A DNA stretch of 64,000 nucleotides from a virus (IMGVR_UViG_3300020442_000007:101480-165479); one strand, 5' to 3'. Shown: positions 1 to 64,000, counted from the first letter of the stretch. Numbers and translations: made by a program. The notes: generated by a model from the sequence alone, not told the origin.

Positions 1-1166
1 GAATAAATGTTTTTCCATTTAATAGCATCTGTGCCTAAATTATATGTGTTATGTGCAAGCGGCATAATATCTGTTAATGTGCTTGTACCTGCAACATTTA
101 AAGTACCACCTGCATGTACATTTTTTGCTACACCGATACCACCCTTAGTTACAATAGAACCTGTGCCTATAGTTTCACTTTGTGTTGTTGAATCTATTGA
201 AGCTGTACCGCTTGCTTTGATATTTCCTGTTACGTCAAGTGCTTCGTCTGGTGCAGTATTATTGATACCTACTCTTAGATTTGAATCTACTCTTAATACA
301 GTAGTTAAAATGCCGTTATTTTTTACTCTTATATCAATATTAGAACCTTCAATCTGATGTTGAATAACTCCTGCAGATCCTTCAATACCAATGTTTAATT
401 CTGCATTCAGTCCATAATTGATTCCTGTATTATTTTGAATATTGATTGGATAATTTGTTGTACTAACAACATCTGCTCTTAAGAAATTTGATGCAGCGAT
501 AGCAGAACCTGCTACTACTAAACTTTCTGCTTTTTCGCTTATGCCTCTATATTTTAAACTACCTGCTCCTGTAATATCTTTATCACTTAAATTAATTCCT
601 GGCGATATTGTCGAAAAGCCTTCAATAGCTGTTTTAGGAGTAAACGAATTTGTACTTATAATTGCGGCAGGTTTAGATAGTACATCAAGTTGTATTACTG
701 TGTAGGATACATTATCTGTACCTATAATATTAGCTGGTGTTACTCCAGTTGCTAAACCGTCACTAAATTCAGGACCAATAAGAACCCAACCAGAACCAGA
801 AAACAAATATAATTGTTGATTATCAGTATCAACCCATAAATCACCAAGTTGTGATGCTGATACATCAGGTGCAGAAACTGCTTTTTTAATTCCTGCTGCA
901 GATACCCAGTTAGTGCCATCGTAAACTTTTAGCGTTTCAGAGCCTGCTGTATTATCGTACCATAACTGTCCTTCTACACCATTACTAGGTGCAGTATTAA
1001 AAGCAAAATTTTCTAATAGATGTAAAAAATTTGTTGCAATGGCGCTACCGTATGCAGTAGTATTTCTACCAGGCAACCGTAAAGATGTAGTAGTATTTAA
1101 TGTGTTATCTTCTAATACTATTGTGCCTTTATTAGCGGCATCTGTGTATGAAATAGTATACGCCAT
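1..1166 (-). CDS. Tail fibre/baseplate-associated structural protein, truncated by the window edge
   Basis: Not in the ORF track because it runs off the window. ATG at 1166, open to the edge: MAYTISYTDAANKGTIVLEDNTLNTTTSLRLPGRN...NFLHLLENFA...EGQLWYD...GDLWVD...RVGINNTAPDEALDVTGN. These motifs are typical of phage fibre proteins. Confidence 0.75.
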   Translation of the reverse strand, partial: MAYTISYTDAANKGTIVLEDNTLNTTTSLRLPGRNTTAYGSAIATNFLHLLENFAFNTAPSNGVEGQLWYDNTAGSETLKVYDGTNWVSAAGIKKAVSAPDVSASQLGDLWVDTDNQQLYLFSGSGWVLIGPEFSDGLATGVTPANIIGTDNVSYTVIQLDVLSKPAAIISTNSFTPKTAIEGFSTISPGINLSDKDITGAGSLKYRGISEKAESLVVAGSAIAASNFLRADVVSTTNYPINIQNNTGINYGLNAELNIGIEGSAGVIQHQIEGSNIDIRVKNNGILTTVLRVDSNLRVGINNTAPDEALDVTGNIKASGTASIDSTTQSETIGTGSIVTKGGIGVAKNVHAGGTLNVAGTSTLTDIMPLAHNTYNLGTDAIKWKNIY

Positions 1167-1170
1167 CTAT

Positions 1171-1785
1171 CTACGCCTCATTAAAACCAGTTAAACTTTG
1201 TACTCTAACTGTGTAGTCAATTTGTATTAGTCTATTAAGAGACTTTTGTACAGGATGGAAAATTACATGTGTCAGTAATCTACCTGCGCCATCAGCTGAA
1301 TATGCCTTAAGTCCTAATTCATCAAAAACATATAAACTAGATCCATCAGTTGCAGTATCATATGCATCTTGCCCACTAGGCTCACTATAATCTAGCAAAC
1401 ATGTAACTAAAACATCTGTGTAGTTTGTACCACTTACGTGTCTTGTTTCAATTTTATTTCTGACAGGATCTAAATTATTAACACTACGATCATCTACTAC
1501 TTTAGTATGTGTTTGATTATATAAACTTGCATTTGTGCCTGTTGAATTTGGTGTTAAGTATGTAATAATTCCAGTAGGATCAACACTTGTACCACCATTT
1601 CCAAAACTCATTTCATATATCCAACCTGCACCTCCGTTGCCTATGCTTTCTGCAAGACTTAAACTCATATTTTCATAATGGATTGCATTACGCTTATCTA
1701 CAAACGTATGATTAGACTCTGGATCGTGGATTTTGATGTGTCCTTGTATCAAAACTCCGCTCATATCATGTAAATTGTCTGTCAT
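1171..1785 (-). CDS. Conserved virion protein, probably a baseplate wedge component
   Basis: 218-aa ORF in the track; the likelier start is ATG 1785 (MTDNLHDM), downstream of the TAAATA at 1805-1810. Motifs GHIKIHD, KRNAIHYEN, FDELGL, HVIFHPVQKS. Adjacent to the wedge genes. Confidence 0.65.
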   Translation of the reverse strand: MTDNLHDMSGVLIQGHIKIHDPESNHTFVDKRNAIHYENMSLSLAESIGNGGAGWIYEMSFGNGGTSVDPTGIITYLTPNSTGTNASLYNQTHTKVVDDRSVNNLDPVRNKIETRHVSGTNYTDVLVTCLLDYSEPSGQDAYDTATDGSSLYVFDELGLKAYSADGAGRLLTHVIFHPVQKSLNRLIQIDYTVRVQSLTGFNEA

Positions 1786-1804
1786 ATTATTTTTCCTGTC
1801 ATTG

Positions 1805-1810
1805 TATTTA
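1805..1810 (-). promoter_or_regulatory. Late (gp55-type) promoter core TAAATA
   Basis: gaTAAATAc on the minus strand, overlapping the TAA stop of the 5186-aa gene, about 20 nt before ATG 1785. Confidence 0.6.
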
Positions 1811-4800
1811 TCGAGGTAAGTCAACACTTGTAGCTCGTAAGAATCTTCCTATATCAGAATCTGCTTGGCTAAGTGGTTCACCTGGATCTGTCCATATTTT
1901 TCCTTGTTTTCGTATAATTATAACCTTTTGATTTTCTCCTGGAGTATTAAGTAAAGTAACAGTACTACCCGCTAGTGTAAATTCTGCTGGTAAAGTTTCG
2001 TCACCTTCTGGACTATCTTGGGCTATACTACTTGTTGTTACACCATTAATTGTAGTTTCAAACTTATAAGATGCTATTGCATTTTTTCTTAACCGCTTTC
2101 CTGCTACAAATACATCAAACTCGTTCACTCCGTTAGCTCCCGGTGTAAAATCTAATTCAAACGTAGAACTTGTACCGTCTGCTGTAAATACTGTGCTTAT
2201 TGTTTCGTCTTTGTAAGGCATTGAAGCATCAATACTTTGATCATATACTTCTGTACCATGTGTATGTATATCTTTTACACCTGTACCTAATGTGCCTCTT
2301 TGTAATTGTTTTAACAAATTTCCTTCTTTTTGTCTATATTCAATTCTCTCTCCATTAACAAATACTATGCCTGGATATTCAGAACCTTCTGTAGGATTAG
2401 TAATGCCACTTGCATCAACAAGTTCTATAACTTTATCATATGGTTTAAGATCTTTTCCTAAAATATAATTTTTGTCTCCATCTATTCTCTTGTAGTGTGT
2501 CCTATTCAACATATCCTTAAATTGTCTAAAACCAAATTTTGTAATAACAGTTGGATTACCAAAATGTAAAACCTCTATCCTATCTCCTTGAGACAAAGGA
2601 CTGACTAATTTTACAAAATTCTTATCTGTTGTAACACTATAATCTACATCAGGTTTTAACAACTTATTGTTTAGTATAACCCAAACGTATTTAGAATCAA
2701 CAGCTTGATTTCTTAATTTAAATAAACCTGCTCTTAAATTATTTAAGAAATAATAATCTGCACTTCCTTTAGTTATAGGAGTGTTTTCTTGAACTGTGTA
2801 TGATTCTCTTGAAAATTTCTGTGCAGTACTGTTACTAAATTGGAATACTCTCATTCTTGTACCAATTGGTCTGTCGACTTCAAAAGAGCAAATAGTCGGC
2901 GTCGGCACAAACACAGATGATGAATCACCTTGTTGCTCAAAGTATCCAAACCTATATTGACTTTCGGTGATAATATATACAAGGAGTTTATCACCTGCTA
3001 CACCTACTCCGTCTGCTAATTTTACTGTGTTACCTTTCTGTTGGTCTAAAGGTGTATCACTATCAAACGCTTCTGCTGATATAAATGTCCAATCAGTTGT
3101 ATAAGTCAATTCTCTACCATTTAGATATACTTGAACTTGTGCGGCTTGGATTAATGCAATTGGTATCTGCCAAAGGTCTAATTTATATTCATTTTCAGCA
3201 GATACTGTAAATTCTTGATTGTACCCTGAATGTAATATATCGTCACCTACTTGTACAAGTGTATGTATACCCGAAGGACCATATGAAAAAGGTGCTTGAC
3301 TTAAAACAAGTGTATCATTTCCTTGCGGTGTTGTTGCAATAAAGTCATCCACTACTACTTGACTGAAAGAATCTATTTCATTACCGTCGCCTATAAACAA
3401 CGCATATCGTACAACATCTCCTGCTTGAAGAGGACTTGCTAATACTAACTCTACATTGTTAGGATATTCACCTGTACTTTTTGTTAAAACAGCATCTAGT
3501 TTTTTTCCATTACTTGTAGCTATTCCTTGTACATTATCTGTCCATCTAACATTTGTTTCAAACGTATTTGAACTTCCATCACTTACAAAACTATCTATAT
3601 CTAATATTTGCAATCCTGCTACTTCGACTAAGGTTAAATTTATTTTTGCACCATCTGCAGGTGCTACTTCAAAGTCTACAGTTTTATTTGCATAATTTAC
3701 TTTGTATCCTAGCGTAGAATCATCTGTTGTCGGCTCCATAATATCCGAATCAACTTTAACAAACAATGAACTACCTGTGAAAGGTGATTTACCTATGTCA
3801 AATGATTTTGTAGATCCATCACCAGTATGATTTCTATTTACAACAATACTGCTTCCACCTACTGGTCTTTCAAACACTGAAATATCTACAGCATCAATTA
3901 CTTGTCCTGGTACAACTTCTTCTGGACCTTTGCTTGTTGTTGGAGTAACAAAGCCGTCGCCGTCTATTGTAATATCTTCTGCTTTTAAACCTGTAGCTGA
4001 ATTATAAGCAAGAGATCCTCCGCTAATAGATGTGTCATAACTTTCTGGGTCATTAATAAAGCTACCATCACTAGTTTCTTTTCTTACAATAATTACATCA
4101 TCAGCTTGCGTAGGTACTTCGTATTCTTGTAATTCTATTACAGTAGTAACTCCGTCTCCTGTAATACTCTGCATAATTGCATTAGGATTTTTAATTAATG
4201 TAGAATCATAATTAGGTTCTGGTGCCCAATTAGGATCATCTAACCTAATACCATTTCTATATAAATTATAAACTACACCATTTTCTAATGGTTTGCTTAA
4301 AGTAATGCTAATTGTACTACCGTCTAATTTAAATACTTCATCTTCGTATGTAGTATCATATGTATCCCAAGAATCTGTAAACCAAGGAGCAGAGTCCCAA
4401 CCAGTGTTACCGCCAAATTCAAAACTTTTTACTTCAACACCGCCATAGTCAATACCGTCCATTACTTGTGATAAATCATTACCAAATTGACCTGCAACAG
4501 GATTGTATTCTAAACTAACTCTATCAGAAGCTGTCAAATATTCTACAGGTTTTTTGTAATTTATAACAATTGAAGTATTACTAGCAGGAGGTTTAGTAAA
4601 AGTTACTCTACCAAAATATCTATCATAACCTTTTGAAGTGTCTTTTACATTTTCATATGTATATTCACTTTGCAATGCAAGTTCGCCCGATACAGTAATT
4701 TCTACAGTATTTGTTCTCAAATCCATAGGAAATATTAAATCAAATATATAAGCACTACCACTACCTACAAATGTTTGTGTTTCGCTTAATTTTGTTACAA

Positions 4801-7800
4801 CAAATTTTCCTGTAACTCTGTCAAATTTGACTGTTGTGTGCATTCCTCTTACTAAGCCATCGCCTAGCACGGCAATTAATCTTGCTGGTCTACCTCCTTC
4901 GGATATAGAACCGTTAATTTCTACTACTGGAGGATTTAAATAACCAGTACCTTGATTTGTTATTTCTACAGATGCTATTTTTCCGCCTTGTCCTAATTTG
5001 GCTAAAGCTGTAGCTCCTGTACCTGTTTCTGAAGTAGACAGGTCTTGTCCAACAAATTTTAATACAGGAGGTTGTGTATATCCGCTACCTGCATCTGCAA
5101 TTTCAATACGCTTAATTTTGTAGGATAAATTATCAACCCAATTTTTATTAGGATAGGTTGTTAAATCAGTATCAGTCCCTACTATTGCGTTATCTATAAC
5201 TTTAACAGCAGGTGGTATAATAGACTTACTTGAATTATCATACCTTGGCGGTAAATCAAAATCAGTCACTAGATTTGATGCAACATTAAGCTGATTGTAA
5301 TCACTTATATATTCGCGTAACTTACTCTTGAATGGTTTTACTTCTTTTAGATACTCTTCGTAACTAGGTAAATTGTCATTTTGGAATGTAATTTTTTTAC
5401 TTAAATCTCCGACATTGTGTCTTGCTTTAATAAAGCTCGTCTTAAATGCCCAATCAACTAATCCCTGTTCCGCAAAAACATATTTCAAACTTGATAAAAA
5501 CAAATTATTATATTCTACTGCAAGTTCATCTACAAATAGATTATCTCTTAATGCTTCTAAAATTATTCTTGTCTCTTTTACTGGCTGTACATCATATACT
5601 TTAATATCATAACTTGCACTATCAAATCCTGAACCAACCGCTGTGTTAAATAGAGATGGTAAAAATCTTATAGTTCCGTTTTGACGTCCTATTGTTTTAT
5701 AATTCCTTGTATAATCAATTGAATCAGCATTATCTATCTTTTCTAATAGAAGCCAACCGCCTGATCCAACGTTTGCTATTTTAACAATATCGCCAGTTGT
5801 GTCATCTATAGATTCTAATTCATAACTAGAATTTATTAAGTGATTAATTGTTGTGAATTCATTATATCCTGTGTCATACCAATCTATATACTCCCAGAAT
5901 AAAGATACATCAAATACTTGACTTTGTTTTCTTACCCACAGAGTGTTGTTTACATTTCTTTCATATATTGACCATTTTCCAGATAATGTACTGTCGCTGT
6001 TTACTAAGACTGCAAATCTTCTTACTGACAATGTTGTTAATGTTGAACTATAACCGCTACCTTGAGAATCCACTGTTGCAGATATAACTGCACCTACATT
6101 GTTTAATGTCAAAGTAATATTTGCGGCTGTTTCAAAATTTCCAGTTATTTCTACTGTAGGCACAACTTTATAGCCTCTACCAGGATCATCAATTGTTACC
6201 CTTACTATTTTACCATCTACAATTACCGGAGTCAAAATCGCTTGCTTCACTTTAGCTGTACCTACAAATTCTAAATCTTCAAATGTATCTACAGCTAAAT
6301 CATATGTGTTGCCAGCTGCTAACGGCGCCGCTTGTTTAGAAAGTAACGGTGTAATAATTTTATCATCTACAATTAAATTTTCTTTAAGTACAAGATTGGC
6401 TCTATCAATAACTTGCTTAAGAGCTTCTGTTTTATTTACAAACCAGGATTGCCTTGGATCATTTAAAATTCCATATTTTTCCTTAGCTGATAAATTCGGA
6501 TCTGGTACTATTCTGCCAGCATCATCGTATCCAATTAAACTATCAAACCATTTTCTTTCTATATCAGCATTTGGTTTGCTTGTATCTAAACCAGCAGTAT
6601 ATAATTGATATTGGTTGTGTATGTTTATATCTTGATTTTCAATAGTCCAATATTGTATACTTAATGCAACTTCTTTATCTTTTAATAAACTTTCACAATT
6701 ATGTATAACAAAGCTAGTTGGACTTATAAAGTTTATAAATCTATAGCCCATACTTGCAGGATCATCAATATATTTTGCTACATTAAATGCACTTAATTTT
6801 CTTGATTCTAATCTTGGAGCAGTAATTTTGCCTTTTACCCAATAATAATATTTTGTAGAAAATGTTTGTGCAACATCGTCGTAGATTCTTCTAGTTGAAT
6901 ATATTGTATCATCATATTTTGTAGTGCCACTAATACCTTCTGTGACTCCTTCTGCAGATGCAGATAAAGTATTCCATTCTGAAGGAAGTAATGTAGTTTC
7001 AACCCATTCATACACATCAATGCTGTTGCCGGTAAATTGTGTGTTCCAATTATTAACACTATAAATTGTGTTGTTCTGATAAGGATTTAAAAATTTAGTA
7101 GTAGATAAATCCCACCAAAGCTCTCCAACTTGATTTTCTCCCCATACTTCAGATTTGCTTGTATTAACATCTGATGTACCAACTGTATATACAGCTGGAT
7201 CATAATGCAATTTATAACTTAATTCTTGTTCTGCAATACCTGGAATTTTTCCTTGTATAGGATCTACATAATCTAAATAGCTTACTAATTTATTTTCTTT
7301 TGTATTATACAACAATACTTTTTTAATTTTTGCAACGTCTACTGTATCTTTAGGTTGAGAATGTGTTTTCCAAATATTAGCAGTTGGTTCTTTTCTATAA
7401 TCTATAACTGCACCATTTTCTCCATCAGCCACAGTCTGTTTTGGTAATCCAACATATACATGACTATTATTTGTGTATAAGTTCATACCAAAATCTTTAA
7501 TGCTATTACTAGAATCTGAATTTGCAACTGCTTGCGTTGAATCTTGTAGTTCGTCGTATGCTAATTTCTGGCCATAAACTAAATTTCCGCTAATATTTTC
7601 ATATAGATATACAACACCAGTATCGACAAATTTCTTTGCAAATGTAGTAAAATTATTATCCCAAGTTGTTTGCGGCACCCCTTCTGTTGAATCAAATGTA
7701 GTTTTTGCATCTGAGTCGGCATTCTTTGCAGTAATAGCTAGAATGTTTTCATCAAACGCTAATCTAATACCAAATAGTTCAACTTTTTCGTTTGCTCTAC

Positions 7801-10800
7801 TATAAAGTGTTTGAGACAATTCAAACATTCCTGTAGCAGTATTTTTCTTTAGCACAAAGACTCTACCTTGATCGATTTGTATACGAGACGGGTCTTCTTC
7901 GCTACGTTGTGTTTCAGCAAACGGCTCACCTATTGCAATAATGTTACCATCACTGCTAAGTGCTATATCAGCACCCCACAAAGTTTTACCTGTCGACCAT
8001 AAATCAAGATCTACAGCATTCAAAGGTGCAGGAAAGCTGTTTTCTAATATACTTTGACTTCTTTGATAATTTCCGTTCTTGTTTCTATATACGACTACTT
8101 GTGCTTTATCGCCTCCAGAATATCTAGCTAGACCTATTAATACTTCGCCGTCATCTGAAACATCAATTCTATTAAAATTAAATAATCCACCTTGATCTAA
8201 AATTGTACTCGGATCAGCACTATCAAAAATTGGTTGTATTTCTGTGTTGTTAGGTACATAACCTAAGTAATCTAAAGGTTGTGTCTGTTGTGTCCAATTT
8301 GCTCCATTAAAAATGCCTGGAGATAAATTAGTATTTGCCTTGTAAATACCACGATCTAAATATATAATATCTCCTGTTTGGTAACTTACCAATGGAGAAA
8401 ACGTACCTTGAAATTTCTTATCTTTTGCAAGTTCCCAATCCCAAACATCTCCGTTTATATCTGTGCCATTCTTTATAAAATACGTTCGTCCAGGTATAAA
8501 TGTGCTATCATCAAGTTCTTTTCCTATATTCCTAAAATCTCTTAATCTAGTGTAATCTTGTCCTGCGTGAACAAAAAGCCTGTAAAGATCATTTTGTTTT
8601 GCAGTTTTAATTTCAGAACCTAAATAAAAATCTTCATGTGCTTCTGGTACAATATAACTTCTTAAAAACTGGAATCTATTTGTGTTACCAGTTCCAAATA
8701 CTGAATACATTCCTTGATTTTCAAAGGTACTTGCTGTTGCTCCGGACACAGCAGGAATACTATAAACGTTTATCCAATCATTATTTCCTGCACTAGGTAA
8801 ATTTGCGGATACAGGCACACCTGCTACTGTATTTTCTTCATAAAACCAATACTCTGTATCAATCTGTCTTGAAACTGACGGAATATCTATATTTTCACCT
8901 GAATCAATTACAATTAATTTACCTATTCCTTCAGCTGAAAGTCCTAATGATTTCTTTTGTATTTCGCCCATTACCCTGTCAACTTGATAAATTGGACTTG
9001 TATCTGTAGGCACCCCTATAAATTTAATTTCTGCATTGTTACCAAACTGTGATCCATTTGAAAAATCTCCTACTGCATTTTTTACAAAAATTGTAGCGTT
9101 CAAAGCATCTCGCTGATAGAATGTTACTTCTGCTGTAGCACCTGTTGTAACATCTTGTACAGTATCGCCTATCCTTGGTTCAAAAGGTTCACCAAATAGA
9201 TTAAATTTTGTAAACTGAAACTTTATATAACCGTCCCATAAATCATATACAGTTAATTCTTTGTTTGTTTTCGCATATGATAATCCTATAGCTGAAGGAT
9301 CATTATTCGTTCCTGTTACATATCGTGAAAGGCTAGGAATTAAAAATTTAAATTTATCACCGTTAGACAAAGTATCTGTAAGATCTTTAGGAGCTCTAAT
9401 AACATACAAAGGACTTAAGAAAGGCGTAGTAGCTCCTCCTGCTCCAGGTAATCCTTGATAGCTCAAAGTTTCAATATAACTTGCTAAAGTATCTTCACTC
9501 TGTATTGTACTTGTTTCATAATCACGTGAATTGTAATAATAGTTAGAAGGAGTCGAACTATCAGTAATTGCTTCTTGAAAAACAAGACCTTTGCCTTCAT
9601 CTGATGTTGTTGTAAATATGTTATAGCCGCCTGGGACTGTAAGCATAATGTAACCACCATAGTAACTACTTACATCAATTGTCTCTGCAGGCGCGGATGT
9701 AACATATTCACCAACAAAATCTCCGTTGACTAAAAATAAACTATCAGTACTATCAAAACTACCAGTTATGTTATTTAAATATAAACCTAAACTGCCGCCT
9801 ACTTCATATGAATATGCAACTGTAGCCGAGCCTGTTTGAGTCTGTACCTTATCTCCTGCTACAGGTTGGTTTGTAAATGCATTAATATTAAGAATTAAAT
9901 CTACTTTCATCTGTACTTGATGTACGCTACTAAAGAAAGTTGAGTCTAATTCTGGCATACCTCCGCCTGGAAAAGGCTCTCTACTTGTGTATAAAGATTG
10001 CTCTTGATTTGCTATAGTTTTGCTATTCCACTTTAGTTTTACTTGATCGTTGATATCTAAACCAGCATACATTAACTTAGGTGTTTTAACTAAAACATGA
10101 TCTACATTAATACCTGTAAAAGGATACTTTCCTGTTAGAAGTACGTCCACTTGTTCTGATGCTTCTGTTGTATTTCCAATTGATTCAATTTGTTGAACAA
10201 CACTACCAAAGCTAGTAAATTGAATGCTGTCTGACTGTGGTACAATAGACGTAGTAGCTTTCCATAACTTGTTATTGTATGTTACAATGTCATCTAAAAC
10301 ATAAGCAGAACTAGGATTATAGTTTTGTTTATATCTTGTTTTTACATTACTTGCATTTGGAGAACCAACAACTAAATACTTTCCATCTGCTGTTACTGAA
10401 ACTGCTGAACCAAATTTTTGTAATTTTGGTGGAGTTGTCAAAGGGACAAATTTTGTTACATCAAAATTTTCTCCACCTACGTGTGTTTCACTAACTGTGT
10501 AAAATATATTATTTGCTTTGACTAATTCACCTTCGGTATAAGTCGCACCAGTATAAAATCTTTTAAATGTAAATGCAGTATCTGTTGGTGCGGTTACAAC
10601 CTGAGACAAAACAAAATTAGCACTTGCTGATCCTCTTGTGTATATATAAACTTGACCATCATCTTCGTCTGGAGAACCTACTGCAAGAACTGTATTGTTT
10701 TTATTAGAAGAAATTGCAGTAGCGAAAGTTTCATTAGCAATACTTTCCCCACTACTTACATCTTGTAATTTTTGAAAGGCTTCGCTTGCTTCGTATACTC

Positions 10801-13800
10801 TCCAATTATCTCCGTCTGCTTTATCGACCCAAAATTTAGATTTTACTTGAGCTAATTTTTGTGCTACATCATTTAATTTAGAAAGTGAATCAGTCCTTAC
10901 AGAAACTAGTCTACTTAATCTACCTTTACAATCTTCAATATCATCTACTTTATCAGGACTTATAAAAGTTATTTTTTCTAAGCTAACAGATTTTACTTTA
11001 AAGAATGCACCTATTGCAGATTTACTAGTTGACGCTGTAGCAAATGTGCTATCTGCTTGATCTAAAGTTGTTGAAATTAAATCATATACTCCGAATATAT
11101 CTCCTGCTTTAATATTTTGAGGAGTAGATGTTAATGATACAGTAAATTCAGTTTCACCGCCAGTAACTTTTTCAACTACAAAATCAGTGTCATCATGTCT
11201 GTAAATATTCCAAGTAAGATTATCATTACCTACCCAAATAAGATCACCTTGATTACAATTTGCAAAATCAATATCTAAAATACTATCGAAATCTTTAACA
11301 ATAAATTTTACATCTTCTTGATTTACATATCCACTGTCTTTTGCATATCCTTGTTCAGGAGCAACATATTTCTTTGGAAAAGGAGAATGGTCATAGCCTT
11401 TTGGTTTTAGATAAGTTTCATAAGGTAATATTCTATAAACTAAATCTGTTTCTTCACCAGTTACATTTTTAACAAGCTCAATTGGTTGAGGTGAAAGTCT
11501 AAATTTATCTTCATCTAGTTTATATTCTACTTCATCAAATCCTGCAGCCGCTCCGTATTGGCCTCTTTTAATTGCCCATTCTTCATAAAATTCTAAACTA
11601 TCTTTATCTGCATTTCCAAGAACATCAAATAATTTTGTTAATGCATTTTTTGTACCTTTATCTTGTATAAATCCTTGATAAAATTTATACTGCGATACAT
11701 CATCATTAATAATATTTTCTAAATATTTTCTTTTTTGATATCCAATTAAATGTTGTGCTAATCTTTGCTGTTCGCTATCAAAGTTATCACTGTCTAGATC
11801 ATAAAAATCTGCAAATTGGTTTGTTTTATATTCGAAGTTTGGACTCAATCCTGACTCTGGTTTGTAATCTAATCTAGTCCATTGTGTATCTATGAATGAT
11901 TCTGTACCAGGAACTTTACTGTTTGCTGTATAATAAAATTCTTTATATTTTACTATATCACCTATAAAATAATCTTTGTTAGACTGCCAATCTTCTATAG
12001 TAGCTTGATCATAAACAAATCCTTCAATGTTCAAACTTCCATCCCAATTAGTAGTTCTATAACCAAGAACTTTAATTCTTTCTTGTCTATATCCTGGTTC
12101 TGGATCATAAATTGTATCATTAAACACAGTTTTGTTGTCAAGTAAAACTACATGCTCTTTTTGAACACACGGTAATTTTATAGCAAAAATGCCGTCGGCA
12201 GTATTTTTTGGTCTGAGTATAAATTCATTTGGATCTTGTCTATCAACTTGTACAAAATCACTTGTGAGTTTTTGTCCGTCAACTTTTAATAAAGTATATC
12301 CAAAAAATCCGTCAAAAATATTATCTACTACACTATATTCTGTTCTAAACTTTAATTGGTTTGCACCAGGGCTTAAACTAATGAGTGTGCCTGCTGACCA
12401 ATTATGAAGTGTCCAAAAAGCAAACTCCTTTGTTGATGTCTCCCAATCATCAACAACGCTTGCACTTTTCCTAAAATTATCAAACACAAATCCTATAGAC
12501 TCTAAATACTTGCCATAACCTTGTAAGAAATCACAAACATCTTGTATAGTATTCAATATCGTACCATAAGGTAATTCTAAAGGAGCAAATGTTGCAAATT
12601 CTCTCCTTAAGATTATTTCTCTACCACCCCTTACTGGAACTTTAGGAATTGATGCAAAATTTGATTCCTCAAATGTGTCACCAGCAATGTGCTGTTTTGT
12701 AACTCTATAATATTTTCCAGCTTGTTCAACTATACTTCCTATAGTGTATGTACGTCCACCTTCAAATTCTAAAAATGATTCTGTAGTACCTCCTACTGTA
12801 ACTACAGGATCTCTATCTCTTTCAAAATGAGGAAAATATTTAAATGCCGTTGTACTGTCATCGTAGCCTTTGATCTTATAACCATTTGGTCTTTTTTCGA
12901 TCATTACACCACTATAACTTATTGTTTTTACAGGTGCACTTTTATTTAAAAATATGCTATAGTTTTCATCAGGAACAAAAACGTTTCCTTCATTTAAAGG
13001 AGTTCTACTATCTAAAATAAGTTTAAATTTATTCTTATCTGTATATCCTCCAACTTTAAAACCAATTTGATTTGTAATATTTTGAATATTATTTTTATAC
13101 TGACTATATGATGTAGTAACACTAGAAGCCATATAACCTGCAATATAATTTATTAAACCAGAAGTATAAGTTTGCGTAGTATCTAAGTGTGTGTTTGGAA
13201 ACACTAAACTAGATAATTTTATTTGATTACTCTGTGTTTTGTAAATAATCTGTTGTGTTAAATTTCTTATTTGATTAGCTCTATCAAATCCTGTTGCTAA
13301 CACTTTAGATGGCTGACTCAATGTCCAAGCTGTAATTAAACTAAATGGATATTCACTACTTCTTCTCCAAGCAGTCTCTACAGGTGCTTCATCGCCAAAT
13401 TTAAATGAATCGCCTAATTTAGCAGAATCAAAACTTTGTACATATCCTGAGTCATTTGGACTTATTAAATTTCCGCTTTCGTTTACAGGAATATAATCTA
13501 ATAATCCTGGTCGTTTATACTTGTTTAAAATTTTAATTTTTTTGTTTGGTTCTCTTACAACACCATTTTGTAGATCAGTCCATAAAACTAAATTATCTTT
13601 TGTATATGGTGCTGGCCCATATTGTGCGTCCCACCAAGTGGGTTTAATTGTAAATCCAAGCATTTCCCATGGGTGTGTATGAGGTCTGTCTGTGTCAAAT
13701 GCATGTCTATATACACCTCGCCAAAATCCTGGCATAGTAGTGCCATTTGGTGATGCCGCAGTTCCATAATTAAATGTAAAAGTATTTGTTCTATTGTAAA

Positions 13801-16800
13801 AATCATGTAAAGTATAATCTTTATCTACTAATTTTGTCCATTGTATAAAATCAGATAACATTGGACTGTCTACACTATTTTTATTAAAATCTGTTTTCCT
13901 GTATTCACCGCCTTGAAAATCATGTATATCAAAAAGAGAACTATCATATTTTACTTTAATATTGTTAAAAATTCTTAATTCTAATTCTAATATTAAATTA
14001 TCTCTAAAGTCTTTGTAAGCAACTGTTTTACTACCATCATGTCCTTGAATTATAGGAGTACCTTCTACCCATTCGTTAATATTTTCTGCAGGTTCTGTAG
14101 TACCGTGGTTTGAACTACTATTAGGCATATAGAAAGTTCTATTCAAACCTTTAAAAGTATGTGTATGGGCTGATCCTGCTCCGCCTTGTTCTATATCTTT
14201 AGTAATTGCTTCTGCTCGAGTAGCATACAATGGCCAGAACCAACCTAGTTTGCCTGCACCTTTTTGATTTTCTCCTGCTACACCATATAACTTATATGCC
14301 CCAGATGGAGACACTGGTGCTTCAATTTGTACAGTATTATCAATATAAATTTCAGGTTCGTAACTTGGATACAAACCTAATTTTGTAGGCGTTGGTGGTA
14401 CATAACTTCCGTTGGTTGTTTCATATTCGTAAATATCTAACAAATCACCGTTTGATTTATTTGCTGTTACACGACAAAAACCTTCACTGTTAAAAGTATA
14501 ATCCTTGTTGTGTGTTAACTGTCTCCCATTAAGGTATACTTGTACAGAATCTCTACTTACTGTATCTAAAGTAAATGATTTTGAAAGCAAGAAATATTCT
14601 TCTGTATTATCGTCTACGTTGTGTGTAGTTTTAGTGAAAGATCCTTGTGGTACCATATCTGAGAAATAAAATGGCATTGAGTTAATTTTATCTTTATTCA
14701 ACTCGGCCATAATTTTATCTACATGATCTTTGACAGGACCTTCATAACCTAGGTCATATGCAACTTGCATAAAAGATCTTTTAAATTTTCCATATTCTCT
14801 TCTTGCATATTTTAATGCAGATATTAGATTAGAGTCTTTATCTAACAAGCTATACATAGATAAGTTTAAAGGAGAACTATGTTTAACAAATCTATTTCCG
14901 TATTTTGTAACGTCACCTAGATCTCTTAAATTACTCCTGCCAGGGAATTTACCTTTGAAATCTGGTAAATCTTCAACAATACTAGAAACATGATTATTGA
15001 CTTCTCCAACAGTAAATTCATTTAAATTATTATTAAGTGGATTTCTTTCTAAATTACTTGGAAAATCATAATAACCGTTGTCATTTTTTTGAGCTGACGA
15101 AGTTGTTTTTAAAATTATTTTGTCACCAATTGTCAAACCCGTTCTTGAAGTGAATGCAGGAGACAAAAATTTAATTGTTTTAAAATTGTTAGGTGATGTG
15201 CCTAATTCGTAATCTATATCTTTTAATTTAAGTTCATTATTTAAAAAAACTGTAAGATTAAGATCTGCTAATGAAGCACTATTTTCATAGACGTCAATCT
15301 CAAATGTAGATGTTGTGTTATCAAAAACATATTGTCTAATTACTGGTTGTTTACTATCTGTAGGAGCTTTTTGCCATGCATTTAAATTTGTATACTTTTC
15401 AATTGCAGAGTATTTTTGTAAAAAACCTACATCTGTGTTTTTATAATAAAGTTGGCTACCTATTAGGTATTCAAAATATTCTGTGAGTAAATCAAATTTA
15501 AAAGTTATATCGCCAACATTAGTAATTGTTCTGTAAGAAAGCACAATTCCAACTTCACTATCTAATGTACCAATGTTACCTTCTTTATAACTGAATATTT
15601 TATTACCTTTAAAAGTAGAAGAATTATAAACAGAAGTGTCACTAAAACTTTTATTATTCTCATCAAATAAATCAAACAAAGGTGCCTGATTAACTTTTGT
15701 TTTAGTTTGTGCTTGTTTCCACTCAGTGCCATTATAATAATACATCAAACCTTTGTATGTCGTACCTTGTGACACTAAAACCACTTCGTTTGTAATGGGT
15801 TTGGAATCTGGAACTTCGATAAGAGATATTTGTTTTTTATTTTGATCTATTTCTATTTCAGGTCCATCAAATTTGAAAAATTTTACTTCGAATATTCTGC
15901 CTTTAACTAACGGGTCTGGATCAGCAGTAAATAATACACGCATACCATCAATTAGATCTACTCCATCAATATTGTAACCTGTACTTCCTTCTATAGTAGA
16001 AAATACATCTTTAGTATGAGTGTCTAATAAGTTGACATTTTCTTTTGTTTGGGTACCAAAATCAAATAATTTTAATCCTTTATTAAATTCAATAATAGGC
16101 CTTTTAGCCCTAGCAGATTCATCAATACTTACAGGTTGATCATTTAATAATGCCGCTTGTTCAATTACTGATTTATGAAACCACCTGTTATACCTACTCC
16201 ATAAGTTACCATCGTTCGCGGAACGGTTGATAAGCATGTAATCTCTTACAGTAGGATAACCTATTGCAGTATCAAAAGGTTGCCTATCAAATCCTTGTCT
16301 GTCAAAATTAATATCTACATTATCTACAAATGCACTTGGTACTGTAAGTTCTTTTTCATCAATTAAAACAATCTTATCTCCTACACCTTCAACAAAATAT
16401 TCGCTTTCAGCATATTTTGCAGGAGTAACATCACCTATGAATTTTATTTTCATTCCATTAGTAAGATCAAATCCTGCACCTGTAGTATATGTTTTTTTAC
16501 CTAACACTTCTGCGTCTATATCAATAGCAGAAGCTTCTTCAATATTAGCAACTTTAATCAATCCAGCCGCCTCAATATCATTACCTGCTACATAGTATAA
16601 AACATTAGGAGTAGTTTCTGTAGGTGTAAAAGTAATTACACCTTCTTCAGTGCCTTGATTATCAATCAAACTTGTGTCAGATGTTAAAAGAAAACTTTCG
16701 TCTAAAGTTCTTTTTGTTTTAATAGTAAAAGGCAACCCAGGAGTGTTAATATCAAATTTATAAGTTACGCCTCTAAATAATTTTATTGTTGGGTTTTGTG

Positions 16801-17368
16801 TTAACCCATCAGGTGAAAATACAAAACCGAAATTATCTAAATTATCAGCAAGTGTAACAGTATAGGTACTAACTACTTCTGTAGTCTGTCCTCTTACATC
16901 TACAGTTTGTGGACCACTAGGCAACCAATAATATTCTCTAAAATTGATAAATTTATCCCAATCAATATGCGGATCCCAACTATAATATTCTTGTTTATTT
17001 GTAATACTGTGATCTTTAACTTTATCATTAAAACTAACCAACTGATTCATATAATCATTATAATCTTTATAAAATTTTACTGAATCTAAATTATCTTTGA
17101 TTACTGCTGCTGGTTCAAATTGGTAATTTGCTCTGCTATCAGTAAAGTCACCAATATAATTGTCATCTTTTTGGAAAGATGTAGACGCTTCTCTTCCGTA
17201 GTAACCATTTAGTTTTTCTACAACGCCAGGTTGTAATAGTTGGTCTAACGTACTAGATAAAAATTTGCTGTTTGGAACTGTTCTAAAATATTTAGGTAAG
17301 TGCTGTTCCGATTTTCTTTTGGCGTTTGGATCAGCTTTTCCATCTTTTTGATGATTATCAAAAGCCAT
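1808..17368 (-). CDS. Giant multidomain baseplate wedge-like structural protein (5186 aa)
   Basis: Uninterrupted ORF directly after the gp6-like gene. Contains FG-GAP-like propeller blades (FGSAVSVTADGKYLVVGSP, WGADIALSSDGNIIAIGEP), CBM5/12-like W/Y..GD.V.Y repeats, GxGY..P repeats, a VKPFKSKLRE wedge-type motif and C-terminal GDG.T..F Ig-like repeats. Confidence 0.75.
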   Translation of the reverse strand: MAFDNHQKDGKADPNAKRKSEQHLPKYFRTVPNSKFLSSTLDQLLQPGVVEKLNGYYGREASTSFQKDDNYIGDFTDSRANYQFEPAAVIKDNLDSVKFYKDYNDYMNQLVSFNDKVKDHSITNKQEYYSWDPHIDWDKFINFREYYWLPSGPQTVDVRGQTTEVVSTYTVTLADNLDNFGFVFSPDGLTQNPTIKLFRGVTYKFDINTPGLPFTIKTKRTLDESFLLTSDTSLIDNQGTEEGVITFTPTETTPNVLYYVAGNDIEAAGLIKVANIEEASAIDIDAEVLGKKTYTTGAGFDLTNGMKIKFIGDVTPAKYAESEYFVEGVGDKIVLIDEKELTVPSAFVDNVDINFDRQGFDRQPFDTAIGYPTVRDYMLINRSANDGNLWSRYNRWFHKSVIEQAALLNDQPVSIDESARAKRPIIEFNKGLKLFDFGTQTKENVNLLDTHTKDVFSTIEGSTGYNIDGVDLIDGMRVLFTADPDPLVKGRIFEVKFFKFDGPEIEIDQNKKQISLIEVPDSKPITNEVVLVSQGTTYKGLMYYYNGTEWKQAQTKTKVNQAPLFDLFDENNKSFSDTSVYNSSTFKGNKIFSYKEGNIGTLDSEVGIVLSYRTITNVGDITFKFDLLTEYFEYLIGSQLYYKNTDVGFLQKYSAIEKYTNLNAWQKAPTDSKQPVIRQYVFDNTTSTFEIDVYENSASLADLNLTVFLNNELKLKDIDYELGTSPNNFKTIKFLSPAFTSRTGLTIGDKIILKTTSSAQKNDNGYYDFPSNLERNPLNNNLNEFTVGEVNNHVSSIVEDLPDFKGKFPGRSNLRDLGDVTKYGNRFVKHSSPLNLSMYSLLDKDSNLISALKYARREYGKFKRSFMQVAYDLGYEGPVKDHVDKIMAELNKDKINSMPFYFSDMVPQGSFTKTTHNVDDNTEEYFLLSKSFTLDTVSRDSVQVYLNGRQLTHNKDYTFNSEGFCRVTANKSNGDLLDIYEYETTNGSYVPPTPTKLGLYPSYEPEIYIDNTVQIEAPVSPSGAYKLYGVAGENQKGAGKLGWFWPLYATRAEAITKDIEQGGAGSAHTHTFKGLNRTFYMPNSSSNHGTTEPAENINEWVEGTPIIQGHDGSKTVAYKDFRDNLILELELRIFNNIKVKYDSSLFDIHDFQGGEYRKTDFNKNSVDSPMLSDFIQWTKLVDKDYTLHDFYNRTNTFTFNYGTAASPNGTTMPGFWRGVYRHAFDTDRPHTHPWEMLGFTIKPTWWDAQYGPAPYTKDNLVLWTDLQNGVVREPNKKIKILNKYKRPGLLDYIPVNESGNLISPNDSGYVQSFDSAKLGDSFKFGDEAPVETAWRRSSEYPFSLITAWTLSQPSKVLATGFDRANQIRNLTQQIIYKTQSNQIKLSSLVFPNTHLDTTQTYTSGLINYIAGYMASSVTTSYSQYKNNIQNITNQIGFKVGGYTDKNKFKLILDSRTPLNEGNVFVPDENYSIFLNKSAPVKTISYSGVMIEKRPNGYKIKGYDDSTTAFKYFPHFERDRDPVVTVGGTTESFLEFEGGRTYTIGSIVEQAGKYYRVTKQHIAGDTFEESNFASIPKVPVRGGREIILRREFATFAPLELPYGTILNTIQDVCDFLQGYGKYLESIGFVFDNFRKSASVVDDWETSTKEFAFWTLHNWSAGTLISLSPGANQLKFRTEYSVVDNIFDGFFGYTLLKVDGQKLTSDFVQVDRQDPNEFILRPKNTADGIFAIKLPCVQKEHVVLLDNKTVFNDTIYDPEPGYRQERIKVLGYRTTNWDGSLNIEGFVYDQATIEDWQSNKDYFIGDIVKYKEFYYTANSKVPGTESFIDTQWTRLDYKPESGLSPNFEYKTNQFADFYDLDSDNFDSEQQRLAQHLIGYQKRKYLENIINDDVSQYKFYQGFIQDKGTKNALTKLFDVLGNADKDSLEFYEEWAIKRGQYGAAAGFDEVEYKLDEDKFRLSPQPIELVKNVTGEETDLVYRILPYETYLKPKGYDHSPFPKKYVAPEQGYAKDSGYVNQEDVKFIVKDFDSILDIDFANCNQGDLIWVGNDNLTWNIYRHDDTDFVVEKVTGGETEFTVSLTSTPQNIKAGDIFGVYDLISTTLDQADSTFATASTSKSAIGAFFKVKSVSLEKITFISPDKVDDIEDCKGRLSRLVSVRTDSLSKLNDVAQKLAQVKSKFWVDKADGDNWRVYEASEAFQKLQDVSSGESIANETFATAISSNKNNTVLAVGSPDEDDGQVYIYTRGSASANFVLSQVVTAPTDTAFTFKRFYTGATYTEGELVKANNIFYTVSETHVGGENFDVTKFVPLTTPPKLQKFGSAVSVTADGKYLVVGSPNASNVKTRYKQNYNPSSAYVLDDIVTYNNKLWKATTSIVPQSDSIQFTSFGSVVQQIESIGNTTEASEQVDVLLTGKYPFTGINVDHVLVKTPKLMYAGLDINDQVKLKWNSKTIANQEQSLYTSREPFPGGGMPELDSTFFSSVHQVQMKVDLILNINAFTNQPVAGDKVQTQTGSATVAYSYEVGGSLGLYLNNITGSFDSTDSLFLVNGDFVGEYVTSAPAETIDVSSYYGGYIMLTVPGGYNIFTTTSDEGKGLVFQEAITDSSTPSNYYYNSRDYETSTIQSEDTLASYIETLSYQGLPGAGGATTPFLSPLYVIRAPKDLTDTLSNGDKFKFLIPSLSRYVTGTNNDPSAIGLSYAKTNKELTVYDLWDGYIKFQFTKFNLFGEPFEPRIGDTVQDVTTGATAEVTFYQRDALNATIFVKNAVGDFSNGSQFGNNAEIKFIGVPTDTSPIYQVDRVMGEIQKKSLGLSAEGIGKLIVIDSGENIDIPSVSRQIDTEYWFYEENTVAGVPVSANLPSAGNNDWINVYSIPAVSGATASTFENQGMYSVFGTGNTNRFQFLRSYIVPEAHEDFYLGSEIKTAKQNDLYRLFVHAGQDYTRLRDFRNIGKELDDSTFIPGRTYFIKNGTDINGDVWDWELAKDKKFQGTFSPLVSYQTGDIIYLDRGIYKANTNLSPGIFNGANWTQQTQPLDYLGYVPNNTEIQPIFDSADPSTILDQGGLFNFNRIDVSDDGEVLIGLARYSGGDKAQVVVYRNKNGNYQRSQSILENSFPAPLNAVDLDLWSTGKTLWGADIALSSDGNIIAIGEPFAETQRSEEDPSRIQIDQGRVFVLKKNTATGMFELSQTLYSRANEKVELFGIRLAFDENILAITAKNADSDAKTTFDSTEGVPQTTWDNNFTTFAKKFVDTGVVYLYENISGNLVYGQKLAYDELQDSTQAVANSDSSNSIKDFGMNLYTNNSHVYVGLPKQTVADGENGAVIDYRKEPTANIWKTHSQPKDTVDVAKIKKVLLYNTKENKLVSYLDYVDPIQGKIPGIAEQELSYKLHYDPAVYTVGTSDVNTSKSEVWGENQVGELWWDLSTTKFLNPYQNNTIYSVNNWNTQFTGNSIDVYEWVETTLLPSEWNTLSASAEGVTEGISGTTKYDDTIYSTRRIYDDVAQTFSTKYYYWVKGKITAPRLESRKLSAFNVAKYIDDPASMGYRFINFISPTSFVIHNCESLLKDKEVALSIQYWTIENQDINIHNQYQLYTAGLDTSKPNADIERKWFDSLIGYDDAGRIVPDPNLSAKEKYGILNDPRQSWFVNKTEALKQVIDRANLVLKENLIVDDKIITPLLSKQAAPLAAGNTYDLAVDTFEDLEFVGTAKVKQAILTPVIVDGKIVRVTIDDPGRGYKVVPTVEITGNFETAANITLTLNNVGAVISATVDSQGSGYSSTLTTLSVRRFAVLVNSDSTLSGKWSIYERNVNNTLWVRKQSQVFDVSLFWEYIDWYDTGYNEFTTINHLINSSYELESIDDTTGDIVKIANVGSGGWLLLEKIDNADSIDYTRNYKTIGRQNGTIRFLPSLFNTAVGSGFDSASYDIKVYDVQPVKETRIILEALRDNLFVDELAVEYNNLFLSSLKYVFAEQGLVDWAFKTSFIKARHNVGDLSKKITFQNDNLPSYEEYLKEVKPFKSKLREYISDYNQLNVASNLVTDFDLPPRYDNSSKSIIPPAVKVIDNAIVGTDTDLTTYPNKNWVDNLSYKIKRIEIADAGSGYTQPPVLKFVGQDLSTSETGTGATALAKLGQGGKIASVEITNQGTGYLNPPVVEINGSISEGGRPARLIAVLGDGLVRGMHTTVKFDRVTGKFVVTKLSETQTFVGSGSAYIFDLIFPMDLRTNTVEITVSGELALQSEYTYENVKDTSKGYDRYFGRVTFTKPPASNTSIVINYKKPVEYLTASDRVSLEYNPVAGQFGNDLSQVMDGIDYGGVEVKSFEFGGNTGWDSAPWFTDSWDTYDTTYEDEVFKLDGSTISITLSKPLENGVVYNLYRNGIRLDDPNWAPEPNYDSTLIKNPNAIMQSITGDGVTTVIELQEYEVPTQADDVIIVRKETSDGSFINDPESYDTSISGGSLAYNSATGLKAEDITIDGDGFVTPTTSKGPEEVVPGQVIDAVDISVFERPVGGSSIVVNRNHTGDGSTKSFDIGKSPFTGSSLFVKVDSDIMEPTTDDSTLGYKVNYANKTVDFEVAPADGAKINLTLVEVAGLQILDIDSFVSDGSSNTFETNVRWTDNVQGIATSNGKKLDAVLTKSTGEYPNNVELVLASPLQAGDVVRYALFIGDGNEIDSFSQVVVDDFIATTPQGNDTLVLSQAPFSYGPSGIHTLVQVGDDILHSGYNQEFTVSAENEYKLDLWQIPIALIQAAQVQVYLNGRELTYTTDWTFISAEAFDSDTPLDQQKGNTVKLADGVGVAGDKLLVYIITESQYRFGYFEQQGDSSSVFVPTPTICSFEVDRPIGTRMRVFQFSNSTAQKFSRESYTVQENTPITKGSADYYFLNNLRAGLFKLRNQAVDSKYVWVILNNKLLKPDVDYSVTTDKNFVKLVSPLSQGDRIEVLHFGNPTVITKFGFRQFKDMLNRTHYKRIDGDKNYILGKDLKPYDKVIELVDASGITNPTEGSEYPGIVFVNGERIEYRQKEGNLLKQLQRGTLGTGVKDIHTHGTEVYDQSIDASMPYKDETISTVFTADGTSSTFELDFTPGANGVNEFDVFVAGKRLRKNAIASYKFETTINGVTTSSIAQDSPEGDETLPAEFTLAGSTVTLLNTPGENQKVIIIRKQGKIWTDPGEPLSQADSDIGRFLRATSVDLPR

Positions 17369-20300
17369 TAGTAACCTCCGCTATAACCTGAACCTGAGCT
17401 ACCTGATGAACCGCTTGATGAACCGCTTGATGAACTGCTTGATGAACCGCTTGATGAACCGCTTGATGAACCTGTACCATAATTACTTCCAGTTGCTCCT
17501 GTTGATCCTGTTGCTGAGCTAGAACTGCTCGCTCCGCTTGATGTGGTATTACTTGTCGCTACACCTGTTGTGTTTGCAGAAGTTGTTGTAGAGCTTTGTA
17601 TACCTGCAGATACTCTTGTACTTGCTGTAACCACAGTACCATCTGCTCGCAACCTACTTGCTGTCACTGCATCAATTACTTCAATGTTATCAACTGTAGC
17701 TCCGCTTATGAAGATTTCATCGCTTTCTGATTTAATTTCATATAAACTACCAAACACTTGAGATGATTGATTAGGCACAATAATAAATGTAACCAAATCT
17801 GGTGTCATAGTAGACATAACATAATTTGCCATTTCTGAGAAGAAAAATTTATCTCCAAAATCCCAATTTTCAAGAGCAAAATATTGGTTTATTGCGGCAA
17901 TAATTCTTGATTTTATATCGTTGTCATTTAAAACAAGATCTGGATTTTTTACTACCTTAAATATTGCTTGCAAATCTGCCTCCGATTTTTCTCCAAATAG
18001 CACTTTGTACTTAACTGGATGATATATTATTTCATCTGATAATGATTTGATCTTTGATAATGCTGTATTGTACGATAAAGCAAGAGCATCTGAACTAGGC
18101 GGTAAAGGTTGTGTTCCTGCTCCATTCAAATATAATCTAAAGTCTGTATCGTAACTTTTTGTTAAAATGTAAGTGTCAATAATATTACTTGCACTAGGAT
18201 CAATCCGTGAGCTATCATCTGCACCGTGAATATAATGGAAAGTAATATCGTCTCGACCGACTCTAGCTCTGTAATCTGTTGTCTGTTCTAACACTCCTGT
18301 GGTGTTGTTATAAAATTTAAAAATATTAGAATTTGAAAAATAAAAAAGTTGTCCGTTGGTATATGAACTTAGGGGATTTAATGAGCCTTCATTATTTAAA
18401 ACTATAATATTAAGTGTACTTGCAGGCACGTAATTATAATCCTCTACGCCATCTGTAGTAGTAACTTTCTGTTGAAAAATATATTTTGTCAACGGATTTG
18501 TTGTTTCGTCTACAATAGTATCAAAAATATCTGGATCATCTACTACTCCGTCATCATCACTGTCGAAGAATGTCACTTCAATTTTTTTACTATCAACATA
18601 ACCTTCTGCATCTCTATATTCTTCTGTTAATTCCCAATCATAGTTTACCGTAAAAGGTAAAGCACTATCTGGTTGTGTGTTTATATTCAAAACACTTATT
18701 TTATCTTTAACTATTTTTCCGGTCAAATTATTATAAATTTTGTCAGTCTTATCAAAGTAAAATCTCATTTCTTGATTACTTTCAAAGATATATCTCATTG
18801 CTCTGTTTTTAATAGTGTAAGTTTCACCATTAGTTTCAAAAAGTAACATCCAACTACTATCTAATTGTTGATTTGATATATCTCCTGTTTTACCAGTACT
18901 GAACGGAGCATTGACATTTAAATTATTTTCTGTAACAATTCTCCAAGATTGTGAATCAGTGCTGTATCTTAATCCGAATGTTTTATATGCAAATACTTGG
19001 TCAATCAATTGTGTTGCTACGTCTGCTTCAAGGGAACCTGCAAGACCAGGAATTATTTCTGCTAATCTAGATCCTGTAGGAATAACATCATTTAATGATA
19101 CTGGGCCTTGTCCTGAACTTGCTACTATTGTTCCGTCTCCTGAAACTGCGGCAATTTTGACCCATTTATAATCAACAACACCTTTCTTACCTTGATAACC
19201 TGTAGTGCTTACTAGATCAGTGTTCAAAAAACTCTGTCCTGCAGGTGGTAAAACTTTTATTAACGATCCTGGAACCATTAATTTTAAAAGAGATGAAGTA
19301 AATGATCCTAGTTGTGATGTTACATCTGCTGTGTTTTTAAAATATCCAGTGCTTAAATTTGTTGTTTTAGTAGATTGTACCCATGTAACGCCTAAATCAA
19401 TAGTTGAAATTTTAGGAAAATTATTATAGTAATAATTTCGAACTTTTTTATCTCTCAAAATAGGTTGTATTACATTAACTATTGCGCCTTCTACATCAGT
19501 TTTTGTAACAAAACTAAAAGTTGTTTTAGGTTCTAAATTTTCTTTGAATAAAACTCCATCTGTTCCATACAAATTTGTTTTACTGTATTTTCCAGTTGCA
19601 TCAATTAGATCAAAATATCTTGAAATACCACTTGATGTTCTATTAATAGATTTTACTTTAATAATTTCTTGGCTTACTCCTAAAGGAGAAATTTGATAGT
19701 CTTCTCCTGTAACCATTCTATTTTGTGTATAATATGTAGAAGGAGCATTTTGTTTAATACTTGCATTAGTTTCACTTACAGTTGAATTATCAACTGTATA
19801 CTTTAGTTCATAAGTTAAAGTCAAAGTTTCTACTTTATCTGTTTTTGACAAATATGGTATAGTGACTGTTATTCCACGCATATCATCTGGAGTAATAATA
19901 ACTCTTTCATTTTTGCTTACTCTATAAAATACTCTAAAACTTCCTTTTGGTAAATTTCCAAAGACTCCATCTGAGAACATTAAACTAATTCTATCATCTA
20001 CTCTTGTAAGGACTGCGTAAATGTTATTCACACTTTTTGCTAAACTATTATATACTACATTATTTCCTTCAACAGAATCTACTTTTGTCCATAGTTCTTG
20101 TTCTGCGCCAAAAGAGTCTAATTTATAAAGCCACACATCTGTATTGTTCACGTTTGTAGCATCAATGGCTACAACTTGATTTGTGCTAGGAGTAGTAATA
20201 TTAAATACTCCTTCGTCTATTGCACCTTCACGGAAATGACTAAAAAATCCTGTATTAGAACTTGCACTTCCTCTTCCATCATCTCTATATAAAAACGCAA

Positions 20301-21003
20301 AATTGTTTCCAGGAAATGGTGCTTCTTCTTGAATTACTCTATCGTTAACATCGGTAGAAACAATTTCAAATCTTACACTCCTACCGTCTATATTTTTTGA
20401 AAAACTATATACAGGAACTTCTGTATTAGTGCTTAACATTCTGTATTGTTCTGTTGGGATACCATTTGATGTATCTTTTTTAATGGGTCTGCCAAATTTT
20501 GCATTTACAGGTAAAGTTGAATTTATTACTTTTACAAATTGCTCATACCAATCAGGATTAGTAGGATCGTTCCATACTATAGTTTGATTTGCTAAATTAA
20601 CATTATTAGAATCTAAAATTTCTTCTGTTGTGCTTACACTTTCTACTTTCAAAAGTCCGTTAGCTGCTTGATTTCTTTTTGGATTATAAGAAAGTAGCCG
20701 TGCTAATCTTAGCACACTTTCTCTACGTTCAGCTAATTCTAAGTAATTTTCTCTAGCATTTAAGTCGATTCTAAATGATATGTTTTGACCCATATATGCT
20801 ATAAGATCAATTAACGCTAGATATTCACTTGATTCGATATAATCGTTAAAATCTTCCGGATAATTTTCACGCAGATAGTTAATCATCGTACGGCGAAGGT
20901 TGTCAAAGTCGTAACTTTGAAAATCTGCATTTCTAAAAGATTGATATATACGTCTCCAATCTTCCGCTAATAATAATCTATTCTGTCTATCTGTTGCCGG
21001 CAT
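17368..21003 (-). CDS. gp6: Baseplate wedge subunit, gp6-like
   Basis: N-terminal DFDNLRRTMINYL...DFNDYIESSE...LIDLIAY...RESVLRLARLLSYNPKR, FSDGVFGNLP and TQNRMVTGEDY are gp6/baseplate-J-like hallmarks. Ser/Gly-rich C-terminal tail. Confidence 0.85.
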   Translation of the reverse strand: MPATDRQNRLLLAEDWRRIYQSFRNADFQSYDFDNLRRTMINYLRENYPEDFNDYIESSEYLALIDLIAYMGQNISFRIDLNARENYLELAERRESVLRLARLLSYNPKRNQAANGLLKVESVSTTEEILDSNNVNLANQTIVWNDPTNPDWYEQFVKVINSTLPVNAKFGRPIKKDTSNGIPTEQYRMLSTNTEVPVYSFSKNIDGRSVRFEIVSTDVNDRVIQEEAPFPGNNFAFLYRDDGRGSASSNTGFFSHFREGAIDEGVFNITTPSTNQVVAIDATNVNNTDVWLYKLDSFGAEQELWTKVDSVEGNNVVYNSLAKSVNNIYAVLTRVDDRISLMFSDGVFGNLPKGSFRVFYRVSKNERVIITPDDMRGITVTIPYLSKTDKVETLTLTYELKYTVDNSTVSETNASIKQNAPSTYYTQNRMVTGEDYQISPLGVSQEIIKVKSINRTSSGISRYFDLIDATGKYSKTNLYGTDGVLFKENLEPKTTFSFVTKTDVEGAIVNVIQPILRDKKVRNYYYNNFPKISTIDLGVTWVQSTKTTNLSTGYFKNTADVTSQLGSFTSSLLKLMVPGSLIKVLPPAGQSFLNTDLVSTTGYQGKKGVVDYKWVKIAAVSGDGTIVASSGQGPVSLNDVIPTGSRLAEIIPGLAGSLEADVATQLIDQVFAYKTFGLRYSTDSQSWRIVTENNLNVNAPFSTGKTGDISNQQLDSSWMLLFETNGETYTIKNRAMRYIFESNQEMRFYFDKTDKIYNNLTGKIVKDKISVLNINTQPDSALPFTVNYDWELTEEYRDAEGYVDSKKIEVTFFDSDDDGVVDDPDIFDTIVDETTNPLTKYIFQQKVTTTDGVEDYNYVPASTLNIIVLNNEGSLNPLSSYTNGQLFYFSNSNIFKFYNNTTGVLEQTTDYRARVGRDDITFHYIHGADDSSRIDPSASNIIDTYILTKSYDTDFRLYLNGAGTQPLPPSSDALALSYNTALSKIKSLSDEIIYHPVKYKVLFGEKSEADLQAIFKVVKNPDLVLNDNDIKSRIIAAINQYFALENWDFGDKFFFSEMANYVMSTMTPDLVTFIIVPNQSSQVFGSLYEIKSESDEIFISGATVDNIEVIDAVTASRLRADGTVVTASTRVSAGIQSSTTTSANTTGVATSNTTSSGASSSSSATGSTGATGSNYGTGSSSGSSSGSSSSSSSGSSSGSSGSSGSGYSGGY
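17404..17472. repeat. 12-bp tandem repeat (TGATGAACCGCT x ~5.7) encoding the SSSG tail of the gp6-like protein
   Basis: Directly visible; one unit has a C>T variant. Confidence 0.95.
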
Positions 21004-21024
21004 ATGTAATATTCCTTATTACAC

Positions 21025-21030
21025 TATTTA
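21025..21030 (-). promoter_or_regulatory. Late promoter core TAAATA for the gp6-like gene
   Basis: aaTAAATAg in the intergenic gap, followed by a TAAGGA RBS and ATG 21003. Confidence 0.65.
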
Positions 21031-21056
21031 TTGTATACAGTAAAGTACGTATATAA

Positions 21057-21506
21057 TTAGGACTTTAAAAAGCCCGCATCTTCGTCGAATCTCATGCGTA
21101 AAGTTTCTGAAATATTAAACGGAAGATATGTTATAGTGCATTCAATTTGTATTCCTTGTTCGTATTGATCAATTACAATTCTGTCTACATTTGTTCTTGG
21201 ATCATTGTTTATGATTTTTGTAACATTTTGCGTAATTGCATCTTTAAGTGTTTCAGTAAGCGGTTCAAATAATGCGTCCCAAATTATTGTACCAAACTCA
21301 GGATTACTCAACTTTTCGCCTTGACGTATGTGGAAATGATTAATTAAGTCTTGCTTAATTAAGGAGATATCATATAGGCTTACAGTATTATTTTCAGGAT
21401 TTACTGTACTCATACCCCTATATGTGGTCTTAGAATTTACAGATTGCTCGCTTTTGTTGCCTGGTACTGTAATTTCTGCATAAATTTTTTTCTCTCTACT
21501 ACTCAT
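21057..21506 (-). CDS. gp25: Baseplate wedge / sheath initiator, gp25-like
   Basis: IKQDLINHFHIRQGEKLSNPEFGTIIWDALFEP...DPR is the gp25 family signature. Confidence 0.92.
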   Translation of the reverse strand: MSSREKKIYAEITVPGNKSEQSVNSKTTYRGMSTVNPENNTVSLYDISLIKQDLINHFHIRQGEKLSNPEFGTIIWDALFEPLTETLKDAITQNVTKIINNDPRTNVDRIVIDQYEQGIQIECTITYLPFNISETLRMRFDEDAGFLKS

Positions 21507-21511
21507 ATCAA

Positions 21512-21517
21512 TATTTA
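21512..21517 (-). promoter_or_regulatory. Late promoter core TAAATA, 5 nt before the gp25 ATG
   Basis: gaTAAATAttgatATG, overlapping the PAAR stop codon. Confidence 0.6.
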
Positions 21518-21793
21518 TCCTCCAGCAAAAACGTCAGGACTGCCTTCTTTTACTGCGGTGCAATTTTTTCCGCCAACGTCATCACCAACTCTTCCACAAC
21601 CTAAGTTATTAACAAATACTGTAGTTGAGCCAACTGTTATGACTTCTGAATGTCCACCACAATGTGCTGTGTTAGGATCACTCTGTCTGCTTATTGCGAT
21701 TCCGTTTGCAAATACATTACCAGAACCTTTAGCTCTTACCATACCACCACAATGAGGTACATCATCATCGCCTATTCTTGTGACTGCTGGCAT
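21515..21793 (-). CDS. PAAR-repeat spike tip protein (gp5.4-like)
   Basis: MPAVTRIGD...GSGNVFANG...GSTTVFVNNLGCGRVGD...GSPDVFAG with His/Cys metal ligands. Confidence 0.92.
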   Translation of the reverse strand: MPAVTRIGDDDVPHCGGMVRAKGSGNVFANGIAISRQSDPNTAHCGGHSEVITVGSTTVFVNNLGCGRVGDDVGGKNCTAVKEGSPDVFAGG

Positions 21794-21795
21794 GT

Positions 21796-22305
21796 TTATC
21801 TCCTATCATTGTAGTCATAATTGTTGTTGTCCATAAACTGTCTTATTGCTTGCTCATTATTATGACATTTGTGTTGTATAGTAATTGTACCTTGTTTAAC
21901 CACTGGTGTTACAGCAGGAGGTACTCCAACTAATTCTGTATAATTAACATCTACATTGTAAACTTTATATTTGAACGGACTTAAATCTTGGCTTAATGAA
22001 AACAAATTTTTTCCGTCTGGCATTTTATGAGCTCCAATTACAGTTTGTGGAGTTTGTTCTTTATCACTTGTTTTTGCATCGCAAAAAGTAAAAACATCGT
22101 TCCATCCAGAAATGTATTTTCCTACAGCAGTAAAGCCTGTGTTAGAATTTGTAATTGTTACTGTATCATCTTCAGCAGTTCCATGTGTTGCTACAACAGA
22201 ATTTATAGTGCCTCCTGTGCCTTCAAGAAAACTTACATTTAAAACAAAGTCTACACCTCTAGTAGCTTCTGCTAAATTTTCTACTCCTCCAGTTATAGCG
22301 AACAT
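21796..22305 (-). CDS. Hypothetical protein between gp5 and PAAR
   Basis: 169-aa beta-rich ORF tightly packed in the spike operon. Confidence 0.6.
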   Translation of the reverse strand: MFAITGGVENLAEATRGVDFVLNVSFLEGTGGTINSVVATHGTAEDDTVTITNSNTGFTAVGKYISGWNDVFTFCDAKTSDKEQTPQTVIGAHKMPDGKNLFSLSQDLSPFKYKVYNVDVNYTELVGVPPAVTPVVKQGTITIQHKCHNNEQAIRQFMDNNNYDYNDRR

Positions 22306-23778
22306 TTATGTAACCAATCCTGATTGCTCAACACATTTCTTTTTCATGGTGTCGTCTGTTGCACTTTTTTCTTCAGTTTTTGTTGCAGTATCTGCCACTG
22401 TAGTTGATGTAGTGCCTTTAGCTGTACCAACAGGATTAACAATAGCAATACTTGCATCTGTTGCAATAGAATTATGCGATTCTGGAGAATAATTTTCGTG
22501 TCCTGCCCAAGGTTCGACTTGTGGTGACCTTGTAGGTGCTTTGGCATCTGTTGCTGTTGCCGCTGGAGGTCCGTTCATATCAATTTTGTCAGCTGTTTCA
22601 AGGTGGTGTTTACTTGTAATATTACTTGTTCCACCGCATGTAATTTTTCCGTCTGCACTTACTTTCACTTCCCAATTTCCGCCTGCTGTAGTTTGCTTAA
22701 TGTCTTTTGCCGCTGTTATATTAATATTCCTTCCGGCTTCAATATTAATATCCCTGTCTGCTGTAATATTGTAATCATTCTCAGTATGCACACTGACACT
22801 ATCTTTTGCGTAGATATCAATTTTTCCGTTTGATGTTAATTCAATCCATGTTGTTCCTCTTGCATTTGCAATGTAAATTAAGTCTTCAGAATTATGCATT
22901 AAAATCTGATGACCTGTTCTTGTTTGCAAACGTATTAATTCATTTCTTGGAATAGTAGGATCTCCGCCTTTTTCCATACTTTCCACATTAGCATATTCAG
23001 GTCCTGAACTAGATGCCGGACCTTTTCTTAAAAAGTTTGCATCTCCGTCATCCATTACAAATGATGAACCGCCTAACCTTGATGCAGGAACTTGTGATTG
23101 CGATCCTAAATTTCCATATTTGTATTTTGGTGCGCCTGGACGTCTATCATAAGGTCCGGGTGTACTCCAACCAAACACCATGCTAGGTAATTCTCGTCTT
23201 GCACTAGACGAAGACACACCTCTGGTATTATCGCCTATTAATCCTGCATTAGTAAGTCTAGTTTCTAGATCGGTGTTTACAGGTTTTACAAATTTCGTAG
23301 GGTCATTTCCTTTATGTTTAGCAAGTTTTTTATTATATTCACCGACAGGTAAATTTTTTGATTTATCTTTATCGTTGAAAGTAGTTGATGCATATCCTGG
23401 AATTTGAAAATTCATAAATTCATCTGGTACACATCCAATCCAATATCCCATAGATATGTTACCCTCAACAAATATTACTAAAACAATATTTCCCACATCC
23501 GGTGGTACTGCCCACATACCATAGCTTTGTTGTGAAAACTTGTATCCTTCATTTTCTGTGTTAGCATTAAATGGAGTTACGCCGTAAAATCCTGGTAAGT
23601 ATTTTACTTGTGCAGTTTGCCCTGTAGTTTCAGCATTGTTACCTTCTTCAGTAACCTTAAGAATTTCTACTTCTAGACCTCCCATATACGTAGTATCTAG
23701 ATGACTTACTATTCTAGCTAAAAAAGGACCAGGATCACCTTTAAGATCTATACTACTAGTTCTTGATTCAACAGCCAT
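22306..23778 (-). CDS. gp5: Baseplate central spike, gp5/VgrG-like (OB-fold plus beta-helix, no lysozyme domain seen)
   Basis: YGMWAVPPDVGNIVLVIF...GYWIG OB-fold, RLQTRTGHQILM, TTWIELTSNGKIDIYA and beta-helix repeats; upstream of PAAR. Confidence 0.8.
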   Translation of the reverse strand: MAVESRTSSIDLKGDPGPFLARIVSHLDTTYMGGLEVEILKVTEEGNNAETTGQTAQVKYLPGFYGVTPFNANTENEGYKFSQQSYGMWAVPPDVGNIVLVIFVEGNISMGYWIGCVPDEFMNFQIPGYASTTFNDKDKSKNLPVGEYNKKLAKHKGNDPTKFVKPVNTDLETRLTNAGLIGDNTRGVSSSSARRELPSMVFGWSTPGPYDRRPGAPKYKYGNLGSQSQVPASRLGGSSFVMDDGDANFLRKGPASSSGPEYANVESMEKGGDPTIPRNELIRLQTRTGHQILMHNSEDLIYIANARGTTWIELTSNGKIDIYAKDSVSVHTENDYNITADRDINIEAGRNINITAAKDIKQTTAGGNWEVKVSADGKITCGGTSNITSKHHLETADKIDMNGPPAATATDAKAPTRSPQVEPWAGHENYSPESHNSIATDASIAIVNPVGTAKGTTSTTVADTATKTEEKSATDDTMKKKCVEQSGLVT

Positions 23779-26189
23779 TACGTGCCTCCATGGTCGATTT
23801 GATTTTCTTCATTACCTTCAATATAAAGAGCATTCTGCGATTTAGATGGTTGTGTAGGATTAGTTATTTCTAAGCCGTCCACTGTTTTAGTTTTTTGTGC
23901 TTGATTTTGTTCTTTCTTAGGTTCTTCCTGATTTCTACGTCTAATTAAATTTAATGTTTGTTCAAACTTACCACCACTAAATTCACTTGTGACGCCAATA
24001 CATTGGTATAATCCACTAAATGCTTTTGTAGGTATAGTTTTTCCGTTAAATTGCATAAATCCCTCATCACGTAAATCAAACGGAGTTCTAAAATTTAAAA
24101 TACAATCTATTTCTGAGCTTTGATAATCTGCACTTCCATCTTTTGTTATATTAATAAATTCAGTTTGTTCTGCTGTATAATTTCCTACACCACTATCTGT
24201 AATCCAGTACGGATCTCCCCAAATTTTTAAATCAACTTCTATTAAATCTGCTGGACTGTCTAACAAAGCTTCACTGAATTGTCTTGCTACTTGTACTTCG
24301 CTCCATTCTTGAGCTCCTCCACCAGTAGTTGTAACGGTTTTTTTAGATTTTTCTGATACTTTTGCAACCCCTTCTGGTGGTAATACTTTTGCATCTCCTT
24401 CGTTTTGTTTGTTAGGAGCTTCTTTATCCGCCTTAACAGCAGCTCCTTGTGAACTTGTCTTACTATCTTTGGATGCTTGTCCTCTTTGAGCACCAATACC
24501 TACAAAAAAAGCATTATTAAAAGTAATATCAAAGTCTAAAACATCTTTGTTTTTTCCTGTGTATATATAATTGTATTCTTTAGCAGCTTGTAGTTTTAAG
24601 TCTTCGATTTTTGGAGTAAGTTTAGTTGGCGAATTAAATCTTGCGGCATTTACTTTATAAGGCACTACCCTATATAAAAATACTTTAGGATTTTTTCCTG
24701 TTGAATCAACTGTAGCAGAATCATTACTTTCAAATACTTGAGATTCTATCTTAAACCAATCAACCATGTTATATTTGTCTGTGTTGTTAAGTCTTTGTTT
24801 TAAACTTCTTCCATATTCACTGACTGTAACAATCTCTTCGATAATATCTTGTATCTTTGTTCCAGCTTTAAATTGGAATGTTCTTGTAGTTTCAGGTTGT
24901 GAACATTTTGCTCTACATACAACTCCGTTATCCATTGTTGCTACATTAGGTTCTGTTTGCGGTTTTGCTCCTGTATCATTTTTTGATTTAACTATTTTTG
25001 CTTTACCTATGTCGTTTATATTGTCTGGATTTTCAGCATATTTACGAATTGTTTCGCCTACTTCTGACCTTTGAATTGATACACCTAAAAGTTTGTTTAT
25101 TGTTTCATCAAATTTCTTAGGCACATCGCCTGCTTGAATCCCAGCAATACTTTCAAATATTTGTTGTTTTCTTTCTTGACTTAAATCCTTTAATTCACCT
25201 TCTGGTGGATCAGAAGTAGTTGCACCTGTGTCTTCGCTGTTTGGTTTTCCTAATATCGCTTCTTTGGCACTACTTCTTTCTTTAGGAAACATAATAATAT
25301 ACTGATCTGTTTTGTTGACTTGTTTTGCTTCTTTACCTTTGAGCAATCGTTCATTAAGTACACTTGTTAAACTTTTACCTCCACTTTGTAAAACTTCTTG
25401 TACAGAAGCACCTGATAAATTTAAATCATTTTTTGCTGATTGTGCATTATCACCAAATGACTGATCATTATGTTTTACAAACGCTACATCATACGTACTA
25501 CCTTGCTCAGTAACATTAAAAGAACTTTCTATAACATGTATTGGAAAATATCTTGTTGCTCCAGGCACTAAACTAACATTTCCGTTATCGTCCCAACCTT
25601 TAAAATGTAGAGTAAGCATAAACGGAGCATCAATATAATTTTTATATCCGCAACTCAAAGCGGCTATTTGTAATGTTTCATAAAACAACCCCATGCTATA
25701 TGGTTCAAATATTTTAAATGATCCTGTTACTGCATCTGCTTGTTTAGTTCCTTTATTATGAGTAATCACTGTGGTCATTTCTATGTCATCAATGTAAAAC
25801 TCTACTCCACCTAAAGCAAGTTCTGATGCTGTCTTAACTTTTCTCGAACCTGAACCACCTGATCTACAAATAATTTTCCTAGGTCCATATTTTCTATAAG
25901 TTGCGTCTGGACGATTAAGTTCATCTACAGTCAAACAAGATAAAGTCCAAATGTAATTTACTGTTGCATAAGGTTCCAAAGCATTAGGAAAAGGTGGAGC
26001 ACCTACTGATCTGCTCATAAGTGTCCTAAAAGAATTTGTAATAAGTTCTGGTCCAGATAAAGTATTTGCTACTGTTACTACTGTCTTTGATTTAGAGGTT
26101 ATTGCACCTTTAATTTGATTCGCAGAACCTTCAACTGCACTATTCAATCCATTAATATCAATATTTGGGGATATTAAAAAAGGATCCAT
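23778..26189 (-). CDS. Baseplate hub protein (gp27/gpD-like)
   Basis: Lies between the gp53-like and gp5-like genes. Motifs FKIFEPYSMG, KEYNYIYTGKN, LKIWGDPYWI, FSGLYQCIGVTSEFSGGKFEQTL. Confidence 0.65.
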   Translation of the reverse strand: MDPFLISPNIDINGLNSAVEGSANQIKGAITSKSKTVVTVANTLSGPELITNSFRTLMSRSVGAPPFPNALEPYATVNYIWTLSCLTVDELNRPDATYRKYGPRKIICRSGGSGSRKVKTASELALGGVEFYIDDIEMTTVITHNKGTKQADAVTGSFKIFEPYSMGLFYETLQIAALSCGYKNYIDAPFMLTLHFKGWDDNGNVSLVPGATRYFPIHVIESSFNVTEQGSTYDVAFVKHNDQSFGDNAQSAKNDLNLSGASVQEVLQSGGKSLTSVLNERLLKGKEAKQVNKTDQYIIMFPKERSSAKEAILGKPNSEDTGATTSDPPEGELKDLSQERKQQIFESIAGIQAGDVPKKFDETINKLLGVSIQRSEVGETIRKYAENPDNINDIGKAKIVKSKNDTGAKPQTEPNVATMDNGVVCRAKCSQPETTRTFQFKAGTKIQDIIEEIVTVSEYGRSLKQRLNNTDKYNMVDWFKIESQVFESNDSATVDSTGKNPKVFLYRVVPYKVNAARFNSPTKLTPKIEDLKLQAAKEYNYIYTGKNKDVLDFDITFNNAFFVGIGAQRGQASKDSKTSSQGAAVKADKEAPNKQNEGDAKVLPPEGVAKVSEKSKKTVTTTGGGAQEWSEVQVARQFSEALLDSPADLIEVDLKIWGDPYWITDSGVGNYTAEQTEFINITKDGSADYQSSEIDCILNFRTPFDLRDEGFMQFNGKTIPTKAFSGLYQCIGVTSEFSGGKFEQTLNLIRRRNQEEPKKEQNQAQKTKTVDGLEITNPTQPSKSQNALYIEGNEENQIDHGGT

Positions 26190-26190
26190 G

Positions 26191-26493
26191 CTATCCTCCT
26201 AGTACTTCAGTTAATTTTGCTCCTTGAGGCAAATAAATCTTTGTACCTGTCGTCATGTCGTATACAGGATCTTTTATAATATTCATATTACGTTGGGCAA
26301 AAACCCACCATAACTTTGTTGACCCGTATAAATCATATGCTAACAAATCTGGTCTATATTGATATTGTGATTCTATTGTATATAAAATATCATCATCATA
26401 CGCTGGTACTGGCCTAATACTTAAAATATCTAAGTATTGACCGTTAACAACTTCTGTGTTAGCATATGGACTTTGATTATCATAAGTAGCCAT
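26191..26493 (-). CDS. gp53: Baseplate wedge LysM-like protein, gp53-like
   Basis: YRPDLLAYDLYGSTKLWWVFAQRN...IYLP is a gp53/tail-X LysM-like signature. Confidence 0.85.
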   Translation of the reverse strand: MATYDNQSPYANTEVVNGQYLDILSIRPVPAYDDDILYTIESQYQYRPDLLAYDLYGSTKLWWVFAQRNMNIIKDPVYDMTTGTKIYLPQGAKLTEVLGG

Positions 26494-27341
26494 TAAATAA
26501 ATCCATCATCGCTTGTAAGACTGCCTCCGTTAACAAAATCATCAAGGCTAAATCTTGCAACTTTGCGTCTGCTGTAGATTGGTTGACATGTAACTGAAAT
26601 CATACTTGAAGTAGGTACCCATGATCCTTGAGGTCCTATATCAACTTTCATGTAATCTACATCTGGTTCAAGGTTAACAGTAAAGTTTGTAATTACAACA
26701 GGAACTTTTGGCAACACATAATCTCCGTAACCTGTCAATTTTACTAATGGTGGAGGAGAACCTTGATCGCTAGTGTCTCCGTAAGCCATCTTAGTAATGG
26801 ATCTTAAAAAATGCACAGAAGCTATCCAATAAAGTCCTTCTAGACTATTTTCTATCATCCAATGTCCAGTTACAACCATTGCTTTCGGATCTGAGTTCTG
26901 ATAAGCAAAATAAGGATAATTACTATGTACAGGTGTAACAGCCTGGTATGCAGCATCATGTTGCATCATAATTTGTGGAGTATATGGAAAGACCATACCG
27001 CCTGTTTCAGCTAAAGGTGCTAATAAGGGACTGCTTTGCATTGTCGGAGGAATGCTTAATTTGACTCGCCAATCATATTCAGATGATGAACCAAACGTAG
27101 CTCCTACTATGCCCTTTGCTTTAGGATTTGCGCCGGGTAATAAATTTAAAGCCCTTGCTGCTTTTCCAAATCCTGTGTCTGATAAAAAATCAGTGACACG
27201 TTGCACTACTCCGCCCGTAACACCTTCACCTACATTTAAAGATTCAGATCCTACTGTTGCAGATACACTTGCAGCCGCATTAGCTAATTGTCCGCCGTCA
27301 GTTGCGGCTACATTTCTAATTGTTGAAAATCTTGTTGCCAT
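26493..27341 (-). CDS. Baseplate tail-tube junction/initiator protein (gp48/gp54-like)
   Basis: GGMVFPYTPQI, PPPLVKLTGYG, VPVVITNFTVNL tube-fold motifs; first gene of the baseplate operon. Confidence 0.65.
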   Translation of the reverse strand: MATRFSTIRNVAATDGGQLANAAASVSATVGSESLNVGEGVTGGVVQRVTDFLSDTGFGKAARALNLLPGANPKAKGIVGATFGSSSEYDWRVKLSIPPTMQSSPLLAPLAETGGMVFPYTPQIMMQHDAAYQAVTPVHSNYPYFAYQNSDPKAMVVTGHWMIENSLEGLYWIASVHFLRSITKMAYGDTSDQGSPPPLVKLTGYGDYVLPKVPVVITNFTVNLEPDVDYMKVDIGPQGSWVPTSSMISVTCQPIYSRRKVARFSLDDFVNGGSLTSDDGFI

Positions 27342-27363
27342 ATTTTTGGTAACTCCTATACAT

Positions 27364-27369
27364 TATTTA
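27364..27369 (-). promoter_or_regulatory. Late promoter core TAAATA for the baseplate operon
   Basis: cTAAATAatg followed by a TAGGAG RBS and ATG 27341. Confidence 0.6.
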
Positions 27370-27370
27370 G

Positions 27371-27399
27371 TTGACAAAATTAACTGCATACATTATAAT
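27371..27399 (+). promoter_or_regulatory. Consensus sigma70 promoter for gp55
   Basis: TTGACA-17 bp-TATAAT perfect match, followed by a GGAG RBS and ATG 27421. Confidence 0.9.
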
Positions 27400-27420
27400 A
27401 GAGTATAACTTGGAGCACAG

Positions 27421-28254
27421 ATGAAAAAAATAAACTACTTAAACAATAAGGATATATTATCCGAAATACATAAGTCAAAAAGCACCTTTAGTAGCTTTAC
27501 TGACGATACTTTCAGTCAATATGACATAATTTTACCAAGTTTGGATAGAATTAACATAAGAACTATTGCAGAGGCTAAACGAAATAAAGCTAAAAGACTT
27601 GGATTACAAGACTATGATAACAAAAAAGAACAAGGAATAAAGGTTAAATTAGCTGATTGTGAGGTTGATTATAGGAAAATTACCAAACAAGAACTAATTT
27701 TTAGAATAATGACATTTGATCATATTCCAGAAGAAAAAGGCAGAAAGAAAAATCCTAAAACTATTGCAGATACAAAAGTAAAGTTAAATTTTCCTCCATT
27801 CCAGCACTACAAATTTAACGATAAAGATGAGTTAATTTGTGTAGGAAAAAGCCATTGGGTAGGTGGTATGGAAAATGGTTATTTTTCAAAGACAGATGGA
27901 CAAGCTACTCCAAAATTAGCAAATATGTGGATTAAGCTATGTGAAAGATACGCTACAAGAGGAAATGTTAGAGGATATACATACAATGATGAAATGAAAG
28001 GCCAAGCTATTTTACAATTAGCACAGATTGGTTTGCAATTTGATGAATCAAAATCAAATAACCCTTTTGCATACTATACTGCGGCTGTAACAAACAGCTT
28101 TGTTCGTGTGATTAATTTAGAAAAGCGAAATCAAAATATAAGAGACGATATTTTGGAACAAAATGGTATGGATCCTAGTTACACAAGACAACATGCAGGT
28201 GAATGGGAAAGTTATATGAAAAGAGAAGCTGAACATAGAGCTAAACAAAACTAA
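27421..28254 (+). CDS. gp55: Late-transcription sigma factor, gp55-like
   Basis: NYLNNKD N-terminus and RGYTYNDEMKGQAILQL...FDESKSNNPFAYYT...NSFVRVINLEKR match gp55; precedes gp47/gp46 as in T4. Confidence 0.88.
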   Translation: MKKINYLNNKDILSEIHKSKSTFSSFTDDTFSQYDIILPSLDRINIRTIAEAKRNKAKRLGLQDYDNKKEQGIKVKLADCEVDYRKITKQELIFRIMTFDHIPEEKGRKKNPKTIADTKVKLNFPPFQHYKFNDKDELICVGKSHWVGGMENGYFSKTDGQATPKLANMWIKLCERYATRGNVRGYTYNDEMKGQAILQLAQIGLQFDESKSNNPFAYYTAAVTNSFVRVINLEKRNQNIRDDILEQNGMDPSYTRQHAGEWESYMKREAEHRAKQN

Positions 28255-28257
28255 CTC

Positions 28258-28286
28258 TTGACATTCTTTCAATAAGACTTTATAAT
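28258..28286 (+). promoter_or_regulatory. Consensus sigma70 promoter for gp47-gp46
   Basis: TTGACA-17 bp-TATAAT perfect match, followed by an AAGGAG RBS. Confidence 0.9.
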
Positions 28287-28312
28287 AACACAAGAAATAC
28301 AAGGAGTAATGT

Positions 28313-29323
28313 TTGTTTAAGAAAGCGGCAGTTTTTACTGATATCCATCTGGGATTAAAAGGTAATTCAAAAGTACATAATGATGATTGTGAACAATTTG
28401 TAGATTGGTTTATCCAAAATGCAAAAGATAACAACTGTGAAACAGGAATTTTTTGTGGTGATTGGCACCACAACAGAAATAGTTTAAACTTAACTACTAT
28501 GGATGCTACTATCCGTAGTATGGAAAAGTTAGGTAAAGCATTTGAACAATTTTTCTTTTTTGATGGTAATCATGATTTATATTACAAAGACAAAAGAGAC
28601 GTAAATTCAACAGCATTTGCAAAACATATTCCTGGTATAACTTTTATTGATGAAATAACAACCAAAGAAGATGTAACCTTAGTTCCTTGGCTTGTAGGAG
28701 ACGAATGGAAAAAAATTAAAGACATAAAAAGCAAGTACATGTTTGGACATTTTGAATTACCTAGCTTCTATATGAATGCAATGGTACAGATGCCAGACAC
28801 AGGAGAACTAAAAGCAGAACATTTTAAACATCAAGAATATGTTTTCAGTGGTCATTTTCATAAAAGACAACAACAAGGAAAAATACACTATATTGGTAAT
28901 GCATTTCCACACAATTATGCAGATGCCTGGGACGACAAACGTGGTATGATGATTCTTGATCGTGAAAACAATAAAGAACCTGCATACATTAACTGGGACG
29001 ACTGTCCAAAGTACAGAACAACTACCTTAAGTAAACTATTAGATCCTAAACAAGACATTATTAAAAGCAAAATGTATCTAAGAGTAACCATTGATGTTCC
29101 TATTAGCTATGAAGAAGCAAGTTTTATTAAAGAAACATTTATAAACCAACACAAATGTAGAGAAATTTCCTTAATACCACAAAAACAAATAGAAGAAATA
29201 TCAACTGAATTAGATATTCAACAATTTGAATCAGTTGACCAAATTGTTGCCGGTGAAATAGCCGCAATAGACTCAGATAACTTTAACAAAAAGACACTTA
29301 TGGACATATATAACGACCTATGA
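28313..29323 (+). CDS. gp47: Recombination nuclease, Mre11/SbcD-like
   Basis: Metallophosphoesterase motifs DIH, GD, GNHD, GHFE, SGHFH. TTG start. Confidence 0.93.
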   Translation: MFKKAAVFTDIHLGLKGNSKVHNDDCEQFVDWFIQNAKDNNCETGIFCGDWHHNRNSLNLTTMDATIRSMEKLGKAFEQFFFFDGNHDLYYKDKRDVNSTAFAKHIPGITFIDEITTKEDVTLVPWLVGDEWKKIKDIKSKYMFGHFELPSFYMNAMVQMPDTGELKAEHFKHQEYVFSGHFHKRQQQGKIHYIGNAFPHNYADAWDDKRGMMILDRENNKEPAYINWDDCPKYRTTTLSKLLDPKQDIIKSKMYLRVTIDVPISYEEASFIKETFINQHKCREISLIPQKQIEEISTELDIQQFESVDQIVAGEIAAIDSDNFNKKTLMDIYNDL

Positions 29324-31092
29324 TAGAAATAAAAGATTTAACTGTAAAAAACTTCATGAGTGTGGGCAATCAAACCCAGGCTGTAGATTTTAATCAACAA
29401 CAACTTACTTTGGTACTTGGAGAAAACTTAGATCAAGGTGGTGATGATAGTGGTTCACGTAACGGAACTGGCAAAACTACTATTATCAACGCATTGAGCT
29501 ATGCTCTGTACGGACAAGCACTAACAAATATCAGAAGAAACAATTTAATTAACAAAACTAACAGCAAAGGTATGTTAGTTACACTTCATTTTGAAAAAAA
29601 TGGTGTAGATTATAGAATTGAAAGAGGACGCAGTCCAAACTTACTTAAATTTTATATTAATAACGAAGAACAAGAAATGGTTGACGAGTCTCAAGGAGAT
29701 TCTCGTAAAACACAAGAGTATATTAATGATTTATTAGACATGAGTCATGATATGTTCAAACATATTGTTGCACTTAACACATATACAGAACCATTCCTTG
29801 CTATGAAGCAAAATGATCAACGAGCGATTATAGAACAGTTACTTGGTATAACTATATTATCTGAAAAAGCAGAGTCGTTAAAAGAACAAATCAAAAAAAC
29901 AAAAGAATTAATTACAGAAGAAACGCTAAAAATAGAAGCAATCCAAACTGCTAATGAAAAAATTAATTCAACAATTGAAAATTTACAAGGAACCCAAAGA
30001 GCTTGGTTAGCAAAAAAAGAACAAGACCTTGCAAAACTACAAAGCAGTATAGAAGAACTAGAACACTTAGATATTGACAACGAATTAGAATTTCATGAAA
30101 GGTTGTCAAAATGGAACGAACACAATAACGAAATAACGGCTCTTAAAAAAGAATTAGGAACACTAGAGCCAGCACTACAACGTGCAGAAAAGTCTGTAGA
30201 TAAAGTTGTTAAAGACATCGCAGATTTAGACAATGCTGTTTGTTATACTTGTGGTCAATCATTACATGCTGACAAAAAAGATGAAATACTCAGCAAAAAA
30301 AATAAAGAACTAGAAGATGCAAAAGCGTATGCAGAAGAAATAAAATCTAAATGTACTGATGTAATGACATCTTTAGACAAAATTGGAGATATAAATGGTC
30401 GGCCAGATACATTTTATGAAACTGCAAAAGAAGCATATGAACACAGACAGAATGTTGAAACACTCAAACAATCTTTTACAAGTAGACAAGAAGAAATTGA
30501 TCCTTATCAACAGCAAATTGATGAATTAAACAATAGTGCTATACAAGAAATCAATTGGGAACCAGTAAATAGGCTTGATAACTTTAAGGAACATCAAGAA
30601 TTTTTGTTAAAACTACTAACAAACAAAGACAGTTTTATTCGTAAAAAAATTATTGATCAAAATTTAGCATATCTAAATAATAGATTAACTTATTTCTTAG
30701 ATAAACTTGGTCTTCCGCATCAAGTTGTGTTCCAAAATGACTTAACTGTAGAAATTACACAATTAGGACAAGATTTAGACTTTGATAATTTGAGTAGAGG
30801 TGAAAGAAACAGATTAATATTAGGTATGAGCTTTGCTTTCCGTGATGTTTGGGAAAGTTTATATCAAAAAATCAACTTATTGTTTATAGATGAGTTGATT
30901 GATAGCGGTATGGATACTGCTGGTGTTGAAGGATCGCTTGCAGTACTGAAAAAAATGGGTCGTGAGGGTGATAAAAATGTATATCTCATATCTCACAAGG
31001 ATGAACTTGTTGGTCGTGTGAATCATGTACTAAAAGTTGTAAAAGAAAATGGCTTTACAAGCTATGAAAATGATATTGAAATAGTAGAATAG
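29320..31092 (+). CDS. gp46: Recombination ATPase, Rad50/SbcC-like
   Basis: KNFMSVGN, Walker A NGTGKTT, coiled coil with CYTC zinc hook, LSRGE signature, LFIDE Walker B, ISH. Confidence 0.95.
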   Translation: MIEIKDLTVKNFMSVGNQTQAVDFNQQQLTLVLGENLDQGGDDSGSRNGTGKTTIINALSYALYGQALTNIRRNNLINKTNSKGMLVTLHFEKNGVDYRIERGRSPNLLKFYINNEEQEMVDESQGDSRKTQEYINDLLDMSHDMFKHIVALNTYTEPFLAMKQNDQRAIIEQLLGITILSEKAESLKEQIKKTKELITEETLKIEAIQTANEKINSTIENLQGTQRAWLAKKEQDLAKLQSSIEELEHLDIDNELEFHERLSKWNEHNNEITALKKELGTLEPALQRAEKSVDKVVKDIADLDNAVCYTCGQSLHADKKDEILSKKNKELEDAKAYAEEIKSKCTDVMTSLDKIGDINGRPDTFYETAKEAYEHRQNVETLKQSFTSRQEEIDPYQQQIDELNNSAIQEINWEPVNRLDNFKEHQEFLLKLLTNKDSFIRKKIIDQNLAYLNNRLTYFLDKLGLPHQVVFQNDLTVEITQLGQDLDFDNLSRGERNRLILGMSFAFRDVWESLYQKINLLFIDELIDSGMDTAGVEGSLAVLKKMGREGDKNVYLISHKDELVGRVNHVLKVVKENGFTSYENDIEIVE

Positions 31093-31100
31093 GTGTTAAT

Positions 31101-31349
31101 ATGTCTGATGATGTGCATGATAAACTTACAAAAGCATATTTAGAATACTATAAAGCAAATGAAGCATTTGAAGCAAGACGCTCACATAGAACTCATGCAA
31201 GTAGCAGGCGTTGGTTACGCGAAATAAGATCTCTGGCTAAAGAACGTATGGAAGAAATACATCATACATTTAAAGCCAAGAAAGACCAGCAGGATAACGA
31301 CCTCCAGGTAAGTACAGAATGCAATGGACTTACCGAGGAGACAAAGTAG
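31101..31349 (+). CDS. Small basic helical protein, possibly Hc1 (histone H1-like) family
   Basis: 82 aa; the pattern YLEYYKANEAFE....ASSRRWLREIRSLAKERMEEI resembles phage Hc1-like helical hairpins (from recall). Confidence 0.5.
   Translation: MSDDVHDKLTKAYLEYYKANEAFEARRSHRTHASSRRWLREIRSLAKERMEEIHHTFKAKKDQQDNDLQVSTECNGLTEETK
31309..31314 (+). promoter_or_regulatory. Possible late promoter variant TAAGTA for the GIY-YIG gene and downstream RNA
   Basis: gTAAGTAcagaATG: one mismatch to TAAATA, 4 nt before an ATG that has no SD. Confidence 0.4.
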
Positions 31350-31753
31350 AAGAATTACCAGAAGATTGCGAAGGATTTGTATATCTAATAACCAATCTAA
31401 CTAATAATCGGAAGTACATAGGCAAAAAATTAGCAAAATTTAAGACAAGTAAGCCACCACTCAAAGGCAAAGTTAATAAAAGGCGCGGATATAAAGAAAG
31501 TGATTGGAGAGACTATTGGGGATCTTCAGATCATTTGAATGCAGACGTGCTAAAACTAGGCAAAGACAACTTTACTAGAGAAATTTTACATTATTGTCCA
31601 AGCAGAGGCGTATTAAGTTACATAGAGGCAAAGGAACAGTTTGATCGTAGAGTACTTGAAACCGATGAATACTACAACGGAATCATTAATGTACGAGTAG
31701 GCAGTTCAAAAATCTTAAAAGAACATCTCAAAAACACTTTAGGCAAGCTATAG
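31319..31753 (+). CDS. Stand-alone GIY-YIG nuclease (SegE-like catalytic domain only)
   Basis: GFVYLITNLTNNRKYIGKK, YWGSS, FTREIL, conserved E in YIEAKEQF and YYN. 144 aa with no appended DNA-binding domain. Confidence 0.88.
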   Translation: MQWTYRGDKVEELPEDCEGFVYLITNLTNNRKYIGKKLAKFKTSKPPLKGKVNKRRGYKESDWRDYWGSSDHLNADVLKLGKDNFTREILHYCPSRGVLSYIEAKEQFDRRVLETDEYYNGIINVRVGSSKILKEHLKNTLGKL

Positions 31754-31756
31754 AAC

Positions 31757-32051
31757 ATTGTTTGATCGAGGAAGCTCGATTCACCTTGAGGACATATGAC
31801 CTATGTTCAGATTCTGGTGTCGTTCAACAGGCTGTATGCTACAAAAACCCCTTAGCAAAGGAACGAAGCAGGGGATATAATACAGGATACTTGCATTTTC
31901 CGCAAGTTTTATGTATTAGATGTCGACGTAGGTTGGGAAAGGTCAGAGCCCAGTAGCAAAGTCAAATACCTACTTCCGGTCTCGGCTGTGCGAACTCACA
32001 TGAAGGCAGAGATAGATGGAACCGCTGTTAGGTTCCGTCTGACTGAACAAT
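31757..32051 (+). ncRNA. Unclassified ~295-nt structured RNA downstream of the GIY-YIG gene
   Basis: GC-richer gap with a closing stem ATTGTTTG(31757)/TGAACAAT(32051). Stems GGACATA/TATGTTC, TCGTTC/GAACGA, TAATACA..ACTTGC/GCAAGT..TGTATTA, GTAGGT/ACCTAC, TGGG/CCCA, TGTG/CACA, AGATGGAACC/GGTTCCGTCT. Loop-loop pairing TGACCT(31797)/AGGTCA(31940). G-U pairs favour a plus-strand RNA. Confidence 0.75.
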
Positions 32052-32058
32052 CTACATG

Positions 32059-32092
32059 AAGCAATTACAATTTACTTCGTAAATTGCTTTTT
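32059..32092 (+). terminator. Probable intrinsic terminator after the ncRNA
   Basis: CAATTTAC-TTC-GTAAATTG hairpin followed by CTTTTT. Confidence 0.55.
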
Positions 32093-32187
32093 AATATCAT
32101 GTTTGAGCGATAGCGAAAACAAAATGAGCTTTAGCTCATTTCTTAACAATATACATTATCCAATGTGTACAATCGTCGTGTGGATCA

Positions 32188-32370
32188 TCAGTGTAAATCA
32201 GGATCTCTTCCTAAACCTTTAACAGTACTAACTTCGAACGATTCATATCGTAGTTCGAGATGTGGTTTGACGTCACGCATTGTTTGAATATATTGATCTG
32301 CTTCTTCAATAGTATTAACAATGTCTAATTCGTTATCAAGATTGTCTAATATTCTATATTTTGTAATCAT
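32188..32370 (-). CDS. Small hypothetical protein (60 aa)
   Basis: ORF ending GLGRDPDLH, with TAAATA (32378-32383, minus strand) 7 nt upstream. Confidence 0.65.
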   Translation of the reverse strand: MITKYRILDNLDNELDIVNTIEEADQYIQTMRDVKPHLELRYESFEVSTVKGLGRDPDLH

Positions 32371-32400
32371 GAACTAATATTTAAATACCTGAGCAGGTCA

Positions 32401-32406
32401 TAAATA
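32401..32406 (+). promoter_or_regulatory. Late promoter core TAAATA
   Basis: caTAAATAc 30 nt upstream of ATG 32437. Confidence 0.6.
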
Positions 32407-32436
32407 CTACTAGTTAATATAAACGGGGATTTTTCC

Positions 32437-33822
32437 ATGCAAATTCTGGAAGTAACAGCTAAAAAACACCAAAAACAACAGCTAGATGAGGTAGTACCTT
32501 TCTTAGCGTATGCTGCTGGTGCATTGGTGTTGAATTATTTAGGTGGCCTAGCTATTGATCAAGTAGCTAAAGGCATCAAAAATTGGCAGGATAACCTTGC
32601 AATAAAAAACTATAAGCCCACAGGTAATCATATTCCTGATAAAACTATTATCAACGACGGCAAACAGCGTTATGTGTATGATGAAAAATCAGGTAAGTGG
32701 GGTGTGCAAGAAAAAAAATCACGTAAATGGAAATATAAAATGCAACCTGGCAAAGCCGGAGCACAGGCTACTTTTGTCACAAAGAATGTCACTGAAGACA
32801 TGATGAAGAAAGCAATCAAAAACAAAACACTATCTTTTGGTAATAAAGCCGCAGTAGTAAGAACAATGCAGGCACAATTCACAGCAAATAATCCAAAAGC
32901 TGCCGCTGCATTTCAAAATTCAGGCAATTACCTACAAGATATCATAGACAAAGAAGAAGGCAACCTCAGTAAGTCTGGCAAGGCTAGAATGAAAACTGGT
33001 AGGCAACGATTTGGTGCAATAGGTCAAATTGCTAAAGGCATAATGAGTAGACGAGCATTCCAAGCAATAAGTTTTCTTGTGCCAATGGCATTGGTTATAA
33101 ATGGCGTAAGACTCAAAATGTGGTATGAGTATAAATTGAATTACGACAAAGCAGATGATCTATCAATGGATGCTGATAATGAAGGAAAAGCAGGATGGCC
33201 AACTGTAAGAGATGATGGTTCAGTAACTCCATACAACAAAGCTGATTATGACAAAGACATTATAGCCCTAAGAACATATCTCACAAATGGATGTATGGCT
33301 TGGATTGTTGCAGGCGGAGTCAATGCTTTTGTCGGCGGCATAATGTGGATGTTGCAATTTAGAAAACATAAAATTATAGACAAACTTGAAAAAGGTCAAT
33401 ACAGCAAAGGTATTACAAACTTTTTCAAAAGAGTTGCTAGTGGCTTTGGTGGTTTAATTGGAAAAGGAATTAAAGTAGCAGGCATAGGTATTGGTGCAGG
33501 GTTAGTATATGGTGCATTTGATAGAAAGTTTGCAGAAAAAGTTGCAGGACATATGTCTGAATGGATATTGACTGTAGATCCTAATAGAAAGTATACAGGT
33601 GAAGCACTTGCAACATATATTATAGATGCAATATTTGATGAAGGTAGTGGAGAAGCGTTGTATAGGCAAATAGGACTTGGTACTACAGCAGACAATGAAT
33701 TAGATAAAGCAAAAGATGATTTAGACATGTCACCAGATAACACTAATTTGTCAATGGACCCAGATGCTCCGGGTAATCCAATCGATAAAATTACAAAAGA
33801 CGACGATTTTTGGTCTAAATAA
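32437..33822 (+). CDS. Hypothetical late protein with several hydrophobic helices (possible ejected/internal protein)
   Basis: 461 aa; hydrophobic stretches near residues 20-40, 208-225, 285-308 and 335-362; late promoter. Confidence 0.6.
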   Translation: MQILEVTAKKHQKQQLDEVVPFLAYAAGALVLNYLGGLAIDQVAKGIKNWQDNLAIKNYKPTGNHIPDKTIINDGKQRYVYDEKSGKWGVQEKKSRKWKYKMQPGKAGAQATFVTKNVTEDMMKKAIKNKTLSFGNKAAVVRTMQAQFTANNPKAAAAFQNSGNYLQDIIDKEEGNLSKSGKARMKTGRQRFGAIGQIAKGIMSRRAFQAISFLVPMALVINGVRLKMWYEYKLNYDKADDLSMDADNEGKAGWPTVRDDGSVTPYNKADYDKDIIALRTYLTNGCMAWIVAGGVNAFVGGIMWMLQFRKHKIIDKLEKGQYSKGITNFFKRVASGFGGLIGKGIKVAGIGIGAGLVYGAFDRKFAEKVAGHMSEWILTVDPNRKYTGEALATYIIDAIFDEGSGEALYRQIGLGTTADNELDKAKDDLDMSPDNTNLSMDPDAPGNPIDKITKDDDFWSK

Positions 33823-33994
33823 TTGGCATACCGGTTGTCTTAGCGTTTTCGATATTATCCATAATAATTTTATTCATTATTTCAAAATCTTCTAAGTCAG
33901 TATCATGTAATAACTTATGTGAATCAACACCACCACGCATATACCAACACAAGCTGTAAACTTGATGTTTAATTTCTTTGATCTCGTTCTCCAT
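33815..33994 (-). CDS. gp51-like baseplate/tail assembly chaperone; probably the -1 frameshift extension of the gp26-like gene
   Basis: Missing from the track (59 aa): MENEIKEIKHQVYSLCWYMRGGVDSHKLLHDTDLEDFEIMNKIIMDNIENAKTTGMPII. The frame stays open upstream to TTTTTTC at 34054-34048. Confidence 0.75.
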   Translation of the reverse strand: MENEIKEIKHQVYSLCWYMRGGVDSHKLLHDTDLEDFEIMNKIIMDNIENAKTTGMPII

Positions 33995-34035
33995 ATCTTT
34001 GGCTAATTGCGAGAGATCAGAATCCTTTGTCCTAA

Positions 34036-34860
34036 TTAGCCTTGTGCGAAAAAATTGGAGTAATCCAGTTCAATATTCAGCTTCGACTTGTGACTACAGT
34101 TTGCACATTCAATATCTGTTGGTGGAACTGAAAACTGCTCATTGTTTTTCATGATAGCATCTTCAACTTTCTTGAAAAAATCTTTGTCAGCGTTTGTTAA
34201 GAACTTGTGTATCTCATTTATATCAGTTTCTTCTTCGTTGTCAACTTCAACTTTTGATATGGATGACACCACTGTGTTTTTTCTAAGTTCAGATAACGCA
34301 TTGTAAACTTTTTGCGTTTCTTCAGCTCTTTGATCTTCATTTTCAATGCCAGGTACAGTCTGCATAAGTGTGCGTTGATGTTTGAAGTTTTGTTTGTTTA
34401 TCTCATTTAACTCTTTAAAAGTCAAAGGACGTAAATGAAACTTCATGTTATCAACTACTATACTGTCAGTAAATGAACTTTGTGAAAAATGTGTAATCAT
34501 ATTTTGAATGTTTATTTCATATGAATTATCTTCACCGCATTTTTCACATTTGTTTGTTGTGCTTATGTTGTCACCATAGCTTGCAAGACGTATAGCACTT
34601 AGAACAGTATAGATATCTGTAAGTGGTATTTGCCACGGGTCTCTAATCGCTGGTATGCAATTTTTAATTATACCAACTGTAGCATTACCATTTAGTAAAA
34701 CATCTGGTGTTTTAGTTGCTATTTCATCGCTTGCTGTCATACTGAACACATCAAGATCACTAGATTTCTCTAATGCGCCTTGAGGATAGTATCTGCCTTG
34801 GCTCGGTAAATCAATAGATTGTTTTGGCTGTCGCTGATACTTTGTTAATGGTGACGGCAT
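34036..34860 (-). CDS. gp26: Baseplate hub / tail assembly chaperone, gp26-like
   Basis: Likely start ATG 34860 (MPSPLTKYQRQP) after AAGGA. IDLPSQGRYY, MTASDE, AIRLASYG, two CxxC motifs, ends YSNFFAQG. Confidence 0.85.
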   Translation of the reverse strand: MPSPLTKYQRQPKQSIDLPSQGRYYPQGALEKSSDLDVFSMTASDEIATKTPDVLLNGNATVGIIKNCIPAIRDPWQIPLTDIYTVLSAIRLASYGDNISTTNKCEKCGEDNSYEINIQNMITHFSQSSFTDSIVVDNMKFHLRPLTFKELNEINKQNFKHQRTLMQTVPGIENEDQRAEETQKVYNALSELRKNTVVSSISKVEVDNEEETDINEIHKFLTNADKDFFKKVEDAIMKNNEQFSVPPTDIECANCSHKSKLNIELDYSNFFAQG

Positions 34861-34873
34861 GTTTTTTCCTTGA

Positions 34874-34898
34874 TAAATATATTCATATAACATATTTA
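34874..34898. promoter_or_regulatory. Crossed pair of late promoters: plus TAAATA 34874-34879 (tape measure) and minus TAAATA 34898-34893 (gp26-like)
   Basis: Both cores lie in the 78-bp divergent gap. Confidence 0.6.
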
Positions 34899-34938
34899 TG
34901 GTCTAAAAATCGACTGAATTACAATATTGGATTAAAAA

Positions 34939-37116
34939 ATGGCTGATGACGACGGTGCACAAAACGCAAACAAAGCAAATAACAAAGTAGCTGATAGTGC
35001 TAAAGGCGCTGCGGCTGCTGTAGCCAAAATGACAGCCACTTTAGGGCTTACTAAACCTGGTTTAACAGATCTTGCAAACACTTTGCCAGGTGTTGCTAGT
35101 AAACTAGGTGCTATGACCAAGGTCCTTGAAGGACAAGTCAAAGATTATCAAACTTTAACAAAATCTGGAATAAGTTTTGGTGGTAGCCTTACCACAATGC
35201 TTACAAGTAGCACAGCTGCCGGTCTAAGCATCAAAGAAATGACCGGATTAGTTGCTAGTAATAGCGAACTACTTGCAGGTTTTGGTGATACAGTCGAAGG
35301 CGGTAACGAAAAATTTCTAAAAAATCTTGCACATATTAACAGAGCAGGCAACACCTACGGTGTTCAACTTCGTAATATTGGACTTACGCACGAAGAAATA
35401 GGCGAAGCTATGATGCAAACACAGCGTATGGCTATGATGGCAGGATATAAAGAACAGCTTACTCAAGATCAATTAGCAATGAAAACAGCAGAGTACGCAA
35501 AAGATTTAGACTTGCTTACAAAGTTGACAGGTAAAAGTGCAGATGCACTGAAAAAAGAACAAGCCGCACTTCAAAGACAAGGTGATTTCAGAGCAAAAAC
35601 TATGGGCATGGAAGTTGATATGCAAAAGGCTATGCTTAATGCTGCCAGCGAAGCTGATGCAAGTGGTATAGGTGATTTGTTTAAAGACATGATGATAAGA
35701 GGTTTCCCAAGCAAAGACCAAGCACAGTTAGCAGGTATGTTTGGTAATTCTATGCAGGTTATGCAACAGATGAAAGCAGCTCAAGATGCAGGCAATACAG
35801 CTGAATACAACAGACTCAAAGGAACATTACAAGCCGCAGTCATAAAAGATAAGATGGCAAAAAATGAACTTGCTATGCTTGGTGGTACAACAAAAGCTAC
35901 AGGAGCATTATCAGAATCTCTTTCTAAAACGTCTGAGTCAATGATTGGTATACAGTCAATGGCAATGCGAGAAAATATGTCAATGGACGAAATACAAAAA
36001 CTTATTGAGGAAAGAAGAAAGAAAGCAGCTCAACAACAAAAAGATCAAGGAGGAGAAGCTCAACCAGGGGATGCAGTTGATCCTAACAGAGCTGTGCTTG
36101 ATGCAGCCTTGCGTGGTCAAGAAGCAATGATTAGAGCGGCTACTGAAGTGCAAGCACAAGTAACTGAAAAAGTATACAACGAATTTTTAGGTCCAATATT
36201 CCAAAAAATTACACAAGGTTTAGATGTAGATGCCTTTGTAACCAACACAGCAGGAAGTATAATGACTGATGTTACAGGCGCTTTCGATCAAACATTTGGA
36301 AATACAGCAGGACCAACACAACAACAAACAGATGACGCTTCAAAAAGGATTTCAGCCGCTATGGTTTCTACATCATTTGATGATGCTACCAAAGAAGCAT
36401 TGTCACAGTTGCAAACTGAAATTACTAGTTTGTCAACAATAACTGATAGGTCCAAAGAAGAAACTAAAAAACTTACAGATGCAGTCAACAAAGCAAATCA
36501 ATTAACAAACGCAGGCGTACCTCCAATATCAGCTACTCCACCAAATAATAACAAAGTTGTTAAACCAGGAGCAGGCGTTGGCTCAGAAGGTAATATACCG
36601 CAACGTAACACAGGTACACCAGGTATGCAAGAAGCAATGAAGGGCTTTACATCTTTTGCAGGCATCACAGAAAATTTTGGCAAAGGAACTTTGGCAATGT
36701 TGCATGGTAATGAATTGGTTATGACAGAAGCACAAGCCAAACAATTAGACGAAGGCATTGCTATGTTAAAAGCAAATGCACCAACATTAGGTGGAACCGA
36801 CGGTCTCAGAAATGCGGCTACTTCTATACAAGGTGCGGTAAATACTATGCGTAGCACACCTCCTACTGCTAATTTAAGCGGTATGACAGAATCTATGGCG
36901 CCAATGATGGAAGAAATGAAAACAACAATGGCGGCTCAGGCAGAAGCAATGAAAAGTGCTTTACCACCTGACATGATGGAGAAAATGGCTAGTGCAATGG
37001 AGAAAACAGCTTCTGGTATAGGAAGTCAATTAATAGAACAGAAAAATATGACCAAAGCCACAAAAAATTTAAAAAGTATGGGAAATGTTTTTGGTAGAGG
37101 AGGCTTGGGTATATGA
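34939..37116 (+). CDS. Probable tape measure protein (gp29-like)
   Basis: 725 aa, Ala/Met/Gln-rich and helical, with a C-terminal GTLAMLHGNELVM motif typical of tape measures; next to the tail chaperone genes. Confidence 0.7.
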   Translation: MADDDGAQNANKANNKVADSAKGAAAAVAKMTATLGLTKPGLTDLANTLPGVASKLGAMTKVLEGQVKDYQTLTKSGISFGGSLTTMLTSSTAAGLSIKEMTGLVASNSELLAGFGDTVEGGNEKFLKNLAHINRAGNTYGVQLRNIGLTHEEIGEAMMQTQRMAMMAGYKEQLTQDQLAMKTAEYAKDLDLLTKLTGKSADALKKEQAALQRQGDFRAKTMGMEVDMQKAMLNAASEADASGIGDLFKDMMIRGFPSKDQAQLAGMFGNSMQVMQQMKAAQDAGNTAEYNRLKGTLQAAVIKDKMAKNELAMLGGTTKATGALSESLSKTSESMIGIQSMAMRENMSMDEIQKLIEERRKKAAQQQKDQGGEAQPGDAVDPNRAVLDAALRGQEAMIRAATEVQAQVTEKVYNEFLGPIFQKITQGLDVDAFVTNTAGSIMTDVTGAFDQTFGNTAGPTQQQTDDASKRISAAMVSTSFDDATKEALSQLQTEITSLSTITDRSKEETKKLTDAVNKANQLTNAGVPPISATPPNNNKVVKPGAGVGSEGNIPQRNTGTPGMQEAMKGFTSFAGITENFGKGTLAMLHGNELVMTEAQAKQLDEGIAMLKANAPTLGGTDGLRNAATSIQGAVNTMRSTPPTANLSGMTESMAPMMEEMKTTMAAQAEAMKSALPPDMMEKMASAMEKTASGIGSQLIEQKNMTKATKNLKSMGNVFGRGGLGI

Positions 37117-38852
37117 GTTGGAAAAAATATTTTACACCAGTACAAACTGGTGACAATGTAACAGGAAGTTACTCTCCATTTTCTAGAAGCGGAGGAGCAC
37201 AAGCAGGTCCAGCAAGAACAAATTATAGTTCATACTTACCAGATGTATATGTAGGTAGTCCTAACCGTGTTGAGCGTTATGGTCAATACAACACAATGGA
37301 CAATGACTCTGAAGTAAATGCGGCTTTAGATATTCTAGCAGAATTTTGTTCGCAATCCAATAAGGAAAATTCAACAAACTTTAGATTTGTATTCAACAAA
37401 TCTGCAACTAATTCAGAAGTAAGTATACTTGGTGAATATCTTAGACAGTGGTGTAACCTACAAAACTTTCATACACGCATGTTTAGAATCATGCGTAATG
37501 TTTTTAAGTATGGAGACCAATTGTTTATTAGAGATCCTGAAACAAAAAAATTGTTTCATGTTGATCCGGCAAAGTTAATTAGAATAATTGTAAATGAGTC
37601 AGAAGGTAAAACACCTGAACAATACATTATTCGTGACATGAATTTAAATTTCAAAGACATGGTAGCAACTACTCCACATATTACTAATGGTAATATTACA
37701 GGAGGTGGTAGTGGATACCAAAGCGGCGGAGTTAGAGGTATGGTAGGAAACGCACCTCAACAAGCAGGCAGTAGGTATCAACAGGGCGAAGGCGAAGTTG
37801 CTATTAATGCAGAGCATATTGTACACCTAAGCCTGTCTGAAGGGCTAGACAACAATTATCCATTTGGTAATTCATTACTAGAAGGCATATTTAAAGTATA
37901 CAAACAAAAAGAACTACTAGAAGATGCTATTATAATTTACAGAGTACAAAGGGCACCAGAAAGAAGAGTATTCTATGTTGATGTAGGAAACATGCCAACA
38001 CACCTTGCAATGCAATTTGTTGAAAGAGTAAAAACTGAAATACATCAAAGAAGAATACCAAGTGCAACAGGCGGAGGTCAAAATGTTATTGATAGCAGTT
38101 ATAATCCGTTGTCAATAAACGAAGATTACTTCTTCCCACAAACAGCTGAAGGTAGAGGTTCAAAAGTTGAAACACTACCAGGAGGCACAAATCTAGGAGA
38201 GATCGATGATCTCAGATACTTTACTAATAAGCTCGTACGTGGCTTACGAATTCCTAGTTCATACTTACCAACCGGGGCAGATGATGCTACTAGTTCGTAC
38301 AATGATGGAAGAGTAGGCACAGCATATATTCAAGAATTAAGATTCAACAAGTATTGTGAAAGACTGCAAGGACTTGTTACACAGGCGTTTGACAAAGAAT
38401 TTAAATTATTTTTGTTAGAAAAAGGTGTCAACATTGATACATCAATGTTTGATTTAAAATTTCAACCGCCACAGAATTTTGCAAGTTATAGACAAGCAGA
38501 ACTTGATAATGCAAGAGTTCCTACATTTACACAAATGAGTGCTATACCATACGTGTCAAATAGATTTGCACTAGAAAGATTTTTAGGATTTAGTAAAGAA
38601 GAAATTGCAGAAAACGAAAGACTTTGGAGAGAAGAGAATGACGAAAACTTAACACCACCTCCAGGCGATGCTTCAGGAGAAATGAGAAGTGTAGGCATTA
38701 GTTCTGCAGGTATTAGTGCAGATATTGATGGAGCCGAAGATATTCTAGACGATACTCCTGCACCAGAAGATGGAGGAGCAGGAGCACCACCAGAAACAGT
38801 TACAGGAGGAACACCAGGCGCACCTCCACCAGGAACAGACCAAACGGTATAA
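37113..38852 (+). CDS. gp20: Portal vertex protein
   Basis: LLEDAIIIYRVQRAPERRVFYVDVGNMP, EDYFFP, GRGSKVETLPGG, DDLRYFTNKLVRGLRIPSS. Confidence 0.96.
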   Translation: MSWKKYFTPVQTGDNVTGSYSPFSRSGGAQAGPARTNYSSYLPDVYVGSPNRVERYGQYNTMDNDSEVNAALDILAEFCSQSNKENSTNFRFVFNKSATNSEVSILGEYLRQWCNLQNFHTRMFRIMRNVFKYGDQLFIRDPETKKLFHVDPAKLIRIIVNESEGKTPEQYIIRDMNLNFKDMVATTPHITNGNITGGGSGYQSGGVRGMVGNAPQQAGSRYQQGEGEVAINAEHIVHLSLSEGLDNNYPFGNSLLEGIFKVYKQKELLEDAIIIYRVQRAPERRVFYVDVGNMPTHLAMQFVERVKTEIHQRRIPSATGGGQNVIDSSYNPLSINEDYFFPQTAEGRGSKVETLPGGTNLGEIDDLRYFTNKLVRGLRIPSSYLPTGADDATSSYNDGRVGTAYIQELRFNKYCERLQGLVTQAFDKEFKLFLLEKGVNIDTSMFDLKFQPPQNFASYRQAELDNARVPTFTQMSAIPYVSNRFALERFLGFSKEEIAENERLWREENDENLTPPPGDASGEMRSVGISSAGISADIDGAEDILDDTPAPEDGGAGAPPETVTGGTPGAPPPGTDQTV

Positions 38853-38855
38853 ATA
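38848..38855 (+). promoter_or_regulatory. Late promoter TATAAATA (full T4 consensus), 5 nt before ATG 38861
   Basis: Exact T4 late consensus overlapping the portal stop codon. Confidence 0.7.
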
Positions 38856-38860
38856 CTATT

Positions 38861-39109
38861 ATGATACTACGTGAATTATTTTATTTTGATAAAGATACAC
38901 TTGAAACTGTTCAAGATGATTCTTATGAGCCAAAGTATGATCAGTCTATTGTAGATGCAGACGATACAAGAAAAACAAAGTTAACTCTTGCACAGATAAA
39001 CAGAGCAAGAAAAGGCTCTGAGGCACACATCAAAGAAAAAAATAAAGAACTTAATATCACTAGACAAATGTATGGTCTTGCAGCTCAGCAGGCAGCGGCC
39101 GGTGTCTAA
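38861..39109 (+). CDS. Small head-module protein (position equivalent to T4 prohead core genes)
   Basis: 82 aa, MILRELF...DTRKTKLTLAQINRARK...QMYG; directly follows portal. Confidence 0.65.
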   Translation: MILRELFYFDKDTLETVQDDSYEPKYDQSIVDADDTRKTKLTLAQINRARKGSEAHIKEKNKELNITRQMYGLAAQQAAAGV

Positions 39110-39114
39110 GTTAG

Positions 39115-39843
39115 ATGACCAAACCCAACAAAGCTGATTACACAAAAGATCAATGGCGAAAACTCAAAGAAAAAATTAAATTAGAAAAAGCTGCAAAGCG
39201 TGCCGCAAAAGCTAATAAATTACCGCCAAGACCTCCCATACAACATCTAAATAACACAGAAACTTCGTTTGTTTTAGGCAATGGTTTGAGTAGACAACCT
39301 GTAGATCTAAATGCTTTGAAGCATTATGGAAAAGTATATGGTTGTAATGCACTTTATAGAGAATATGATCCTGATTACTTAATTGCAGTAGATGTTAAAA
39401 TGGTGCTAGAAATCAACAAGCACAAATATCAATTGCGTAATGATCAAGTTTGGACTAATCCTAATAAAGCATATACAACAATGTCTAAACTTAACTTTTT
39501 CCAACCAAGCAAAGGTTGGAGTAGTGGGCCTACAGCATTATGGTTAGCTAGTCAACATGGACCTAAGCAGATCTTTATATTAGGGTTTGATTACACAGGC
39601 AAAGATGGCGGCAATCACTTTAATAATATCTATGCAGATACTGAAAATTACAAAAAATCCAATGATGGAGCAACTTATCACGGTAATTGGCTCAAACAAA
39701 CAGCTACAACTATCAAAGAACATCCTCGCATTAATTACACTAGAGTTATAGCTAAAGATAATTATTGTCCAGAAGAACTAAATATTTTGAGCAATTATAG
39801 TACAATGGAACTTGAACATTTTTTAAGAATTTTTTCGATTTGA
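39115..39843 (+). CDS. MptE-like/DUF115 (Maf/sialyltransferase-fold) putative glycosyltransferase
   Basis: FVLGNGLSR, YGCNALYR..PDYLIAVD, SSGPTALWLA and IFILGFD match the motif series of this fold. Confidence 0.6.
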   Translation: MTKPNKADYTKDQWRKLKEKIKLEKAAKRAAKANKLPPRPPIQHLNNTETSFVLGNGLSRQPVDLNALKHYGKVYGCNALYREYDPDYLIAVDVKMVLEINKHKYQLRNDQVWTNPNKAYTTMSKLNFFQPSKGWSSGPTALWLASQHGPKQIFILGFDYTGKDGGNHFNNIYADTENYKKSNDGATYHGNWLKQTATTIKEHPRINYTRVIAKDNYCPEELNILSNYSTMELEHFLRIFSI

Positions 39844-39894
39844 CGAAAAATCTTAAAAAACGCCGTTTTGAGCCTATTTTCGGGCATATTTTCT

Positions 39895-39909
39895 TATAAA
39901 TAGTAAATA
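39895..39909 (+). promoter_or_regulatory. Tandem late promoters (TATAAATA, TAAATA) for the head operon
   Basis: TATAAATAgTAAATAc upstream of a TAGGAG RBS and ATG 39966. Confidence 0.7.
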
Positions 39910-39965
39910 CAAATGACAGCCTTACCGTATAAGGTAAATTTATTAATATATTATAGGAGAATAAA

Positions 39966-40979
39966 ATGGCAGATTCAAAACAATTCGAAGAAATGCTAGA
40001 ATGCCTAGTAAATGAAGACAAGGCAAAAGCAGAAGAACTTTTCCACAATATTGTGGTAGAGAAATCCAGAGAAATTTATGAAAACCTTTTAGAAGACGAT
40101 CTAGAAGATGAGTCCGTTGACGAAGCAACTGATGAGGAAGTAGATGAAGCATCTAAAGATGAAGAAGTTGACGAAGCAATGAAGGACGACGACAAAAAAG
40201 AAGATAAAAAGTCCAAAAAAGACGACAAAGACATGAAAGAAGCAAGCGACGAAGAAGTAGACGAAGCTTCTGATGATGAAGAAGTTGAAGAAGACTTTAA
40301 TCTTGATGAGTTTGAAGTTGAAGGCGAAAACGAAGCTGAAGACGACATGGATAAAGGCGATCCTGCAGATGACATGATGGCTGATATTGCTGACATGGGC
40401 GACGAAGAAGGCGAAGGCGATGATGAGCCAGCTGGCGACATGGAAGAAAGAGTCGAAGACTTAGAAGACGCAATCGACGAACTCAAAGCAGAATTTGAAG
40501 AAATGATGGCAGATAAAGAAGGCGGAGATGACGAAGCTGACGATGAAATGCCAGCTGATGATGCTGATATGGACATGGATGATGCAGGTGACGAAGAAAT
40601 GCCTGAAGCATCAGACGAAGAAGTTGATGAAACATCAGACGAAGAAGTTGAGGAAGAGTCTAAAGAAGACTTAACTCCAACAGAGCAGATGCGTGAATAT
40701 GTTGAAAAAGTTACAGCAAAAATGGGCGACAACGGTGCAAACACTAAGTCACCAGTAGCTGGACCAAACGACATGGGCGGAACTGCTTCTAACTTAGTAC
40801 AAGGCGCTGACGAAAAAGGCATGACACCAGCAAGTCCAAAAGACATTGCAAGTGGTAACGTAAATGTTCCAGGTGGTAAAGCTTCTAAGTCAATGAAAGC
40901 TGATACTAAAGGCCATGGCGCTGAGAAAAAAGGCGCAGGCGACACAGCTGCTAATAAGAAAAGCACTATTGGTAGCTAA
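39966..40979 (+). CDS. Highly acidic prohead core/scaffold protein
   Basis: Asp/Glu-rich with repeated EASDEEVDE units; lies directly before the prohead protease. Confidence 0.75.
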   Translation: MADSKQFEEMLECLVNEDKAKAEELFHNIVVEKSREIYENLLEDDLEDESVDEATDEEVDEASKDEEVDEAMKDDDKKEDKKSKKDDKDMKEASDEEVDEASDDEEVEEDFNLDEFEVEGENEAEDDMDKGDPADDMMADIADMGDEEGEGDDEPAGDMEERVEDLEDAIDELKAEFEEMMADKEGGDDEADDEMPADDADMDMDDAGDEEMPEASDEEVDETSDEEVEEESKEDLTPTEQMREYVEKVTAKMGDNGANTKSPVAGPNDMGGTASNLVQGADEKGMTPASPKDIASGNVNVPGGKASKSMKADTKGHGAEKKGAGDTAANKKSTIGS

Positions 40980-40998
40980 TTGATATAAGGAAACTTGG

Positions 40999-41625
40999 AT
41001 GGTGATGAATTTATCTGAGACACTGACATTCGACGAAGCAAAAATAGTCGTTGAGTCTGCCAATGAAGGGAAAGACTTGTATATGAAGGGAATTTGTATA
41101 CAAGGCGGAGTTCGCAACGCTAATCAGCGTGTTTATCCTGTAGAAGAAATTGGTAGGGCTGTCAAAACTCTCAACGATCAATGTGCAGGAGGTTATAGTG
41201 TACTCGGCGAAGTTGATCATCCAGAGGGACTTAATATTAATTTAGATCGTGTGAGCCATATGATTACAGAAATGTGGATGGATGGGTCAAACGGTTACGG
41301 AAAACTTAAAATTTTACCAACACCGATGGGACAATTAGTTAGAACAATGCTTGAAAGCGGAGTTAAACTAGGCGTCTCATCACGTGGTTCTGGTAACGTT
41401 AGTGAAAGCGGAAACGGAGAAGTTTCCGATTTTGAAATTATCACTGTGGATGTAGTGGCACAGCCATCAGCACCCGGTGCATATCCAACTCCAATTTATG
41501 AACAACTTATGAATGCAAGAGGTGGATTAAAGGCTTACCAATTAGCACAGGCAACAAAAGAAGATCCTAAGGCACAAAAATATTTAAAAGAATCTCTGAT
41601 TAATATAATCAGCAGACTCCAATAA
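40999..41625 (+). CDS. gp21: Prohead core protease
   Basis: NANQRVYP, LGEVDHP, LDRVSH, TPMG, LGVSSRGSG, DVVAQPSAPGAY. Confidence 0.96.
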   Translation: MVMNLSETLTFDEAKIVVESANEGKDLYMKGICIQGGVRNANQRVYPVEEIGRAVKTLNDQCAGGYSVLGEVDHPEGLNINLDRVSHMITEMWMDGSNGYGKLKILPTPMGQLVRTMLESGVKLGVSSRGSGNVSESGNGEVSDFEIITVDVVAQPSAPGAYPTPIYEQLMNARGGLKAYQLAQATKEDPKAQKYLKESLINIISRLQ

Positions 41626-41640
41626 AAGGAGAAAATAAAC

Positions 41641-42738
41641 ATGTTGGATGCACTAAAAACACTTTTCGAAAACGATGTTGTTTCAGAGGATGTGCGTAAA
41701 CAAATTGAAGAAGCGTGGGAAGCAAAGATTAAAGAAAATAAACTTGCTGTAACCGCTGAACTCCGTGAGGAATTCGCTCAGAAATACGAGCATGACAAAG
41801 CTACTATGGTAGAAGCTATTGACAACTTAGTATCTGAGAGATTGTCTGCAGAAATTGCTGAATTTACAGAAGATCGTAAACAGCTTTCTGAAGCTAAAGC
41901 AAAATATGCAGTAGCAATGCGTGATAACGCAAAGTTACTACGTGGTTTTGTGTTGGAATCACTTAAGAAAGAGGTTTCAGAGCTACACGAAGAACAAAAA
42001 GCAATGGCAAATAATTTTTCTAAATTAGAAGAATTTGTTGTTGACGCATTGGCCAACGAAATATCTGAGTTCTACGAAGACAAAAAAGACTTAGCGGCTA
42101 CCAAGGTTAAACTTGTTAAGGAAGCTAAGAAACACTTGGCTAAAGTTAAAGAAAACTTTATACAAAGAAGTGCTAAGGCAGTTTCTTCCACAGTTGATAA
42201 AGCTCTTAGAGGAGAAATTAAACAACTTAAAGAAGACATTGATGCAGCACGTAAAAATGATTTTGGACGAAAATTGTTTGAAGCATTTGCAAATGAATAT
42301 CAAGCAAGTTATCTGAATGAAAAGTCAGAAACTGCTAAGTTATTGAAAGTTGTTGATGTCAAAGACAAGCAGTTAGCTGACGCAAAAGCATTTGCTGCTA
42401 AAGCAAAGAAAATTGTTGAAGCTCAAGAAGTTGAAAAGACAAAACTTGTTGAATCTGCACAACGTCAAAAAATCATGCATGACTTGGTTGCACCATTAAG
42501 CAATCAACAAAAAGAGATTATGCAAGACTTACTGGAATCAGTTCAAACTAACAGACTACAGTCACAGTTTGAAAAATACTTGCCAACGGTTATCGACGGC
42601 GAAGCACCAGAAAAAGCTAAAAAGGCTAAACTTACAGAAGGCACAGAAATTACAGGCAACAGAGAAATAGTTCAAACTAGTAAAACAGTAGACGAGTCAA
42701 ATGTTATTGATATGAAACGTCTAGCTGGAATTAAATAA
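41641..42738 (+). CDS. gp22: Prohead scaffolding protein
   Basis: Coiled-coil 365-aa ORF between protease and capsid genes. Confidence 0.85.
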   Translation: MLDALKTLFENDVVSEDVRKQIEEAWEAKIKENKLAVTAELREEFAQKYEHDKATMVEAIDNLVSERLSAEIAEFTEDRKQLSEAKAKYAVAMRDNAKLLRGFVLESLKKEVSELHEEQKAMANNFSKLEEFVVDALANEISEFYEDKKDLAATKVKLVKEAKKHLAKVKENFIQRSAKAVSSTVDKALRGEIKQLKEDIDAARKNDFGRKLFEAFANEYQASYLNEKSETAKLLKVVDVKDKQLADAKAFAAKAKKIVEAQEVEKTKLVESAQRQKIMHDLVAPLSNQQKEIMQDLLESVQTNRLQSQFEKYLPTVIDGEAPEKAKKAKLTEGTEITGNREIVQTSKTVDESNVIDMKRLAGIK

Positions 42739-42749
42739 GGAGATATAAT

Positions 42750-43919
42750 ATGTCAGAACTACTAGAAAGTCGCTGGCAGGAGACCAAAGGTGCTCTTCTT
42801 GAAGGCTTAAATGGCAACAAGAAAGCAGTTATGGCAAGTACACTTGAAAACACTCGCAAGTATTTGTCAGAGGCAGCAGGCACAGGTGCAACTTCCGCCG
42901 GTAATATCGCAACACTTAATCGTGTGATTCTTCCAGTCATCAGACGTGTGATGCCAACAGTTATTGCTAACGAATTGGTAGGCGTACAACCAATGACAGG
43001 ACCAGTGGGTCAGATCCACACACTTCGCGTTCGTTACGCTGAAAGCAACGATAACGCAACAGCAGGTGAAGAGGCTCTTAGCCCATTTAAAATTGCTACA
43101 GCATATTCAGGTACGGGTACAGATCCGTCTGGTGTTGCTGATGCAACTGCAACCAAAGAAGGTGATCCGGGACGTAAAATGTCAATCCAGATCTTAAAGC
43201 AGACTGTAGAAGCAAAATCCAGAAAGCTATCAGCTCGCTGGACTTTTGAAGCTGCACAGGACGCTCAGTCCATGCACGGTATTGATGTAGAAGCAGAAAT
43301 TATGGCTGCTTTAGCACAAGAAATTACCGCTGAAATTGATCAAGAGATCATTCAGAGCTTAACTACATTGTCTGGATCAGCTGCTGAGACTTATAATCAG
43401 GCTGCTGTATCTGGTACAGCTACATTCGTAGGTGACGAGCATGCTGCTCTTGCAGTACAAATTAACAGAGTATCAAACTTGATCGCTCAAAGAACAAGAA
43501 GAGGCGCAGGTAACTGGGCTGTTGTATCGCCATTCGCGTTAACAATCCTACAATCTGCTACAACTTCTGCGTTCGCACGTACTACTGAAGGTACTTTTGA
43601 AGCACCAACTAACACTAAGATGGTTGGAACTTTGAATAGTGCTATGAAAGTTTATGTCAACACATACGCTGCAGACAATGCCGCTGTACTTGTTGGATAT
43701 AAAGGTACTAGTGAATCTGATGCTGCTGCATTCTATTGCCCATACATTCCATTGATGAGCAGTGGTGTAGTGTTAGATCCAAGTTCATTCGAACCAGTTG
43801 TGTCTTTCATGACTAGATATGGTTACGTTGAGCTTTCTAACTCAGCTTCATCGCTTGGTAACGCGGCTGATTACTTAGGTAATGTTGCAATTACTAGCGG
43901 TAACGTAAGCTTCAGCTAA
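42750..43919 (+). CDS. gp23: Major capsid protein
   Basis: RRVMPTVIANELVGVQPMTGPVGQIHTLR, VEAKSRKLSARWT.E.AQD...HGID.EAE, FYCPYIPL, SFMTRYG. Confidence 0.97.
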   Translation: MSELLESRWQETKGALLEGLNGNKKAVMASTLENTRKYLSEAAGTGATSAGNIATLNRVILPVIRRVMPTVIANELVGVQPMTGPVGQIHTLRVRYAESNDNATAGEEALSPFKIATAYSGTGTDPSGVADATATKEGDPGRKMSIQILKQTVEAKSRKLSARWTFEAAQDAQSMHGIDVEAEIMAALAQEITAEIDQEIIQSLTTLSGSAAETYNQAAVSGTATFVGDEHAALAVQINRVSNLIAQRTRRGAGNWAVVSPFALTILQSATTSAFARTTEGTFEAPTNTKMVGTLNSAMKVYVNTYAADNAAVLVGYKGTSESDAAAFYCPYIPLMSSGVVLDPSSFEPVVSFMTRYGYVELSNSASSLGNAADYLGNVAITSGNVSFS

Positions 43920-43935
43920 TAGTTTACACAAATTT

Positions 43936-43964
43936 AAAATAGGCCCTTCGGGGCCTATTTTTTT
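43936..43964 (+). terminator. Intrinsic terminator after the capsid gene
   Basis: AAAATAGGCCC-TTCG-GGGCCTATTTTTTT with a cUUCGg tetraloop. Confidence 0.92.
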
Positions 43965-44066
43965 GACTGATGAATAAAGACAAAGAATTTATTCTAGAAA
44001 CAATTTACGAAAAAAAGACAGAACACAGCACAATTTGGTTAGTGCGTATTAAATCAAAAAAAATAA

Positions 44067-44309
44067 ATGTCATTTAAGAAAAAAGGTATAGGAAGATTAC
44101 ATATGGGCAAACCTGTTGCATATGCAATATTGGATGAAGAAGATTATCAACACATATATACACGCAAAGATCGTATAAGAATAGGTGTAGAAACTTTATT
44201 CTTTATAGGACTTGCATATATCGTTGGCGATATAGCATATATGACATGGTTTGCTGACAAATATGATATTTTTGGACAAGTTGATAAAATAATTTACATG
44301 TTACCGTAA
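44067..44309 (+). CDS. Small hypothetical membrane protein
   Basis: 80 aa with one hydrophobic segment (IGVETLFFIGLAYIVG). Confidence 0.55.
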   Translation: MSFKKKGIGRLHMGKPVAYAILDEEDYQHIYTRKDRIRIGVETLFFIGLAYIVGDIAYMTWFADKYDIFGQVDKIIYMLP

Positions 44310-44317
44310 AATAAAGG

Positions 44318-44346
44318 TTGACTTTTATTTTAGGATATGTTATATT
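44318..44346 (+). promoter_or_regulatory. Sigma70-type promoter of the ncRNA
   Basis: TTGACT-17 bp-TATATT with an extended -10 TG. Confidence 0.75.
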
Positions 44347-44348
44347 AG

Positions 44349-44576
44349 TAAAATAAGCAACAAGAGAGTAATTAACTTTTGTTTATTAGTGCAAGGAAGA
44401 GGCGTTTACCAGAGCGTCGAACTTGACTAATTAGGGGTGGTACCCAGGCTTGGTAGTAGAAATACGCTGAGTCACATCGCTCTACCGAGCGGAATTAGGT
44501 TCCCTGGTTATCAGAATGGCATCTGTGGCGAGGGGTTGGAGGTATAACCGAGTCCTCCCTAATATTGCTTATTTTA
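44349..44576 (+). ncRNA. Stand-alone ~230-nt structured RNA, possibly of the manA motif class
   Basis: Perfect 12-bp terminal stem TAAAATAAGCAA/TTGCTTATTTTA. Internal stems TTAGT.CAAG/CTTGACTAA, GGCGTTT/GAGCGTC, GTA-GAAA-TAC, CGCTC/GAGCG, GGAGG/CCTCC. Own promoter and terminator; no ORF. The manA assignment is from recollection only. Confidence 0.82.
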
Positions 44577-44577
44577 T

Positions 44578-44610
44578 AAAAGGTGTACAAGTTTACTTGT
44601 ATGCCTTTTT
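44578..44610 (+). terminator. Intrinsic terminator of the ncRNA
   Basis: AAAAGGTGTACAAG-TTTA-CTTGTATGCCTTTTT. Confidence 0.85.
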
Positions 44611-44620
44611 CCTTTTGTGA

Positions 44621-44713
44621 TAAATACTATTGTCGTAAATCGTGCCACATAGTGTGGACTTATGCAGAATTGACCCACTGCGTATTACGTAAAAAGTATA
44701 GAGGAGAAAACAA
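44621..44713 (+). promoter_or_regulatory. Late promoter TAAATA plus a structured 5' leader
   Basis: TAAATA at 44621, then CGTAA/TTACG enclosing CCACA/TGTGG and TATGCAG/CTGCGTA hairpins, ending just before a GAGGAG RBS. Confidence 0.65.
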
Positions 44714-45076
44714 ATGGGAAGACCAATAAATAAAAGGTTTTTTGGCGCTACAGGCGACAATACTCAACCAACAATAGCAATCAGATATCATGATGGCACA
44801 GCTTCAAGAGAAGGATTTATTCTTTCTCAAAGAGGCACAAACAAATTTAATTGTGATAGTGCAGCAGGCACAGCAAAAATTTGTAGACTTGTTAATGAAA
44901 TTGCTCCAAACGCAGAAGGAGAATGTTCTTTAGTAGGTATTTCACCAGGTGGCGGAGCAATATTACTGAAAAAAATGTTCAATAGAACAGCAGTAGATTT
45001 TGATAACAATCGTTACACTTGGGCTGTAGAAGATGACTCAACAGAATCGTTGATCAGATTAACAGCTATCAGTTAA
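44714..45076 (+). CDS. Small virion protein (possible capsid decoration protein)
   Basis: 120 aa, MGRPINKRFFG; strong RBS, own late promoter and terminator, close to the capsid gene. Confidence 0.6.
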   Translation: MGRPINKRFFGATGDNTQPTIAIRYHDGTASREGFILSQRGTNKFNCDSAAGTAKICRLVNEIAPNAEGECSLVGISPGGGAILLKKMFNRTAVDFDNNRYTWAVEDDSTESLIRLTAIS

Positions 45077-45081
45077 ATTAT

Positions 45082-45105
45082 ATAGGGGGAGCAATCCCCC
45101 TATTT
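45082..45105 (+). terminator. Hairpin/terminator after the 120-aa gene
   Basis: ATAGGGGGA-GCAA-TCCCCCTATTT with a GNRA loop and a short U tract. Confidence 0.7.
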
Positions 45106-45119
45106 AAAAAGGAATTAGA

Positions 45120-46130
45120 ATGTCAAAGTATTTAAGAATTGGAAATGGTGATTATAATATCGTTACAAAAGAAGGTGGCGAAATTACATTAGATACGACA
45201 GACGGTTTACTTAACGGCACAGGAAAAGTGATTGTAACTGGCGACTTAGAAGTCAAAGGCGATACACAGACTATTAATTCAACAGTAGTTGAAATAGCTG
45301 ATAATATCATAGTGCTTTCAAAGGACAATGTAGCGCCAGGATTGCCAGCTTCATTAAATTACAGAAGTGGTATAGAAGTTGAACGAGGTTCAGAAGCAAA
45401 TGCATTTATGGTTTATGATGAAACATTGGCATGGACCTTAGGAGGAACATCTGGGCAAGGCACATGGACTTTTGAACAAGGCACTAATGTAGTTCCTATT
45501 AAGGCAACAGGAATGTTTTCTGATGCTAATTTATATTTAAATCCAGGCACTGGAGTTATATCTGCAACTAACACAACCAACTATGAACAAAGAGTATTTC
45601 AATATGGTGGTGGTATAGTCACAGGTGGACCTATTGACGATGATATTATTCCTAATGCAAAAGCAGTTGAAGATTATGTAACTTATGCACTAGCATCAGG
45701 TGCTGTTCCTGCAAGATTACAAGAAGCAGACACATCAGTAGAAGCTCATGATGAAAGTGTAACTGGAACAGATAGTAAAATACAATTCGATATTAATAAT
45801 GTTCAAGTTGCAAATATGTTTGCTGATAGAATTGAAGCATTTGATATAATGATTCAAAACAATGAAATTACTACAACTGCTAGTAATACTGACTTAGTGC
45901 TAGGTTCACCAGGTACTGGTTCAGTAAAAATTAAAGATAATATTGAAATTACAGAAACTCCAGGCGAAAACGATGTAGCTACTGATCCTAGTGTGCCTGT
46001 AGAGGGAATTAAACTTTATTCTAAAACACAATCAACTGGTGGTTCAGGATTGTTTTTCGTTAATAAGAGCAGTAACAGAGACGAATTGATAAGTAAGAAT
46101 AAAGCATTAGTGTATAGTATGGTGTTCTAA
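45120..46130 (+). CDS. Fibre-like structural protein
   Basis: VTGDLEVKGDTQTINST...DNIIVL...SGIEVERG fibre shaft motifs. Confidence 0.7.
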   Translation: MSKYLRIGNGDYNIVTKEGGEITLDTTDGLLNGTGKVIVTGDLEVKGDTQTINSTVVEIADNIIVLSKDNVAPGLPASLNYRSGIEVERGSEANAFMVYDETLAWTLGGTSGQGTWTFEQGTNVVPIKATGMFSDANLYLNPGTGVISATNTTNYEQRVFQYGGGIVTGGPIDDDIIPNAKAVEDYVTYALASGAVPARLQEADTSVEAHDESVTGTDSKIQFDINNVQVANMFADRIEAFDIMIQNNEITTTASNTDLVLGSPGTGSVKIKDNIEITETPGENDVATDPSVPVEGIKLYSKTQSTGGSGLFFVNKSSNRDELISKNKALVYSMVF

Positions 46131-46141
46131 AGGAAATAAAA

Positions 46142-46498
46142 ATGGCAATAACAACAAATCAATTAACGTTAACACAATTAGATGCATTAACTGTACCTTC
46201 TAATAAAACGTATGCTGTAACAAACATTTTAGTATGTAACACTTATAGTCCAAGTGGCGGTAGTGCATCATCTAGAAATGCAAACTTTACAATGCATATC
46301 ATTCCATCAGGTAGTGCTTTAAATAATAATGTAACTTGTGTAGTCAAAGAATTAAACTTGCCGGCAGGTGAAACTTTTACGTTTGATTCAGAAAGAATTA
46401 TTTTAGATACAGGAGATAAAATTACATTTACAGCATCTCCAGATCAAGGTTCAGGAAATACAGATCTAGCTTGTGTTATAAGTTATATGGAAGTTTAA
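46142..46498 (+). CDS. Small beta-sandwich virion protein (paralog family A)
   Basis: ILVCN...LPAGETFTF..ERIILDTGD...VISYMEV; similar to 51061 and 61419. Confidence 0.65.
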   Translation: MAITTNQLTLTQLDALTVPSNKTYAVTNILVCNTYSPSGGSASSRNANFTMHIIPSGSALNNNVTCVVKELNLPAGETFTFDSERIILDTGDKITFTASPDQGSGNTDLACVISYMEV

Positions 46499-46499
46499 G

Positions 46500-47171
46500 A
46501 TGCGTTTACTTAAAGGTCAAAATACTAACCAACGTAACATATACGGTAGAGGTGTACAAGTAGATACACTTGACCAAGTTGTTGCAGATAGTACTAACTC
46601 AATACGTGTACCTATTGGTACTACAGCCCAAAGACCTACTAGTCCTGCACACGGACAAATAAGATATAATATTACAAATAATAAATTTGAAGGATACGAA
46701 AACGGTGCATGGAGAAATTTAAGATATGCTGAACCTTTTCCTGCAGGTATCGTACAACAAAGTTTAGGAAATGGTGATGCTACTGCGGTTTGTTTTGGAC
46801 CATTAGCATCAGGAGATTCTGCTCAACCAGCACCAGTAGCGGCGCAACATGTTATTGTTTTAGTTGAAAACGTGTTTCAGTTAGCAACAACGAACTATAC
46901 AATGGTACAGAATCCTTCCGCAGCAACAGGAACTGGTTCAGAAGTTACTGCTGGTTCTTTTCAAGTAAGTACCGAATATAAAATTGTAACAGTTGGCACA
47001 ACTGATTTTACAGCTATTGGCGCTAGTGCAAATACTGTAGATACAGTATTCACAGCTACAGGAGCTGGTACAGGTAACGGTACAGCAAGACCAACAGGAT
47101 ATTATCTAGTGTTTACATCTGCACCTGATGCAGGTAAACCAGTAACTGCCCTACATAACTTCGATAAGTAA
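46500..47171 (+). CDS. Fibre-associated structural protein
   Basis: VPIGTTAQRP...GQIRYNITNNKFEGY fibre motif plus a TAGSFQV...GTTDFTAIGA module. Confidence 0.7.
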   Translation: MRLLKGQNTNQRNIYGRGVQVDTLDQVVADSTNSIRVPIGTTAQRPTSPAHGQIRYNITNNKFEGYENGAWRNLRYAEPFPAGIVQQSLGNGDATAVCFGPLASGDSAQPAPVAAQHVIVLVENVFQLATTNYTMVQNPSAATGTGSEVTAGSFQVSTEYKIVTVGTTDFTAIGASANTVDTVFTATGAGTGNGTARPTGYYLVFTSAPDAGKPVTALHNFDK

Positions 47172-47174
47172 ACC

Positions 47175-47182
47175 TATAAATA
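47175..47182 (+). promoter_or_regulatory. Late promoter TATAAATA
   Basis: Exact T4 late consensus followed by a TAGGAG RBS. Confidence 0.7.
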
Positions 47183-47200
47183 CTGTATAGGAGATACAGT

Positions 47201-49450
47201 ATGGCCGTAGGTAGAATATCAGGACCTCTTTTAAAAGCTAATTTAGAACGTAACGGAATAGATTTAGACTTCCGTAATCGTGCCTCTGATACACCTTTAC
47301 TATTTTTTGATGTAAGCACAAGCAAACTTGGTGTAAAAGTTGATGCTCCTGCTACAGAATTACATATATCTCAAGATGTAGTCAACACTACAGCAGGACC
47401 TACTTATAGTGTTAACTCTGAGGAAAATAATCCTAGAGGCATTACATTCAACAACGATGGAACAAAAATGTTTATTGTTGGTGCTCAAGGTGATGATGTA
47501 AATGAATATACCCTTTCAGTAGGATTTGATCTTTCGTCGACTGTTACCTTTATAGATAGTTATGCCGTTACAGAATGTCCAAATCCAACAGCAGTAAAAT
47601 TTAATGCAGATGGCACAAAAATGTTTGTTACTGGTACAAGCAATAGTAATGTGCATGAGTATGCATTGACAACCGGTTTTGATGTTTCGACTGCAAGTTT
47701 TACTCAAACACTTGTTACAACTGTTGATAATGATAATTTTGGACTTGACTTTAGTAATGACGGCACGAAAATGTATATAACAGGAAATCAAACTGACAGT
47801 ATATATGAATACAATTTATCAAGTGCATTTGATATTTCAACAGCAACATATTATCAAGATTTATATGTAAACCCCTATGACAATGAACCATTTGGTATAG
47901 AGTGGAGTACAGATGGTTATAGATTGTTCATAGTTGGCACACGTGGCAACGGTGTAGATGAATATAAATTAACAAGTGCATGGAATATATCAACAGCTAC
48001 TCATGTTGGCTATTATCACATAGGTGGTAATCCTTCTGGCATTCATATTAGTCCTGATGGAACTAAAATGTTTATTGTAGGAAACCAAACTGATCAAATT
48101 AAAGAATTTAATTTAAGTGTATCTTATCGTGTAGCCACACCAGCTGGAGGAGGAGATGCAACTTTAAGGACCGTAGGATTGTTAGTACCAGGTACTAACG
48201 CTTTAGCTAATTATACTCTGAACGGAAATACTATACAAGTATCAACAGGAAATATTTTATTTAATGCGGCAGAAGCAATTAGAGCAACTACAATTGAAAC
48301 AGATAATATTAGAATCACAGATAATGTAATTTCAACTTTTAATAGTAACACAACTTTTGATATCACTCCGAATGGTACAGGAATAGTTGAATCATTTGGT
48401 GATATGAAAGTTTTTGGAAACTTAGATACACCACAAACTGTAACAATGGGCGGAAATATTACTATTGGTGATGATGGATCAGACACAGTTGATTTCAATA
48501 CAGAATTTACAAGTGACTTAACTCCTGATATTACTGATGTATCTAATTTAGGTAACAGCGTAAACAAGTGGCAAAATTTACAAACTTTTAGATTAAACGG
48601 TGCAAAAGTCGAAACACCAAATGTTAAAATTGATACAAACGCAATTTATACACTTATTTCTAATTCTAATTTAGATTTGAGAGGAAATTCTGCAGGAAAT
48701 GTTAATCTTGAAGATTTAACATTTGCAAATACTACTATCAGTTCTGTTAGTGACTTGAATGTTGCATCAGATACTGTAATTGATACTACAGCTGCTTTAC
48801 AAATTCCAGTAGGAACAAATGCACAAAGACCAAATACTAATTCAGGTATAAGATTTAATTCAGATACTTCTCAATTTGAAGGTTATTATAACGGTAACAC
48901 TATATTTGGAGGCGTATATTCTGATGATTCTTTGACTAACATTGTAGCACATCCTACTAATAATACCATAGCGATGAAAATAAACAATGTGCAAGTAGGT
49001 GAAGTAAATTCAACTGAATTCGGAATACATGCTTTACAAGTAGATGATATTAATTTTGATAATGTTAATATTACTACAACAACAGATACAGATTTAATTT
49101 TATCTCCGGCAGGTACTGGTGCATCAAAAGCAGTCAAAATAGATAATATTGCTGTTGGTGAAACAGTTGGAAGTCAACAAATTAAAAGCGATACAGGTAT
49201 TATAGAATTTGCTGTAACAGGATATGGTGCAAACAAACTTCAAGGATCTTATGCTGTTACTATACCTTATGGAGACACATCGCAAAGACCAGTTAGTCCT
49301 GTATTAGGAGATACAAGATGGAACACTCAATCAAATTTATTAGAAACTTATAACGGCAGTGGCTACATCAGTGCTGCTGGATCTGGTGGTGTTGTGACCA
49401 GAGATGAGTTCGATGATATTTTACTTCAATTTACAATACTACTAGGTTAA
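47201..49450 (+). CDS. Tail-fibre-like protein with an inserted beta-propeller
   Basis: Paralog of 49584 (MAVGRISGPLLK.NL.RNGIDL) with five P.G..F..DG.K/RMF/Y repeats inserted. Confidence 0.75.
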   Translation: MAVGRISGPLLKANLERNGIDLDFRNRASDTPLLFFDVSTSKLGVKVDAPATELHISQDVVNTTAGPTYSVNSEENNPRGITFNNDGTKMFIVGAQGDDVNEYTLSVGFDLSSTVTFIDSYAVTECPNPTAVKFNADGTKMFVTGTSNSNVHEYALTTGFDVSTASFTQTLVTTVDNDNFGLDFSNDGTKMYITGNQTDSIYEYNLSSAFDISTATYYQDLYVNPYDNEPFGIEWSTDGYRLFIVGTRGNGVDEYKLTSAWNISTATHVGYYHIGGNPSGIHISPDGTKMFIVGNQTDQIKEFNLSVSYRVATPAGGGDATLRTVGLLVPGTNALANYTLNGNTIQVSTGNILFNAAEAIRATTIETDNIRITDNVISTFNSNTTFDITPNGTGIVESFGDMKVFGNLDTPQTVTMGGNITIGDDGSDTVDFNTEFTSDLTPDITDVSNLGNSVNKWQNLQTFRLNGAKVETPNVKIDTNAIYTLISNSNLDLRGNSAGNVNLEDLTFANTTISSVSDLNVASDTVIDTTAALQIPVGTNAQRPNTNSGIRFNSDTSQFEGYYNGNTIFGGVYSDDSLTNIVAHPTNNTIAMKINNVQVGEVNSTEFGIHALQVDDINFDNVNITTTTDTDLILSPAGTGASKAVKIDNIAVGETVGSQQIKSDTGIIEFAVTGYGANKLQGSYAVTIPYGDTSQRPVSPVLGDTRWNTQSNLLETYNGSGYISAAGSGGVVTRDEFDDILLQFTILLG

Positions 49451-49466
49451 TAATCTGTAAAAACGA

Positions 49467-49583
49467 TAAATATTGTTAATAGAATATGACCAATGTTCTG
49501 TTTACAAACCGTGGTTAACCAGCGATTGGGAAGGTCAAAACAGGTTAGAGGCACAATAATGATGCCCGTATTGAGGAGAAAAG
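49467..49583 (+). promoter_or_regulatory. Late promoter TAAATA plus a pseudoknotted 5' leader RNA
   Basis: 10-bp hairpin 49478-49502 with a (T)GACCA loop complementary to GGTCA at 49533. AACC/GGTT, CG.TGG/CCA.CG and GGCA/TGCC stems precede the GAGGAG RBS. Confidence 0.7.
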
Positions 49584-51056
49584 ATGGCTGTTGGTCGCAT
49601 ATCCGGTCCGCTTTTAAAGTCAAATCTAGTACGTAACGGTATAGATTTAGCTTTTGAGACAGACCTTTTATATCTTGATGTTAATAATTCACGTCTTGGC
49701 GTAAAAACAAACTCACCTCAATATGAGATGGATGTAAACGGAACTACAAAGACAACAAATTTAATTGCAACTACTGCAACAATTTCAGATATTAATTTCG
49801 AAAACAATACTATTAGTACTACAGGTAACTATTTAAATCTAGGTACTTTAGATGATGTAATTTATCAAAATAAATTATCTATAGATTCTATTGATATCGA
49901 AGGTAACACTATCACAACAAATAATTCTAATGCTAATTTAGAATTTCGTCCTAATGGTACTGGTAAAGTACATATTCATTCTGATTTGAATGTAGACGGA
50001 AGTGTGCATGTAACTGGTAATATTACAGCAGATGGAAACATTACATTAGGAGATGCCGACACAGATTCAATTACAATTAATTCTGAAATAGCAAGCGACT
50101 TAATACCCGATGTCACCGATACTTATAATCTAGGTAATATTAGTAAAAGATGGAACAATGCATGGATTAATAATTTAACTTCTACAGAGGCTAATTTTGG
50201 AGATGTACAAATTAGAGACAACTACATTACAACGTCTGCATCTAATGCTAGTTTGGAATTAAGAGCAAGTGGTACAGGATCCATAGTAGTAGACAGCATC
50301 AGCATTAATGGAAGTACAATAACTTCAGCAACTGATTTGACACTCCAACCAGGAACAGGAAATGATGTTGTTTTGAATTCAACTGGCGCACTAAGATTAC
50401 CAACCGGAACTACAGCCCAAAGACCTACAGCGGCAACAGGAAAAACAAGATATAATACAGATCTTAATACCTTTGAAGGTTATGATGGTACTAACTGGAT
50501 TGTGTTAAATGGAGTACAAGATTTAGATGGTGACACAAAAATTACAGCAGAATTGACACCTGGTGCAAACGATAATACAATAAGATTTAATGTTGCAGGA
50601 AGTACAGTAGCAGATATTACAGCTACAAGGCTGAATGCACCAAAAGTAACAGTTGACAATTTAGTAATTGATGGTAACACTATATCATCTGCTACAAATA
50701 CAAATGTAGAAATTGCACCTGCTGGTACTGGTAAAACACTTTTTAATAATACGATTAGTATTAAAGACAATGTAATAAAAAATGAAGTTACTGATAGTAT
50801 TACACAATTTGCTGTCACAGGTAGTGGATATGTAAAATTTTCAGGCACTAGTGGATTAGTTATTCCTAGTGGAACTTCACTAGAACGTCCACCTTTTGTA
50901 AACAGTGAAACTGGTATGATGAGATTAAATACTGCTGAACAAAGAGTAGAAATTTTTGATGGAACAAGTTGGGTATCAGTTGCAGGATCAGCTTCTGGAA
51001 TTACAACAGCTGATGCAGAAGCGATTGCATTAGAATTGGTATTAAGTTTAGGATAA
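49584..51056 (+). CDS. Tail-fibre-like structural protein
   Basis: Repeated I.GNTI.T...N.NLE..PNGTG units and P.GTT.QRP...RYNT motifs. Confidence 0.75.
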   Translation: MAVGRISGPLLKSNLVRNGIDLAFETDLLYLDVNNSRLGVKTNSPQYEMDVNGTTKTTNLIATTATISDINFENNTISTTGNYLNLGTLDDVIYQNKLSIDSIDIEGNTITTNNSNANLEFRPNGTGKVHIHSDLNVDGSVHVTGNITADGNITLGDADTDSITINSEIASDLIPDVTDTYNLGNISKRWNNAWINNLTSTEANFGDVQIRDNYITTSASNASLELRASGTGSIVVDSISINGSTITSATDLTLQPGTGNDVVLNSTGALRLPTGTTAQRPTAATGKTRYNTDLNTFEGYDGTNWIVLNGVQDLDGDTKITAELTPGANDNTIRFNVAGSTVADITATRLNAPKVTVDNLVIDGNTISSATNTNVEIAPAGTGKTLFNNTISIKDNVIKNEVTDSITQFAVTGSGYVKFSGTSGLVIPSGTSLERPPFVNSETGMMRLNTAEQRVEIFDGTSWVSVAGSASGITTADAEAIALELVLSLG

Positions 51057-51060
51057 TAGT

Positions 51061-51390
51061 ATGGCAACCTTTTTTAGAAGTAAAGTATTAAAAGATGTAG
51101 GAAAAGTTAAAACACCAGGCATTGTGTGTGACGGAGCTACAAGATCTACGATTATTGGAGTAAGTCTTACTAACTTACTACAATCTAATATTTTTGTTAA
51201 TATTATGGTAGCAGATGATACTAGCGTTGAAGGTTTTTATTTAAAGGATGTAATTATACCTCCTAATGCAAGTTTAAAACCATTAGGCCCTGCTGAAAAA
51301 ATTATTTTAGCACCTAACAACAGTATATCTTTTCAATCAAATGAAAACGATAGTTTAGATGTTGTAATAAGTTATGTGGATATTGTATAA
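51061..51390 (+). CDS. Small beta-sandwich virion protein (paralog family A)
   Basis: IGVSLTN...KDVIIPPNASL...EKIILAPNN...DVVISYVDIV. Confidence 0.65.
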   Translation: MATFFRSKVLKDVGKVKTPGIVCDGATRSTIIGVSLTNLLQSNIFVNIMVADDTSVEGFYLKDVIIPPNASLKPLGPAEKIILAPNNSISFQSNENDSLDVVISYVDIV

Positions 51391-51399
51391 GGATAAGTT

Positions 51400-51768
51400 A
51401 TGGCAAATTATATAGGAACAAGTGCAGATCATATTATTGGTTCATTCCAAAATAGATTTTTTTATGGATTACGTAGAACAGATGAAGGTGAACTTTTTAT
51501 AGGTAAAGTGGATCAACTTAAAAATGATGATGAACTAACTTTGAACAAGCCAGGAGATCCTACACAAAACTATCCAGACTTTGCTGAAGGACAAGATTTT
51601 TACGAAGGTAGAGATGTTAACAAAGGGCTTGTGTACGAAAATTTAAACTATGAACAGTTTCGTTGGGACGATAGAAACATCAGTTATTACATTAATTCAG
51701 AAGGCGAATTAGTTGCAAGAGTAGGACAAGATTTTACATATGACGATGGTGCATCGTCAAGTGGATAG
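51400..51768 (+). CDS. Hypothetical virion protein
   Basis: 122 aa, FYGLRRTDEGEL...YEQFRWD...YYINSEGELVAR; inside the fibre operon. Confidence 0.65.
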   Translation: MANYIGTSADHIIGSFQNRFFYGLRRTDEGELFIGKVDQLKNDDELTLNKPGDPTQNYPDFAEGQDFYEGRDVNKGLVYENLNYEQFRWDDRNISYYINSEGELVARVGQDFTYDDGASSSG

Positions 51769-51777
51769 GATAATATA

Positions 51778-54700
51778 ATGGCAGATTTTAGAATTGATAG
51801 AATTAGATTTCGTTGGAAAAATGTTTGGGCTACAGGCACAAACTATGTAAAAGACGATATTGTAATTTACCAAGGAAAGGCTTTTGTAGCCCTAATAGGA
51901 CATACTTCTGACGCAAGTTTTTACACTGACTTAAATGCAACAAGTCCTAAGTGGGTAAAAATGTTAGATGGTTATGAATGGAAAAATAACTGGGCTCCTA
52001 ACACATATTACGATGTAGGAAACATTGTTCAATGGAAAGCATATGTTTACAGAGCATTAACTCCACACACATCAGCAGCTACTACTACACTAGGACTTAC
52101 GTATGATGATTCAAAATGGGAATTAGTTGCTAAAGGTTCTAATTGGTTACACAATTGGACTGTAAGTACAGATTATGATTTAGGAGATGTAGTAAGATAT
52201 AATGGCTATGTATACATGGCTAGCACAAAACACACATCATCTGCTACAGAAGCATTAGGGCTTGAGGCAAATCAAGGAGCATGGACTCAACTTACAAAAT
52301 CTGATCACTGGAGTGGTGACTGGACTAACAATGTAAGATACAAAGTGAGTGATGTTGTAAAGTATGGCGGTATAGTTTACAGAGCAAACACAGGACATAC
52401 AAGTTCAACCCATTTAAGTTCTGACTACGGATATTGGGATATTGTAAATTCAGGTATTGAATATAAAGGTGCTTGGTCTACAAATACTAGATATAAATTA
52501 AATGATGTAATTAAATATGGACCATCTTTATGGAAAGCAAAAGTAGAACATACATCAAGTTCAACTGTTTTTATTGTTGATGAAACAGGAGATCCTAGTA
52601 CAACTAAATGGGATCTATGGCTTCCTGGTTTAGAATATGAAACTGTTTGGAACTATCAAGCACAATATTCAAAAGGTGATATAGTTTTATATGGTGGATA
52701 TGCTTATACTGCTTTAAAAAATAATGTGGGATCAGTTCCAAGTATTAATGGTAAAATACAAGATACAGGCAACTGGGAATTATTAAAAGAAGGATACAGA
52801 CACTTAGGTGATTGGGGAGAAGATAGCAGTAACTACGAATATAAAACAGGAGATGTTGTAAGATTAAACGGATTCTTATATATTTGTCTTACAGACAGCA
52901 CAGGCGAAGTTCCAGATGGATCAATAAAATGGCAAGTACTAGTTACTGGTAGACATCACAGAGGTGAATGGGCAGATAATACACAATACGAAAAAATGGA
53001 TGTTGTGTTATTCGAAGGTAGTGCTTACTTATGTTCAAAGAGACATATATCTTCAGCATCAGGCGCAAGACCAGACTTAGATGTAGACTATACTCAAGAA
53101 GAATTTTGGACACTTTTAATACAAGGTGAAGCTACAAACGTTTTAAGAGAAAGAGGAGATCTTAGAACACACAATTCACAAACTGATAGCTCAATGGCCG
53201 ATGAAAGATTAGCTATTGGATCTGCAGGACAAGTATTAAAAGCAAACAATCCTATTGATGCAACATTAGATACAGGTGAAATTTCTGAATGGGGTAGCTT
53301 TGGTGAGATACCAAAAGTTTTTTATGTATCAACAGCAAATGGAGAAGATAAACCAACAAACGGACGTACAGAAGGTGCACCATGGAAGACTATCAAATAT
53401 GCATGTGATTATATACAAGCAGATTTAGGCAATAGAGCACCAGCATCAGTTTTTATAAAAACAGGAGTATATGAAGAAATACTTCCAATTAGTGTGCCAG
53501 CAGATGTAGCATTAATTGGTGATGAATTAAGAAGCACGTCAGTGTTTCCTAAAGCCGGTTATGAAACAAGCGATATGTTCCGTGTTCGTAATGGTGGCGG
53601 TATTAGAAACATGTCTCTAAACGGGTTAACTGGTACACTAGGTGCTCCTAACAGTTACGGCACACGCCGTCCTACAGCAGGTGCGTATGTGAGTTTAGAT
53701 CCTGGCACAGGACCAGCAGATACTAGTGTTCATATTACAAGTAAATCACCGTATATACAAAACGTTTCAACATTTGGAACAGGTTGTACAGGACTTAGGG
53801 TTGACGGTAGTTTACATAATGCAGGAAATAGATCTATTGTTGCAAACGACTTTACACAGATATTACCAGACGGTATAGGTTATTGGTGTAGTTATAATGG
53901 TAGATCAGAGTTAGTGTCTGTGTTTACATATTATAATCACATAGGATACCTTACAGAATTTGGCGGCAGGGTAAGAGCCACTAACGGAAATAACTCTTAT
54001 GGTGACTTTGGATCAGTTGCAGAAGGAGTAAATCCCGAAGAAACAGCTAAAACAGGTACAGTAAATAATAGATCAAAACATGCACAGGTTCGTGTTGTAG
54101 AAACTAATGGAACATCCGCACTAGCATTTGGTTATAGCAATGCTGGAGAAAACTACACAGGTACGCCAGGAATTAATTTATCTGGATCAGGATATGGTGT
54201 AGTTGCAGGTTTTGAAGAATTAAGAAAAAATGCAGTTAACAGTATTAGAGTTATAGATCCTGGAGATTCAAGTACACCTGGCGGATTAAATTATACATAC
54301 ATTGTAAATAATGCCCAGGAAGGTGATACAACAAGTATAAAATTATCTAATGCAGATACAACTGGTACATCAGCAGCTTATGTTGGTCAAAGAATTGTAA
54401 TTTTATCAGGAGCAGGAGACGGACAATATGCTAGGATCAGTTCATATAATAGCGGTACTAAAGTTGCAACAGTTGAAAGAGAAAGCGATGGTTCAGCAGG
54501 ATGGGAACATATTTACCCAGGATATCCAATAGCAGGAACACTTACTTCTGCAACTAGGTATGCAATAGAACCTAGAGTAGATATTCCAGAGCCAGCATTT
54601 AATTCATCATCCTTGACTGTACCTCATAAAATTGATAGTATCACTGCAAATGATACTAACTTTGTTATTGCAAAAACAGATTTAATTTCATTTTCAGCCA

Positions 54701-56556
54701 ATGCAGGTGGTGCCTGGTCTACCGCTACCGGTGATACTACAGGTAACTGGACCAAAGTTAAAGCAGCCAGAGGAACAAATTACATGCTTGCATTACAAGG
54801 AGGCACAGAAACTACTATTGCATCTGTATCAGGATCAAGTGGACAAACCTGGAGTTACACAACATTAGCAAATGGAGCAAATTGGATTGACGTAGCATTT
54901 AAAGATAATCAATGGATTGCTATTTCAAGTGGTAGTGCTACTGAAACAACAATTAGTACAAACCAAGGAGGATCTTGGAGTGCAGGAACAACTATATCAG
55001 GACAAAACAAATTAATAGAATATGGAAACGGAATATTTGTAATACTTCCTGAATCTGGAAATACTGCGTTAACATCTACAGATGGAACTACTTGGACCAC
55101 AAGAACATTGCCAGTAACGTCAAATTGGCAAGATATGAAGTATGCTAATGGTCGATTTGTTGCTGTAGGTAACAGTGATTCAAAAATTATATTCAGCTTA
55201 GACGGGATAACATGGGAAGAGGCATTTATTAACATAACAAATTTACAAGATAGTACAACAGGTCTTTGGAACAATCTTGCTTATACACAAGGAGTTTGGT
55301 TATGTTCTAATAGTGCAGATAATACAATTATTACATCTCAATCAGGAAACGTTTGGTCTTCCATATTAGATGACAGTACTACAAAAGCATTTGCTACTAC
55401 TGGTGGTTATGCAGTTGTAGCAGGAGGACTAACAGCAGATGGAATGCCAGCATTTATAGGATCAAAAGGAACAACAGATGCCTGTTCAGTGAATTACGGA
55501 GCTAAACCTTTTATTAGAGCAGACATTTCAGGATCTCGTGTTTCAGGCTTTACAATTTATGATCCAGGAAGTGGATATAGTACTGCACCTACAATTACAA
55601 TTTATGATTATGCTAATACAATTGATGCTGTGTATACAGTAAGAGTAGCGGCAAACGGAGTACTAGGACAACCTGTGTTTACAGCTAGAGGGTTAGATTG
55701 GAATGTGGCTTCAGCCACAATTACAGGATCGGGCTTTGCAGAAGAATTCCAAACAGGACAACAGATTGTTTTAACAGGAGTCACACAAGTACCAGGACCT
55801 GGCGAAAACTTTATTATCAACGGCATTGATGATATAATTTATAAAGTTGTAAGTATAGATGCTCAATCAGGTGCTGGACCTTATGATTTAACAATAAAAG
55901 TTGATCCAGCAATAGGCAATGCTGAATCACCAACTCATGGTACAAGTATCGAACTTAGAGAAAACTACAGTCAAATAAGATTGACAGGTCATGACTTCCT
56001 TGATATAGGTACAGGTAACTTTAGCGAAACTAATTATCCTATATTATACACAGACGGCTATGATTTCAATGCAGGATTTGAACCAAAACAATTTAATGAA
56101 GTTGTTGAACAAGGTGGCGGTAGAGTATTTTATACTTCAACAGACCAAGATGGTAACTTTAGAGCAGGTGAACAATTCTTAGTTGAACAGGCTACAGGAA
56201 TTATTACTTTAAATTCTAGCTTGTTTAATTTTTCAGGATTGCAGAGCTTAACACTAGGCGGAGTTGTGATAGGTGGAACAGCAGTTGTAATCAATGAATT
56301 TAGTAAAGAACAAACATTTATTGCAAATTCTAATAATATTGTGCCTACACAAAGAGCTATCGCAGCATATGTAGCGTCAAGAGTTAGTGGCGGAGGATCT
56401 AATGCAAGTACAAATACTTTGAATGTAGGACAGATTACAGTTTCAAACAACAATATTAATCAGACTGCGAGTACTACAATTCAAGTACCGCAAAAAATGA
56501 TAATAAAAGGTGGAGCAGATGGGCATTATTTATCAAGCATGTATTTTTCTGCATAA
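51778..56556 (+). CDS. Large tail fibre/spike with CBM5/12-like repeats, a beta-helix and a propeller-like insert
   Basis: N-terminal W.....Y...D.V.Y.G..Y repeats, VFYVS...PWKTIKYA...GVYEE.LPI.VP..VALIGDELR beta-helix entry, and S.DG.TW (BNR-like) repeats. Confidence 0.8.
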   Translation: MADFRIDRIRFRWKNVWATGTNYVKDDIVIYQGKAFVALIGHTSDASFYTDLNATSPKWVKMLDGYEWKNNWAPNTYYDVGNIVQWKAYVYRALTPHTSAATTTLGLTYDDSKWELVAKGSNWLHNWTVSTDYDLGDVVRYNGYVYMASTKHTSSATEALGLEANQGAWTQLTKSDHWSGDWTNNVRYKVSDVVKYGGIVYRANTGHTSSTHLSSDYGYWDIVNSGIEYKGAWSTNTRYKLNDVIKYGPSLWKAKVEHTSSSTVFIVDETGDPSTTKWDLWLPGLEYETVWNYQAQYSKGDIVLYGGYAYTALKNNVGSVPSINGKIQDTGNWELLKEGYRHLGDWGEDSSNYEYKTGDVVRLNGFLYICLTDSTGEVPDGSIKWQVLVTGRHHRGEWADNTQYEKMDVVLFEGSAYLCSKRHISSASGARPDLDVDYTQEEFWTLLIQGEATNVLRERGDLRTHNSQTDSSMADERLAIGSAGQVLKANNPIDATLDTGEISEWGSFGEIPKVFYVSTANGEDKPTNGRTEGAPWKTIKYACDYIQADLGNRAPASVFIKTGVYEEILPISVPADVALIGDELRSTSVFPKAGYETSDMFRVRNGGGIRNMSLNGLTGTLGAPNSYGTRRPTAGAYVSLDPGTGPADTSVHITSKSPYIQNVSTFGTGCTGLRVDGSLHNAGNRSIVANDFTQILPDGIGYWCSYNGRSELVSVFTYYNHIGYLTEFGGRVRATNGNNSYGDFGSVAEGVNPEETAKTGTVNNRSKHAQVRVVETNGTSALAFGYSNAGENYTGTPGINLSGSGYGVVAGFEELRKNAVNSIRVIDPGDSSTPGGLNYTYIVNNAQEGDTTSIKLSNADTTGTSAAYVGQRIVILSGAGDGQYARISSYNSGTKVATVERESDGSAGWEHIYPGYPIAGTLTSATRYAIEPRVDIPEPAFNSSSLTVPHKIDSITANDTNFVIAKTDLISFSANAGGAWSTATGDTTGNWTKVKAARGTNYMLALQGGTETTIASVSGSSGQTWSYTTLANGANWIDVAFKDNQWIAISSGSATETTISTNQGGSWSAGTTISGQNKLIEYGNGIFVILPESGNTALTSTDGTTWTTRTLPVTSNWQDMKYANGRFVAVGNSDSKIIFSLDGITWEEAFINITNLQDSTTGLWNNLAYTQGVWLCSNSADNTIITSQSGNVWSSILDDSTTKAFATTGGYAVVAGGLTADGMPAFIGSKGTTDACSVNYGAKPFIRADISGSRVSGFTIYDPGSGYSTAPTITIYDYANTIDAVYTVRVAANGVLGQPVFTARGLDWNVASATITGSGFAEEFQTGQQIVLTGVTQVPGPGENFIINGIDDIIYKVVSIDAQSGAGPYDLTIKVDPAIGNAESPTHGTSIELRENYSQIRLTGHDFLDIGTGNFSETNYPILYTDGYDFNAGFEPKQFNEVVEQGGGRVFYTSTDQDGNFRAGEQFLVEQATGIITLNSSLFNFSGLQSLTLGGVVIGGTAVVINEFSKEQTFIANSNNIVPTQRAIAAYVASRVSGGGSNASTNTLNVGQITVSNNNINQTASTTIQVPQKMIIKGGADGHYLSSMYFSA

Positions 56557-56570
56557 TGATAAAAATGGCA

Positions 56571-56576
56571 TAAATA
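56571..56576 (+). promoter_or_regulatory. Late promoter core TAAATA
   Basis: caTAAATAt followed by a GGAG RBS and ATG 56595. Confidence 0.6.
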
Positions 56577-56594
56577 TTAAAAACGGAGTAACAA

Positions 56595-59500
56595 ATGGCT
56601 GAATTTAAACTAGGTAGAATACGATTTATATGGAAAGGTGACTGGGTTACCTCGACTACATATTACAAAGATGATATCGTCAGATATGGCGGTAATACCT
56701 ACATTTGTATAAAAGGTCATACAGCTCCAGCAGACTTTACTACAAGCCAATCATCATATTGGAACAAAATATCAGACGGACAAGATTGGAAGGGATCTTG
56801 GGTAGCCGGTACAGTCTATAAGGTAAATGACGTAGTAGCATACGGTGGTTATCTATACATTGCTAACACAGGACATACAGCGGCCGCAACTGCCACTTTA
56901 GGATTAGAAGCAGATCAAGCTAAATGGGATACCTTCGCAGAAGGATTTAATTATACAAATGATTGGACTACAGATTACAGATACAAAGTCAACGACTTAG
57001 CAAAGTATGGTGGTACTGTATATATTTGTATTACAGGACATACATCAGCTTCAACAACAGCAGATGGCTTAGAAGCAGATCAAGCTAAATGGCAAATATT
57101 TTCAGAAGGTTTCAATTGGAAAAGCGACTGGACAACAAGTTTTAGATACAGAGTAAATGATATTGTTAAGTATGGCGGTATTGTTTATGTTTGTGTAGAA
57201 GGACACACATCAGCATCTACTGCTTCGTCAGGTCTAGAAGCAGACCAAGCAAAATGGCAATTTTCAAATAAAGGTATAGAGTACAAAGGCAACTGGACAG
57301 CCGCTACTAGATATAAAGTAAATGACGTAGTGAAACACGGCGGCGCAATTTGGATTTGTGTAACTTATCATACAAGTCAAACTTATCTAAGTGATGACGA
57401 AGCAAAATGGAATCAATTTGTAGAAGGTTTAGAATTTGAAGATAGTTGGCAAGGTGTAAACAGATATCAACCAGGTGATTTTGTTACATACGGAGGTTAT
57501 TCATATGTAGCTAAAACAAATAATGTAGGAGCTAGACCAACTTCAAGTCCAAGTGATTGGGATTTATTTACAGCAGGATTCCGTTTTATTGGAGATTGGG
57601 GAGACGACAGTTCAAACTATGAATACTTTACAGGTGATGTTGTACGACTTGGGGGATATACATATTTGTGTATTGCAGACAGCTCAGGACATAGACCACC
57701 TAATGCAACTTACTGGCAAAGATTGAACAGCGGTATTGCTTGGAAGAATGCATGGTCCAACTCAACATTATATGATGCAGGTGATTCTGTAAGACAAGGA
57801 ACTAGCAGTTACATTTGTGTGTTAGCTCATACTTCTAATTCAGGAGTAAATGATCCTGCTAACGATTCACTTGGAACATATTGGAATCAACTTGCAGGAG
57901 GTCCAGAAACTGACGTACTTACAACACAAGGTGATCTAGTATACTACAGTGGATCAGGACCAGCAAGATTACCAATTGGAAATGCAGGACAAGTTCTTAC
58001 AGTAAACTCAGCAGGTAATGCACCTGAATGGAGTTATATAGGAAGAATTAACAACATTTTTTATGTAGATGTTAATACCGGACAAAACTTACCGGCATCC
58101 AACTATGGCGTAACATTAGCAAGACCTTGGAAGTCTATAAGATATGCATGTGAACAAGTTCTTGCAGGAGCACTAAGAGAAAATGCAGGATATTTGTTAA
58201 AGCGTAATAGGAACTTTATTGTTGAAGAAGCTGTACAGTATGCAGTTAATAAAACTGCTGGCGGCGCAGGTATTTGGTCAGGATTTAGTTTTAATAGTGC
58301 GGCGCAAATTTCTTTTAGAGCTGACATGGGTAAACTTGTAGATGCAATTATTCATGATATTACACACAATGGAAATAAAGAAACTAGAGATGATGTACTA
58401 AGATATTTCACAGGTGCAAATTTGACAACACCAGTTGCTAACACACTAGGTGTTGCAGGCGTTGTTGATAAAAACAATGAGACTATCAATTACATGCTTA
58501 CTGAAGTTATTGACAAAGTTTTAAGTAACACAGCACCAACCGTAAACTATCAAACTACAAATAGTTTTACTCCAGCTCACGCACAAGTTATTGATTCAAA
58601 TTACACAGAAGAATCAGATGCACAATCAACAGTAAACACTCTTATTGGTATTTTAACTGCGGCACTAACAGCAGGTGTTACAACAAATATTCCTGCAGAA
58701 AGAATAGCAAACAATAGTATATTTGTTAAAACAGGACTATTCAACGAACACTTACCAATTATTGTTCCAAGAGAAACAGCAGTTATTGGAGACGAATTAC
58801 GTGGCACAAAAGTTGCAGCTTCAGCGGCTGTAACAAGTGCATCAGATACTCCAAAGAGTATCGCGGCTATACAAAGATTAAAAGCAATTATCAGTGATAT
58901 TTGTACAAATGGTTCTGTTACTAAAACAAGTGGGAACGCTCAAAGCCAAGTTACTTCAAAAGTAGCAGGTTCAGGTGCGGCTGGCACAGCGGCAAATGGA
59001 TTATTCCAACAGCTAGAAGATTACATAAACTTTAAAGTAAATGGAGCAAGTGGAGATTCAACAGTTCCTTTGACAACAGGAACTAACACACCAACTACAG
59101 ATACAGGATATTTGTTTGCACAAGAATGTATTGAAGCTAATAGAGAATTTTTAAAAGCGGAAGCAGTAGCTTTCATAAATGCTACGTATCCAAGTTACAG
59201 CTATGATGAGGCGGCATGTAGACGAGATGTTGATCGATATTTAGATGGTATAATATATGATTTAAAATATACAGGAAATTACAAAACATTACTAAATGCA
59301 AGATACTACTCTAATTCAGTAAATGGTAATGCAAAAGAAGATATGTTCTACATGAGAAATGGTACAGGATTAAGAAATTGTACTATAAGTGGACTATCAG
59401 GAGCATTAGGTTCTGCAAATTCATATGGGACTAAACGTCCAGATGCTGGTGCATTTGTAAGTTTAGATCCAGGTTATGGTCCTGCAGACACAGATGTTCA

Positions 59501-61403
59501 TATTGTAAGTAAATCACCATACGTGCAAAATGTGTCAACTTTTGGTACAGCTTGTATTGGATTAAAAGTTGATGGAGCCTTACATGATGCAGGTAACGAT
59601 TCAATTGTAGCTAACGACTTTACACAAATATTAAGTGATGGTATAGGTATGTGGATTACAAACTTAGGTAGAGCTGAACTTGTGTCTGTGTTTACATACT
59701 ACAATCACATTGGATATCTCGCAGAAAACGGCGGAAAAATACGTGCAACTAACGGTAATAACTCGTACGGAGATTTTGGATCAGTTGCTGAAGGACAAGA
59801 TGCAACAGAGACAGCAATTACAGGAACTGTTGATAATAAATCTACAGAAGCAGAAATTGGTAATGTATTGACAGACGGAAATAATATTTTAACATTTGAA
59901 TACTTAAATGCAGGTACAGGTTATACAGCAGGTGGCACAACATTTACTGTAACTGGTGAGGGTTATGGACACGCAATAAACACGCCAGTGGTTGTGGACG
60001 GTGGAGTGATGGAAGTAAGACTCACTGATCCAGCAAACGACTTAGGTGGTGCAGGATATAAAACTGCCGCAGGAATTGCACAATCCGGAAACACAACACA
60101 AATAGTTATTTCAAATACTGACACTGGAATTAACACAACATACACAGGTATGAGTATATACATCACCGCAGGCGCAGGCGCAGGACAATATGGTTATATT
60201 GACACATATAATTCAGGTTCTAAAACTGCAACAATTAAAAAACACAGCGATGGTACAGCCGGATGGGATCATGTAACAGGAGTGTCTCCTGTGGCAATCT
60301 TAGATGATACAACAAATTATATTATTGAGCCGAGAGTAACATTTAGTGGAGGCGGAGTTACTGCTTATGCAGATATTGCAAAAGGTCGTGTAAAAGTTAC
60401 AGACGGAAAAATTTCTGAAGTTAGAATATGGGATCCAGGCACAGGTTATAGCGGAACTCCAACATTTACACTTACAGATCCAAATAACACTGACGATGCA
60501 CCGCATGTCGTAAGAACAGGTGACGGAGTGCTTAGACAACCAACTTGGACTAACAGAGGTACTGCATTTACTACAGCTGAAGCAACAGTAGCAGGAGATG
60601 GACACGCAGATAGATATCAACCTGGAGCAAATATTAGAATAGCAGGCTTAGCTTCTGCACCACAAGCTGGTGCAAACGTTGCATTCTCAGGTATTCCTGG
60701 TAAATGGTTTAAACTTGTTAAGACCACAAACCTTACAGGAAGCGGACCTTTTGATGCAACATTCCAAGTGAGTCCTGACATTTCAGTTACAGAAGCACCA
60801 GAGCATGGTGAAGCCACAACAGTTACAATTAGATACAGTCAAGTAAGATTAACTGGACATGATTTTCTTGATATTGGTACAGGTGATTTTGCAGATACAA
60901 ATTATCCAGGAACACCTCTTGTGAATCCTGATCAAACAAAAGAAACAAATAATTTTGGCGGAGGAAGAGTATTCTTTACTTCAACAGACCAAGATGGTAA
61001 CTTTAGAGTAGGAGACTTGTTTAGTATTGAACAATCAACAGGTATTGCAACTCTAAACGCAGATGCATTTAATATATCAGGATTAAATCAGTTGGAACTA
61101 GGGTCAGTCGAATTAGGCGGCACAGGTGCAACAATTACAGAATTCTCTACTGATGGAACATTTACCGCAGATAGCGATAATATTGTTCCTACACAAAAAG
61201 CTATTAAAACTTATATTACTAGTCAAATAGGTGGAGGACAAGGTGAACTAAACGTAAATAGCATTACAGCAGGAGTGGTACAGATTACTGGTAGTACTAT
61301 TACTACAACCACTGACGTTGCAATAAATACATTACAGAAGGTAAACTTTGCAAAAGGTGTTGACGGACATCCGTTGGCAATGAATTACTATCTACAACAA
61401 TAA
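56595..61403 (+). CDS. Large tail fibre/spike, paralog of 51778, with a helical insert
   Basis: Same architecture, with near-identical blocks (SIVANDFTQ, ELVSVFTYYNHIGYL, RLTGHDFLDIGTG, TSTDQDGNFR). Confidence 0.8.
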   Translation: MAEFKLGRIRFIWKGDWVTSTTYYKDDIVRYGGNTYICIKGHTAPADFTTSQSSYWNKISDGQDWKGSWVAGTVYKVNDVVAYGGYLYIANTGHTAAATATLGLEADQAKWDTFAEGFNYTNDWTTDYRYKVNDLAKYGGTVYICITGHTSASTTADGLEADQAKWQIFSEGFNWKSDWTTSFRYRVNDIVKYGGIVYVCVEGHTSASTASSGLEADQAKWQFSNKGIEYKGNWTAATRYKVNDVVKHGGAIWICVTYHTSQTYLSDDEAKWNQFVEGLEFEDSWQGVNRYQPGDFVTYGGYSYVAKTNNVGARPTSSPSDWDLFTAGFRFIGDWGDDSSNYEYFTGDVVRLGGYTYLCIADSSGHRPPNATYWQRLNSGIAWKNAWSNSTLYDAGDSVRQGTSSYICVLAHTSNSGVNDPANDSLGTYWNQLAGGPETDVLTTQGDLVYYSGSGPARLPIGNAGQVLTVNSAGNAPEWSYIGRINNIFYVDVNTGQNLPASNYGVTLARPWKSIRYACEQVLAGALRENAGYLLKRNRNFIVEEAVQYAVNKTAGGAGIWSGFSFNSAAQISFRADMGKLVDAIIHDITHNGNKETRDDVLRYFTGANLTTPVANTLGVAGVVDKNNETINYMLTEVIDKVLSNTAPTVNYQTTNSFTPAHAQVIDSNYTEESDAQSTVNTLIGILTAALTAGVTTNIPAERIANNSIFVKTGLFNEHLPIIVPRETAVIGDELRGTKVAASAAVTSASDTPKSIAAIQRLKAIISDICTNGSVTKTSGNAQSQVTSKVAGSGAAGTAANGLFQQLEDYINFKVNGASGDSTVPLTTGTNTPTTDTGYLFAQECIEANREFLKAEAVAFINATYPSYSYDEAACRRDVDRYLDGIIYDLKYTGNYKTLLNARYYSNSVNGNAKEDMFYMRNGTGLRNCTISGLSGALGSANSYGTKRPDAGAFVSLDPGYGPADTDVHIVSKSPYVQNVSTFGTACIGLKVDGALHDAGNDSIVANDFTQILSDGIGMWITNLGRAELVSVFTYYNHIGYLAENGGKIRATNGNNSYGDFGSVAEGQDATETAITGTVDNKSTEAEIGNVLTDGNNILTFEYLNAGTGYTAGGTTFTVTGEGYGHAINTPVVVDGGVMEVRLTDPANDLGGAGYKTAAGIAQSGNTTQIVISNTDTGINTTYTGMSIYITAGAGAGQYGYIDTYNSGSKTATIKKHSDGTAGWDHVTGVSPVAILDDTTNYIIEPRVTFSGGGVTAYADIAKGRVKVTDGKISEVRIWDPGTGYSGTPTFTLTDPNNTDDAPHVVRTGDGVLRQPTWTNRGTAFTTAEATVAGDGHADRYQPGANIRIAGLASAPQAGANVAFSGIPGKWFKLVKTTNLTGSGPFDATFQVSPDISVTEAPEHGEATTVTIRYSQVRLTGHDFLDIGTGDFADTNYPGTPLVNPDQTKETNNFGGGRVFFTSTDQDGNFRVGDLFSIEQSTGIATLNADAFNISGLNQLELGSVELGGTGATITEFSTDGTFTADSDNIVPTQKAIKTYITSQIGGGQGELNVNSITAGVVQITGSTITTTTDVAINTLQKVNFAKGVDGHPLAMNYYLQQ

Positions 61404-61418
61404 ACATGGAGAAATAAA

Positions 61419-61736
61419 ATGGCAAGTGGAAGATTAGGAGCAAGCGATGTAGCAGCAGGTACATATACAACTGTATATACCTGTCCGGCGTCTACATTTG
61501 CTGTAGTGAGCATTAACTTACTTAATAGGGGTAACAGCTCGTGCTTCGTGAGATTAGCAATAGCAGATGCTAGTACGCCAACAGACGGTGAGTTTATCGA
61601 ATTCGATACAGAACTTACACCAAAATCGTTACTAGAAAGAACTGGTATTGTTATGCAAGCCGGAAAACTATTAGTTGTCTACACAAATGTTGCTAACGTA
61701 AGTGCAGTAGCGTTTGGAATTGAGACAGCGGCATAA
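61419..61736 (+). CDS. Small beta-sandwich virion protein (paralog family A)
   Basis: TTVYTCPA...INLLNRG...EFIEFDTEL...LERTGIVM...VSAVAFGIE. Confidence 0.65.
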   Translation: MASGRLGASDVAAGTYTTVYTCPASTFAVVSINLLNRGNSSCFVRLAIADASTPTDGEFIEFDTELTPKSLLERTGIVMQAGKLLVVYTNVANVSAVAFGIETAA

Positions 61737-61739
61737 ATA
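61734..61739 (+). promoter_or_regulatory. Late promoter core TAAATA
   Basis: Overlaps the TAA of the upstream gene; AAGGA RBS downstream. Confidence 0.55.
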
Positions 61740-61760
61740 CAATGACAAAGGAATTATAAA

Positions 61761-62093
61761 ATGGGAAGATATATTAATGCAACTCCAGGTCAGGCTTCAA
61801 CCGTAAGGACTATTTCTACAACCTACCAAGCTCTAGTTAATGATCGTATCTTAGCAGACGCAACAGGTGGTGCTTTTACAATCACCCTACCGGCAGCAGC
61901 AGATACAATGGCAGGTGACGTGGTACAGATTTACGACATAGCAGGACAAGCGGCAAGTAATAATATCACCGTAGGACGCAACAGTTCCAAGATTCAAGGT
62001 GCAGCAGAAGATTTAACTATCAACGTAGCTAATGCTGTGATTACTTTGACTTATACAAATGCAACTTATGGTTGGGTTATTACAAGTAACTAA
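61761..62093 (+). CDS. Fibre adaptor domain protein (gp9/gp10-like small domain)
   Basis: DATGGAFTITLPA...GDVVQIYD...NNITVGRNSSKIQG...DLTIN...LTY...YGW. Confidence 0.65.
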   Translation: MGRYINATPGQASTVRTISTTYQALVNDRILADATGGAFTITLPAAADTMAGDVVQIYDIAGQAASNNITVGRNSSKIQGAAEDLTINVANAVITLTYTNATYGWVITSN

Positions 62094-62110
62094 TAATGGA
62101 GATTAAATAA

Positions 62111-63124
62111 ATGGCAACGTTACAATCGATTATAACCAATAGGAATCCAACCTACGAGCCTCAAGAAGAAAATCTTGAACAAGGAAGACTTTTCTATTTT
62201 TCGCCAGCACAAGAACATAGCCAATGCCACAAGTTTACATACAAGTCACCAGGACCTGGTTGTCTAAGAGTTGAAATTTGGGGAGCTGGTGGTTCTGGTG
62301 CGAAAATGTGTTGTTGTGGTCAAGGTGTTCCAGGTAATCCAGGAGCATACGTTGTAAAATGTTTTTTGGTAGATGCTAATTCAAAAGTTTGTGGATGCGT
62401 AGGTAGCTCATGTGGTAATGGTGACGCATTATGTTACAGAGGCAGAAGTACAGGAACATGTGTTTGTTACTTCGGCGCAGCCAGTGATAGTTCAATATGC
62501 GGATGTTTATGTGCCCAAGGTGGTGAAGGTGGTACAACTTACTGTTCACCAAGTTCAGGCACTTTTTGCTGTTTTGTAGCAGACAGTAATTTCTGTACAA
62601 CAGCAATGACAAATCCAGCTGGTTCGGCTTGGGGTGCAGGTTGCGGACTAGTATGTAACACAAGAGGCGGCACAGTAGATGCGACAGAAGCTAAGGCATA
62701 CGGTGGAGATATTAATTGCCCAGGTGGAATAAGTTGTACAAGTTTTTATAATTGCGATAGTGCAAACCATTGTTACGTGCATTATCATATTAGGGTACCA
62801 GCAGGTACACATGCAACCGGAGGAGGTATGGTAACCTTTTCTGGAGACAATGACAGTCAGATAGCGATAGGTGGTACAGCTGGATATCATCATTATCATC
62901 AATATGCTTTAGAGGGTATGAAGAGATCTCCATCACAAGGTTGGAGTACAAATCAACTTTGTTACTTTAGTAGATTATGTGGATGTTACGAAAACAACGG
63001 CTGTCAATCAACAGCACCAAGAGGACATGGAGGAGCTCCGACTATGACATGTAACTCGGTTAGAGATAACGCACAAAGAGGTGGACACGGAGCAGTAAGA
63101 ATTTTATGGAGAGCCGCAACTTAA
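62111..63124 (+). CDS. Cys/Gly-rich putative adhesin or fibre-tip protein
   Basis: EIWGAGGSG...GAY...AQGG.GG...GGHGAVRI glycine-rich domain framework with about 30 Cys in 337 aa. Confidence 0.7.
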   Translation: MATLQSIITNRNPTYEPQEENLEQGRLFYFSPAQEHSQCHKFTYKSPGPGCLRVEIWGAGGSGAKMCCCGQGVPGNPGAYVVKCFLVDANSKVCGCVGSSCGNGDALCYRGRSTGTCVCYFGAASDSSICGCLCAQGGEGGTTYCSPSSGTFCCFVADSNFCTTAMTNPAGSAWGAGCGLVCNTRGGTVDATEAKAYGGDINCPGGISCTSFYNCDSANHCYVHYHIRVPAGTHATGGGMVTFSGDNDSQIAIGGTAGYHHYHQYALEGMKRSPSQGWSTNQLCYFSRLCGCYENNGCQSTAPRGHGGAPTMTCNSVRDNAQRGGHGAVRILWRAAT

Positions 63125-63137
63125 CGGGGAATATAAT

Positions 63138-64000
63138 ATGGCAAATTTAAAAGATCTAGTACAAAACCGCTTAAATAAATCCTTTCCACTTGTTGAAGAA
63201 AATTTGGAAGATGGAGAAATTTACGTATTTTGTTCTGCAAGAAGTTTTGGTTGTTTTACCAACTGTTTTGCTTGGTATTCACCAGGTGCAGGTACAGCTC
63301 AAATAGAAATATGGGGTGCAGGCGGTTCAACAGGATGTCAATGTTGTTGTAACTTCAGCATAGGAGGCCAATCAGGTGCTTATGCTAAAAAAACAGTAAC
63401 AATGACAGCAAATGGATATGTTTGCGGTCAGACAGGTCATCCATGTATGCCTAACGCAGGATTTTGTTATTCAGGGTGTTCAGAAGCAACCTGTGTGTCA
63501 ATATGTTTAGGAACAGCAAGTACATGTAGTTGTATGTGTGCTCAAGGTGGTAATGGCGGATTGACAGCATGTAGAACAAGTACATCAGCTATGTGTTGTT
63601 TGCAGAACTGTTGTTTTGCAGCCTACCAAGGTACAGGATTAGGAGCTGGTTGCGGAATTGTATGTGGATGTAGAAACACATATGCAGTAGCAACAGCATA
63701 TGGAGGCGATATAAATTGCCCAGGAACTTACGCTTGTAACGGACATTGGACTTGTGACACCAGCCAAAACACAGATTATATACAGGCATCTAATGCTATA
63801 CCTCATGGACAGTATGTTTCATTAGGATATCAAGCAACAGCGATGCATGCAGGTGAAGATGGAAACATACCAGGACAAGCACAGTCAGGACAGTGGAGAT
63901 ATCCAAATATGTCAATAAAAGGGTCTATTGCTAGAAATATAACAAGTTGGTACCCAAGTACTGCAAGTTGCTGGAACTCTAGTAAAGTATGTGCATGTTA
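63138..64000 (+). CDS. Second Cys/Gly-rich paralog, truncated by the window edge
   Basis: Not in the track. MANLKDLVQNR...EENLEDG...EIWGAGGSTGCQCCC...CSCMCAQGG...AYGGDINCPG; open to 64000. Confidence 0.75.
   Translation, partial: MANLKDLVQNRLNKSFPLVEENLEDGEIYVFCSARSFGCFTNCFAWYSPGAGTAQIEIWGAGGSTGCQCCCNFSIGGQSGAYAKKTVTMTANGYVCGQTGHPCMPNAGFCYSGCSEATCVSICLGTASTCSCMCAQGGNGGLTACRTSTSAMCCLQNCCFAAYQGTGLGAGCGIVCGCRNTYAVATAYGGDINCPGTYACNGHWTCDTSQNTDYIQASNAIPHGQYVSLGYQATAMHAGEDGNIPGQAQSGQWRYPNMSIKGSIARNITSWYPSTASCWNSSKVCAC

What the first reader, a model, noticed from the sequence alone, without database searches (positions are those of the whole stretch)
31309..32092. Minimal GIY-YIG nuclease followed directly by a ~300-nt closed, pseudoknotted RNA: candidate nuclease-RNA system
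Seen: the RNA-like region begins 4 nt after the nuclease stop and is closed by a terminal stem (31757/32051). It holds at least seven internal helices with G-U pairs and a long-range loop pairing (TGACCT 31797 / AGGTCA 31940), and ends at a hairpin plus T run. No separate promoter is evident, so it seems co-transcribed from the TAAGTA just before the nuclease ATG. Known: GIY-YIG homing nucleases such as I-TevI and Seg proteins carry extra DNA-binding domains. This 144-aa protein has only the catalytic domain plus a basic loop (KPPLKGKVNKRRG). Nuclease-plus-adjacent-RNA layouts are known for HNH/RuvC enzymes (HEARO, OMEGA); I know of none for GIY-YIG. Inference: the RNA may be a scaffold, guide or substrate forming an RNP with the nuclease.
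Basis: partly seen in the sequence, partly recalled or inferred. Interest (0 to 1): 0.88.

Follow-up and report, generated by a model that had tools for sequence, protein, structure and literature searches.

The report
Twin-box phage RNA behind GIY-YIG nuclease
The gene-free stretch after a small DNA-cutting-enzyme gene of this uncultured marine T4-related phage encodes a real, knotted non-coding RNA from an uncatalogued family. The RNA carries the same 7-letter word twice, nothing shows that it guides the enzyme, and its job is unknown.

Summary
A 144-aa GIY-YIG nuclease gene (31319-31753) is followed at once by a conserved structured RNA (about 31751-32061, with conserved hairpins to about 32121). 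On 20 relatives, 84.6% of cells pair against 34-42% when partners are slid, and 26 pairs show compensatory changes. No Rfam family matches.

Linkage is strong. 109 of 111 loci found through the RNA alone have the nuclease gene just upstream. It is not obligatory, because each also occurs without the other.

The nuclease gene is 88% identical in a phage whose gp46 is only 59% identical and whose RNA is a different sub-type. It therefore looks like a mobile homing-type gene riding beside an RNA gene, not a guided enzyme.

The oddest feature is two 7-nt boxes (31998-32004 and 32054-32060). They are identical to each other in nearly all members but differ between members. I found no partner in cis or in this genome.

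This scan has found the same family many times before on other DNA. Earlier notes linked it to Polynucleobacter-1; my tests found no such match here.

The parts
31101..31349 (+). Context: 82-aa basic ORF ('c0') that follows gp46. It is a resident gene, not part of the element.
   Evidence: It precedes the nuclease gene in 109 of about 130 loci. It also follows gp46 where the nuclease lies elsewhere (L050). No Pfam or PHROG family matches.
31302..31340 (+). Hairpin enclosing the nuclease start codon (31307-13 pairs with 31328-34; outer 31302-05 with 31337-40).
   Evidence: Folding energy is -16.8 kcal/mol with z -5.2 in the window, and is weaker in relatives. The octamer 31307-14 is conserved 4-6 nt before the ATG in most relatives. 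It occurs before only this one gene in the 165-kb record.
31319..31753 (+). GIY-YIG nuclease gene, 144 aa, catalytic domain only (SegE / I-TevI type; phrog_447).
   Evidence: At least 580 relatives were found in IMG/VR and 789 phage records match.
31751..32061 (+). Core of the twin-box RNA: helices, two crossing pairings, and the variable hairpin 31878-31918.
   Evidence: Conserved behind nuclease homologues. Covariation is shown. No Rfam match.
31753..31825 (+). 5' domain: helix 31753-56 / 31822-25, hairpin 31764-81, and hairpin 31782-31819 (inner stem 31790-96 / 31802-08).
   Evidence: All are 100% paired with compensatory changes, except the inner stem (70% paired, 6 pairs compensated).
31830..31973 (+). 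Pseudoknot: 31837-42 / 31953-58 (plus 31830-33 / 31960-63) crosses 31928-33 / 31968-73. An invariant hairpin lies at 31934-52.
   Evidence: The first pairing has quite different but complementary sequences in many relatives. The second has two compensatory events, in L008 and L129.
31998..32004 (+). Twin box 1. Its first three bases lie in hairpin 31987-90 / 31997-32000.
   Evidence: It is identical to box 2 at each of the 7 positions in 118-121 of 121 distinct RNAs.
32015..32039 (+). Hairpin between the two boxes.
   Evidence: 97.8% of cells are paired. A hairpin sits at this place in all three RNA sub-types.
32054..32060 (+). Twin box 2, always preceded by AUCU.
32068..32092 (+). Hairpin with a CUUCG-type loop, followed by a T run.
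   Evidence: The loop does not change with the box.
32100..32121 (+). Distal hairpin motif: covarying outer stem, tandem G.A pairs and a GNNA loop.
   Evidence: It lies 39-108 nt after box 2 in 115 of 136 distinct loci. It is the only copy in the record.
32122..32141 (.). Bidirectional terminator hairpin shared with the convergent 60-aa ORF (32188-32370, minus strand).

Best explanation
The stretch 31751 to about 32121 is a gene for a stable, pseudoknotted non-coding RNA. It belongs to an uncatalogued family (the 'twin-box RNA') that is common in uncultured aquatic T4-related phages.

The gene in front of it encodes a free-standing, catalytic-domain-only GIY-YIG homing-type endonuclease. Alleles of that gene are exchanged between phages by gene conversion. 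In this phage clade it has become fixed directly 5' of the RNA gene, much as T4 segB sits among the tRNA and stable-RNA genes.

In this window the RNA is probably made as the 3' part of the nuclease transcript (inferred). In one other sub-type it has its own promoter.

The RNA most likely acts on its own. It presents two identical, largely single-stranded 7-nt boxes that read a nucleic-acid partner outside the element by base pairing (inferred; the partner is unknown). The nuclease does not need the RNA to find its DNA target.
For: - The RNA is real: covariation and conservation.
- The nuclease is independent of the RNA. Melnitz has an 80%-identical gene with no RNA behind it. The gene stands alone at other loci (L034, L036, L038, L050, L058, L075). 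The family occurs without the RNA in P-SSM2, S-RSM4 and phiM12.
- The RNA is independent of the nuclease. L120, L129 and three more contigs carry it in a different phage type near a small-terminase gene.
- The nuclease gene moves horizontally. Against L010, gp46 is 59% identical but the nuclease is 88% identical. Against L262 and L265, gp46 is 86% but the nuclease is 74-75%. Against the contig of L003, gp46 is 82% and the nuclease 90%.
- One nuclease type serves RNAs of different architecture. Sub-types B (about 600 nt) and C cannot be aligned with this RNA beyond a 5' module.
- Sub-type B has a TTGACA-N17-TATAAT-like promoter overlapping the nuclease stop codon.
- The boxes behave like a code. 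Sixteen words were seen, with at least 27 changes on the nuclease tree, and both boxes always change together.
Against: - In this clade the pair is never separated. 109 of 111 RNA-first loci have the nuclease within 900 nt upstream.
- In a gp46-first sample, none of the 50 loci with enough sequence lacked the nuclease gene. 45 have the nuclease gene and RNA within 1.5 kb of gp46; in the other five the nuclease gene lies further downstream, four of them behind extra inserted genes. In L326 the RNA was found beside it; in L265, L267, L303 and L315 the stretch examined ended before an RNA could be seen.
- The junction is only 0-10 nt, and this window shows no promoter for the RNA.
- A typical selfish homing gene would be sporadic; this one is fixed in the clade.
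- The partner of the boxes has not been found, so trans-acting base pairing is only the most natural reading.
- The test of co-evolution between nuclease residues and box words had no power: one supported independent pair.
Confidence: 0.45

Rival explanations
1. Nuclease-RNA particle. The RNA binds the domain-poor nuclease as a scaffold or guide, and the two identical boxes pair with DNA to place two nuclease molecules for a double-strand cut.
For: - Adjacency is very tight and near-universal in this clade.
- A freely variable 7-nt word sits in a conserved scaffold and is present twice.
- The nuclease lacks a DNA-binding domain and has a conserved basic hairpin at residues 40-60.
Against: - Close homologues work without any RNA nearby, and the RNA exists without the nuclease.
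- The protein is 83-88% identical across RNA sub-types that share little scaffold.
- Seven nucleotides is too short for a specific guide.
- No inverted or direct complement of the box is enriched in the 165-kb record.
- T4 endonuclease II shows that a 136-aa GIY-YIG enzyme can bind DNA without an extra domain (own knowledge).
Confidence: 0.15
2. Cis-acting 3' untranslated region. The structure belongs to the nuclease mRNA and controls its stability, 3' end formation or translation, so that a toxic enzyme is made at the right time.
For: - The RNA starts at the stop codon, and no promoter is seen in this window.
- The start codon is also buried in a hairpin.
- T4 homing-endonuclease genes are known to be held in check by RNA structure (own knowledge).
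Against: - 300-600 nt with several pseudoknots is far more than such control needs.
- Sub-type B has its own promoter after the nuclease stop.
- The RNA occurs behind an unrelated small ORF in L129.
- Close nuclease homologues do without it.
- It does not explain two boxes that change together.
Confidence: 0.15
3. Ribozyme or intron relic. The RNA is a self-cleaving or self-splicing element, and the two boxes are the two identical reaction sites.
For: - It is a complex pseudoknotted fold with invariant single-stranded segments.
- Identical words sit at two sites about 56 nt apart.
- Phage homing endonucleases often live in group I introns (own knowledge).
Against: - No match to any group I, group II or small ribozyme model, even at E 10.
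- There are no flanking exons; the element ends at a terminator next to a convergent gene.
- No internal guide strand complementary to the boxes exists.
Confidence: 0.07
4. The conservation is not RNA-level. On this view the stretch is a decayed DNA-binding domain of the nuclease, a small protein gene, or a DNA site.
For: - A 64-aa TTG ORF lies at 31762-31956.
- Seg proteins normally have a C-terminal domain (own knowledge).
Against: - Compensatory base changes occur in many helices.
- Hairpins of varying length carry unrelated sequences, and indels are not in threes.
- The spacing between the boxes shows no three-base periodicity.
Confidence: 0.02

Closest known systems
T4 SegB and other free-standing Seg / I-TevI-type GIY-YIG homing endonucleases (segB lies in the T4 tRNA and stable-RNA gene cluster; own knowledge)
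   Same: - It has the GIY-YIG catalytic domain, matches the Pfam SegE family and has an I-TevI-like fold.
- It is a free-standing gene in a T4-related phage, next to a structured-RNA gene.
- Its allele distribution is incongruent with core genes.
   Different: - It has no DNA-binding domain.
- It is fixed rather than sporadic in this clade.
- The neighbouring RNA is not a tRNA but a 310-390-nt pseudoknotted RNA of unknown role.
- Homing has not been shown.
HEARO / IscB and TnpB OMEGA systems (nuclease gene plus adjacent guide RNA)
   Same: A nuclease gene has a large structured RNA directly beside it, and that RNA contains a short variable segment.
   Different: - The nuclease class is different (GIY-YIG, not RuvC/HNH).
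- The pair is not obligatory.
- The variable segment is 7 nt and duplicated, not a terminal guide of 16 nt or more.
- No target match and no transposon ends were found.
Large orphan structured RNAs of phages and prophages (GOLLD RF01998, ROOL RF03087)
   Same: It is a large, heavily structured RNA of unknown function carried by phages, known only from comparative analysis.
   Different: No sequence or structure match. It is smaller, and twin identical boxes have not been described for those RNAs as far as I know.
Polynucleobacter-1 RNA motif (RF01718; PMC2864571), named by earlier reports of this scan
   Same: It comes from aquatic metagenomes. Earlier notes say that freshwater relatives of this RNA begin with that motif.
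   Different: No RF01718 match was found in this window at E 10, in 15 related loci at E 1, in 5 whole related records beyond one weak off-locus hit, or in 9 further contigs at E 0.01.
Template-flanking repeats of telomerase RNA and of the DRT2 reverse-transcriptase ncRNA (own knowledge)
   Same: These are the only precedent I know for two short segments of one RNA that must stay identical, not complementary, while differing between lineages.
   Different: No reverse transcriptase gene lies nearby. The unit length varies from 49 to 68 nt with no reading frame. This is purely an analogy.

Membership tests
GIY-YIG nuclease, SegE-like (PF19835 / phrog_447) | Profile match above the curated cut-off | tested here: met
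   PF19835 scores 118.8 bits against a cut-off of 25, over residues 3-123. phrog_447 matches at E 5.5e-37 over positions 9-144 of 148.
GIY-YIG nuclease, SegE-like (PF19835 / phrog_447) | GIY-YIG fold and conserved catalytic-type residues | tested here: met
   The model has pLDDT 84.8. The top three PDB matches are the I-TevI catalytic domain (probability 0.87, TM 0.61-0.64 by target) but with weak E-values of 0.2-0.3. Invariant residues across 28 homologues include Y22, Y33, G35, R55, R56, E103 and N120. Their mapping onto I-TevI residues was not done.
Homing endonuclease (Seg / I-TevI type) | Separate DNA-binding domain joined to the catalytic domain | tested here: not met
   The protein is 144 aa, and only about 20 residues lie beyond the catalytic domain. 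This holds for the whole family.
Homing endonuclease (Seg / I-TevI type) | Mobile gene: several insertion sites and a history incongruent with core genes | tested here: met
   There are at least three contexts. Identity to gp46 and to the nuclease is uncorrelated.
Homing endonuclease (Seg / I-TevI type) | Sporadic presence with empty sites in close relatives | tested here: not met
   No empty site was found among 50 gp46-first loci with enough sequence.
Homing endonuclease (Seg / I-TevI type) | Site-specific cleavage of cassette-free DNA | not testable with these tools
   This needs an enzyme assay.
RNA-guided nuclease system (OMEGA / HEARO-like) | Nuclease and RNA always co-occur | tested here: not met
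   Each occurs alone, although they are joined in 109 of 111 RNA-first loci.
RNA-guided nuclease system (OMEGA / HEARO-like) | Variable guide segment that matches a target | tested here: inconclusive
   Variable twin boxes exist. No complement was found in cis or in the 165-kb record, which is about 47% complete. Host and rival-phage DNA could not be searched.
Polynucleobacter-1 RNA (RF01718) | Covariance-model match at or near the gathering score | tested here: not met
Group I intron / small self-cleaving ribozymes | Covariance-model match and flanking exons or cleavage-site architecture | tested here: not met
   No match at E 10. There is no downstream exon.
Twin-box RNA (this scan's working name; uncatalogued) | CU-N plus a 7-mer, a hairpin, then AUCU plus the same 7-mer 45-84 nt on, followed by a hairpin | tested here: met
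   In the window these lie at 31995-32004 and 32050-32060. The signature is present in 63 of 71 nuclease-first loci and in 0 of 84 control stretches.

The most novel reading that the evidence does not exclude
The two identical 7-nt boxes are a programmable recognition code. The RNA, alone or together with the adjacent GIY-YIG enzyme, would use them to seize two copies of a complementary sequence in a rival phage, the host or its own replicating DNA. That would make this a new kind of RNA-directed targeting or templating device spread through marine T4-related phages.
Probability: 0.12. Interest if true: 0.9.

Novelty: new variant of a known kind. Interest (0 to 1): 0.6.

Why it matters
Hundreds of abundant, uncultured ocean phages keep a 300-600-nt knotted RNA that no catalogue holds. 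Large conserved RNAs of this complexity have repeatedly turned out to be ribozymes, riboswitches or parts of nucleic-acid-targeting machines.

The rule that two short words must stay identical to each other while changing between phages has very few precedents; template-realignment repeats are the only ones I know. It points to a reader that can be found by experiment.

The finding also gives a clean case of a domain-poor GIY-YIG nuclease gene that is fixed in a clade yet shuffled between phages. That bears on how homing genes persist.

Tried and rejected
- Rfam at gathering and at E 10 on the window and on 29 related loci or records: nothing, including RF01718.
- tRNA/tmRNA scan: none.
- blastn of three RNA sub-types against 50,697 cultured-phage records: no match, so no cultured model phage was found.
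- Boxes pairing with each other, as RNAalifold proposed: rejected, because the AUAAA and GAUG variants would break that helix.
- Complement of the box in cis:
  - no exact 7-8-mer within 1.3 kb;
  - no third column with comparable mutual information;
  - with G-U allowed, 81 own-word sites against 67 +/- 8 for shuffled words;
  - a local cluster about 50 nt upstream of box 1 is an insertion absent from this window.
- Loop of the hairpin after box 2 as partner: it stays CUUCG whatever the box.
- Small ORF between the boxes: the spacing of 49-68 nt has no three-base bias and stops are frequent.
- Excess copies, complements, inverted pairs or start-codon targets of the box in the 165-kb record: none. 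One 12-mer identical to AUCU plus box lies inside a coding region outside the window and is probably chance.
- GGTAAGTA as a general promoter of this phage: only 5 copies in the record, and only this one precedes a gene.
- Co-evolution of nuclease residues with box words: only one supported independent pair, so the test had no power.
- Pattern scan of 596 Gb of prokaryote genomes: 3 true hits, all with the nuclease gene on contigs binned into MAGs, which I take to be phage DNA (not checked).
- Literature search: no description of this RNA.
Profile HMMs were used instead.

Full report
**Setting.** The window is the last 64 kb of a 165-kb IMG/VR virus record that CheckV rates at about 47% complete. 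The genes before the finding are a gp55-like ORF, gp47 (28313-29323), gp46 (29320-31092) and an 82-aa basic ORF that I call c0 (31101-31349). The nearest cultured gp46 is that of the Pseudomonas jumbo phage PA5oct, at 49% identity. PA5oct has the same gp55-47-46 order but nothing behind gp46.

**The protein.**
- The ORF 31319-31753 encodes 144 aa.
- It matches Pfam PF19835 (SegE GIY-YIG domain) at 2e-34 over residues 3-123. It matches phrog_447, a 148-position family, over its full length.
- An AlphaFold model built on 28 homologues has pLDDT 84.8. Its three best PDB matches are the I-TevI catalytic domain, although the E-values are weak.
The basic stretch lies in a beta-hairpin insert (residues 40-60) that is invariant in the family.
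- This compact form is the norm for the family. At least 580 relatives in IMG/VR are all about 140 aa, and 789 cultured-phage records match. The missing DNA-binding domain is therefore not a peculiarity that calls for an RNA partner.

**The RNA is real.**
- The 342 nt after the stop codon are conserved behind most close nuclease homologues, at 70-86% identity.
- The alignments show conserved blocks separated by hairpins of unrelated sequence and varying length. Indels are not in threes.
- RNAalifold found 19 pairs with compensatory changes in 13 sequences.
- I wrote out a structure with crossing helices and counted it on 20 sequences. 84.6% of cells pair against 34-42% when the 3' partners are slid. 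26 of 89 pairs, and 97 cells, show changes on both sides, and no shuffle reached these values.
- Helices with direct support are 31753-56 / 31822-25, 31764-70 / 31775-81, 31782-85 / 31816-19, 31790-96 / 31802-08, 31848-49 / 31873-74 and the variable hairpin 31878-84 / 31912-18.
- The long-range pairing 31837-42 / 31953-58 has wholly different yet complementary sequences in many relatives.
- That pairing crosses 31928-33 / 31968-73, which has two independent compensatory events (L008 and L129). The RNA is therefore pseudoknotted.
- No Rfam family matches.

**The element is longer than reported.** After box 2 comes an A/U-rich hairpin with a T run (32068-92). Next is a second conserved hairpin (32100-21) with a covarying outer stem, tandem G.A pairs and a GNNA loop. 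This motif lies 39-108 nt after box 2 in 115 of 136 distinct loci, and it is the only copy in the record. A bidirectional terminator hairpin follows at 32122-41.

**Twin boxes.**
- Two 7-nt words, at 31998-32004 and 32054-60, are identical.
- In 121 distinct RNAs, each of the seven positions is the same in both boxes in 118-121 cases, while five of the positions vary between RNAs.
- RNAs of two other sub-types, found behind close nuclease homologues, carry quite different words, again twice.
- A strict signature (CU-N plus a word, then AUCU plus the same word 45-84 nt later) is present in 63 of 71 nuclease-first loci and in none of 84 control stretches. Two of the eight misses (L020 and L046) carry the RNA with slightly deviant flanks.
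- On the nuclease tree the word changes at least 27 times.
- I could not find what reads the boxes. The tests are listed under Tried and rejected. The boxes do not pair with each other. No complementary strand lies within -1100 to +200 nt. There is no coding signal, and there is no excess or complement in the 165-kb record.
- Changes at box positions 1-3 are all transitions that keep wobble pairing with 31987-89. Box 1 is therefore partly held in a small hairpin.

**Linkage.**
- RNA-first sample: a 17-nt invariant loop pattern returned 120 IMG/VR loci. Of the 111 with enough upstream DNA, 109 have the nuclease gene within 900 nt.
- The two exceptions, plus three relatives, belong to another phage type. 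There the RNA follows a sigma-70-like promoter and a 65-aa ORF, near a small-terminase-like gene.
- gp46-first sample: none of the 50 loci with at least 1.5 kb downstream lacks the nuclease gene.
  - 45 have the nuclease gene and RNA within 1.5 kb of gp46.
  - In four of the other five (L267, L303, L315, L326) extra genes are inserted before the nuclease gene. In the fifth (L265) the locus ends before an RNA could be seen.
  - In L326 the RNA was found beside the nuclease gene. In L267, L303 and L315 the examined stretch stopped short.
- The pair is therefore fixed in this clade. This also means that the many adjacent cases are not independent evidence of a functional bond.

**Evidence that the nuclease is a mobile neighbour.**
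- Close homologues stand without any RNA:
  - the cultured Methylophilales phage Melnitz, at 80% identity;
  - uncultured phages where the gene sits between a zinc-ribbon ORF and a 196-aa ORF;
  - L050;
  - cyanophages P-SSM2 and S-RSM4, and rhizobiophage phiM12.
- Nuclease identity does not follow core-gene identity:
  - against L010, gp46 is 59% identical and the nuclease 88%;
  - against L262 and L265, gp46 is 86% and the nuclease 74-75%;
  - against the contig of L003, gp46 is 82% and the nuclease 90%.
- L010 carries a roughly 600-nt sub-type B RNA that profile searches with this RNA do not detect. In that sub-type a strong promoter overlaps the nuclease stop codon.
- A protein that stays 83-88% identical while the RNA behind it changes architecture is hard to square with a co-evolving ribonucleoprotein. 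It fits allele exchange by homing-type gene conversion.

**Expression in this window.**
- No conserved promoter precedes the RNA. The one sigma-70-like match lies in the variable hairpin. Read-through from the nuclease gene is therefore likely, but this is an inference.
- In this window the octamer pairs with codons 4-6 and buries the AUG, at -16.8 kcal/mol and z -5.2. In relatives the hairpin is weak or absent.
- The octamer is not a general promoter of this phage.

**Verdict.** The interpretation as a nuclease-RNA particle is not excluded, but it is not favoured. My odds are:
- about 0.45 for an autonomous RNA with a mobile nuclease neighbour;
- 0.15 for a functional particle;
- 0.15 for a cis-acting 3' UTR;
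- 0.07 for a ribozyme or intron relic;
- the rest for something not considered here.

**Earlier reports.** This scan had already reported the same family on many other genomes. My results agree with those notes on the reality of the RNA, on the twin boxes and on the separability of RNA and nuclease. They do not reproduce the proposed kinship with Polynucleobacter-1 for this marine sub-type.

Noticed in passing
window 44359-44568 (+): manA RNA (RF01745), 60.8 bits against a gathering score of 55.2. It is a known cyanophage and marine cis-regulatory motif.
   Followed up: no
window 32100-32121 (+): Small conserved hairpin with a covarying outer stem, tandem G.A pairs and a GNNA loop. It is present after box 2 in 115 of 136 related loci and is the only copy in the 165-kb record. 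No Rfam family matches.
   Followed up: partly
window 31101-31349 (+): An 82-aa basic, helical ORF ('c0') follows gp46 in most relatives, independently of the nuclease and RNA. It has no Pfam or PHROG family and no homologue in cultured phages at E 1e-3.
   Followed up: partly
L010 2905-2945; also L019, L026 and L020: A TTGACA-N17-TATAAT-like promoter overlaps the stop codon of the nuclease gene and faces a roughly 600-nt twin-box RNA of another sub-type.
   Followed up: partly
L046 2950-3020: Three head-to-tail repeats of about 23 nt lie between the nuclease stop codon and the RNA.
   Followed up: no
L129 6203-6489 and L120 (RNA without nuclease): In a non-T4 phage type the RNA follows a perfect sigma-70 promoter and a 65-aa ORF with a WPPPKGW motif, upstream of a small-terminase-like gene.
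   Followed up: partly
G000 contig positions 28860-28871 (outside the window): A 12-mer identical to AUCU plus box 2 plus G lies inside a coding region. About 0.02 such matches are expected by chance. It was not seen as a pattern in other genomes.
   Followed up: partly
window 27421-31092 (+): The gp55-like, gp47 and gp46 genes are in the same order as in Pseudomonas jumbo phage PA5oct (gp46 49% identical). The record is probably half of a jumbo-phage genome of about 350 kb.
   Followed up: partly
RefSeq phage records (e.g. NC_006883.2 PSSM2_218, NC_013085.1 SRSM4_050) and phrog_447: Homologues of this GIY-YIG nuclease are annotated as 'NAD synthetase' in many phage records and in PHROGs. This is evidently an annotation error that has spread.
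   Followed up: no
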